Positions 1 through 64,000 of a stretch of 64,000 nt of DNA are shown in pieces. Under the pieces are notes generated by a model. That model made no database searches. It was not told the origin of the DNA and saw nothing but the letters and a program-made list of their open reading frames with translations. The DNA is from Eledone cirrhosa (taxonomy: Eukaryota), in contig OZ024745.1 of NCBI GenBank assembly GCA_964016885.1, positions 67,642,001 through 67,706,000 of the forward strand, in the 5' to 3' direction. The stretch's first letter is position 1. Every line of letters begins with the position of its first letter. Made by a program: the position numbers and the translations under genes.

Positions 1-4152
<4,152 letters not shown>

Positions 4153-4153
4153 T

Positions 4154-4203
4154 CATTATCATCATCATCATCATCGTTTAACGTCCATCTTCCACGCTAC
4201 CAT

Positions 4204-4206
<3 letters not shown>
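4154..4206 (-). mobile_element. Short 3' tail of a non-LTR retroposon with (ATG)n tail
   Basis: Reverse complement resembles 5470-5514 (catgctagcatggaagaacggacgtaaaacggtgatgatgatg). Confidence 0.65.
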
Positions 4207-4240
<34 letters not shown>

Positions 4241-4492
4241 AAAATTAATCTAAATCAAAATTATGGGTGTCATGCCAAAAAGGCATGCGCCATATCACCC
4301 GCAAAATAGCTCCAAGATTCTAATGAATAGGTCCGAGCATTTTATAACAACTATAAATTGATTAACATATAAATAAACATATGAATAACCACAGGAGATA
4401 ATTTTTACAAGTGTGTAAGCACACATAGCTAGGTAGGTAACTAAATAAAGTTAACTAGAACTTCAAAAATAGATACCTTATAATATGATTAA

Positions 4493-4587
4493 TCTTCCCT
4501 GTATATATTCCATTAAAGAATTATATTTCACCAATTAATCGAATGGTAAACGGCGGATGCCGGTACTTGGATTTTCAACAAGGAAGA
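4493..4587 (-). ncRNA. Type I hammerhead ribozyme, U3-A8 core variant (left arm)
   Basis: Stem I UCUUCCUUG/CAGGGAAGA; core UUGAAAA...GAAA; stem II CCAA/UUGG; 9-position stem III with one mismatch; AUA cleavage triplet. Confidence 0.8.
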
Positions 4588-4821
4588 AGTCCAGCGATCT
4601 TTTGTTTACGCATTAAGTTCAAATCAGCAAGTGGTGTATCTACTAGAAATACACACATCATACCAGCTTCATCCCAGTGGCGTGAATAGGGTTATCGACA
4701 ACAAGAAACAGCAACCAAGTCCTTTCAAGCTGGTATGATGTGTGTATTTTTAGTAGATACAGCACGTTTTACTGGCCAGTCGCTGATTTGAACTTAATGC
4801 GTAAACATAGATCGCTGGGCT

Positions 4822-4916
4822 TCTTCCTTGTTGAAAATCCAAGTACCGGCATCCGCCGTTTACCATTCGATTAATTGGTGAAATATATTTCTTTAATGGA
4901 ATATATATAGGGAAGA
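4822..4916 (+). ncRNA. Type I hammerhead ribozyme, U3-A8 core variant (right arm)
   Basis: Stem I 4822-4830/4908-4916; UUGAAAA 4831-4837; stem II CCAA/UUGG with U.U at its base; GAAA 4880-4883; stem III AUAUAUUUC/GGAAUAUAU; predicted cleavage after 4907. Confidence 0.8.
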
Positions 4917-5059
4917 TTAATCATATTATAAGGTATCTATTTTTGAAGTTCTAGTTAACTTTATTTAGTTACCTACCTAGCTATGTGTGCTTACACACTT
5001 GTAAAAATTATCTTCTGTGATTATTCATGTTTATTTTTATGTTAATCAATTTCTAGTTG

Positions 5060-5133
<74 letters not shown>

Positions 5134-5134
5134 C

Positions 5135-5514
5135 TCAAAGGCGATGACACACGACCGTGACCTCTGGCGTCACGCAGTAATACAGAGTACCCGACCTCCC
5201 ATGGGTACAAGCTGAAGCATATAGACAATATGCCCCCACACCCTCCCACTGCAAGGTGGTCGTGGAGGTGCCACGGCAAAAAAGCACCCAGCCCACACTG
5301 TAAAGTGGACCTGTAGGCGCCACGGAAAAAGCACCCAGCACTCACTGTAAATGAGGTTGGTGTTAGGAAGGGCATCCAGCTGTAGAAATCAAGCCAGAAT
5401 CAGTTCCTGTATGAGCAAGGCATGGTCAGCCGACCAGACACTGCCCACAACAGGACAACCCGTCTAACCCATGCTAGCATGGAAGAACGGACGTAAAACG
5501 GTGATGATGATGAT
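5135..5514 (+). mobile_element. 3' end of a LINE/SINE (RTE-like) with (GAT)n tail
   Basis: Ends ...aggaagggcatccagctgtagaaa...catgctagcatggaagaacggacgtaaaacggtgatgatgatga; internal duplication cacggNaaaaagcacccagcNcNcactgtaaa. Confidence 0.6.
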
Positions 5515-5515
5515 A

Positions 5516-8500
5516 CAAGGGATAACAAAATATCGTTATAGGTAATCCAGTTAGAGGTTGTGAATACTTCTTATTATGGATAGTTTTAGCGTACGGTGTT
5601 GTTTGACTCAACAAGAGGTTTACGTAGATAGCGAGTTTATGATTTCACTTGTATTGCTATGTAAGTTTATCTTGGAGTAATAAAATTGAAAAAGTGAAGA
5701 ATAACATGGTCAACAGTACAAAAAGGGGGAATTTATTTACAGTCTAACAATTGTTTCTCTGATTAGAGTTGTCTAAAAATTACTGAACACTAGAAGCAGT
5801 GTCACTCAATTTTAAATACGAATCAGAACATCATAACAAAAAATATATAACTGGCAAATCTACAAATTCAAATTACAGCATCAATAATAATATTAATAAT
5901 AAAGATAGAGAGAGAAAAAAAGAAAGAAAGAGAGAAAAAGGAAAAAGAAAAAGAAAAAGAAAAAGAAATAGAGAAATGAAAACAGAAAGATATAGAGAAA
6001 GGAGGAGAGAAAGAGGAGAGAAAAGGATAAAGGAGAAATAACGTAAGAGAAAAATAAAAATAAAGGGAAAATAATAATATCAACATAAATGAATAAATGT
6101 TAATATATGAATAAATGTAAACGAATAAATAAACAAATTACATCGAGGATGATATAAAATGATACAAAATATGAAATATGAAAATATGAAAATAAATAAG
6201 TAAAAATGTGCTAGGAAATTTAAACATATTAAGATTATTGAAAGTGGTTAAAATATAGGGTGATACGAAGGTATAAATATGATAATGTTAAATATATTTA
6301 TGTGTGTATTGGTTATTTTAGTAAATTAATTATATATTTAATTAATTAATTGATTAATTAGTTGTATGTTATATTAGAAGTGAAAATGATATAAGATAAA
6401 ATAAAATGCCAGAGATGAAATAAATTTAGGGAGAGAAATAGAGAGATAGAAAGTGAAAGATAGAGATACATAAAATATGAATGTAGATATAAGAGGTTTT
6501 GATGTTGGTTCATTGATAGATGATGACAATTATAACAATAATGATGATGTGATATTATAATAGATCTAAGTGGTACAATTTGGGTTATGGAATAGATAAG
6601 ATGAATTAAGCTGGTCTAAAGTTCTCAAATTTGGTCGCCGTTTTATGCCTACAGAAAATATTTCTTTCAATTTTACTGTTAAGTAGCATTTTGTTGTAAT
6701 TTAAAATTTGGAAAAGTTCCATATTACAAAGACCACAGTGGTACAAGGCAATTCGATAGGCCGTTGCTGTTGATAGCTTCGTCCAGCAGATTTTATATTC
6801 CATGTTTGCATCTCTGAGTTGCCAGATTTTATTGGCGAGAGTTGTATTTATGAGCTTCCTGTTATTCATAGAGTGTCTATGGACATACCACCTTTTCTTA
6901 AACTCCCCAGCTGTAGATCCTGTGTAGTGCCATGCTAAGCTGCCTGAATTTATAGTACATAGGTATACTATATTTGACTCTAGGCATCTATTTTGTAATG
7001 GGCATTTGTCAGGTAGATGACAATTATATTTAGATGCCTTCTTATGTGTCGGTTCTTCTATATGGTTTTGTAAATTGTTATGTACGGGCTGAGAATTGGG
7101 TTTGTTGATGTATTGTGGGATGTGTTCTGACGTGTGTTTGGTTGTAATGATATTATATGCTTATGTTTTGTATTTGGTGTTATGGTACTTATTTGCGGAC
7201 TACTTGTATTATAAATTCTTTTATAGTTAATTTTATGTATGTGTGATTCTATGTTGTTGGCAGTGGAGTATGATAGTTTGATAGTTTTTCTATTAAAGAT
7301 TTTATGATATTTATGAATTTTAGGGAAGTGTTTGTCAACTAATTTGAAGAAAGTCTAAGGTAGTTTTGTTTTTATAGAGGAGTTAAACACTGGATTGAAC
7401 CATAAGTACTTTCTATCTCTGCATCTTCTATAGTTATTAGTGGTCTTTATATTAGTATTCTGTTCAATTAATTCACGTGCTTTTTACCAATTTCTATGTT
7501 TAGTCCTAGATCTGTTGCTTCTATAGGTGTGGATAGTGTTATTTCTATTAAATGTGTTGTTATTTTTTTTGTATTTGGTATGTATTTGAGTCTCTCTTTA
7601 TGGCCTGCCTTAAGTAAAGCTATGTTGTAGTAGTTAGCGTGTTCGTTAAAAATCTCTAGATTAGAAGATAGGCGTGAGATTCTAAGGGATATACTATGTG
7701 CTATGGAATTAATTATGGATCGATGGTGATTAAAGTTCTAATTAATGTAAGCTAAATTTTCATTATTTTTATGGAAGGGTTCTATTAGTGCTGTGTTTAG
7801 GTTGAGCGATACATCTAAGAAGTTAGCTTTTTTAGAGTTGAGTTCAAAAGTGATTTTAAGGCCCAATTTATTAAAGAATTTTCTAATCTTGTTCCGTAAT
7901 CTTTCTAAGTTTTGATTATTTAGGTTTTTAGCTAAAAGTAATGTATCGTCTCTATAAATTCCTCTTTGTAGGTTATCAAATTCCTTATGTAAGATATGTG
8001 CTATATAAATCCCGACAATGTCCGTAACTTGGGCTGAATCATTTGATCCCATAGTTATATCGAAGTTATTCTGTCTATTTTTTTCTTTCCCAGTAACTAT
8101 TGTCGAATTTAATGATTGTTCTTCTAGCAGCTAATTTTAATTTCCTCTCGTGATAGGTCAGAGTTTTTTGTGCAAAGGATAGTGCCTTATTTGGGGTTAT
8201 TGGGGAAATAGAAGAGTAGTAGTCATTAATGTCAAATTGTATGAAGTCGGAAGATTCTCTATTGTCTAATTTATTAAACCAATCTATTGCTTCATTAGTG
8301 TTACCCCAGAGCTTGATTATTAGTTTTTCTTTAATTTGTGGTATTATTCTATCTAGTATAAACTTGCTAATTCTGCCTATATCTGATTTTGATGGACATA
8401 TTAATCAAATAGTAGGGTCAGTTTCGAAGTTACATTTATGATCCTTCAGATTAAAAGTGGGTTTACAAGGGGTTAGAGGTTCGGTTCTATCAGATATTTT

Positions 8501-8923
8501 AAGTTTTTTTACTATGTTAAGACCTTCCTTGTTAATGCTATTGAGTGTAGACTCTGTATTTTTCTTGTATTTTTTATGTAATTCCCAGCGTATAAAGTTG
8601 TTGTATGTATTAAGGCTCATGGTGTATACATTTGATGTTTTGTCTGCCTTTACTATAATACCGTTGATGTTACGTAATATTTTTAGTAGTGCATGATGTT
8701 ATTTTGCAGTTTGTTATGATGTGTTCGCTTTTTTAATTTAGTTTCCTTTATCATGTTCATGAGGTCAAGTTCAAAGGCATCAAGTTGTGGGTTGCTCGGT
8801 GGATTTTTGCAGGATCTAAACCCATATTTTTAGACCAGCTTAATTCATCTTATCTATTCCATAACCCAAATTGTACCACTTAGATCTATTATAATATCAC
8901 ATCATCATCATTATTGTTATAAT
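5516..8923 (-). mobile_element. Decayed Penelope-like retroelement, Naiad-like (RT + C-terminal GIY-YIG), with short inverted 5' pLTR
   Basis: Fragments in order: KYGFRSCKNPP..LDAFELDL; MGSNDSAQVTDIVG..YRDD; NFLDV; YNCHLPDKCPLQNRCLESNIVY..YTGST..FKKRW; CGLCNME..LLNSKIE..CRH (stop 6606). 8829-8923 is an inverted copy of 6529-6620. Many stops and frameshifts. Confidence 0.85.
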
Positions 8924-8924
8924 A

Positions 8925-11900
8925 TGAAAAATTATGTTATGTATGAAAAATTATGTTATGTATGAAAAATTTAAAAAACAATATTTATTTAAATTACGCT
9001 GGGGGAGGATGAGAAGAAATAGATGGCGAAAAAATTACTGTTATGAGATATATAGAAAAATAGAGAGAAGAGAGAAATTTAACAGAGGATGAACTCATAT
9101 AACGTAAATAAGTCTTAAATTTATGTTTAAGTTACGTATATTTAGTAATTATTTTGTTGTTAGAATTCTAATATAATACAATATAATATTAAGTTTTATA
9201 GGTAAAAAGAAAAATATATATATAGAAAAAATAGATATATAGAAAAAGTAAATATATATTGAAAATATAATAATATATATTGAATAATAAATTGAGAGTG
9301 AATAGATATAAGTAGAAAATAGATAGAAAAAATAGATAGAAAAATATAGATAGAAGAATAGATATATGAATAGAGGAATGGATATATGAGCGGATATATG
9401 GGTATATTCTGTTATAGATAATTATTTTAATAAATTATGAGGGGTACTGGTGTATATTTATATTTAGTGTAAGTAATTAAATTAACTGAGTTAATATGAA
9501 TATTTATATGTTTTTAATATTTTAAATATTTTAAATTGGGAAGATAGTGAAAATCCCAATTTTGTTTATTTATTAGTTAGTATGAGACCATTTTGACGAA
9601 GATATAAATTTTGAAAGATATGTTTAGCCAGAATTAGTTATTGGTTATATTTAAAAATATTTTAAAAAATTAAAAAATATTAAAAATATTAAAATATTAG
9701 AAAATATTTAAAAATATATAATATAAAAATATTAAAAGTTCTGTAAAAATTTCTGGAAAAAAATTTTTTTTTTAATTTTAAGAATCTCAAAAGATACTCA
9801 AAAGATACTCCAAAAAAACAACCTTTTTAAAAAATACTTAAACTATTTAAAATGTTTAAAATTATTCTAAAATACTTAAAATATTTAAAAATATTTAAAA
9901 CCTTTAAAAAATACTTTTAAAATATAAAAAAAATTTTTTTTTTTTTAAACAAAATAATTTTTTTAGATAATAATTTTTAAGAAATAAGTGATGTTTTAAA
10001 AAGTAAGTAATTTTTAAATAAATGAGATATTTTGGAAGTAAAAATAAAAAAAGGGAAAGATTTAGCAGTAAAGAATAAAGATGTAAAAATATTAAGCAGT
10101 AAAGGATAAAGATTTAATAAGTAAAAAATAAGTAAAAATATTAAAGTTAAAATTAAAAATTTATAAAAATTTATGATCTTATATGTATATAATATAAGAA
10201 ATTTTAATATAAGAAATATTAAAATTAAGGATTTATGATCATATATGTATATAATATAAGAAATTTTAATAAGTGAAAATTATAGGCATTGGAATTTATC
10301 GAACAATATGTAGAAAAAAATTATAAGTGTAATTATATTTTATATATATTTTTAAATATTGAATTTAGACGATGTTTACAAGAACTGAATAAATTCATAC
10401 GTATATTAATTGAGTTCTTACATTTAAGTATGAAGAAAATTTCCTCAACACACAATTTGCAAAATCTAGATAGAGCTGTGTTTCTGTAGGCAGGTGCTTG
10501 TGAAATTACATCCCAAGTTAAAGAATAGTCTATATCTTTAGTTTGATAGAGAAGTTGAAGATTTTTTACCAATATTATTAAACGAGTATTTGTGATCATT
10601 GAAACGGGATTTGAAGTCTGTAGAAGTAGAGCCTATATAGTTGAATATATGATCATTAGTTTTGACAGAACATTTATAGACGACATTTTTATCTAAGCAT
10701 TTATTTTTTAAAGGACAATTTGGTTTAATCCTACAATTACATTTAGCAGAGTTGATGTTATTCGGAACATTATTAAGTTGGATATTGTTAGAGGTATTAG
10801 TGCTATTTTGGTTTAGATTTCTATTATTAATTCTATTTATATTTTGTGCTAAGTTCATAGTAGTAGAGTAAGATAGTTTTATTGTATGTCTGTTAAAGAT
10901 TGAATGGTATCTATGGGTTTTGGGAAAGCATTTATCTAGAGCTTTAAAAAATAGTTTAGCTAAAGGTGTTTTAATACTTAGTGAAAATCGAGGTGCATAC
11001 CAAATTATGTTTCTAGTTCTATTCCTTCTTTTAGTATTAGAGTTTATGTTAGGTTTCTTATTATAATTATAATTAATATTATGGTTATTTGCCTTATCAT
11101 TGTTTTCAATATATTTAATTTTATTTATATAGCCTGCTCTACTTAAAGCTTCATTATAATATTCTGCATTATCGTCAAATATGTTTTTATTCGCAGAAAT
11201 TCGAAAAATACGTTGTTGTACAGAATTTACTAGTGATCTTAATAGATTTAGGATGATTGGAGTTGAAGCTTACATAGTTTAAGTTCTCATTAATTTTATG
11301 GAATGGATAGTAGAGCCCTGTATTAAGGTTTAATGTTACGTCTAAAAAGTTAACAATTTTGTAGTTATTCTCTATTTCTAACTTAAGATTGTAGCTATTA
11401 AAAAATTGTATTATTGATTTTCTTTTTCTATTTATTTCACAATTACTATTATTTTCAATTAAAAGCAGCATATCATCACGATATAAACCACCGGTCATCT
11501 CCGGTAGTTTTCTATGTAGTATATTATTAATAAATATCCCCACAAGATCCGTTATTTGCGCCGAGTCTGATGACCCCATGGTGATGTCGAAATTATTTAT
11601 TCTGTCCGCTATGGTCTTTAAATATTTTTTTTAAGTTTTAAATATTTTTAAATATTTTTAAATATTTTAAGTATTTTAGAATAATTTTAAACATTTTAAA
11701 TAGTTTAAGTATTTTTTTTTAAGGTTTTTTTTTAGTATCTTTTGAGTATCTTTTGAGTATCTTTTGAGATTCTTAAAAAAAAATTTTTATTTTTTTCCAG
11801 TAATTTTTTCCAATTTTTTTCCAGAATTTTTTCCAGAACTTTTAATATTTATTCCAGAACTTTTAATATTTTTATATTATATATTTTTTAATATTTTCTA

Positions 11901-12857
11901 ATATTTTAATATTTTTAATATTTTTTAATATTTTTTAATATTTTTTAATATAACCAATAACTAATTCTGGCTAAATATATCTTTCAAAACTTATATCTTC
12001 GTCAAAAGGTCTCATACTAACTAATAAATAAACAAAATTGGGATTTTCACTATCTTCCTAATTTAAAATATTTAAAATATTAAAAATATATAAATATTCA
12101 TATTAACTCAGTTAATTTAATTAATTACTTACACTAAATATAAATATAAACCAGTATCCCTCATAAATTATTAAAATAACTATCGATAACAGAATATACC
12201 CATATATCCGCTCATATATCCATTCCTCTATTCATATATCTATTCTTCTATCTATATTTTTCTATCTATTTTTTCTATCTATTTTCTACTTATATCTATT
12301 CACTCTCAATTTATTTTTCAATATATATTATTATATTTTCAATATATATTTACTTTTTCTATATATCTATTTTTTCTATATATATATTTTTCTTTTTACC
12401 TATAAAACTTAATATTATATTGTATTATATTAGAATTCTAACAACGAAATAATTACTAAATATACGTAACTTTAACATAAATTTAAGACTTATTTACGTT
12501 ATATGAGTTCATCCTCTGTTAAATTTCTCTCTTCTCTCTATTTTTCTATATATCTCATAACAGTAATTTTTTTGCTCTCTATTTCTTCTCATCCTCCCCC
12601 AGCGTAATTTAAATAAACGGTTGTTTTTTTCAATTTTTCATACATTCATTTGCATATTCACACATCCAGCGAATCTTCGGACCGTCAAAATAAATTTTGT
12701 ATTTTATCTGATGAAAGCGCACCAAGATTTGCTTGGTCGCCCTTGAAATATATATAATAAAATAAATATGGTTTTATAAATATAGTTTCCATTTATTATT
12801 ATCTTGGAATATTTATTCCAGTAACTTGTTGAGTGCTCTATATCAGTTATAAATATT

Positions 12858-12860
<3 letters not shown>
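8925..12860 (-). mobile_element. Second 5'-truncated Naiad-like PLE with a ~1-kb inverted pLTR
   Basis: MGSSDSAQITDLVG..YRDD..NFLDV (11187-11579); CNCRIKPNCPLKNKCLDKNVVY..YIGST..FKSRF (10538-10858); CKLCVEE..CKH (10333-10599). About 8939-9920 is the reverse complement of about 11617-12645. The + copy continues through an HHR to the terminus near 12860. Confidence 0.88.
12700..12764 (+). ncRNA. Type I hammerhead ribozyme (PLE minimal type)
   Basis: Stem I UAUUUUAU/AUAAAAUA; CUGAUGA 12708-12714; stem II AAG.GC.ACCAAG/CUUGGU.GC.CUU; GAAA 12745-12748; palindromic UAUAUA stem III; UA cleavage after 12756. Confidence 0.85.
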
Positions 12861-12893
<33 letters not shown>

Positions 12894-12900
<7 letters not shown>

Positions 12901-13459
12901 GAATATGTTGAAAAGGTAACACACTAAAGAGAGATAGTGTGTCATCAATAAAACAGGGAAAACCACTAGTGTATGGAATCTATAAACTATGGAAGGCAGG
13001 GTAGACACACAATAATTAAAAATATAAATTAAAATGTATATACGCACCTCTATAACTATATAACACACGCGTACAAATCCAAAGAGATCTGTTTCGCCAG
13101 GAAGTTGTTGACTGAAATGGAATAGCCTATGGTTCATCAGCGCGTGCAAGACTATACATTCCAGACAACTCTAAGAGAATCTAAAGCGACCGTCCAGCTA
13201 CATGCGGCAGAGAGATGTCACAGCGTGTTTATGGCCGTGAAGCAGTGGTATCTGAGGGACGATCTGCTAGAAAGGCAGTCCATAAACCACTCAAAGAAGT
13301 GTGCTCAACCAAACAGAGAGAGAGGAAAGACTGTTATAAGGAGCGAAATATCACGATAAATTAACGGAGCCATAGACTCTCGTTATTCCCTGTCAGTAAT
13401 GTGCTCAAAGGAAAAGGAATCCTGAGCTCTTTAAAATACAATATGTTGAAAATGTAACA

Positions 13460-13464
<5 letters not shown>
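12894..13464 (-). mobile_element. Retrozyme-like non-coding element: 538-bp unit with 33-bp terminal direct repeat, in (TA)n
   Basis: 12894-12926 and 13432-13464 differ at 2 of 33 positions. Contains a complete HHR and no credible ORF. TA runs on both sides. Confidence 0.65.
13064..13148 (-). ncRNA. Type I hammerhead ribozyme with full stem III
   Basis: UGCACGCG-CUGAUGA-aCCAuaGG..CCUGGc-GAAA-CAGAUCU(CUUU)GGAUUUG-UA-CGCGUGUG: 8-bp stem I, 8-bp stem III, GUA triplet; A.C mismatch at the base of stem II. Confidence 0.85.
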
Positions 13465-13500
<36 letters not shown>

Positions 13501-13507
<7 letters not shown>

Positions 13508-14957
13508 ACACACTTATCAGCAGAAACTACCCACCATCCCTAATCAACAATGGATTCCAACGTGCCCTAAAACTGACATCCAGGAACTCAGACACCCCAA
13601 ACCCAGGAATGAACCGCAACAAAAAACTCTACCATACATCTCCACACACAAGCCCCTCAACAATGAGGCATTCGACACCATCCTCCAGAACATTCCTTTA
13701 CTAAAAAGAGACCCAAGAATGAACAAAATCCTCCAAACACACAACATCATAAAGAGCAAAAGACAACCCAAATCCATAAAAAACATCCTCACACAAGCCA
13801 AAATCCAACAAACCCTCACAATGAACCTTACAGTAACAAAATGCGGAAGGCCCAACTGTGGCATATGCATAAATCTAATAGAAGTTTCAACATTCCATTT
13901 TAAACAAGGACAACATTTCACAGTTAAACACAACTTTGCATGTGCATCTGAAAACCTAATCTATGTTTTGACCTGCTCAGGTTATCAAGAGCACTACATA
14001 GGACAGACAAAAAACAGCCTCCGTCAACGTATGACCGTCCATAAATCACAAATTAAAATACAGGAATACAGAAAGATTGCATTTAGTGAATATCGCCAAT
14101 TGTGCACACAACCAACATCCAAACTTTAAAATTTTCCCCATTTACAAATTCATAGACAACGCTACTTTCATCCATCGTACCAATAAGGAAATATATTTCA
14201 TTAACAAATTCCAACCTCTACTTAATGCACTAAACTTCGGACCAAACTAAAACTGGAACAAACAATCAAACATTTACAAGAGTTACCTCCCTCACACCCT
14301 ACCTAATCCTTTTTCTTAGATAAATTAAATATCATCCAGCATGAATTGCCTCCTCTTGCATATTAACTCTCTAAAATGGGAAATCATATCAAACCCCAGT
14401 CCACCATTTGCCTCCATCATGGAATCATGGATCAACTAAGCACCCTTGCTATATTAACAAACAGATTTTGATCTGCTTAACTTCAAGAACTATGCCTGTA
14501 AATAACATTATTTTTTTCTTTCACATTGACTTTTTATGCTCTACATTACGTTCCCTTTTTTCTTTTTTCTTTTTTCTTTTTTCTTTTTTCTTTTTTCTTT
14601 TTTCTTTTTTCTTTTTTCTTTTTTCTTTTTTCTTTTTTCTTTTCACTTCATAAACCTTGTTTGTAAATAACATTATTCTTTCTAAACCATTTCTTTAACA
14701 TGTGCAACACCACCATTCTACACCAATACATATCATTTGATAATGCATAAAAATGCTGAAACCGGTAATAGACAATTATTAAATATATAAATAGATAAAT
14801 AATGCCATTGTTAATTAATTAATAAATCAACTAATACCTTAACACTTCACACAAAGTAAAACATTTCGTTTTAATCATTTTCTAACCCAGAAAAGAGAGA
14901 GATAAAAAAAGAATAAAAATATTTTTTTCTTCCTAATAATCGTCTCTTTCTCCCTGT

Positions 14958-14960
<3 letters not shown>
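13501..14960 (+). mobile_element. 3' fragment of a PLE, Neptune-like GIY-YIG end with pLTR
   Basis: RQPKSIKNILT..KCGRPNCGIC..HNFACASENLIYVLTC..YIGQTKNSLRQRMTVH (13719-14129), followed by a T-rich repeat and an HHR-like motif. Confidence 0.8.
14731..14773 (+). ncRNA. Hammerhead motif, U3-A8 variant, weak stem I
   Basis: UUGAUAA 14737-14743; U-GCAU(AAAA)AUGC-U; GAAA; palindromic CCGG; UA. Stem I is only 4 bp with a bulge. Confidence 0.55.
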
Positions 14961-14997
<37 letters not shown>

Positions 14998-15007
14998 TTA
15001 TATATAT

Positions 15008-15111
<104 letters not shown>

Positions 15112-15558
15112 GTATATATATATATGTATATATAACGCATATGTATATATGAACGCAACGAAATACTAATACCCCAGTTTGCATTTGAAAAATGTTCGAG
15201 TGTATGCTTAAGAGTATATTTGTGTATGCTCTCTTGTATGAATGCACGTGTGTATATAGGCATACACATGCATCCAGAGGTATACAAGTGTGGGCGGTTG
15301 CGGGTACCTGTATATGTCTGTACTAAGGGATTTGCCTAAGCTCCAAAGCCCCTAAGCATTGCTGTGAAGATATATATCACACTCTACTTTTGTCTAGTCT
15401 AAACAATAACTTTTCCAAACACCCACTTTACCTTTCTTTAAAAATAACACCCACCTCGTTTTATGTCTGCCATATACTTGGATTTGGGGGCCTCTTTTGT
15501 ATATATATATATATGCACTTGTGTGTACATACATATATATACACATCTGTATGGATTT

Positions 15559-15862
15559 GTACGTGTAGATGTGTGTGTGTGTGTCTGTGGGGGTGGGGGT
15601 GAGTTTATGTGCAAGTCAACCAACATAAGTCTTTTTATATGTAAACTTTCTAAGTATTTGACTCTAACCATAATTTTCAGTATTACCACCCCACATAAAC
15701 TCCTCAATTTGTATGTGTGGATGTGTGTGTGTGTGTCTGTGGGGGTGGGTGTGAGTTTATGTGCAAGTCAACCAACATAAGTCTTTTTATATGTAAACTT
15801 TCTAAGTATTTGACTCTAACCATAATTTTCAGTAGTACCACCCCACATAAATTCCTCAATTT
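15559..15862. repeat. 152-bp tandem duplication (2 copies)
   Basis: gagtttatgtgcaagtcaacc at 15601 and 15753; units nearly identical. Confidence 0.9.
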
Positions 15863-16169
15863 AAGAATGACCTGTAGTATTGAATTTCATACTATAAACC
15901 TCAATTGAATATATATCTGACCAGGAATGCTTTTTGTGAAAATCAGTCCTATGGAACTATTGTCATCTTGCCTGACGTTTTGAACTTTACAACACCACCT
16001 GCCTCTTTGAGGTCAAATACCAATCCTACTAGCATCTACAAACTGACCAATGAGAATTAAGATTATTCCTGCTGACAACATTAAATTCTCCCTAACAAGC
16101 TCATATGTCCCAAGGCTCTGGAACCATCAACACCAAAATCACAGAGCTGGCATATCTAAGAACTGACTA

Positions 16170-16225
16170 ACTGCCTGATAAGGTCATAGCCATACAATGG
16201 CTATTATCGAAATATATATAGCAGT
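16170..16225 (+). ncRNA. Hammerhead, probably inactivated (C3 opposite A8), in a PLE pLTR remnant of about 15960-16272
   Basis: ACUGC-CUGAUAA-stem II-GAAA-UAUAUA-UA-GCAGU; same family as the intact copy at 63314-63369. Confidence 0.75.
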
Positions 16226-16270
16226 AAATAAAAGATTATGCGTTCATGCAATTGACTTATGTTTCGTCAC

Positions 16271-16397
<127 letters not shown>

Positions 16398-16490
16398 GTG
16401 TGTGTAAAAGGTAAACAGAAATATCAAAACAAACGGCACAGTACATGGAAGAAATGTATTAGTTTAACGCTTGAAATAGCAGGAAGAGAG

Positions 16491-16526
16491 TCTTAACGTT
16501 TCGGACACTAGTCCTTCATCAGAAGA
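16491..16526 (-). ncRNA. Minimal type I hammerhead
   Basis: UCUU-CUGAUGA-A-GGAC(UAGU)GUCC-GAAA-CG-UU-AAGA; a decayed copy of the same family lies at 48396-48431 (+). Confidence 0.75.
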
Positions 16527-17372
16527 TAGAGTTAGAAATAGAAGATAAAAAGAAAGTAAAGAGTGATGAGAGGAGGGAACGGGCAAAATGAGAAGAAAAA
16601 AAAATTTGAGAGAAAAAAAAACACGTGTGTATTCAGTCGGCCATCTTGGATGCGTGCGCGCGCGTGTGTTTTTGTATGTATGGTTTGTAGATATATACAC
16701 GTGGTTGGCGTTTATTTTCTAGGTTTGCATAAAGTGCGTTCGTGTGTTTGTGTGTCTGTCTGTGTGCTTTTAAAAGAAACCATAAACGTCAAAGGTTCCA
16801 ACACTTTCAATTGTGTAGGTAGTGTTAAACAAACAGGAAGTAATAAACTAAAGCGTTTGGAGACGGAATCGAGTCCTGCGACCTGCTAACATATATGCAA
16901 GCTCACGTCTACGTTTGTATTTGCATTAACTTTAGTATAGTGTCGTCTGTTTCTTTCCAATCTGTTGCAGTTTAAAAACTACTTTTTGTTTGACTGAGAC
17001 GAGAAAAATATAGACCAGTCACTAAGATTTCAACCCTTTAGATATGTTTGAAACTAGCCCTGCTTCTATGATATAAAACTGTCTGTTCTTAAGTGTTTCC
17101 ATCATAAGTATATGTAATAACCTCTAAGTTGTGTTCCAAACACCAGTTTAATTAACCAGTGTGTGTATGTGAGTGTTTTTGTTAACTGACCTTCTAAACA
17201 ACATCTTGATATTTTAAAAAACCATCTGAAACCATCCATAGTTCTATAATACTGAGCTGTTTTTATCTCAAAACTTTTCAGCATAATTTTATGTTAGAAC
17301 CTTTGTTAAGTTATGTTCCAAACACCAGATGAATAATGAGAAATTTAGTTATATTACTAAATCATTCCAAAT

Positions 17373-17580
17373 TCTTCTTCTTCTTGGGAGGGTTGCGGAG
17401 CAGAGTCCTCATGCACACCTTCTAATGGGTTATGTCAGAAACAACTGTCTCTAATTGATCTGACGGGATCCCCAAGCGAGACCAGCCAACCTCACGGATC
17501 ACCTGACAGTTGGTTTTGTCTGTAAAATTTATCCAGCGATTCTTTCTTGAGACATTCTAGTATCTTGAGATAGCCATAGT
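17373..17580 (-). mobile_element. LINE 3' fragment with (GAA)n tail
   Basis: (TTC)n at the left end. The minus strand reads TRMSQERIA..KPT, resembling an RT C-terminus. Confidence 0.45.
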
Positions 17581-18444
17581 ATCGGAGCTGTGATCTCTCA
17601 AAATTATTTGAAAATCATAAGCAGTGACTTCCATTCGAAATATATTAAGTTTGTAGTAGATATATGCAGGAGAGATCTTAAATGTGAGGAATACAAAATG
17701 CTAAAATTAATAGTCTATCAAATGATAAGCGAGGAAAACTGTACAAATTACTTAAAATCTTTTTCTATTTACACTACATAAAATTAACGTAATGTTACTA
17801 AGTAGAAAAATAATATACATAATAACTCGAACATTAATTACAATTAAAATAATATAATGTGGTGTGTTTGTTTTGTGTAAGTATTAATGAATGTTAGGCT
17901 AAGTGGTAAATACCTTGTGTAAGCATAATTCTTTTGTTTCCAAGAATACGCAATACTTTGTGTCTTAAAGAGAAGTCATAATGAAAGACATTGTTGCCAG
18001 GAATAACTAGCGAAAAAATCCCCACGTTTCTAACAGACAGGAAGAATTTAAAAGATTCTTCAAAGACCTGAATTTTTCTATCGAGTTTTATAACATGCTA
18101 TCACTTGATCTAAAAGTTCTAGAACATTCTAAAATTAAAATAAAAAGGTTGAACATAAAATTTTTATATGGAGTTTGACAAGTTAATGCATCGAAAGAAT
18201 GGACACCAATCAAAGGTAAAAACATTATTCAATGAACAAGGTAACTCCACTTGTTTAGTGTGTTCGAAAGCAGAGTAAATCAGTGCTACAAGTTAAAAGA
18301 AACTTAACAATAGTGGTGGGTTCAATTCCTAAACCAGACAGAGTGTTGTGTCCGTGAACAAGATACTTCATTTCACGTTTCTCCAATCCACTCAGCTGCA
18401 AAAATTATTATCAACAACACCTAGGGGTTATCGTGTAAGCGCAA

Positions 18445-18518
<74 letters not shown>

Positions 18519-18989
18519 GTTTTTTCTGGTAGAAATATCAGTGCTTTTCTGAAGGCAGGGAATTAGATTTGAACTCTGAACACACAGAAATGGAACAGAT
18601 GCAGCAATACACCCCGACTCCACCCCGCCCAACTCTAATAATTCTACCAGTCTTAGGATTTATATTACATTTTATCGACCCCGAAACGATGAAAGACAAT
18701 GTTGACCTTATTGGGTTTGGAACTCAGAACGTAGAGTGTCGAAACATATACCGCAAGACATTCAATCCGTCACTTTAACAATTCCACCAATAGATTGGTA
18801 CTTTATTTATCGACCTAGAAAGAATGAAGGGCGAAATTGACCACGACTGGATTTGAACTACAGAAAATCGGAACACATACCACAAAGTATTTTTCTTGAC
18901 GCCCTAATAGCTCTCAATATATCTATAGTAGTAAGATTCCTTAGCGATGGTACTAACACTCATAATAAGGATTATATGGACCGATGTAC

Positions 18990-20357
18990 AATATGTCTCA
19001 AGTCTTTCCAGTTTTTCATACTTCAGTATCTCAGAATAAGTAAGCCTCTGCTGAAAATGAATAATCATCTTGAAATACATGCCTACAACGCTCTTGTCTG
19101 GTTACTGAGGTAGCTGTGATATGACCATAGCTTAAAATATTCACAGCGAGACTACAAAGTTATTCACTTCTTTGAGAACATTTGCATGAATTTAGTACGA
19201 CGCGTAAGCCAGCTTTATTTGAGAAATGGGTGGTGTGGATAATCCTTTGGCTCTTCTTGGTGTATCTACTTAATCCATCGTTAGCATCGATGGCTACTTT
19301 CATAAGAGGTCTGAAACGTTGACATGCCCGAATCATTATATTTATCTATTTTGGACATTGTGCTAGTTATGGTGGTCTTCAGGGATTTTATAGTGTTATG
19401 GAGGCATTGATTGCCCTATACGCAGTAATCCAACGGTTTTGGGTGGCTAAGAAGCTATATGTTTTGGGTGACGTAATCATGGAGATTGTAATTTATCCAT
19501 TCTTGGGTCGTCGTGACCATATGAAACGATGCGGAGTCTTGTTGGAGGTGTACGGTCTTCCTTTGATCATACTCACTGTCTAAGGCCACACAACTCTCTC
19601 AAAGACCCCTTTATAGTCAGCAGAACTGACCCATAAGTCCTGAGAAATGAAGTGAGGGGGCATAACATCTCCCTCTTTGCTCACGATATACAGAACCATC
19701 ACAGTGGCCAGAAACGTTGTGTGCATGACCATTAGAATGCCTTTAGGATCTCTACATGGCCATCTGTCATTCCTTCAGTTGACCTTTTGGTCCTGATCTA
19801 AGTTTTCCTCATCAGAGAAAAGCGAAAGCAATCCTGACGCTTGATTTTTCAACTTACCCAGCAAACGCTTTACGTTGATCAGAAGCTTATTTTTTGTTTT
19901 TGCGGACATGAATTAACCTCTCCGCATCACATATGACTTGTATCGAATGTCCTCATGCATAGTTCTTTCGATAGTGTGACTTGAAATCTGAGCTCCTTCG
20001 CAATATTGTTGACTTTCTGGGCTTCTTATCTATAATCTTCCGTACTAATTTGGATGTTATGATTATAATAGGACCCTTAGAAGTCGTTTTACGTTTATCT
20101 ACGACTGTAGACTCTCCGTCAAAGGCTTCCAGCTCTTTGCAAACTTTGATAACACACTACCGTGCAACTTTCATGAAACGAGCAATCTCTATCTAAATCA
20201 CTATACACTGTCTTTAAGTTAACGATTACAGCGTCTTTTTATTTCCTGAGTTAGATTGATATCTGTTATCATTTATCTGAAAAGAAATGATAATAAGTTA
20301 GAAAAAAAGTTACAGCTATTAAAAGAGGTGTTCTCAAACAACTGAAAATCCTGTATA
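18990..20357 (-). mobile_element. Decayed Tc1/mariner-superfamily transposon (maT/DD37D-like)
   Basis: Minus-strand fragments FSDEENLDQDQKVN*RNDRW..TVMVLYIVSKEGDVMPPHF, QQDSASFH..TQEW and IRACQRFRP..VAIDANDG. Ends are approximate. Confidence 0.8.
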
Positions 20358-20599
20358 TGTCCGTTTAATATAAATAAACATGTATATGGATTAATATGAG
20401 CTTTCATTAAAATTCGAACGAAACAATGGATATTCTGTCTTTTTGTTTTGTTCTTTAACTCGTCTAAATTACATACTTATTGCTAACAAAGATCTTCATA
20501 ATTTAATTGATGGGATAATGATTAATGTAATTAAACAGTTTCAATGTAATTAGTTGAAAACAACAGCTGTAGTAACTCAGTGTTCTTTGTGTCTGTTCA

Positions 20600-20959
20600 C
20601 ATGATATCTTCCTGATGGTGGTTGTGGTAGTCTTTGACTAAACTTAAATTTCCTTGTGATTTCATGGCCGCCAGATGTCGCTGTAGGTCTGAAGCACGAT
20701 ATGTATCTAATCTCTTGATGTTACTGTCGGAGATCGTCTGAAAGAAAATGACATCTGTGTAATTATTATATTGTTACAACGCTTATTGTTTGCATTGTAA
20801 CTTTAATCCGCACTACAATATATAAGGACCATTTTGTACCTGTTTTTCTGGCAGCAGTAGCTACTGAGCAGAATTCTGCTGAAAGGTTTTGTTGTTCTTG
20901 TTGTTTTTTCCACTGGCAAAATAACATATAAAGCCGAGAAAAATCAGTTTTCTGCATAT
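20600..20959 (+). other. Possible non-coding 5' exon of the glycosyltransferase gene
   Basis: Unique sequence ending at a GTAAGT donor (20960); acceptor ttgttgtttttcAG at 22615-22616 upstream of the ORF. Start is a guess. Confidence 0.35.
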
Positions 20960-22831
20960 GTAAGTATACAATTGAATGTGAGTATTTTTCGATATAGGCG
21001 CCGTTCAGTCTGTTTCGCTATTGAAAGATCAATTTGCTGGCTTCAGTCTTAATTCACGTTTGTTTCAGATAACCTCACACATACAACAGAAGGAAACGAA
21101 AGTTTCAAGAGAAGAAACTTGTTCAAGATGATTTTTTTTTTAATGGATACTTAAACTGGGGCTTAGTGGTTAATGTTATCGGTTCGCAATTGTAAGGTTG
21201 TGAGTTCGGTTCCCAACAGTGCATTGTGTCCTTGAGTAAGACACTCATTTCATGTTACTCTAGTCCATTCAGCTGGATAAATAAATTGTACTTATAATTC
21301 AATGGGCCAGATTTGTCACGCATTGCGTCACGCTGTATCTCCCTAAGGAGATGTGTCTGTGGTTTAATCGAATATAGCGTTCTTCTACAAATACTTCGTG
21401 TGTGTTGAACCTCCGTCGGTTTCGACGACGAGTGTTTCAGTTGTCCGTACAACAGAACAGCTTGCTCGGAAAATTAACACGCAAATGGTTGTGTACCCCG
21501 AACGCAGTTCTCAGGGAGATTCAGTGTGTCAGTGACAATGTGTATGGCAATGCCTGGTCGTATGAGCTGCAGCCTCACATCCGCACTTGATTCCCACTCC
21601 GAATTGGATAGGGCTTAGCGCCTCGCTCAGGTTGTCTTTGACTCACTTGCTGCAAGTCATCGAAAGATGTCCACTGTGATAAGAGCGGACGCCTCCGTCA
21701 TTCTTCCTCAGGGCGGTCAGACTGGCTGAGATTGAAAGGGTTAACTCTAAGGAATATTTATTGATTAAACATATTTTGGCAATGGTTAAAGTCTTTCCCA
21801 AGCCTAGAGGTTCACCGGGTCAAAGCTTAACCCGGTCCTGTTGGCGTCACGCCCCCACTTCCCTTGAACGGGACGTCGACGCGTCGCATGATTAACCCCC
21901 TGCTGCTGTTAGTACTTATTCTTTCAGATGAGTGGACTAGAGAAACATGAAATGTCTTGCTCAAGAATACAATGCGCCATCGCTTCGAGAATTGAACCCA
22001 TGACCTTACGATTAGTGTTTAGAATGACCTTAACATTTTAACCACTAAGCCGCTGGCCTTCACCGTAAACGCATTTACATGTTATGTTACGACAGAGAAA
22101 TTTTTATTTTAAGGAAAGAAAGAAAGAAAGATAAGGCGCCGATCGCTAGATCGGACCAATGAAATCGTGTTTCTATTACTCCTAATATATGCCGATCGCA
22201 CCTCCTAGCCGAAACATCACAGCTTTTCCAGTGACAGAAAGCAGGATTTGAATTCAGAATGCACAGAGCCGGAAGAGACGCTTTAACAATTTTGTCAATC
22301 TACCCTCCCTGAGCTGGTACTTTATTTATTGACTCCGAAATGATGAAAGGCGAAGTTGACCTCGGATTTGAGCCCAGACTACAGAGAGCTGGAACAAATA
22401 CCACGAGGTATTTAATACGACACCTAAATTATATATTTGATATTAAAGGCAACTTAGAAACAAAAACGTAATTATATTGCCATGAAATTTCTTAAAGATA
22501 GTTTAGAAATTAAGCCACGTATGTTTTTCTTCTTCCAATTTTTTTCTTTTCTCATTATTTCTTGATCTAAGACAATCAATATTGCTCAATAAGGTTTTAT
22601 ATTTGTTGTTTTTCAGGCAGTTTTTAAAAATTCTGTTTGCTTTTTTCCTAACCTTAAAATTGATTATCATTACGTCCGCTGGCGCTTCCGTTTCTTTGTG
22701 TCCACATCACACAACTAAAGGTGAAACGTGTGTGTTACTAGGAACATATGTCTTACCATCGATCTTATCATTTAATATAATGACAACACACCATTTGCTT
22801 AGAAATAACAGTCTCTCTAACGATTTCTGTC

Positions 22832-24196
22832 ATGGCTTTAAACAAAAAGTCTCGTTATTTCCTCATCTTTATAGCCCCAGTTTTAACGTATATTATTCTC
22901 TCAATATATTTCAAGAAACTCCAACACAAACAACAATCACTGAACCGCAGTTCTCACAAACAGTTTAAAAGTCATCCTACACTATCTAAACGGAATGAAG
23001 TAATCAATGACAGCAGTGACAGAAAGGGTTCACAACTAGTGATACATGATGTCGTCAAACCAGTTGTAGTTGATGAAATACACGAGGAGTTTCGGGGAGA
23101 AAATAATGATATTATACAAGAGAAATTCATTGAACCTGAACTAAAAATTGAAGAAGTTTTAAAAAGAAACCAACCTAAAAAAGAAACCAAACTAAAAAAT
23201 GAAGATAAGATTGAACATATTTCTAAAAAAGGGAGTGTGAATTTAAATGAAGATAAGATTGAACATATTTTTGAGGAAAAGTTCATTGAAAACCCGATTG
23301 TTGAGCAAGAACTGAAAGTAGAGACTCCGAAAAAGAGAAAAGAAAAGATTTCTAAAATGGAAAATAATCCAATTTCTATATTAAGGGAACCTGATATGAG
23401 ATGGTGCCAGAAATTCCGTGCACGGATTTTGATTTTGATATTCTCGCGACCAGAACATAATTACGAAAGACAGATAATTCGAAAGACTTGGGATAAAGAT
23501 TTACCCAGAGAAATGTATGTCATATTTGTAATTGGAAAGTCTGAATTTAATGAAGATACACTGGAATCGGAGGAAGAATTTCAGGATATACTTCAGGGTG
23601 ATTTTAAGGACCACAGACGATCTGAAACAACAAAATTTATGATGACATTATTTTGGTTTAGTCAACTACAAAATGTTTGTAAAGTCCCAAAGCTGGTCCT
23701 TAAAACTGTGGATAGCATTTACATAAATGTAGCTGCTTTCCACGAATGGCTACGAACTAAATACACAGCTACTAAAAACGTCTATTTAGGCAGAGTTGTG
23801 AAAAAAGATCAACCAAACAGAGATCGAGCAAACCCCAGGTATGTTCCAAAGATAGCTTTTCACCACTATATGTTTCCGGATTATCTAAACGGACCTCAAT
23901 ATTTATTTTCGTCAGATGTTGTTCAGAGAATGTCGTATGTTTCAAAACTAGTTTTTCCTATTGCTGTCGAGGACGCATATATCGGTTTACTTTGTGATCG
24001 TCTGCAAATAAAACCGACGCAAGACGAAAACTTCCATCTTCTTATGAAGACTGCCAATGTGTGCATTAATTCCAAACTTCTTTTCATTTTCTGTAAATCT
24101 GCCAAAGAAATGAACAGATTACACAGACAAATAATTAGCAGCAAGAAATCCTATGAATGTCAGCTACCACGAAGTAAGAAACATCTTGGTTTGTGA
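22832..24196 (+). CDS. Beta-1,3-galactosyl/GlcNAc-transferase-like protein (CAZy GT31), type II membrane protein, 454 aa
   Basis: Intact ORF with N-terminal TM (YFLIFIAPVLTYIILSIYF), charged stem, then ILILIFS.P...RQIIRKTW, FVIG, DILQGDF.D, VLKTVDSIYIN, YLG, FPDYLNGPQYLFS and EDAYIG. A single coding exon is typical of this family. Confidence 0.92.
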   Translation: MALNKKSRYFLIFIAPVLTYIILSIYFKKLQHKQQSLNRSSHKQFKSHPTLSKRNEVINDSSDRKGSQLVIHDVVKPVVVDEIHEEFRGENNDIIQEKFIEPELKIEEVLKRNQPKKETKLKNEDKIEHISKKGSVNLNEDKIEHIFEEKFIENPIVEQELKVETPKKRKEKISKMENNPISILREPDMRWCQKFRARILILIFSRPEHNYERQIIRKTWDKDLPREMYVIFVIGKSEFNEDTLESEEEFQDILQGDFKDHRRSETTKFMMTLFWFSQLQNVCKVPKLVLKTVDSIYINVAAFHEWLRTKYTATKNVYLGRVVKKDQPNRDRANPRYVPKIAFHHYMFPDYLNGPQYLFSSDVVQRMSYVSKLVFPIAVEDAYIGLLCDRLQIKPTQDENFHLLMKTANVCINSKLLFIFCKSAKEMNRLHRQIISSKKSYECQLPRSKKHLGL

Positions 24197-25450
24197 TTTG
24201 CATATTATTGAGTTGCCTACTTCAGTACATCATGGTTTATAGTTAGAAAATCCTGTAAAGTCGTTTGGTAATTGTGTTTGTGAAATGTATGGAGAATGTT
24301 TCGATGCTAAAGGAGATTTACTACACTAGTCTTCACTGTCTGTTTAACAGACGATCACATGTCTAAACACGTCACGATCTGCTGCTCAAGTCTTTTACAG
24401 TTGCGATCGTCGTTCGGTAATATGCCTATCTACCTTTATAATACTGTTAAAATTTATAAATATTTCAATTATTTTTAAACCCTCACATTATAATAACAAT
24501 TTTTTTTTTTTTTTTGTATTTTTTTTTATATAAACACAATGTTTATATATTATAAATGAAAAAATAACACCACGGGGAATTGAAACCCGGTCGTTACGTC
24601 GGCTCATACGAAACTTACATTTACTCTATAGTGCTAAACTAACTTGATAACAGTTTCTAATTAAGGCACGAGGTGATCAATTTGGTGGAAAGAGATATGT
24701 CGATTACATCGACCTCCATGTTTTCATGGTACTTTATTTTATCGACCTTTATAAGGTTAAAAGTTTTAACTGATCTCGGCGGGATTTGAACTCAAAACGC
24801 AAAGGGCCGTAACTGATTGCCACGAGACATTTTATCCGACATTCTAACTCTTCTTTACTAACTTAATGGTTATTATAAATTCAACAGCTAGGGTGGTTGA
24901 TTGGCGGAATTGCTAGAACGTCAGACAAAATTCTTTGTGGCATTTAGTTACGACCCCTTTATGTTCTGAGTTCTAATCACGCCACGGGAAATTTTGCATT
25001 TTATCCTTCTAAGGTCGATAAAATAAAATACCAGTCACCTACTGTGGTCGAAGTAATCGACTTTTCCCCTCCCCACAAATTGCTGGCGTTGTATTTAAAA
25101 TAGAAATCATTATTGCTTCAATACCTGAACAACACCACAAATTTATTTTATCGACCCCAGAAGGATTAAAGGTAAAGTCGACCTCGCCGAGATTAGAACT
25201 TAGAACGTAAAGGGAAGTAAAGAAAAAATAGCACAAGCTATTTTGTTCGACGCTCTATTTTTTTTATTCTAGTACAAAAAAATAGGCAAAGAAACCACAA
25301 TTAAGAGGGAAGGTTTAATCGACTGCAGTACTTCACTGCTACTATATTTTTATTATTTTACTGAACTCTGGAAAAATGAAAAGCAGTATTTGAAAAAAAA
25401 GCAAGCATTTTGTCCGTCGTCCTACCGATTATTATAACCCACCGCTCTTA

Positions 25451-25691
25451 ATACATTAAGTTTTGAAAGCAGTTTATAGTAAAGTTGGGTTTTCTTTGTG
25501 GGTCTTCCAAAACTGAGACATGGCCAAAAATCCAAACCCCATTTATAAGCCGAGGCAACTAATCAACGCATTATGTTTAGATGGATTGGTTTTGAAATTC
25601 TCTTGAGTATAAAATATATTTATGAAGTTTTAATGTTATTTGTGTTTTTTAGTTTCCTTTAGTTTTGCTCGATTATTATTATTATTATTAT
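25451..25691 (+). mobile_element. Retroposon 3' end with (ATT)n tail; second copy at 44586-44819 (-)
   Basis: About 240 bp nearly identical in inverted orientation at the two loci. Confidence 0.7.
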
Positions 25692-26017
25692 TTGGCAGTA
25701 TCGGTAGAGGGTCGGACGCCATGCTTTGCAGCATAGAGTTACGGCCCTTTATGGTCTGAGTTCAAATCCCGCCGAGGTTAACTTTACCTTTCATCCTTAC
25801 GGGGTCGATAAAATAAAGCACCAGTAATACACTGGGATAATTGCTGGCCTTGGGTCGGACGCCATGCTTTGACGCATAGAGTTACGGCCCTTACCATTCT
25901 GAGTTCAAATTCCGCCGAGGTTAACTTCGCCTTTCATCCTTACGGGGTCGATAAAATAAAGTACCAGTAATGCACTGGGTAATTGCTGGCCTTGTGCCAA
26001 AAGTAGAAACAATTATT
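25692..26017 (+). mobile_element. Dimer of the dominant tRNA-derived SINE
   Basis: B-box gagttcaaatccc; central gcctttcatccttacggggtcgataaaataaagtaccag (Meta-domain-like); tail gccttgtgccaaaagtagaaacaattatt. Other copies: 27300-27475(-), 28313-28500(+), 39220-39411(+), 47980-48152(-), 50297-50484(+), 61602-61802(+), 62197-62381(-), 63002-63184(-). Confidence 0.85.
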
Positions 26018-26431
26018 TTACTGTGAAAGCTATAGGCGGAAATTGGCAGTTATTAGGGCGGCTCTTAGAATGTTTTGTTTTTGTTCATTCAATTGTCTCT
26101 TGCATTCTGAGTTCAAATTTCGCAGAAATCAACTTTACCTTTCATCTTTTCGAGGTCGATAAATAAAATACCAGGCTGATGTTTCTCCACCCCACCCCAA
26201 TACATTTCTCTTAGTTAATTAAAATTGTCAACACTATATTACATATGTAAAACCATATTTGTATATTTAGTATGTAGAACACTTCTCTGGGGTATATCCC
26301 TCAAACACATAAATATATAGATAGGTAGGTAGGTTGGTAGATAGATATATAGATAATAGATAGATATGTTAGATAGATAGATAGATTTCTTTATTAGCCA
26401 CAAGGGCGCAACAAGAAAAGGGGACAATACA

Positions 26432-26476
<45 letters not shown>

Positions 26477-27184
26477 GGCGTACGATGTATTTTGGGCATT
26501 ATAAACTTGGCGGAGCGCTGTCCACTCCAAATCTGAACACAACCAATTTCTGAAAAGGAGTGAGAGTTATACACGAAGAATTGATCTCAGTACTGGACTT
26601 GTACTTTTATTATAGACCTTGAAAGGATGAACGACAAAGCTGACCTTGGTAGGATTTGAACTCAGAGTGGAGAAAGTAGGAACGAATAGTGCAAAACATA
26701 TCCGACGTTCTAACGACTCTGCCAATTTCCTGTCTCACATACATACATATATGCATACATACATGCAAACATGCATACTCACACACACACACATTAAGTA
26801 GATATGTATGTACGTGTGCTTCTGTGAATGATACTAACGATCGGCAGTACCAACATGTGTGTATATGCAAGTTTGTTTGTCAATAAGTGTGCACGCGTTC
26901 GTGTTTGTGAGTGTGTATACGTGTGCGTGTGCACAGGTTCGTGTTTGTTAATGTGTGTGTGTGTGCATATTCGTAGTTTTTAATGTATGCGTATATGTAT
27001 GTATTCTTATTTGTGAATGTGTGCTAAATGCGAATTCTAAATGGAAAAGTTACCAGATGTCATCAGGTAACTTTGGACTAAATTATGTTAACTACGCTTT
27101 ACACACACATATACACACATACGCAAACACACACACGCACGCACATGCACATAGACGCGCGCGCTCATACACACATGCACACGC

Positions 27185-27222
<38 letters not shown>

Positions 27223-27999
27223 GTTTTGAGTTTAGATCACGACAGAGTTGACTTTATCTTTTCATCCTGCTCTAGAAATAAATATAATTATTTCTACATT
27301 AGGCACAAGGCCAGCAATTACCCAGTGTATTACTGGTACTTTATTTTATCGACCCCGTAAGGATGAAAGGCAAAGTTAACCTCGGCGGGATTTGAACTCA
27401 GAATGGCAAGGGCCGTAACTCTATGCGTCAAAGCATGGCGTCCGACCCTCTACCGATACTGCCAATCCACCGCTCTAGAAATAAATATAATAAATGCAAG
27501 TCATGTAATGATTATATTAAATCAGTGTTGTAAGCGGAACACAGGCATGGACAAATGGAGAAGACATTTTCTTCACAATAACCAGGTATGGCATGTTCAG
27601 TAAGTGTCCTTTACCAAAACCTCGGATCAATCCAAGTCTTATGATTGAAATTATGTAGACGGAAACTGGAAGGCCGTTGGATAGACTGTTCCTGTAATTT
27701 CAAGAACCATCTTTGTCCCACGATTATCACTATGCGAATTACGTTAAGGGTACACGTGTCTGTGGACTGCTAAGACACTTGCAAGTTAATTTCATAAGTA
27801 GGCTGTTCTGGTTAGCGAACAAGTGGAACACTCATCGTCATGTGGAGGGATTTTCTTTGAATAAATGTCATTTATAAATCGAGAAATAAATTATTAAATA
27901 TTGGTTCTTTTATTCACCTATATGACCACTTTACAGAGTGGACTGGGTGCTTTTGACTTAAATTCTTCTTCTACTTGTTTATTACAACTTTCTTCCAGC

Positions 28000-28245
28000 A
28001 TCTTCCACTGCAAGATGGTGGTGAAGGAGAAGTTGCTGGTGAGTTTCTGTGGCCATGTTGGGGCATCACTTTCCCTGGGTCATTGTTCACCATTGTGGAT
28101 ATTTCCACAACGCTGCTACGCAGTAAAGATGTGTAGCAATTTATTCGTGGATCATAGAAAATAACTTGGTTGTTCCAGCGCCTTAGCCTCGCTATCACCC
28201 GCAGTAACGTTGCCAGTATGTTGACTCGCCTCAAAAGGTATTAAA
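28000..28245 (+). mobile_element. CRE-like non-LTR element 3' fragment
   Basis: Translates WLFQRLSLAITRSNVASML, matching the C-terminal 'FQRxSxAxxRGNA' motif of CRE-clade endonuclease domains. Confidence 0.55.
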
Positions 28246-29071
28246 ACAGACTTATGATGTCTGTTGTTCCAGTCGTAACTGTCCAGGCTTTTCATTGTAT
28301 CAGACCACATTATGGATTGGCGGTATCGGTTGAGGGTCGGACGCCATGCTTTGCAGCAAAGAGTCACGGCCATTTATGGTCTGAGTTCAAATCCCGCCGA
28401 GGTTAACTTTGCCTTTCATCCTTACGGGGTCGATAAAATAAAGTACCAGTAATACACTGGGATAATTGCTGGCCTTGTGCCAAAAGTAGAAACAATTATT
28501 TAATGCTGTCCTTTTTTAATGTGTAATTTGAAAGAAATTTGGTTACTTTTTTTGCAGCTTCAATGACCACAGTAAATTATATATTTTATTTAATTATACA
28601 AATTAAACAAATAAACAGTAATCCATTAAGCTTTAGTAATGCACGACGATGCTTTGGGATCGCTGGCTTAAGAAGAAGAAGAAGAAGAAGAAGAAGAGAA
28701 TGCACCTCGCTGGTGTCTGCGCCCTTGGCGGTTACCTAGTTAGTCTAAAGGGAGCACTGTGCTTGCTTCTCCCCTTCCCCCTAACAATCTCGGTGCTTCT
28801 AAATAAGGTCATAGGTGCTGCCCTTCCCTCTTTGATTAAACGGGTAAAAAAACACAAACAGACGTGTCCTCACATTTCCATATATATACAAACGGCAAGG
28901 TGCTGTCTTAACTTCAACAAGAGGGCATTGTCATTTTCTTAATGACCCGTTTATAGTCTGTTAAGAGCTTGTATACATTTTAAGTAGAAAGTATACATAA
29001 ATACACGCAACTACATGAATACAGACACACATGCATATATTGTTGTTGGATCTCCGTCGGTTCCGACGACG

Positions 29072-29581
29072 AGAGGGGGAGAGTTTGGTGTTAATTGATA
29101 TAGAGAGAGGGGCTGGAAAAGAGTTCCGTCTAGTAGATATAAAGAGGGGGAGAGTTTGTTAATTGATATAGAAAGGGGGAAAGTTTGGTGTTAATTGGTA
29201 TAGAGTGGGTATTGTAAGAGTGTTCCGTGTAGTAAATATAGAGAGGGGGTTAAGAGAGAGTGTTTTATGGTTGATTTAGAGACGGGGAGAGTTTGGTGGT
29301 AATGAATAGAGTGAGAGGATTGATAGAGATAGGTGTTGATAGATATAGAGAGGGGGAGTTTGGTAGTGATGGATAGAGTGAGAGGAAATGAGAAAGTATT
29401 ATATGGAAGATATAAAGAGGGGGGTACTTTGGTGTTAATTGATACAGAGGGTTATTTGAAGAAAGTTCCGTGTAGCAGATATAGAGAGGAGGAGAGTTTA
29501 GTGTTGATATAGAGAGGGGGTTGAAAGAGAGTTCCGTGTAGTAGATATAGGGAGGGGGAGAGTTTGCTGTTAATTGATATA
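29072..29581. repeat. GA-rich minisatellite (about 35/70-bp units, gagagggggagagtttggtgttaattgatata), resuming at 35319-35400
   Basis: Degenerate tandem units on both sides of the LINE. Confidence 0.8.
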
Positions 29582-29799
29582 AATTTCTATTTATTTGCCA
29601 CCAGGGCATCAAAGATTGGGACAAATACAAAGGGGGGAGTTTACATACATTTAAAAAGACGTAAAAAACATATAACAAATTAAATTTAACAATCGATGTC
29701 CTCAATAGGGAGGGGCGTTGACAAGGGTCGCACACACCCCCGAAAAAAATGTGCAACCCTCCTCTTCAGGAGCACAAAGAGCGGGTGCTTCCTTCCTCT

Positions 29800-32700
29800 C
29801 CTCATTCTTCTCCTCTCTCACCTACAGGCTGATATAGAGAGAAGGCCCATTCACTCGGGCCATTCTCGCTACTTTCACCCACCTTTTATAAAAATTGCTG
29901 GGGTAGAGCACCTCTCTCTCCATTCTGATCCTTCTTCTAAAGTGGTACTTGAAAAAAAAGACCAGTTGTTGACCGGAGAGAAAGGTGTCTGACCACAGCC
30001 CTTTCAACCTTGTCTACCATACAACTTCTTTCGCCATGGCTATCACACAGAGGAAAACCGCCTCTCCTTCGTTTTTGAAAGGGGGAGGCGGTTTGATCGT
30101 GACAATGTTCTCGGTGGTCAACCGGATTGGTCCCACTCGCGACAGTAGTCGTTCCACATATCCCCACAGGTCAGCAACGCCCGGGCAGTGTACGAATGCG
30201 TGTGAGACGGTTTCCTCGTCACGCACGCATCTCGGACAGATCTTCTTCGAGGGGTCCCTACCCGGGCGCCCGTGTCTGTAGAGCTTGTCCCGAACGAGTA
30301 GAGCTCCTCGGTAACATTGCCAAGCTAGGTACTTTTGGAAGTTGTCCATCGGTCCCGGGCCAAACGTCCTACCGAACAGACTGGCCAGCTCATCTTCCTC
30401 CATGCCCAGAGCCTCTCCGAGTGCGTCGTCGCACTTACTGCGCACCAACCCTCTATAGAATGTTGAGGTTGAGTCTCCACTGATTGCCGGATCCGCTTGC
30501 CAGAGGGCCGTGAGCGCCTGGGCACATTCAATGTGCCAGTCGCCCACTTTTCTCGGTCTTTGCTTGACCCAGGATTGCAGGTCGGTGAGTAAGACGAGTC
30601 TCGGAAAGGCTCGCCTCACAAACAGGGCCCACACCGGCTGACCGGTGAGGAATACCTGGAGGTGCCGTAGCCTTAATGCGTGTCTACGCATCGTCAGCCA
30701 CGGCATCCCCAGCCCTTCGTTCGAAGGGTGTTGACAGCAGATGGATCTTCTCACCAAAGGAGCCCGCTTCTTCCAAAGAAATCGGAAGAGCGCGCGCTCC
30801 ATTTTGGCAAGTGTTTTCTCTTGTCAAGGCACGACGGTCAAGCGGTAGTAGATGACGGACTCTATATAAGCGTTCGCCACCTCCGCTCGACCTTTCAGGG
30901 ATAGTTTGCACTCGGCCCACTTCTGGGCGAGTGCAAACACCTTGCCCGTTACTTCGTCCCAGTTTTTCTCCACCTGGAGGTCCGGTCCGAACCAGACCCC
31001 GAGCAGCTTCACCGGTCCCTCCGTCCAGCGTCCGACGATGCCGTCGGAGGGCATCGTTTTGCCCCTCCACGTCCCGAGTTGCAAACCGACGGACTTGTCC
31101 CGGTTCAGCTTGGCTCCTGTGAACCTTTCATATTCCTCCAGTAAGGTGCCGATTTGCCCGATTTCCGAGGCGCACGACACCATTACTGTCACGTCATCGG
31201 CGTAGGCCGACACCGCTTTCCGCAATCCCGGTTCCAAGGGGATGCCCTGCAACAGCTCCAGCTTCCGCAGTAGTGGCTCGAGAGCCAGCACATACAGGAG
31301 GGAGGAGAGAGGGCATCCCTGTCGGATGGATCGCGTGATTTGGAACGGCTACGAGAGGTAGCCGTTCACCTTGACCCTCGAGCAGGTGTTGCTGCTGTGC
31401 ATTGCAGCAATCCAGCCCTTGAAAACGGGTCCAAAGCCTGCCGCCGCGAGCACCGCATCCAGGTACCGATGGTCAACCCTATCGAACGCCTTAGATTGAT
31501 CCAAGTTGATCAGGGCCCCACCAAAGCCGGGTTCGTTCCCTACCCTCTCTACGATGTATCGCATGAGGTGGAGGTTGTCGTGTATGGACCTGGACGGGAT
31601 TGCGCATGTCTGCGCTTCTCCCACCAGGTTCCCGACGACAAGCGCCAACCTCTTCGCTAACACCTTGGCCAAAATCTTTAACTCTGTGTTTAGCAGAGTT
31701 ATGGGCCTGAAGTTATCTATGTCATCCCCCTTGTTCTCGTCCTTCCTCACCAGCGTGACTACGCCCTTGGTCACAGAACTGGGAATTCTCCCGTTCTGTT
31801 GCCAGTTGCAGTAGACCGCCTCGAGGAGACCGGAGAACAAGCCCGGCATCGCTACATAAAGTTCGTATGGTAGACCATCGAGACCCGGAGATTTGCGTTT
31901 GCTGCATTGGCTCAGCTCTTCCCCTATTTCAGCGGCTGAAATCGGCCTCTCTCAGGACTTCGCCTCCTCGTCCGAGAGCCGCGCCAGACCGTCGAGGTAT
32001 GGACCGAAATCCATGGCCCCACCCGGCCCGCCGCCCCTCCCGAACAGTCGTGCAAAGCACCGTTGAAAGGCCGCGCTCATCCGCTCAGGTTCAAGGATCA
32101 CGCGTCCATCCTGGTCCTTCAAAGACCGAATCGTGGACTTGTTTCCACTTTTGCCTCTGTCACTCGGGCCCAGCTAACAGCTTTGGCTCCCTAATTACCC
32201 AGAGCACGTATTTTACTCCTGACAACGCAGCCCTCGTGCTTCGCATCAAAGAACTGGTCTAGGGCCGTACTTGACGCCAGCACGCCGGAACGTTGCCACT
32301 CCTAATCGCCTCTTCTCCTCTATTTATTAATTCCCTTTCAGTTCTATTCCTATCTGATGCTAATTCCCGACTAAAACCTATCGATTCTATTCTAATTTCT
32401 CTCTTGAGAGAGCCCCACCACCTGCTGTTGACAATTTCCCCCGTCAAACGCTGCTTAACTAGTGTGCTAATCCGCTTACTGTAAGCTTTGTTTGTCGGTA
32501 AAGACAAGTTTAGCTTCCAGTAACCGGGTCCCTGTCTATGAGTTCTATCAAGGTTGACCACTCCGGTCACCAACTTGTGATCCGAATAGTCAACCATGAA
32601 TATTCGTGGACAGCTTAATATGTCCCTATCCTTATTTCTAACTAGGAACCTATCTAGGTACGACCTAGATGTTCCGCTAAGATTAGTCCACGTCCACAGT

Positions 32701-33257
32701 GGCACAGTCGGAAAATCTAGTCGATATCTATCGGCCAGATCAAATCGGCCGATTAATCGTTTGAGGCTGTTACACCCCCCTCTATCGGGACATGCCCCTA
32801 CATAGTCCCAACGTGCATCCAGGATACCATTCCAGTCCCCCACTAAAAGTAAGGAGCGAGACGTTCCCAGGAAATTCTCCAGGCGTCGGAAGAAGTCCGG
32901 TCGCGGTGTCCCAGATGGGACATACGCTGCCACCAGCCTGAAAGCTCCACCTTCACTACTGCCGACGTCTAAAACCACCAGTCGACCCTCCGGGTCCAGC
33001 TGTACCTTCTGTGTGGCAAGACCCAGGTATTTTCGCAGCAGAACGACAACCCCACCCCCATCCCTCGGCTGACAAAAAGATGCGTAGATCTCAAAGTCGT
33101 CGAAGATGGGGGCCAGTTGGCGCTCGCTGCTGATCCTGGACTCGCAAATAACCATTACATCCACTCTGTGCGACCTGAGGTCATTTAAGAGTTTACCCTG
33201 TTTCCAGGACATCCACAGGCCGCGTGCATTCACACATCCAACTCTTATATTGGCCAT
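29800..33257 (-). pseudogene. LINE ORF2 (APE endonuclease, reverse transcriptase, zinc finger), frameshifted
   Basis: NARGL, ICES, GDWN, SYLDRF, SDH, YWKLN; NFRPITLLNTELKIL, DQSKAFDRVDH, RQGCPLSP, YADD; CPRC..ETVSHAFVHC. Confidence 0.92.
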
Positions 33258-33299
33258 GTTGGTGTTGAAGAGTTAAAAAGGAAGAGGAAAGGAAATTAC

Positions 33300-35121
33300 T
33301 TACCTCTTCGTCTCCTGGGGACCAGGCTGCACAATTTCTATGGGGGTGTTGGAAGGGTTGTTTGGTGGGGTGGTGGTTTGTGGTGGGGTGAGAACATCAG
33401 TGTGTGGTGGGATTAGGGTGTTTAGTGGGGTGTGGGTGTCTGGTGTGGGGGTGGGGAAACATCTCAATAGGACGTGGTTAAGTGGTTTGGTGCAGTTGGT
33501 CCCCACATGCATTGGATGGTTCTTTTTCAAAGTTACATAGGTTTCCGTTGGGACCCTAATCATCATTAGGTGCAGTTTGTTCGCTGCGTAGGTGAAAGTG
33601 ATCCCTTCGGTTTCCACCGAAGGGTTATTTTCTATCGCTTTCATCAACGTTTTATTGTTCTTGTTAATGTATGTATAGAGTTTTTGTTGTGTTGTGTTTG
33701 TTTTTGTTTGTTGTTCTTGTGCGTGTTTGCGTTTTGTAGTATGTGTTATGTTTTGGGGAGGGGTGGGGTTTTTTGTTTGTGATGTTTGTTCTGTTTGTGC
33801 TGGTGGTTGTGTGTTTGTGGCATTTTTGTTAATGTGATACCTTTTTTTTTGTTCCCCTTTTCACCTGTTGAAAGGGTTCTCCCTCGTCGTCACTGGGTGA
33901 CGTTGATACGGAGTCCTCTTCCGTGTTGTTGGGGAGGGGTATATTTTGGGGTTTTGTTGTTGTTGCTTTTGTATTTGTTTTAGGTGGGGAGGGGTTGGGT
34001 GGAACAGTGTTTTGTGTTGTTATATTTTCCGTGTTGTTGTGGTTGTTGTTGTGGTGGTGGTGGTGGTGGTGGTGGTGGTGGTGGTGGTTGTGTTGTTGTG
34101 TTCGGGGTTGGCAGAAGAGCCTTTTTTTTACTCGTTAACTGAGGACAGGCAGCCCTCAGGTGACCCCTGCTTAAGCAGTGGTAACATGACGGCCGCCTTC
34201 CCTCCACTGAAATGTTTATATAAGTTAGCCCGTCCAGAGGCACGCGTTGTGGGATATTCGCTATTCGTTCTTGGCTCATTTGCACCAGAACTTCTACGCT
34301 GGTCCCACCAAATACACCTCCGGAGGACTTTCCTATTGAAATTATCTTGTCTTCATCAAAGTCAATGATTCCACATAGTATCCACCAAATATTTACATTT
34401 GGTGTGATACTCATTATTTTTATTCTTTGTGTCCTTTTTCCCCTGTATGTGGGGAAAAAGGTGAAGCGGGGGGACACAATGGGTGATACCGAGTACTTTT
34501 GTGCTGTTGACTGGTTGTTCATTAGCACCGAAATGCTACCAAACAGTTTACCTTTTTGTATGAAGGTTATGTCCTTCATTGCATCTTTTAGAACCAGCTC
34601 AATTTCATTTTGTGATAATTGAGCTTGTTTTCTTGTTTCGTTCGATATTGTCCTGAAAACTGTGGTTTTCAGGACAGCCTCTCTACGTAATTCCTGTGGA
34701 GAATTGATGCTAAAAGCACCGTTTTCGCCAAAAGTCACGAATTGTTTTGCGTCTTGTAATAATTGTTTAGCATTTGTTATGTCTATTGGCGTGTATAGTT
34801 TGTTTTTTTTTTACAGTCTGTGCGAATGTGTGTTTTGGTGTTGTTGTCTTTTTTGTTGCTGTCACTGTTGGTAATATTGTTCATGTTTTCCTTGGTGTTG
34901 CTATTGTTGCAGTTGTTGGTTGTGGTGTTATTGTCATTGTTCTTGTTGTTGGTGCTGGTATTATTTACCGGGTTTGGTTTCGTGGTTTCAATATTTTCAA
35001 CGTTTTTCAATAATGCGAGGGGGGGGGAAGGCTGCAAGCTTTGTACTCCTACCTTCCCTCCACCACTTTTCTTAGTGGGCGTGGCACTCACGACAGTGTG
35101 CGAGGTGGAAATGGCATCCAT
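33300..35121 (-). pseudogene. LINE ORF1 (gag-like), disrupted
   Basis: MDAIS start, frameshift at the T-run near 34805, VEGRRPSCYHCLSRGHLRAAC knuckle, stop at 33980, ends just before ORF2. Confidence 0.75.
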
Positions 35122-36004
35122 TGCTGATACCAAGTCTACACAGATGAAAATGAAAATTTCGCCCCAGAAAGGGGCGAAAATTAGTTGACTCAATGTCTGA
35201 CGGCCCAGGCAAGGGGTTAAACTAAACAATGCTATTAAATTGAGCAATGAACTCACAGTTTTTTTGACAATAATCCGTAAAAATCCGGAGCGAATTAATT
35301 CACGTCTATATCAAGTGGTAATTGATATAGAGAGTGGTATTGAGAGAGAGTGTTGTATGGTTGATGTAGAGAGGGGGAGGTTTTTGGTGTTATTGAAAGT
35401 GGGAGGAAGATCTCCCTGTCGGACGGGGAGATTTGACAAGTCTGTCACTTATACAACATGCAAAGAGTTATATATGTATAAATGTTTTCAACAAACCCGG
35501 ATTTTGAATAACGGCTTTTGTATTGAGGGAGGGGGGGATAACTGAACGCGTAAGATGCGGGCCCGCTGCGTGTGAAGAAATAAAGGAAAATATAAGAACG
35601 AGGCCAAAACTGATTTCGACAGATATGACAACACACAATAATTGTTTGGCTGTTCCATTGCAGAGGAAAGTCTCAATTTGGTGGCACAAAATACTGTATT
35701 GTTTAGATTCAAATTTGAAAAGCGTTCTTTTTGACAGTATTTACTCAGGTAAGTTTACAGGTGAACATATCCTACATAGAGTGTTGAGAGGTCAGGTGTA
35801 GTTGACCTTTCAATTTATTATCATTCATTTTGTGTTGAGATATGATAGTTATTCCGTAAACACAGAAACTCTATACACACAAATATATATATGTGTGTGT
35901 GTGTGTGTGTGTTTATGTATATATATGTATGGATATATATATATATATATATTTATAAATATATGTGTATGTATGTATATGTGTGTGTGTGTGTATATAT
36001 ATGC

Positions 36005-36038
<34 letters not shown>

Positions 36039-36039
36039 A

Positions 36040-36240
36040 TTGAGCAAGACACTTTATTTCACGTTGCTCCAGTTTACTCAGGTAAAAATGAGTACCAGCA
36101 ATAGCTGGAGGTTTAACCCTGCGATGGACTGGCGTCCTGTCCAGGGGGGGGGGGGGGGGTCTTGTACTCTCAGTCGCTTCACGCCATGAAACCGGGATAA
36201 GCACCGGCCAAATAAGCCTTCTGACTTAAGACAGACTTTA
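36040..36240 (+). mobile_element. Second SINE family (CORE-like plus V-domain-like)
   Basis: ttgagcaagacact...ctgcgatggactggcgtcctgtccagggg. Related copies at 36995-37290(-) and about 21800-22062(-). Confidence 0.65.
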
Positions 36241-37508
36241 GACATATATATATATATATATATAACTTTTATAACTTTGATAGGTTTCGGCCAGTGTTGG
36301 CCCAGGCTATGTCTAACCACCAAGCGAAATATTTTAGATTATGGGTTCATAACCTAGTCATTCATGTATTGGACACGGTAGCCCACATTAGTAAAGAGTT
36401 GTTGTTTTCAGAGACATATACGGGTGTATATAACACAACACACAACCCAGTCAAGGAATCGAACCTACGACATTATGATCATAAGCCCAACACCCTTACC
36501 ACTAGACCACGCGCCTCCACTTCTGAAATAAAAGTGCCACACTTTAAAAAGTAAGACATGAAGTCGATATGATCAACCAAAATCTACTGAAACCAGGAGA
36601 AGAATAGGACACCATTAGAAATATGTGGAATGTAATGAAATTCTTTAATGAGTTTTATTTCAGTCAAAATATATGAAACAAATAAATCTACGAAAAGATA
36701 TGAGAAAATTTGTTAACTTTTCAACTGTGAAATGGTTATCGTGTTCTCTTGTTGTGAAGATCTGGCCTGAAAACAGAGAGATGTGAGGTGTATATGGTCA
36801 TAGTTTGACCGTTTTATGTGTTGTTACGTTGATGGGAGATAAATGTATCCCTAGATAGATGATTATTCTATTACAGGTAACTTTCTCACATACTACCTTC
36901 TTCATCGGTTCCCCCAGTAGGGGTCTGAAGACCTCTAGGGGTCCTTGACATAAGTTAAACATTTCAAGCACTTTGTTAAAAAGATAATATATTATTAAAA
37001 CGTTAAGTCTGTTCTAAGCCGAAGGCTCATCAGGCCAGTGGTTATCTCCGCTGCTTTCTTTGGCGTTAAGCGACTGAGAGTACAAGACTCTCCCTGGATA
37101 GAACGCCGGTCTATTTCAGGATTAACTTCCCAGCTATTGTTGGTACGCATTCTCAGCTGAGTATACTGGAGCAATATGAAATCAAGTGTTTTGTTCTTGA
37201 ACACACGCAGCAGCCTGTCCAGGAATTGAACCGATGACATTATAATCGTACAGCAAGCATCCTAACCACTGGGCCATGCGCCTTCACTATATCCAATATA
37301 CTATTGGGTATCCATCATTCTCTCAGTATAAATATTTATCTCTTTCGATTGTTACTCTCGCCATATAATATTTAGATTCATTGAGTATATACTACTCAAG
37401 ACGATACACCAGCGGCTCTCTGGGATCCACAGAGCCTTGTGAATTCATAAATATAGAACTGGGCGTCCGGGACCTAAGTACTTCGTAAAAGGAAAACATA
37501 ATATACAC

Positions 37509-37797
37509 ATATAAGTATGTACACGTACATACATATATGTATACAGACGTACAGTAGTATGTATAATAAGCTTGAAACTAGTACAGCGTTCCTTTGTCAG
37601 TGTTGAACAAACGAGCAACGATGGTTGCTAGACACTATGGCTTAATACGGGATGCTTGTTTACAAACACACCGAGCATTATAATAAATGTTCGGTGAATC
37701 CATACGTACATATATATATGTGTGCATGTATGTATATATATATACATACTACTGTACGTCTGTATACATATATGTATGTACGTGTACATACTTATAT
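37509..37797. repeat. Perfect 59-bp inverted repeat around a 171-bp spacer
   Basis: 37509-37567 is the exact reverse complement of 37739-37797. Confidence 0.9.
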
Positions 37798-40072
37798 TTA
37801 AGTAGCAGCCGTACTAAGAGTGGGAAATGAAATTTCGTTTCATTTTTTCCGTTTATAATATACACACACTATTGGGTATCCAGGCCTTTCCAAGTATATT
37901 TCCCTCTTTTGGTTGTTATCATCAGAGTATAACAATCTGGAAGAGACGTTATTGGTGTCGTGTGATCTGTGAGCAAATGGAGGTTCCTTGGTAGTTAAAA
38001 GGTTGGGAATTGCGGACTTGGTTCCTACCTTCCAATTAAATAAATTGAAACAAGTAGAGTTCAATGAAATCTATGACACAAGAATCGATGGACCTTACCT
38101 CAACAATTCGGCTATTTGATCTCACAGAAAAGAAGAAAATGATAATGGTGGTGTTGATATTTTTAATAATTAAGTCATAGAATTATTTTTAACAGAAATT
38201 GTTAAAAAAAAGAAACAAACAATGAAAATACAATTATTCTGGAAGAACCTTTGAGTTTTGATATTGTATGGAATGGTAATATAATGTGTTTGGTATGAAT
38301 TAGTATATGTTCTTCATTAAAATATATGACTACATGAATTGAGTGTATTATAGAAGATCTAGACAAAGTTTGGCATAAGTGTTCAAATCGAGACAGGGAA
38401 TCACCCCCGATGAAGTAGCCTCACCAAATGAAATAACTGATACTGCATGTATCGTTGGCTGTTCTATACGATAATGTTATCGTCATCTTGTCCATGAAGC
38501 GCAGTTCACAAGTCTAGCCAATGGTGTAGAGTTTATCCTGTGAGGTGGATGTAGCTAATTATCACTGGCTGTTTTCCTTGGCAATGATTTCGCCATCTTG
38601 TCTGCAGGAAGAAGCTGAGATATACCGTCAAGACAAAGGTATAAAATTTGTCTCATTCCCATTTTTTTCAACCTTTATTCTTTCTCGTCTTTATTATTAT
38701 TTTGTTTCAGTCATAAATGCAGTTTGCCATAGTTTATGGAATTATTAAATAAAAGTATTGTATACAATGCTTTTTTTTTTTTTCATGTAATATCGGGTAT
38801 ATTAAAGCAATTCGTAACTCTTAAAATCCCATATAATAAATTGTAGATTTGATATGTCTGAGATCTTTCAAATAAAATCATCTGTGTATACACTCACACA
38901 TAGATATTTCTATGTGAATTGTGTGTGTGTGTGTTTAGATTTAAAATTGAATCATAACCACTTTCAAATTTTATGTATTTAGATTTCATTTGATTTTTTC
39001 ACAACTGAGTAGATATCGTTAAAGGCACAACATGGTGTTAAACCGGGTGACAGATTAAGCTAGCCTACCACCCAAGAACCAGTTCAGTCCTTCCGTCGGA
39101 CTTCAGCATAATTTCTGTCTACTAAATTTCACTCTCAAGGCTTAGGTAAACACGAGAAAATAATTGCTCTAAGTGCTTCACAATGGGATCGAATCGAACT
39201 GTCATCCCACCATTATTTTAGGCGGTGGATAGGCAGTATCGGTAGAGAGTCGGACACCATGCTTTGAAGCATAGAGTTACGTCCCTTTATGATCTGAGTT
39301 CAAATCCCGCCGAGGTTAACTTTGCCTTTCATCCTTACGGGGTCGATAAAATAAAGTACCAGTAATACACTGGGTAATTTCTGGCCTTGTGCCAAAAGTA
39401 GAAACAATTATTTTGAAATTAAAGTCGTGAAAGGTTTGTTGTATTTTGGATGTACAAAATTTTCGCTGATAATTGAAATTTGAAAACATTACAGTCTCAA
39501 TGTCTACACGTTAATACTGAACGTGAAATAAAGATGTAGAGACATTTGTACTCGACTTGCTAGAAATAGCAGCCAAATGGTCGTCAAATCATACACTATC
39601 AACTTATAGAGAGACAGTGACTTGTGTATTCAGGATCAGATAATTTTGGGTGAATTATACCTTTGAAATATTGATTGATCATTACATGAACGCCTTTTGG
39701 TCATATGTCTGCTCGATTAAAGCTAACATGGCTAAACAACAATGGTGGCAACAACTCGTCAAAGAATTTATTATGTGAGCATGTATACATTTGTACGAGT
39801 GCTTATATATATGGTGTGTGACTGTATGTGTTGTAGATATATGTGTTGTAGTTGCACTCCGTCGGTGGCGACGACGAGTATTCCTGTTGGTACTATCAAC
39901 AGAACAGCCTGCTCCTGAAATTAACGTGCAAGTGGCTGAGCATTCCACAGACACGCGTACCTTTAAAGTAATTCTCGAGGGGGTTCATATGTGTAAAGCT
40001 ATATACACAAGAAATATGTGTAATCACGTGCTCTGCACATGCGCACTTCGTCTAGCCTCTCGTGTCTTCCAC

Positions 40073-40459
40073 CTATGGACAATGTCTTTCTATTGGTCGA
40101 AATGCTGAATGTTTACTACCGAAGGTAATGTGTTGACGGGAATGTGGTTCATCTCTGAAAGTATGTTTCAATATATCTCTGTTTGGACTGGTTTCAGACA
40201 TCGGGTAATCATCTATATATATTGGTCTTTTGTTTAATGAATACTGGTGTATTAATGATGAATGTGGCTGATGTGCCGGTGGTGGAAGCGGTAGGTGTTG
40301 TGTAGTCGACGACATTTCGTTGTTTACTTTTTCTGACGGAATAATTTGCATTGGACTTGATACTGATGGTGACCAAGGTACCAACACTGGTGTCGGATAT
40401 TGAAAAAGTCGGATTCGTTGATGTCGACGCCATTTAGCTCGGCGATTCGAGAACCAAAC
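40073..40459 (-). CDS. eyg: Eyegone-type Pax gene, last coding exon (homeodomain helix 3 and C-terminus)
   Basis: tag|GTT: VWFSNRRAKWRRHQRIRLFQ... to TAG at 40073-40075; phase 0, the canonical Q/V homeobox intron; S50. Confidence 0.92.
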   Translation of the reverse strand, partial: VWFSNRRAKWRRHQRIRLFQYPTPVLVPWSPSVSSPMQIIPSEKVNNEMSSTTQHLPLPPPAHQPHSSLIHQYSLNKRPIYIDDYPMSETSPNRDILKHTFRDEPHSRQHITFGSKHSAFRPIERHCP

Positions 40460-40974
40460 CTACATCAGAATAAAAAACAAACAAAATTACAATATTTATT
40501 TAGCCCTTTCGTGACCGCATCTCAAATGAAATACATTTTTTAATCAATTAATGAAGAATTTTGAAGGATTTACAAAAATCTATTAATTTTTTCGTTCCTA
40601 ACATAACTTACACAAGGTTTTTACATATACTTATGTTTGAACATTTTAATTTAAATCGAAGTTCTTTAAAATGAGTAGTTTTGTTTCATTGAACCAGAGC
40701 CGGAGTTGGTATCAAAGAGTGAACAGTATATAAGTACATAGTGACGTGTTCTAGAGGTATTAACCTGTTTGTGGCCATTTCTAACATGAAAACCTTTGTG
40801 TTTTAATTACCAACGTAAAAAAGAATCATAAGAGATTTTTTTTTTTTTTTTTTAGAAATACATAGAAACTATATATTATGTGTACAAAAGGGGAAATAAA
40901 TAATTTTCTATATAGATAATAAACACAACCACAAGGATATGGTCCGAACGTGGAAGAGCCGAACTCCCACTGTC

Positions 40975-41160
40975 ATCGCCTCCATCTCTCTGTATGGTGA
41001 GCAAATGGGGTCCCACGCGCTGACCTCCCCACAACCCCGGCGAACAGAATGGAGAAGGCGTTTCCCCGGAGGACGGTAAGGAAAATGCGCTGGAAGAGCC
41101 ATTTCATCTCGCGAGGCTCACACCTGCGGCTGGCCAGCTCAGTGCTTATGGTGGTCTAAC
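40975..41160 (-). mobile_element. CRE-like non-LTR element 3' fragment
   Basis: Translates ELASRRCEPREMKWLFQRIFLTVLRGNAFSIL. Confidence 0.6.
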
Positions 41161-41379
41161 TTTCAATTTAACTACTGAAATCTAATATCTGTCATGTAAT
41201 AATGTTTTTGTTTTTTTTTATTTAAACATAAGGCCAACAATTTTGATTGATGGGAAAAGTCATTTATATCAACCCCAGTACTTGATTGGTATTTTATTTT
41301 ATCGACTCCGGAAAGATGAAATGCAAAGTTGATTGCGGTGGGATTTAAACTCAGAACGTAAAAAGCCGTAATTAAATAA

Positions 41380-42330
41380 TAATTATTTCTACTTTTGAAA
41401 CAAGGCCAGCATTTACTCAGTACATTACTGGCACTTTATTTTATCGACCCCGTAAGGATGAAAGGCAAAGTTAACCTCGGCGGGATTTGAACTCAGATAA
41501 TAAAAGGACGTAACTCAATGCTGGAAAGCATGGCGTCCGACACTCTACCGATACTGCAAATCCACCGTTAAAAAAAAAAAATAATAATAATAATTGTTTC
41601 TACGTTAGGCACAAGGCCAGCAATTACCCAGTGTATTACTGGTACTTTATTTTATCGACCCCGTAAGGATGAAAGGCAAAGTTAACCTCGGCGGGATTTG
41701 AACTCAGATAATAAAAGGACGTAACTCAATGCTGGAAAGCATGGCGTCCGACACTCTACCGATACTGCAAATCCACCGTTAAAAAAAAAAATAATAATAA
41801 TAATTGTTTCTACGTTAGGCACAAGGCCAGCAATTACCCAGTGTATTACTGGTACTTTATTTTATCGACCCCGTAAGGATGAAAGGCAAAGTTAACCTCG
41901 GCGGGATTTGAACTCAGATAATAAAAGGACGTAACTCAATGCTGGAAAGCATGGCGTCCGACACTCTACCGATACTGCAAATCCACCGTTAAAAAAAAAA
42001 AAAATAATAATAATAATTGTTTCTACGTTAGGCACAAGGCCAGCAATTACCCAGTGTATTACTGGTACTTTATTTTATCGACCCCGTAAGGATGAAAGGC
42101 AAAGTTAACCTCGGCGGGATTTGAACTCAAAAATAATAATAATTGTTTCTATTTTAGGCACAAGGCCAGCATATACCCAGTACATTACTGGTACTTTATT
42201 TTATCGACCCATCAGTCACAAGGCCAGCGATTTGGTTTGAGGGGAAAAGTCGATTACATCTACCCCAGTGTGTAACTGGTACTTCATTTTATCGACCCCG
42301 TAAGGATGAAAGGCAAAGCTAACCTCGCAT
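41380..42330 (-). repeat. Head-to-tail tandem array of the dominant SINE (210-213-bp period)
   Basis: gaaaggcaaagttaacctcgg at 41460, 41671, 41881 and 42094, then truncated units. Confidence 0.92.
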
Positions 42331-43530
42331 AATTAAATAACAGGAATCATTTTGTCAAATGCTGTAACGATTCTACCAATCCACCGCACTTATTTGCCAG
42401 GAAATAATGAAATTTTAGCCCAAGTTTTGAATTTATACTTTGAGGTGGTTTCAGGAAGTTTAGTGTTAAAAGGGTTAAAGAGGATAGGTATTTTTTCTTT
42501 CGGGTTCTTTTGATTAATTTTTAAACATACAATTTTTTGGAATCAAAATATAAAGGTTAGGACAATTCTAATGTTTGCTTACGTATTTTGTAAAATAATT
42601 GAATTTTAGGTTCGCTATGTTTGTTTGAACAAACCGTAGTTAAGTAAAAGCAAATATTATAGAAATGAAAGGTTATAAATTCTATATAAATTGTTTGTTA
42701 GCACATTAATACTTTGCAATTGTTCTCAACTCCACAACTTACACCTGATGTAATTTATTGGATATTACTGCGGCTAAAGGTTGATAAACTGGTTTATGTA
42801 GAAATCTAGTATTGTAACGATTCTAATTACCCTGTCAATCATTTCATGTCCGTAATACAGACCTAGACATATTGAAATTATTGGGGAATTCCAAAGAAAT
42901 AACCTCAGTCGAAATACAACGATTTCTGTTTAAATATTTGATTTGACATCATACGACAGATTGAGAAGACATTTGACGGGGACAATAGGCATTTAGTTTA
43001 TTCTATTCAGAATAGTATTTAATAATTGGTTGACACAGAATATGGCTCCTGTGGAGCACAAGTTTTTATTTTTATCATGTAGATTTGGAGGAAGGGACAG
43101 TATTCCTAACCTCCACCGGCACTCTGAAGCTATGGTAAATATACTTAGTTGCCCAAAAGTACAAGCAGTGAGACTGAACGAGGGAACTCATGATTGCGAA
43201 GAGGATTTCTTAACCACTCAGTCATGCCTGCGTACATTGGATAATATAGTTCTAGATGCTCTATACCTGAAAAGAAATACGAAATAGTCACGGCCTGTAA
43301 TCCCAGTTCTGCTGCATCAGATTCAGTGTGACACAGTGTGTGACAAAAGACGGTCTTTGAATTACAAGTAGGTACAAACCATCTGATGGGCTTTGAACAG
43401 TTTTTGTCTCCTTGATTCCACTAAAAAGCCTCGAGTCGACTCGGGGCTATGTGAAAAAACATTTAGCGAAGCTAGCTACGCTGTGGGATTGAAACCGAAA
43501 CTTCAAAACCAAACAGAAATATCTATTTAC

Positions 43531-43715
43531 CTGTACTCTAGCCTCAGACAAATCTGTCTTCAAGGCTAGTTCTTCACGTGTATTTACGCTAGGGTAGTGG
43601 GTTCTCTGAAATTCCTTTTCCAGAATTTCAAGTTGGTCGGACGTAAACGTTGTTCTGTTTCTTCGTAATCTTGACATCGAATCGTCTGACGGTGAAGGCG
43701 ATAACTCATCCCTGT
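43531..43715 (-). CDS. eyg: Eyegone-type Pax gene, coding exon 4 (homeodomain helices 1-3)
   Basis: aag|AC..CAG|gtaaat; [46 protein letters not shown]. The AAG acceptor is the nearby one that keeps frame. Confidence 0.92.
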
Positions 43716-44829
43716 CTTGAATACCACAGAAAACAAGAAAATATTAATATTTTAAAGCCGTTTCATTAATTATTGATTTTTTTTCAACTAAAAAAAAATA
43801 AAAATAGAAATTGATGAAACCTAAAATCAGGAAATGGTATGAAGAATTAAAAGAGAAATAGATTCCGTCAACTAACATCTTAAATTTTCCAAATGGTTCG
43901 AGATGCATCTGTTGTGGGTATTTTCTAATCGTTTTTACGTATTTATTCTACAGGTTGACTGAGTCCTTGGGAGGTTTCAGAATTTCAGGCGTTTTTCTGT
44001 GAGAAAGGTTGCTAGCGCCTTGTTCCCCCGCTTCTTCGTTCTTGAAGTGGTCTCATGAACCATTCAGAACGATAGACAAACAGATAAACGCACAAACTCA
44101 GACACACACATACATTTTACTGGCACTTTACTTATCGACCTCGAAAGGATGTAAGGCAAAGTTCACAGTATTTCAACTTAGAGAGTAGGTAATTGGAATT
44201 AATACCGCAAAATATTCTCTCCTATCCTAAAACCTTTTCCAATTTACTGCCATTGCATATTTGTTTAATTTTTTAATTATCCTTTTCATAATTTACCCTG
44301 TAGCTATTTTACTAAAGTAAATTTATCTCAACTGTTTTGTTCAGTAATTTGAGATTACATCTCTATGATAAATACAACAGGAGAAATGTTCAAAGGTTGC
44401 TTTTAAATGTTATTGTTTTATGTTTAAATAATAATTATAGCATAAAATAACGTTATTTTAATAACTTATGAAGAACTAATAATTTTGGCACAAGGCCAGC
44501 AATTACTCCAGTGTATTACTGGTGCTTTATTTTATCGACCCCGTAAGGATGAAAGGCAAAGTTAACCTCGACGGGATTTGAACCAAATAATAATAATAAT
44601 CGAGCAAAACTAAAGGAAACGAAAAAACATAAATAACATTAAAACTTCATAAATATATTTTATACTCAAGAGAATTTCAAAACCACTCCATCTAAACATA
44701 GTGTTGATTAGTTGCCTCGGCTCATAAATGGGGTTTGGATTTTTGGCCATGTCTCAGTTTTAGAAGACCCACAAAGAAAACCCAACTTTACTATAAACTG
44801 CTTTCAAAACTTAATGTATCAAAGTGCCT

Positions 44830-45090
44830 AACAACTAATAATGAACAGACACTGATACTAGGACTAAATACTGTTTGTCAATGTGATCAACTAGTGAACA
44901 GTTACCAGTACTAGGACTAAATATAGTCAGTCAATGTGAACAACTAATAAGGAACAGATACCAGTATTAGAACCAAATACAGCCAGTCACCACGAAGAAC
45001 TAACAATGAACAGATATCTGTTCTAAGACTAAATATAATCAATGTGAACAAATAAGTCAATGAGATATACAGATCGTTAAGTCCAAATCG
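44830..45090. repeat. Degenerate ~55-bp minisatellite
   Basis: Recurring aactaNNaatgaacagaNac..tactaggactaaata..tcaatgtgaNca units. Confidence 0.7.
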
Positions 45091-45157
45091 GTAGAAAGAA
45101 AACAAAATAGTATGATGAAAGATCGAAAAGAAATACATTTTATCATTGTTTACTCAC

Positions 45158-45499
45158 CGGTAGTTAAAGTTAAACCATGGTCGGGGGATGAAATTATTAT
45201 TTCACTGTTTGAATCGAAGTTTCCTGTAGATGCATACAGTGAAGGCACTGTAGTGTGCATTGAAGTAGCTGCTGCTGCTGCATGTGAGGTTGTAGGTTGA
45301 TATTGGAAGGAGTTTATAACTGCTGTGCTGGGTGTAACTGAACTAGGGTAGCTAGCTATATTCCAAAGGGGAGAGTAGACAGAGTAAAGGGCGTGGCTGG
45401 CCAAACGAGCGTATTCGCCGGCGGCTCTTTCTGCTGCTTTGTTACGTAAGATTCGGTTTATTGAACTGACACTTGGTAGAGTTGCCTGGCTGCACACAC
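45158..45499 (-). CDS. eyg: Eyegone-type Pax gene, coding exon 3 (end of RED subdomain and linker)
   Basis: cag|GT..G|gtgagt, phase 1/1; GVCSQATLPSVSSINRILRNKAAERAAGEYAR. The AAERAA extension is characteristic of Eyg/Toe. Confidence 0.92.
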
Positions 45500-45764
45500 C
45501 TGAAATAGATTAAAGAAAGATAGTGAATCTTCCCCCAAAGTATCATCTCCCTCGTCCCCCTTATAGACTTCAGTAAAAAAAAAAATATCAGATGAAATAT
45601 AGTGCAAGTGTCAAAGTGCAAACTTTCATAAAAGTAAATCACATTTACAAATTGGTAACGTCGTTGACACTTCCACAACCAATGACCAGTGCAACACCTA
45701 TTATAACAATAAACGTCAGTGATTCTCTCTCTACCTCTATTTTCTACTCTTTCTATATATGTTA

Positions 45765-45802
<38 letters not shown>

Positions 45803-46829
45803 TCCATTTAGCACTATCGTCGCCAGCATTACCATGCCTTGCTCTGATACAAACATATTAATGCACTGGGGTCGATTTAATCGCCTTTCCCATCCCCTTC
45901 AAATTGCTAGCCCTGTTGCTAAAGTAGAAACAATTAATATTATCATGACTGTTCATCAGTCTATCTATTGGGGATTTCGGTTGTTGAATTTGTTTGTTTA
46001 AAAATTATTTTTACACGCTTGTATGTAAAATCCCCAGCATATGCCCTTGTATTGTCCCCTTTTCTTGTGCGCCCTTGTGGCAAATAACGAAATATATCTA
46101 TTTATTTATTCATCAACATTTATTATGGCATGGTTCTGTAATTCCTGGGGGAGTCATATGGGCGGCATATTAGCATATGGTGTCTCTTGGGGTTTTGAAG
46201 CTAGGTGGAGCCCATCCTTCTCCAGGTCTGAACACAACAGATTTCTTCCAGAGAAGGATGGAAAGTGAGAGAGAGGAAGTGAGAAAGAGATACGGAGGAA
46301 GAATCGACGACCCCAGCATTAACCTGGTACTTTTATCGACCTCGAAAGGATGAGAGGCAAATTTGACCTAGGTGGGATATAGACTCAGAGATCAGAGAGA
46401 CAAAATGAATACAGCAAAGCATTCTATCCGGCGTTCTAACGACTCTGGCAATTCGCCGCCTCCATCAATAATATAAAAAGTAAAAACACTCATTTCTAAA
46501 TTTATTTTCAGAAAAGAATTCATCTCTCACCCACCCCAAAGTGGGTGGGAGATCTCCCCGTCGGAAGGGTCTGGTTATGAGAGAAGGATTTTTTTTTTTT
46601 TTTTATGAATAATACCGTATTTTGTTTAATGAATCTGAAAACGATCATTCTTGGTTAAATACTGTACAGGTTTTCAATATTTACTGAAAGATGACTTTAA
46701 TGGATGCAGCATAGTTTTCGATTAAATCGACTCCAGTGTGCTACTGGTATTTTATTTTATCAACCCCGTATTATGATAAACAACGAAAGGCCGGGACCTT
46801 GTGATTTAATTCTTTATTTCAGATTCTAG

Positions 46830-47140
46830 TGGTTTGGTGGTTAGGCTGTTCGGCTCACGAGCATATGGTCGTGAGGTCGAACCGTGGTGGCGCATTATAT
46901 CCTTGAGCAAGGCACTTTATTTCACGTTGCTCCCATCCACTCAGCTAGAAATTTTTTTATTTATACTGTAATTCAAAGCGCTAACATTGTCACTGTATCA
47001 CGCTGAATCTCCCTAAGAACTATGTTAAGGTACACCTGTTTGTGGAATGCTCAGTCACTTGCACGTTAATTTCATGAACAGGCTATTCTGTTTGATGAAA
47101 TCAACTGTAAAGCTCATCGCCGAAACCGACGGAGGTCCGG
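46830..47140 (+). mobile_element. Third SINE family (tRNA head, CORE-like and Deu/Nin-like body)
   Basis: tRNA-like head, ttgagcaaggcact, tgtggaatgctcagtcacttgcacgttaatttca..ccgacggag. Fragments at 21160-21540, 27720-27840, 39856-39980(-) and 49040-49270(-). Confidence 0.6.
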
Positions 47141-48507
47141 TAATGTATGTATGTGTGTAGGCACATATGCACATATATAGACATATTACACACGCTTATT
47201 AAATTATGGAAACATTTTAAAATGTCTGTTTGTGTGTCTGTCTCTCGATCAGTTAGTCTGTGTGGTGTGTGTGTGTGTGTGTATAGGAAGTTTTAAAGCA
47301 TTTCCATGTTTCAACATTCGTCGTGATATTTACATATTTGCTTACGTTCTAATGATCAGCGGCAGAATGTGTGTAATAACGAACAGATGCAGCGGAATAG
47401 TCGTCTCATTTGACAACGGGGGAAGCGCACGAATAGACATCAATAATTTTCATGTAAGAATGATTACTTAAAATATTTTATATCCACTGTATTGACATAT
47501 ACACACATACACATTGGCACACATACATACTCACTGGCGCACACACACACACACACACCCGCGCGCGCGCGCGAGCGCACACACCCACAGACACACATAC
47601 ACATACATGCACACACCCTTAAACACACTGACACAAGTACTACTACAAGCACACGGTCGAGTACACACACACACCAACTTGCACGGGGTGATTGAAATTT
47701 GTATGTGAGTAAAGAAGGACAGAGAGAGAGAAGAGAGTAGTAGAAGAAAAGTGAATGACAGACAGACAGACAAGAAGGAAGATTAAACATCATATAGAAA
47801 GAAGAAAAGAAAGAATGACATAAGACATGGCTGTGAGAATAAGGGGTTCGCTTTGCAACCACTTGGTTCAAGGTTCAGTCCTGCCTTGGTAAGTGTCCAG
47901 TACTATAGCTTCGAGTTGACCAATGAAATGTGAGTGGAATTTCGTAAAGGAAACTACAAAAGCCCATCACACACATATATAATTGTTTCTACTTTTGGCA
48001 CAAAGCCATCAATTACCCAGTACATTACTGGTACTTTATTTTATCGACCCCGTAAGGATGAAAGGCAAAGTTGACCTCGGCGGGATTTGAACTCAGAATG
48101 GAAAGGGCCGTAACTCTATGCGTCAAAGCATGACGTCCGACCCTCTACCGATAGTAATAATAATAAATGCGAAGACTAAAATCCAAAGAGGGTTCGATAA
48201 GGATAAATATATATCAAATATATAAGAACCCTAGAGCAAATATTTATTAAAATAACAGATTAAAGTTTAAGCAAAGAATCGCTAGATCCATTTACCCACT
48301 CCACTACCCTAAGTATCGAGTACTCTGGTGTGTTATGGTCCACCTGGTTCCTTGCCACACTTTTATATATATATAATCTTTTGTTTCTCATTCTATCTTC
48401 TGATGAAGGATTAGTGTCCGAAAAGTTACGACTATTTTTCTACTATATCAAGCGTTAAACTAATATATTTCTTCGTTGTACTATGTTGTTATCGTTTACC
48501 TAGCACA

Positions 48508-48563
<56 letters not shown>

Positions 48564-48581
48564 CACACGCACACACGCACG

Positions 48582-48654
<73 letters not shown>

Positions 48655-49895
48655 GAAATAAGTAAGATAATTCTGTTTAAGTGTTTTTATATCCAAGAAA
48701 GTTATCAATTGATTTCTTGTAAAAGTTATGTCGTTCGAACGACACGTTTCAATATGGATTCCATTATGCCAGTGTCGCTCCTGTTGTCTACATGCATCAG
48801 TCAGTATTGCTGAGACAGCAGACGACATTATATTGTATTTCAATCGATGTTTATCTCGACTTCTCTATCAAAGCAATTACTCGTTTTTCTTACCTTTTTC
48901 GTTTGTTTTTGTTTTTGTTTTTGTTTTTTTCTACGGTAAAAGCAGTACATGGCTAATTCTCACTGTATCGAAGTCATCTTTAACCTTGATAAAACAGCAT
49001 ATCAAGATGAAGTTTTCATTTTTTTTCGCCCTTTATTATTGGACCTCAGTCGGTTAGGACGATGAGTGTTCCAGCCTGCTCGTGAAAATAACGTGCAAGT
49101 GGCTGAGTATTCCACACACACACGTTCACTCTTAACGTAGTTCTTGGGAAGAGTCGACGTAACACTGTAACAAAGCTAGCCCTTTGAATTACAAGTACAA
49201 CTTATTTTTGGCAGCTGAGTGAACTAGAGCAAATGTGAACTAGTGTGTCTTGCTCAAGTACTTAAAGCGTCACTGGGAATCGCCGTTTTTCCAGTGACAG
49301 GAGACAAGATTTGAACTCAGAATAAACAAAACCGGAACATATACCGCCAAACATTCCGTCTCGTTCTTTAACAATCCCGTAAATTCAGTAACTTTATTTA
49401 TCGGGCACAGAATTTTTAGTCGATCATATCGACCCCAATACGTATTTTTCAAACCAAGTACTTTTCATCGGTGTCTTTTTTTTGTTGAACCGTTAAATTA
49501 CCGCGCATAAACACAGACACGATCACACAGTATAGTAGGGGACACTTGCCTAACGTGCCACGCAGTGGTACTGAACCTGGAACAAAGTGATTGCGAAGAG
49601 AACTCTTTAACTATACAGTCATGCCTGCACCAATTGCAAAAAAAAATAATAATAAACAAACAAGAACATTTTTCTTTGCTTTGAAAACTTTAAGAAAAAG
49701 AATACCGTTAATTTGATTATGCACAGAGTATATAAAGCACAGTGGAAAATATGACCGACTTTTATATTGGGTCGTGATTGTAGGTCCATTTTAACCGGAA
49801 TTAGAAGCTAAATGTTGTTGACACCTTCGTATAATGAAGCCATTCAAAATGAAAGTAACAAAACGTTTTACTGTTACATGTGTGAAAGGAAGTAA

Positions 49896-50284
49896 AGTAA
49901 GATGTGAGACAATATGTAGCTTCTATACTTGACTAATCTGTTTTTATTGTGACACCCCTTTGATATTAGCCCGGCCAAAACCAGCTCTTGTTGCTTGAAT
50001 CAAAATATTCCATTTTAAAGAGTTCTTATTTAGATTAACATCTTACAACATGATTTTATTCTAGAATCAAATGTTAAGTTATTATATTAGTAATGAAATA
50101 ACTTCACATTTGATTCTAGAATAAAATCATGTTGTAAGATGTTAATCTAAATAAGAACTCTTTAAAATGGAATATTTTGATTCAAGCAACAAGAGCTGGT
50201 TTTGGCCGGGTTAATATCAAAGGGGTGTCACAATAAAAACAGATTAGCCAAGTATAGAAGCTACATATTGTTTCACATCTTACT
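49896..50284. repeat. 389-bp near-perfect spacerless palindrome
   Basis: Arms mirror around g50090 with only a few mismatches. Confidence 0.92.
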
Positions 50285-50796
50285 GTACTTCCTTTAGGGC
50301 GGTGGATTGGCAGTATCGGTAGAGGGTCGGACGCCATGCTTTCCACCATAGTTTCGTCCCTTTACGATCTGAGTTCAAATCCCGCCGAGGTTGACTTTGC
50401 CTTTCATCCTTACGGGGTCGATAAAATAAAATACCAGTAATGCACTGCGTAATTGCTGGCCTTGTGCCTAATGTAGAAACAATTATATTAGTAATGAAAT
50501 AATTAATAATTTTAGTAAATTCCTTAAAACCCTTCATTAACGTTTTGATACCAACCCGGCAAAAACTAGTTCTGGTTCTTTGAAACAAAACCATTCACCG
50601 ACTTCATCAGAAACAATGCTCCTAACGAAAACGGTGAAATGGATCTATAGTATCAAGGCTAATAATATGTAATTACATAACTAATGTCGATTAGTCACTA
50701 TACCGATTTATCGTCATCAATCAACCTTCTGAAACGATCGTAATACAAACTAATTAAGCAGTAAACTTCGCCTTTGTTTTCCTTGTTCAACATATG

Positions 50797-50874
<78 letters not shown>

Positions 50875-50879
<5 letters not shown>

Positions 50880-51259
50880 CGAAACCTGTCCACACCTCGA
50901 ACCATGGGTGACACCTAAAGGTCAAATTCTAGGTCACCACCCTTTTGGCGTTAACAAGTTGATGTGTGGGCGATCCCTCGAGGCAGGGGACAGAAAGCTG
51001 GGGATATAAATAGCCGGTGGAAGAGAGAGAGAATTCAATCACGACGAGGACTACTACCACGGACTGCATCCACCAACAAACATTATCTGGTCGCTCTCTG
51101 TTTTCACATCAACAACAAAATAACATCGTCAACCTTTGCAACTCGTGGTAACTTATTTGTTGTTCTTTTTGACTGAAGTTGAGTAAATTTTATATCAAAA
51201 GTAAACTAGTTATTCGAGTTATTATTTCTAACGATAACTACTAACTTTGCTTCGCTTCA
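50875..51259 (+). repeat. 5' LTR
   Basis: Matches 55872-56257 except for about five events; TATA-like tataaata near 51005. Confidence 0.95.
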
Positions 51260-51261
51260 AT

Positions 51262-51273
51262 TGGTGACCCGAC
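51262..51273 (+). promoter_or_regulatory. Primer binding site, tRNA-Trp
   Basis: TGGTGACCCGAC, 2 nt after the LTR; matches TGGTGACCCCGAC with one base missing. Confidence 0.75.
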
Positions 51274-51329
51274 TTTAGAACACAGTTTTCTGAGCCATCT
51301 ATAATTACCAACGATAAGCACGCAACAAT

Positions 51330-54300
51330 ATGGAACAATCACTAGCATCATCGTCCGTACAAGCAGCTATATCCCTGCGGATACCGACATTCTGGCCTCA
51401 TGGTCCTACCATTTGGTTCACATTCATCAAGGTCCAATTTAAGACGCACCATATTTCGGCAGACAGGACCAAAATTTCCCATGTTGTCGGGGCGCTTCCT
51501 CATGAGAGCCTGCAGCAGATCCGGGATTTGCTTACAGCACCACCAGACACATATTCTTATGCCACATGTAGGTCCGAGCTTATAAAGCGGACGTCCGTCT
51601 CGCAGCAGCAACTAATTAATCAACTGCTTTATTCAGAGGAGTTAGGCGACAAGAAACCGTCCCAGTTCCTAGGACGCCTAAAGCAACTATTGGGAGAAAA
51701 CACCATGGAGCCGGCCATCTTAAAAACAGCTGTTCTTACAAAGGCTGCCACCAGCCGCTCGCAGTATTTTGGCGGCCAGTGAAATATCCACCGCAATCGA
51801 GGAGCTGGCGGATTCAGCCGATAGGATCATGGAGGTGACAGCACCATTGTCACTCGTGACCCAGGACACACACACAAATCCCATAGTAAGCTCTTTTTCT
51901 TCCCCTCTTTCTTCCTCATTTTCTAATTCTTCTCCTTCTTCGTCTTCGGTTTTGGAGGTGGCGGCGCTCGAGGCTCGAGTGAAAGAACAGGCCGAGCAAC
52001 TGAACGCTCTTATGGCTAAACTGCAGTTAAAACCACGCAGCAACGCCAGCTCAACTCGATGCGCTTCCCATCAGCGCCCGCGAAATCCGAGTCGTACCCG
52101 GGTGACCGATCCCATGTGCTATTATCACTGTAACTTCGGCGAACGGGCCCGTAAATGCCTATTGCCTTGTTCTTTTAGGAGGGGTTTCCGTTATGTGCCG
52201 GGAAACGACGTGGCCAGGCAGTAACGGCGATAACTACACCTGGCTCTTCCAAACCTAGCTGCTTGTTCCACATTAGCGACCAGTGTTCGTTTTCTGGTGG
52301 ACACCGGAGCTGAGGTTAGCGTTATACCATCATCCCTGGTGTCAGGCAGTAAGAAACCCACAAAGGTCCTTCTCAAGGCGGTGAACCATTCTGCTATACC
52401 CACATGTGGAGAAAAGTCCTTAACCCTTAATCTTGGACTCCACCGAGTTTTCCAGTGGGTTTTTGTCATCGCCAAGTTGTCGACTCCGATCCTAGGAGCG
52501 GATTTCTTACACTATTTCGGTCTCCTGGTGGACGTTAAACACAACAGACTGATTGATTCCACCACGGGATCCAATGTTCGCGGCATCAGCACCAAGGCAC
52601 CATCCCTCAGCCCCCACCACGACAAAGTTAATTCGATTTTAGAGTTTCCCACTCCTACGTCACTGAGGAAAGTACATGAGTTCCTTGGCCTCATATATTT
52701 TTACCGTCGGTTCATTCCTTGCTGTGCAGAGTCTCTCCAGTCGCTAACAGACATCTTACGGCAGTGCAAACGGAAGAACCAGCTTATCACTTTCGATGAC
52801 GCACAAGCGGCCGCTTTTCTGAGAGTAAAGCGGACCTTAGCAGAGGCCACAATGTTGGTTCATCCCAAACCTGACGCACCGTTTGGCCTGTTCGTCGATG
52901 CATCGGATGTCGGGGTCGGTAGCGTCCTCCAACAATGTGTAGACGATGCGTGGAAGCCAATTTCTTTCTTCCCTAGGCGACTCAAACCGGCCGAAACAAA
53001 GTACAGCACATTCGGTCGGGAACTTTTGGCAGCGTACCTCTGTGTGAGACATTTCCGGCACATGTTAGAAGGTTCAGTGTTCTCTATTGACACGGACCAG
53101 AAACCTTTCACGTACGCTCTGTATTACAAGCCTGACCGCCACTCACTCACCTAGAGAAGTGCGCCACCTGGATTTTATATCCCAGTATACTACGGATATT
53201 CGCCACATTAAAGGTTCAGACAACTCTACAGCCGACGCCCTTTCTCGCGCACACTTGGGTGCACTGCACACCTCCTTTTCCATCAGCCTCCGAGACATCA
53301 CCGCCGCTCAACAGACGGATGCGGAGCTCTTCAAACTCCGAAATTTTCCATCTTCTTCCTTGTCTTTCAAACTCCTCCCTCAACCCTTTTCTTCTGGTGG
53401 TATCTGGTGTGATGTGTCTACGGGTCACGCGCGCCCTTATGTGCCCCGACAGCATTGACGTTCGGTTTTTTCTGCGCTGCACAACCTATCGCATCCTGGA
53501 GCCAACTCTACCCTTAAGTTATTAACAGCCCGGTTTATTTGGGTTGGTGTGAACAAGGACTTTGTGTCCAGTGTCGGAAGGCGAAGATTCCCCATCATGT
53601 CAGAACCCCTCTGGGAACCTTCACAACACCGGATGCACGTTTCCAACACGTACACATCGATATCATCGGACCACTGCCTTCTTCTCAGGGTTGCACGCAC
53701 TTTTGACCTGTGTGGACAGATTCTCCCGGTGGCATGAGGCCATTCCTCTTTCCGACAACTCAACCGAATCTATTGCCAAGGCGCTAGTACAGCATTGGAT
53801 TTCGCGTTGTGGCACACCTTCTACCATAACAACGGACAGAGGCGGCCAGTTCGAATCAAACATTTTTCAAGAATTGACAGGCCTCCTAGGTTGTAGTCGA
53901 ATACGTACAACAGCCTATCACCCTGCAGCTAATGGTATGGTGGAACGTTTCCATCAGCAATCAAAATCGGCTCTCAGAGCCTATGTCAACAGTAACTGGT
54001 TGGAGATCTTACCCCTCATCCTTCTTGGAATTCTTTCCACCGTAAAAGAAGGACTTGGTTTTACGCCGGCTGAGCTGGTTTATGGCACGACATTGGTATT
54101 ACCCGGGCAAATGATTGCCGCTGAGTCTAAATACCCCGCAGATCCAATGAACTATATCCATCGCCTGCGGACCTACATGGCAAACCTGCCATCGGTTGCC
54201 CCGCGCCCTCAAAGCATCACTACGCAAGTTCCATCCGACCTACAGCAATAGACACATGTTTTTGTCAGACCGGACACTATCAGGGCTCCTTTGCAACCAC

Positions 54301-54554
54301 CATACTCGGGGCCCTACCAAGTACTCAAAAGGACACCCAAGTATTTCATTTTGGACATTAATGGAAGGAAGGATGCTGTCAGTGTCGACCGGTTAAAAAA
54401 AGCACATCTGGATTTGGATGAATCCTCATCATCAGATCAAGTTAACCCAACACCAGTGCTCCCATTCACCGGCAATCCGAACTCTATGCCAACAAGCACT
54501 AGATCCGGGCGACGTGTGTACAGGCCATCTCGCTATGCTCAATATGGCAAGTAA
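51330..54554 (+). pseudogene. gag-pol remnant with frameshifts and RT deletion
   Basis: ORF pieces 51330-51782, 51769-52224, 52297-53154, 53087-53458, 53562-54251 and 54291-54554. Protease joins the RT thumb directly at about 52612 (APSLSP|HHDKV); no LPFG or YxDD motif. Confidence 0.9.
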
Positions 54555-55014
54555 CATTCCTCATCTCATCGATAATTTGTTTATTTTCATATAAAGAACA
54601 TATAACAACAAGAACATATAACAACAAAAAAATGTAAAAAAATGTAACAGTTACAATTTTTTAAAAAAATCTCTATCTGGAGATGTTAAAAAAATCAAGT
54701 TGTGATGGAGACTTTATGGACATAAACAACAACTAGTGTGTAGGAGAGAAACAGAGTTGAACTAATATAAACATTTTTTTTTCTTGGCCAACAACCTGTC
54801 TCGTATAAGTGCACCCACGTGCTTGCTCTGGCTGTGTATATATATGCGTATATATATATGTGTGTGTGCCAAGCGTGTGTATAATGGTGAAATTATCCTT
54901 TTTTTCTCCTCTCTTTTTGTCTTAGATATATATTTATTATTATTTTGTTTGTTTTTTAAGTTCATTTTCGTTTTATTTCCAGACTGAACAAGGAATGGTG
55001 CCTTGTTATGTATA

Positions 55015-55455
55015 TCTATATATCTAAAACATAGAATGTCTGTCTGTCTGACTCCCTAAAACTCGAGAACCACTCAACCGATTGTTTTCAAACTTTACAC
55101 ATGTAATACTTATGGTCCTGTGAGTGTTTTGAGCAAAAAATATTTCAAATTTTCAATGCCCTAGGGACCGCATTAGGCGATTTAGCGATCGCTCTCTATA
55201 ATTCTTAGTCTTTCTTTTTAGATACATACATAGATATAACGTGGCACCCTTATAATATCTGTCTGTATGTCTGGCTGGCTGTCTGCATTACGACATTATG
55301 ACGCTATATATGTGTGCGTGTGTGTATATGTATATATAGTGTGTGTAACGTTTTTCGAAATATTTATTTCTGCGTTCACAGATTGATTTTTTTAGTGTCA
55401 GAAGATCCCGTTAAGGGTGAAAGCAGCGATTCTTTGCTTAAACTTTAATCTGTTA

Positions 55456-55494
<39 letters not shown>

Positions 55495-55744
55495 GTGTAC
55501 AGATACTGTTGCATACACAATAACAAAATATAAACAAAATTATTTATTTCGCGATAAAGTATTGATTTTCTTCGCACGGAAAAAAAACCCTGGTAATCTA
55601 CGGCGAATCTTTTTTATAAGCACAAAATGTAAACACCATACCGAGGCCAAGGTATTCCGTACTTCTCTGTACTGTTTCAGAAAAGAGGGATAAACATGCC
55701 AATCTATGTTTAGAATACCGAGCAACGCCGGGCTATTCTGCTAT
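55015..55744 (+). mobile_element. Non-autonomous Helitron-like insertion in the 3' region of the LTR element
   Basis: A|TCtatatatctaaaa..tgtctgtctgt start; subterminal hairpin agaataccgagcaacgccgggctattct; CTAT|T end (canonical CTRR); no TSD. Confidence 0.65.
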
Positions 55745-55871
55745 TATATATTTTTGTTTGTTTGTTTGTTTTTTTGTTTTTTTTTTGTTTTTTGTTTTTT
55801 TTTCTCTTTCTCTTTCGCTAACTTTTCAATTATCGATCGCCGCTCCCGCGTCGATCTAGGCGGGGAACTAA

Positions 55872-56257
55872 TGTAGCGAAACCTGTCCACACCTCGAACC
55901 CTGGGTGACACCTAAAGGTCAAATTCTAGGTCACCACCCTTTTGGCGTTAACAAGTTGATGTGTGGGCGATCCCTCGAGGCAGGGGACAGAAAGCTGGGG
56001 ATATAAATAGCCGGTGGAAGAGAGAGAGAGAATTCAATCACGACGAGGACTACTACCACGGACTGCATCCACCAACAAACATTATCTGGTCGCTCTCTGT
56101 TTTCACATCAACAACAAAATAACATCGTCAACCTTTGCAACTCGTGGTAACTTATTTCTGTTCTTTTTGACTGAAGTGGAGTAAATTTTATATCAAAAGT
56201 AAACTAGTTATTCGAGTTATTATTTCTAACGATAACTACTAACTTTGCTTCGCTTCA
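55872..56257 (+). repeat. 3' LTR
   Basis: TGTAGCG...GCTTCA, preceded by a purine-rich tract. Confidence 0.95.
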
Positions 56258-56901
56258 TATATATATATATATATGGTGTGGTGGCTGCCAACTCGTTTTC
56301 GAGTACGGCCACTACTTTATATCCATGTAGGAGAACCCCTACCGATGCGCTGAACGAGTGTGACTTTTTAGTCCAGCCAGCGACTTGAAAACTCGGTACA
56401 AACACTACACTTGTGACAATTATTGACACATAGTGCTGGGCCCATGGTACCATGTGATGACAAGTGCAGAGAGATCTCTAGATATAAAGCAATGCCTGTG
56501 CCGTGAAGCTTTTATAGTGAGCAAAGGCACTGCACAAAGCCAGTCCCACTCTCTTAACCAAGATGATAGTTACCAAAAAGAAGAACAAGTCAACATCATT
56601 GGATACTATCAGGGTTGCAGGTGTTATATCAGAGTTTTCCTTCTCCTAGAATTCTGCCTTGACAAAGGCTAAGGGGTCATCTCTCCCGTATGTATGCATG
56701 TATATACATACATACATATATATTATATATATATATTATAAAGAGTTGGGTCTCGACTTTATAATATAATCTCGACTTTATAATATAACTCTTCTTTATA
56801 ATATAACCATACTCTACTACCCGAAGAATCGAGTACTCTGTTGAGTAATGGTCTAACTAGTTTCAAACTAATCCATCCTGATTTAAATAAATATGTGTGT
56901 G

Positions 56902-56946
<45 letters not shown>

Positions 56947-56956
56947 GTGCGTGCGC

Positions 56957-57017
<61 letters not shown>

Positions 57018-57448
57018 ACGATAAAAAAACTTCTTTATGATATACTTCGGAAAAACAATAAAAAATTTTAAAAAATGAGGAGAAAACTCTCCACCATTGG
57101 CTGAACTGCATATCTCAGCTGTGCCCCCACCATCCCAGGATGAGATGGCGAATGCTTTTCTATGGAAAGTATCTAGCGATATCCGCTGCTTCAATCATTC
57201 CACCTCACGAGGTTCCTTCCCCAGGCGAGATGCAATTATCCCGATTTGGCGGAAGAAGACGACAGTCCGGAAACAGAGATTGATGGGAAAAGGAGAGAAA
57301 GAAACTACGACTTATTCTGAGACCTGCTCTAAATATTTACAAGAGAGTGGAATCCTTTAAAAGCACACAGAGGCGGAATGTGATGATGTTAAACAGAGAC
57401 ATGGATAAATCATAAAAAAGCAGTTATTTCCAAATATAAACAGCTTAC

Positions 57449-57610
57449 CGTCAGCCATGAGCTTTTCTCTGATTTCCCAAGCAAAAATAGATGGATTTTC
57501 TAACTTATATTCTTCGATCTTTGCCACAACATTTGGGGTTGCCACTTTAGGTTTGCTGCCACCAATAGTTCCATATCGACTAGAAAATATTGATGGATCG
57601 CAAAATCCAC
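57449..57610 (-). CDS. eyg: Eyegone-type Pax gene, coding exon 2 (paired-domain linker and RED subdomain)
   Basis: cag|GT..G|gtaagc, phase 1/1; [41 protein letters not shown]. Confidence 0.93.
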
Positions 57611-57876
57611 CTGTAAAAGAGAAAAATCGATACAAATATATTAGTTTTATTACTTACATATTGTGATTTTCTTTTACAAATATCTTTAGCATGTGGGCAT
57701 GTGTATGCATGTGTGTGAATAAATGAGTTTGTGTGTATGAGTGCACGTATGTGTGTGTGTGTGTGCGTATATGAATGTGTCTGTTTTATAGGTTTGTCTA
57801 ATAAGCACATAAAACACACACTGAATGGAAATCTCATATACTGTTTACAGAGTCAAGAAAGTTATTCACGATGATT

Positions 57877-57919
57877 GTTTTTTCGACGTTTCACCGATTC
57901 TACCAGTTTTTCAAAACAG
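57877..57919 (-). ncRNA. Degenerate hammerhead (U3-A8) in an imperfect palindrome of about 57870-57970
   Basis: UUGAAAA-ACUGGU(AGA)AUCGGU-GAAA-CG-UC; stem I is poor; a decayed mirror copy lies on +. Confidence 0.5.
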
Positions 57920-58064
57920 ACTGTTTTGAAAAGCCGGTAGCTTCGGAAAAACTTCGATGTAAACAGTCACAATTAAAATAAATATTATATATATATATAT
58001 TCTACTTCATGTTTGGGATAAATAGTGACCATTATAAGATCACTCTGTAAGTAAAATCACAGAT

Positions 58065-58156
<92 letters not shown>

Positions 58157-58239
58157 TCATATATATGTATATAAATATATATGTATATGAATATATATAT
58201 ATATTCATATATATATATATAAATATGTGTGTGTGTGTG

Positions 58240-58277
<38 letters not shown>

Positions 58278-58357
58278 TTATTCCGGGTTCAACTGGGGGT
58301 AACCACAGTAAGTAAGGTACTCAATACATAACAGAGTATAAATGTTTTAATATAGAA

Positions 58358-58410
58358 AAGCTTCTACAGGACTAGAACTGTTTCATTCGTGAGAAATCAT
58401 CAGGAGGCTT
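58358..58410 (-). ncRNA. Type I hammerhead ribozyme with fold-back duplicate
   Basis: AAGCCUC-CUGAUGA-U-UUC(UCAC)GAA-U-GAAA-CAG(UUCUAGUC)CUG-UA-GAAGCUU; 58382-58433 is a palindrome with 24-bp arms. Confidence 0.75.
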
Positions 58411-58487
58411 CCTGATGATTTCTCACGAATGAATATATATATATATATAGAAAATATATAGAAAATACAATGCAACGGGAGGAAACA

Positions 58488-58541
58488 ATAGCACCACTGA
58501 CGATGTTGCAGATGTGCAACGAAAGAACTTTGATAGACTAT
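58488..58541 (+). ncRNA. Hammerhead motif in a ~290-bp TA-flanked insert (58450-58740)
   Basis: CUGACGA-U-GUUGCA(GAUG)UGCAAC-GAAA-GAAC-UU; stem I is interrupted. Confidence 0.6.
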
Positions 58542-58739
58542 ATATATGTGTTTGTGTCTATATTGTATCTGTATTATTTTTGACCGTTGGTCAGTCAATG
58601 GCAACATTGAGGACCGAATAAATTAGATTACCGATATAAAAGACACAGAAGCGAAAAGCGAAAACCAACCAAACAGTGAGTGTGTACTGTTATTAATTCT
58701 GCCAATATTACACAAATATGACCCTCCCCAAGTATAACA

Positions 58740-58823
<84 letters not shown>

Positions 58824-59408
58824 TTATATATATATATGTGTGTGTATATATATATATAGAGAGAGAGAGAGAGGGGGAGGAGGGATTTCCAGGTAACAGG
58901 CAGAGAAGAGGGTGGCTGATACATTCATCAGCAACACTCAATGGAATTAAGTGATATTGGAATTGAAGAAAATGAAAAGGAATGAAGTATTGTGTTAGTA
59001 ATAATGATAGACAATAATCATGACATTAGCTAGACAAGCAAGCAATGCCCAGTCAAAGTAGATGATCGCTTTTGTCACAAGGAAATCCTATTGTGTTGTT
59101 CTGTCTATTGTATTTTCTTTTATGTTACCTTTTAAACCCAATGAAAATTGATCGCTGATCAGAGCTGGCACCTGTTTGTCTGTTGTCTTGGGAATGTTTT
59201 TAGTGGTTTGGATTCCAGCTTTCACTGTTGACCAGATTTAATTCGTCTGTCCAGATGGCAATCAGCTAATAATTTCAGTCGCTCACAGACTAACTTAATG
59301 GACATAAATAACAGACACTCTTACTCTTAGCACAATGTTCAGTGCACATACATGCACACATATATGCATAAATGCACACACTCACGGACACATACACAAA
59401 TTCACTCG

Positions 59409-59448
<40 letters not shown>

Positions 59449-59454
59449 CATGTA

Positions 59455-59727
59455 CATATATATATATATATATATACATATATATACATATATATACATA
59501 TACATATATATATACATATATATATACATATATATACATACATATACATATATATATATATACATATATATATACATATATACATATATATACATACATA
59601 TACATATACATATATATACATATATATATACATATATACATATATATACATACATATACATATACATATATATATATATATACATATATATATACATATA
59701 TACATATATATATACATATATATATAC

Positions 59728-59758
<31 letters not shown>

Positions 59759-60015
59759 CATATATATATATATACATATATATATATACATATATACATA
59801 TACATATATATATATACATATATACATATAGATATACATATATATATACATATATATATATATACATATATACATACATATATACATATACATATACATA
59901 TATATATACATATATATACATATATATACATATATATACATATATATACATATATACATATATATACATATATACATATACATGTATATATATATACATA
60001 TATACATATATATAT
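59455..60015. repeat. (TA)n/(TACA)n microsatellite
   Basis: Direct inspection. Confidence 0.97.
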
Positions 60016-60267
60016 CAAAAAATTAAATTAAGGGTTGTCATGTATGAGAGACATGCGCCATATCCACTGTAGAATAAGCTCAAAGATTCCAATGAATAGA
60101 TCCGAGCATTTTATATCAACTAGAAATAGATTGACATATATATAAAATAAATACATGGAACAATCACAGTGAATAATTTGTAAAGAATGTAAGCACACAT
60201 AGCTAGGTAGGTAACTAATTAAAGTTTAACTAGAACTTCAAATATAGATACCTTTTAAAATGATTAA

Positions 60268-60361
60268 TCTCCTTTGTATATATTTCTTTAAGTAAGAAAT
60301 ATATTTCACCAATTAATCAGTAAATCACAGTAGTCAAATCCTGGCTGGTCACCAAAGGAGA
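60268..60361 (-). ncRNA. Type I hammerhead ribozyme, G3-C8 core variant, in PLE-like element 60016-60430
   Basis: UCUCCUUUG-GUGACCA-GCCAG..UUGGU-GAAA-UAUAUUUCUU(ACUUA)AAGAAAUAUA-UA-CAAAGGAGA: perfect 9-bp stem I, 11-bp stem III, 5-bp stem II. Confidence 0.85.
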
Positions 60362-61839
60362 AGAAAATAACTATCTGCGTTTACAAAGCAAATGCAAATC
60401 TGATGTGTGTATTTTTTAAAAATACATTAAGTGATGTCATAACTTTTACAATATGCTTAAATTTATCTAAAGGATGGTTTATACATCAAAGACTTAAAAT
60501 TATTCTATTTTTTCGCATTGATTAGACTACGTTTCTGACACAATTTAGTTATTAACTTACATACCCTGTACATTTCGAACGTTCTACCGCTACATGTACT
60601 TCAAATACATTTTACAATTAATCTTTATTTTCACATTCGATTGTGTTATATCATGTCTACTTTACAGATTTCGTTTTGATGCCTCGTGGAAAAAAAAGAA
60701 GTTGCCTCAGCAGATTGTCGACTGGTGATCATCGAAAACTACTTGAACCGTCCAAAGGACGGGTACTTTAGCTAGTGCATATATATATATATAAACGATT
60801 GTCTTCCACACAGATTCCTGAGTCTTTAGTAGAAAGACATTTACCTTAGACACCACATTTAGGTTAGACGCCATATATAGGTGGGGATGTGCATGTGTGG
60901 CGTGGGTGTATGCGTGCACATGTGTGGAGGGTACATGTGTGTGTGTGTGTGCTTGTGTGTGCTTGTCTGTGCATATGTGTATGTGTGTGTGTGTATATGT
61001 GTATTACACTTTTATTGAGAGTGGCGTCGAAGTTTCGCTGGTTATGTAATTTATTTGAAGTCACTGGCAAAATTATAACAAACATTTTGTTGACACAGGC
61101 ATGGCGGAGTGGTTAAGAAGTTTGCGTTGCATTCATGTATTCCTGGGTTCGATTTCATTCAAAGATCATTGAGCAAGTAAATGTTCGTTATTTCAATATA
61201 AGCTTATCAGACAGCTGTCTAGTACAAAGAAATCAATTTTCCACCAACTGAATAACTTAATACAATTATAACCATATACTCTTATATAAAATATTGATAT
61301 ATACCCACAAATTAATTAACCCGTTACCAATAATACTAATACAACTAATATCAAATAATCGATATAGTTAGTAAAATTATCAAAAAATATACATGAAGAT
61401 CTTCTACAAAGTGTCGGAGTAACGGTCCACTAAATTCCATTCAGAATGTATTGGTCAACCCAAAGCTATAGTAGAAGACATTTTTCCTAGGTGCCTGGCC
61501 TATGAGACAAAACTCGAAACCATCTAATTGCGAAGCCAACTCCTCAGTCGCACAACCATATAAGCCCTGCGTCTTATATATTAACACTATTATATACAGT
61601 GGGCGGTGGATTGGCAGTATCGGTAGAGGGTCGGACGCCATGCGTTGTAGTATAGAGTTACGGCCCTTTATGATCTGAGTTCAAATCCCGCCTTTCATTC
61701 TTACAGGGTCGATAAATAAAGTACCAGTCACGCACTGTGGTCTATTTAATCGACCCCCTCCCCCCTCAAATTGCTGGCATTGTGCCTATATAAGAAACCA
61801 TTATGTACAGTGGGTTTTGTAGTCTGTAGGTATACATAC

Positions 61840-62134
61840 CTATGAAGCGCGGTAGCAGTTCTGCTGGTAGACATATTTGGCGAGAGAGTCCTGCGTTGAG
61901 AAAAGCAGCGTTCTGTAAGGAAGGTTGTGTTGAAGCTATGCCGTTTACTGACGATATAAACGGATTGGCATTGGCATTGTGGAACGGTGAAAGGTTAGCG
62001 GTAGGAATACTAAATGAATGACGGACAGCTTCTGATGTTAATAGTGGTGGTGCTGGCGGCGGCGGAGGTGGTGGTGGTGGTGGTGTGGTATGGTCGCTAC
62101 TTTCATTGCTGCTTATTACTTCGTCTTCGGCCAT
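61840..62134 (-). CDS. eyg: Eyegone-type Pax gene, probable first coding exon
   Basis: MAEDEVISS..poly-Pro..ELLPRFI-G|gtatgt, phase 1, compatible with exon 2. An acceptor ttctcaaAG before 62162 implies a further upstream exon. Total CDS 1371 nt. Confidence 0.72.
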
Positions 62135-62638
62135 AATTTCCTTCGGTTGAAAAACGGTTTTTCTTTGAGAAATAGAAAATGAAAAATGTATTAACAATAA
62201 TTGTTTCTACTTTTTGGCACAAGGCCAGCAATTACCCAGTACATTACTGGTATTTTATTTTATCGACCCCGTTAGGATGAAAGGCAAAGTCAACCTCGGC
62301 GGGATTTGAACTCAGATCGTAAAGGGACGTAACTATGCTGGAAAGCATGGCGTCCGACCCTCTACCGATACTGCCAATCCATCCCATTGTTACATAATGC
62401 TCGTGGTTTCTAATGTTTTGACTTCTTTTAGTCAAAATAAAAGACAAATGCTAAGTAAAGAAAGTTTATTAGAATAACAAAAGAACAGCTAGAATTTATA
62501 AGAAAATTAATTAAACAAACATAAGAATAACTAAAGACTTGGTAAAACTGAATTGAGTCAAACCATAAAAAGTTAGTACTTTTTTTTAAATAAATAAATA
62601 GTAGTATAGAAATAGCCGTCCGGTAAATCGAATTTCGG

Positions 62639-62681
<43 letters not shown>

Positions 62682-62687
<6 letters not shown>

Positions 62688-62919
62688 AAAAAAGATGAAA
62701 TCGAAAATGCAACTGGAGTCTTTTTTTTAATATATATTTATTTGGTTCCTTTACCGGTTTCGCAGTTCTTCAAAAGTATGTGAGAAAAACCATAAACCCT
62801 CCATCTAAATTCTACTTTTGAAAAGCAGAAGAACTGCGACCGGTAAAGGAACCAAATAAATATTTTTTTTTTTTTTAAAAGTCTCCAGTTGCATTTTCGA
62901 TTTCATCTTTTTTCCTTAT
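62682..62919. mobile_element. Short PLE-like inverted repeat with two complementarily damaged U3-A8 hammerheads
   Basis: Arms 62682-62778 and 62813-62919. Combining them gives CUU-UUGAAAA-GCAG(AAGAA)CUGC-GAAA-CCGG-UA-AAG. Confidence 0.65.
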
Positions 62920-63313
62920 CCTTTCACTCGTGTGGAACACCTCGGTTTTTTTTCATTTTGTAAAAAAACCTCACTTTCTAATATATATATATATATATAT
63001 ATAATTGTTTCTACTTTAGGCACAAGGCCAGCAATTACCCAGTACATTACTGGTACTTTATTTTATCGACCCCGTAAGGATGAAAGGCAAAGTTAACCTC
63101 GACGGGATTTGAACTCAGACCGTAAAGGGACGTAACTATGCTGGAAAGCATGGCGTCCGACTCTCTACCGATACTGCCAATCCAAGAAAGTAAGTGTTAG
63201 TAAAATCCAGTACTTTAGTATGCGGATAGGGAGCACTCAACGAAGATATAAGTCCCGGAGTTATAATAGTGACGAAACATAAGTCAATTGCATGAACTCA
63301 TAATCCTTTATTT

Positions 63314-63369
63314 ACTACTATATATATTTCGATGATAGCCATTGAATGGCTATGACCTCATCAGGCAGT
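63314..63369 (-). ncRNA. Type I hammerhead ribozyme, intact core
   Basis: ACUGC-CUGAUGA-GGUcAUAGCCAU(UCA)AUGGCUAUcAUC-GAAA-UAUAUA-UA-GUAGU. Confidence 0.85.
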
Positions 63370-63603
63370 TAGTCAGTTCTTAGATATGCCAGCTCTGTGT
63401 GTATAGTGTTGATGGTATCAGAGCCTTGGGACATATATGTCCAACGGCTTATTTTAAATCTACTGTGATTTAAACATATCCGACACTAATTTGCATAATA
63501 GAATAAATAAATTTAATAACCCCACTATCCGGGAGCTTCCAACAGAAATGGTCGCATTCTTTAAGGGTATGTCAATATTTATTTATAAAACTGATCTATA
63601 TTA

Positions 63604-63668
63604 TATTTTATCTGATGAAAGCACACCATAATTTAACTTGGTGTCCTTGAAATATGTATAATGAAATA
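63604..63668 (+). ncRNA. Type I hammerhead ribozyme, Naiad-like pLTR family (same as 12700-12764)
   Basis: UAUUUUAU-CUGAUGA-AAGcACACCA..UGGUGUcCUU-GAAA-UAUGUA-UA-AUGAAAUA; downstream sequence matches 12765-12855. Confidence 0.85.
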
Positions 63669-64000
63669 AATATGGTTTTATAAATATAGTTTCCATTTGT
63701 TAAGATATCGTATTTTTACTCCAATAATTTGTTGAGTGCTTTATATCAGTTATAAAAATATTTGCTTGTTGTATCCCAACAATTTAAATAGAACTTCTAC
63801 ATATATTCTGCTCCTTTATTGTCGAGCACTTTATATTATAACTGAAAAAATGGAATTCTTTAAGATCTATTCTTCTCTAAAGGACATACCTATACCTACG
63901 AATAAAGACTTTATTAAACAATGAATAGAAAAATCAGACTCTTTTATGAGAAGAATCAGGTGGCGTGCTTTCCACTTCGATAAATCTGATGTAAATGAGA

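Follow-up and report, generated by a model that had tools for sequence, protein, structure and literature searches.

Two loci in the window (the whole 64,000-nt stretch of DNA analysed here) carry hammerhead motifs of a single repeat family that has swapped its core 3-8 pair. The best explanation overall, to which we assign a probability of about 0.4, is a core-swapping hammerhead in a PLE-like repeat that likely cleaves solely in tandem. The core 3-8 swap is solid; its U3-A8 half was already known, and its G3-C8 half is apparently new in nature. Hammerhead positions follow the general numbering convention, and the genome searched is that of an animal (3.0 Gb).

The element at 4.2-5.1 kb is a tail-out inverted pair that contains two U3-A8 hammerhead motifs, at 4822-4916(+) and 4493-4587(-). 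Its left arm, 4239-4728(-), is a 5'-truncated copy of a ~570-nt repeat unit (U-A subfamily A1), carries the optional ~110-130-nt tail and ends in (TA)n; its right arm, 4727-5063(+), holds this unit in inverted and more strongly truncated form and closes at the first of the preferred 3' ends, in front of (TA)n. A 4-kb (TA)n/(TATG)n microsatellite at window positions 1-4150 directly precedes the element. The right-arm motif is of type I: stem I (4822-4830/4908-4916) has the strands UCUUCCUUG/UAGGGAAGA, the core UUGAAAA at 4831-4837 supplies U3 U4 G5 A6 A7 A8 A9, stem II is CCA/UGG on U10.1·U11.1 with loop II at 4842-4875, GAAA lies at 4880-4883, stem III has 9 bp (4883-4906), and A17 is A4907, with the cut predicted 3' of A4907. 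A UUAAUC tail (4917-4923(+)) complements the GAUUAA with which loop II ends on its 3' side; this GAUUAA/UUAAUC helix has no pair changed on both sides, and we therefore reject the helix as proven. The left-arm motif has the core UUGAAAA (U3-A8) at 4578-4572 and a stem III with one mismatch. The second locus, 60016-60402(-), is a 5'-truncated copy of the G-C subfamily (B1) with the tail present and its end in (TA)n. Its motif, at 60268-60361(-), has the core GUGACCA at 60352-60346 (G3 U4 G5 A6 C7 C8 A9, hence G3-C8), an 11-bp stem III, a predicted cut 3' of A60277 and a G10.1 private to that copy. This copy appears to be intronic in, and on the same strand as, what we take from translations to be a paired-box/homeodomain gene, with exon-like frames at ~40073-62206(-).

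The sequence-only reading had called both motifs type I hammerheads with cores UUGAAAA and GUGACCA, neither of them CUGANGA, and re-reading of the sequence, a relaxed descriptor and RNAalifold all bear this out. Run on both strands of the window, the descriptor matches 4493-4587(-), 4822-4916(+), 60268-60361(-), a canonical-core motif at 13140(-) and two AT-rich sites. The latter, ATGAATA matches at 9496(+) and 12101(-) with just two further stem III pairs, are probably chance and were set aside. In a 54-copy alignment, RNAalifold predicts stems I, II and III without their being supplied as input, and we conclude that the motif almost certainly has a hammerhead-type fold. The covariation first seen in stem I holds, with three pairs changed on both sides, whereas stems II and III are paired without two-sided changes, that is, without covariation. 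Stem III, 9 bp at one site and 11 bp at the other as originally described, is 9-11 bp across the alignment with 98.7% of cells paired, and was rightly set apart from the minimal dimerising PLE type, in which it is absent or a 1-2-bp palindrome.

Clustering, with 28 shifted duplicates removed (236 to 208) and clusters of fewer than four omitted, leaves 157 copies in eight subfamilies. The majority base at positions 4, 5, 6, 9, 12, 13, 14, 15.1 and 16.1 is invariant in all eight (157 copies, those derived from the pattern being biased toward the invariant hammerhead positions), and 151 of 241 flank columns are invariant across the same subfamilies. The core positions that vary are just 3, 7, 8 and 17, and the majority base at 17 is A or U, never G. 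All eight subfamilies have U10.1·U11.1 at the base of stem II in place of the usual G10.1-C11.1, a known tolerated variant (PMC3088659). Judged from these sequences, self-cleavage after AUA in source elements is probable. Standard searches miss the family, as had been anticipated: Rfam local scans of U-A, G-C and C-G copies give no hammerhead match at E<=10, even for the C-G copy, and an Rfam scan of the whole window gives microsatellite noise alone among the 150 of 279 matches listed.

To tabulate the 3-8 pair genome-wide we used a pattern that fixed U4 G5 A6, A9, CCA/UGG-U-GAAAUAUAU and two stem I bases and left positions 3 and 8 free. The pattern has 1,805 matches, a lower bound in which the arms of one insertion are counted separately, and its reversed control has none. 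The earlier proposal of one family with a real 3-8 swap survives this count: a single pattern recovers the states U-A, G-C and C-G, and positions 3 and 8 do not vary independently, being Watson-Crick in 1,724 matches and unpaired or wobble in 81 (4.5%). U3-A8 accounts for 1,435 matches (by subtraction), G3-C8 for 192, and G8 with C or A at position 3 for 97, with C in 69 of the 69 matches listed. The mismatch classes, counted by hand from complete lists, are U·G (22), C·A (22), A·A (9), U·C (8), G·A (5), C·C (5), G·U (4), U·U (3) and C·U (3). A fourth state, A3-U8, is rejected (0 of 1,805). The family thus includes a third subfamily, with a canonical C3-G8 core; this subfamily, two mismatch lineages and the leader:loop II helix described below had all been overlooked by the sequence-only reading.

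On an unrooted tree of 218 of 236 rows (18 dropped, some shifted duplicates kept) with positions 3 and 8 masked, the three 3-8 states form separate groups. G-C is one clade adjoining C-G, with a stem of ~0.03; U-A is separated by ~0.095 with support 0.74. Because the states fall in separate clades, the evidence for 3-8 covariation amounts, on these sequences, to two independent double changes and not to 1,724. By a rough hand estimate, the chance of each double change landing on a complementary pair without selection is ~1e-4 to 4e-3.

Two mismatch lineages, each with its own diagnostic loop base, C3·A8 (12 matches, 8 loci) and U3·G8 (8 matches, 7 loci), are likely a single-step route between 3-8 states. 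Both lineages count against a strict requirement for the pair: a weakened 3-8 pair does not stop transposition, in agreement with a PLE whose insertion in vitro was unaffected by hammerhead mutants (PMC11167929). The propagation of these lineages also favours an account in which a mobilising protein recognises the structure, which persists as its signal, cutting is dispensable and the 3-8 changes are drift between tolerated states, as do the in vitro insertion result and the fact that U10.1·U11.1 and non-canonical 3-8 pairs each lower the rate. We consider that account improbable: all large subfamilies have a Watson-Crick 3-8 pair, the mismatch lineages comprise just 20 of the 1,805 matches, and the variation, with positions 7 and 17 free and the rest fixed, follows catalytic rules.

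Natural U3-A8 has been reported (PMC3088659), with ~1,300 matches in Schistosoma Cercyon PLEs (PMC4209133). In the papers searched, G3-C8 is described solely as an engineered rescue (PMC11167929; PMC8495972; PMC3884650), and C3G/G8C restores cleavage partly in a PLE hammerhead (PMC11167929). The engineered mutants share the G3-C8 core pair with the present repeat; they are laboratory constructs with partial activity, whereas here G3-C8 is fixed in a subfamily found in nature (192 matches). No natural G3-C8 was found in the literature searched, PMC10085705 and PMC6155905 included; survey supplements may contain variants.

The repeat unit is non-coding and ~570 nt long, with 17 of 25 direct spacings at 530-572 nt. 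Searches of the genome with each window copy yield ~1,900 candidates each, and the 40 scored are 93-97% identical. Most genomic copies are single or inverted. Units also occur head to tail in short tandems or as inverted pairs, of which 47 of 48 have the tails outward, and adjacent inverted copies are 5'-truncated. There are two preferred 3' ends, ~110-130 nt apart, both of which run into (TA)n. No ORF of at least 90 aa lies inside the window copies, and downstream ATGs, judged by eye, meet early stops. PLEs are typified by partial tandems, truncated copies in inverted orientation, a tail that may be present or absent, and insertion into microsatellites (PMC8557442; PMC11167929), and on these traits we read the repeat as a putative retrozyme-like, non-autonomous derivative of a PLE.

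A tblastn comparison of 180 loci with seven PLE fragments from the window revealed no autonomous partner, linkage being inconsistent: PLE protein fragments lie near some of the 180 loci, at varying distance from, and orientation to, the hammerhead motif. The window itself contains two broken copies of PLE-type RT/endonuclease (6606-8698 and 10333-11630(-)) with weak RVT_1 matches. Judging from translations, we take ~30014-35310(-) to be a broken L1/Tx1-like LINE and ~51318-54554(+) to be a broken Gypsy-like LTR element. Elsewhere in the window are a single 470-aa open frame that contains a Galactosyl_T domain (22784-24196(+), E=1e-28) and a ~130-nt near-perfect hairpin at ~50024-50156, visible just via chance miRNA-model matches.

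Among 66 copies retrieved by DNA similarity, single copies of the repeat decay approximately neutrally (core 1.1-1.4%, downstream 0.9-2.1%). Selection would thus act on source elements, not on insertions. Contigs of two runs of unspecified library type cover the repeat with no ends visible, and we give them no evidential weight. The 4.2-5.1 kb copy is probably silent, because a read-through transcript of the inverted pair would fold back into a duplex covering 94 of 95 ribozyme nucleotides and because the pair has no repeat-unit head. The word active, which the sequence-only reading had applied to the family, therefore fits source elements at best, the 4.2-5.1 kb copy being an inverted pair that buries its ribozyme.

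Loop II (30-37 nt) complements the leader directly 5' of stem I, with a median of 19-25 bp. The sequence-only reading was correct that stem II keeps CCA/UGG; its description of the loops as unrelated does not stand, because loop II covaries with the 5' leader. In the 54-copy alignment, 8 of 13 counted leader:loop II pairs are changed on both sides, with 86.6% of cells paired, as compared with 39-44% for slid controls of the whole structure; the counted pairs were derived from these very sequences, and relatedness inflates the shuffle test. Cognate leader:loop II duplexes average -15 to -22 kcal/mol vs. -8 to -12 kcal/mol for shuffled leaders. Within-group duplexes are generally stronger than across-group duplexes, with exceptions among close U-A groups: the A1b leader with the A1 loop, and the A2a leader with the A1 and A1b loops, are at least as strong as cognate, and the A1b and A2a cognate duplexes lie just ~1.5 SD below shuffles. 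In the right arm of the 4.2-5.1 kb element, the leader at 4800-4821(+), immediately 5' of stem I, is predicted to pair with loop II from 4842 to ~4863 (-18.1 kcal/mol vs. -10.3+-2.9 shuffled, p=0.01); the segment 4822-4916 alone excludes this leader. In the G-C copy, the leader at 60362-60388(-) is predicted to pair with its own loop II, 60341-60312 (-18.6 vs. -7.1+-2.7 shuffled, a value reached by none of 300 shuffles). Of 63 copies, 47 have the leader as the strongest 30-nt partner for loop II, and 7 of the 16 misses are due to an adjacent inverted copy. We conclude that the leader:loop II helix is very likely real. Its structure is well supported; its role as a two-copy lock is speculative.

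Two further hammerhead repeats have a similar helix. Family Z, a ~540-nt repeat at ~12900-13460(-) with 3,051 first-look candidates, carries a motif at 13064-13172(-) with a canonical CUGAUGA core, A10.1·C11.1 and a CCA/UGG stem II. Its ~22-bp leader:loop II helix is like that of the main repeat, to which its sequence is unrelated; the duplex of the window copy (13140(-)) is -22.4 vs. -8.9+-2.7 shuffled (0 of 300 shuffles). Family Y, a tandem repeat of ~626-640 nt (L201-L212, e.g. G000:C6:35056245-35056535) also unrelated in sequence to the main repeat, has a CUGAGGA hammerhead, U10.1·U11.1 and a leader:loop II helix with a 5-6-nt bulge. The duplex is ~-21 vs. -11 in typical family Y copies and absent or weak in some: the first copy tried has no such helix (p=0.25), and among 11 correctly anchored rows, one further mis-anchored row lying outside the 11, six are at p<=0.01, two at 0.04-0.05 and three above. 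In the main repeat, Z and Y alike, a stem II of 3-4 bp stands on a mismatch and loop II is long. A minimal hammerhead-like motif at ~14730-14775(+), downstream of a GIY-YIG PLE frame (13458-14129), has the U3-A8 core UUGAUAA (kept in 14 of the 15 copies listed), a GCAU/AUGC stem II, a palindromic ACCGGU stem III and a stem I of just ~2 bp.

The leader helix begins 0-3 nt from both stem I and stem II, and the core stays outside it. The loop II left over is ~7-12 nt after the well-supported helix and a median of 1-10 nt after the full predicted duplex. During transcription, the leader:loop II helix would form first and would hold the stem I 5' strand, the core and CCA in a ~19-nt hairpin loop. 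With the usual helix rise (~22 bp correspond to ~60 A) and nucleotide reach, the ~7-12 nt remainder would be too short, or borderline, to span the ~60-A helix back, and so stem II would not close in a single copy. On this model the leader helix and stem II probably cannot coexist in one copy, and cleavage would therefore likely need two tandem copies; the steric argument, estimated by hand, is borderline, the predominance of single or inverted genomic copies counts against the model, and we advance the two-copy requirement tentatively.

The position of the helix, flush with both stems, is also what would be expected of a hammerhead that folds within one copy with a pseudoknot clamp, in which the active state keeps paired only a proximal stretch of the leader helix, between half a turn and one turn long, and the distal part frays and serves to pre-fold or damp the ribozyme. 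The 7-12 nt of slack plus fraying could suffice for such a fold, and the family Y helix carries its 5-6-nt bulge. However, compensatory changes extend to the distal helix (column pairs 20-87, 23-83 and 24-82), and the distal part would have to melt, the gap between the lowest-energy fold and the active fold within one copy being, before tertiary terms, 5.5-13.6 kcal/mol across the eight subfamilies. We regard the in-copy clamp as a doubtful alternative.

The leader hairpin is part of the lowest-energy fold in 6 of 8 representative copies and can form ahead of stem II transcription, as it would if the helix were purely an OFF switch that guards monomers and circles until a helicase, chaperone or RT opens a plain type I fold; low PLE hammerhead activity has likewise been ascribed to missing factors (PMC4209133). 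It would be odd for an inhibitor to leave the core and the two stem strands untouched in each of three unrelated families, and a pure OFF switch seems to us less probable still than the clamp. We accordingly favour, as a model, cleavage by two copies that swap stem II, ahead of the in-copy partial clamp, then the OFF switch and, last, the non-cutting signal.

According to the favoured two-copy model, in a head-to-tail transcript the core-bearing loop of one copy would dock on the neighbour's UGG-GAAA-stem III-cut site-stem I half. Read across the tandem junction, the arrangement would be a type II-like hammerhead with the leader helix as a stem I-stem II clamp, and the single-copy steric constraint would disappear. 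Monomers would be cut out of tandem transcripts, single copies and circles would stay intact, and a PLE-type RT acting in trans would reinsert the monomers. The fullest version of this proposal, in which a rigid ~20-bp strut forbids the in-copy fold, halves of two copies swap stem II, at least three unrelated families use this arrangement, and one family has run through three Watson-Crick 3-8 states including a natural G3-C8, is unlikely to be right in every part.

PLE hammerheads are described as needing two copies (PMC4209133; PMC6765202), by a route that the long stem III removes here. With the Schistosoma Cercyon/PLE hammerheads (PMC4209133) the repeat shares type I order, location in a PLE-like repeat, natural U3-A8 and, probably, two-copy control. 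It differs from them in that stem III, there absent or a short palindrome, is long and stable, stem II is 3 bp with U·U, a 30-37-nt loop II is paired to the leader, and one family has three core states, including G3-C8. With the non-LTR retrozymes it shares non-coding head-to-tail units, one type I hammerhead and likely PLE mobilisation, although the unit there is ~300 nt as compared with 530-572 nt here (PMC7229834; bioRxiv 10.64898/2026.07.22.740005). Unlike those retrozymes, the present repeat forms mostly short tandems and inverted pairs and has no 1-2-bp stem III; the axolotl retrozyme HHR_Amex2 has, as here, U·U at the stem II base.

The type II pseudoknotted hammerheads of bacteria and phages (PMC3088659) likewise have a helix that links the sequence preceding stem I with that following stem II, a very short stem II, U10.1·U11.1 and U3-A8 variants. 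The leader helix occupies the position of the type II pseudoknot, and the core is left free in both; the pseudoknot is activating and is ~4-6 bp in one compact motif, whereas the leader helix is ~20 bp (PMC3088659). Type II order, with stem II open, would arise here across the tandem junction alone; within one copy, loop II is closed. In the literature searched, we found no report of this repeat family or of a stem II-swap dimer.

These results indicate that ribozyme families present in many copies in animals are missed by Rfam and by searches of the CUGANGA type. Our knowledge of the 3-8 tertiary pair derives from a crystal structure and from rescue mutants; with three versions of the pair fixed in one natural family, the core-context tolerance of each can be compared on material that already exists, and G3-C8 is apparently added to the natural hammerhead repertoire. 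The leader helix is weightier than the core swap. If true, the model would describe a novel copy-number control of a hammerhead via a leader:loop II strut, and the leader helix, if it is a two-copy lock, would be a second independent solution to the problem, faced by PLEs, of cutting tandem precursors yet sparing monomers.
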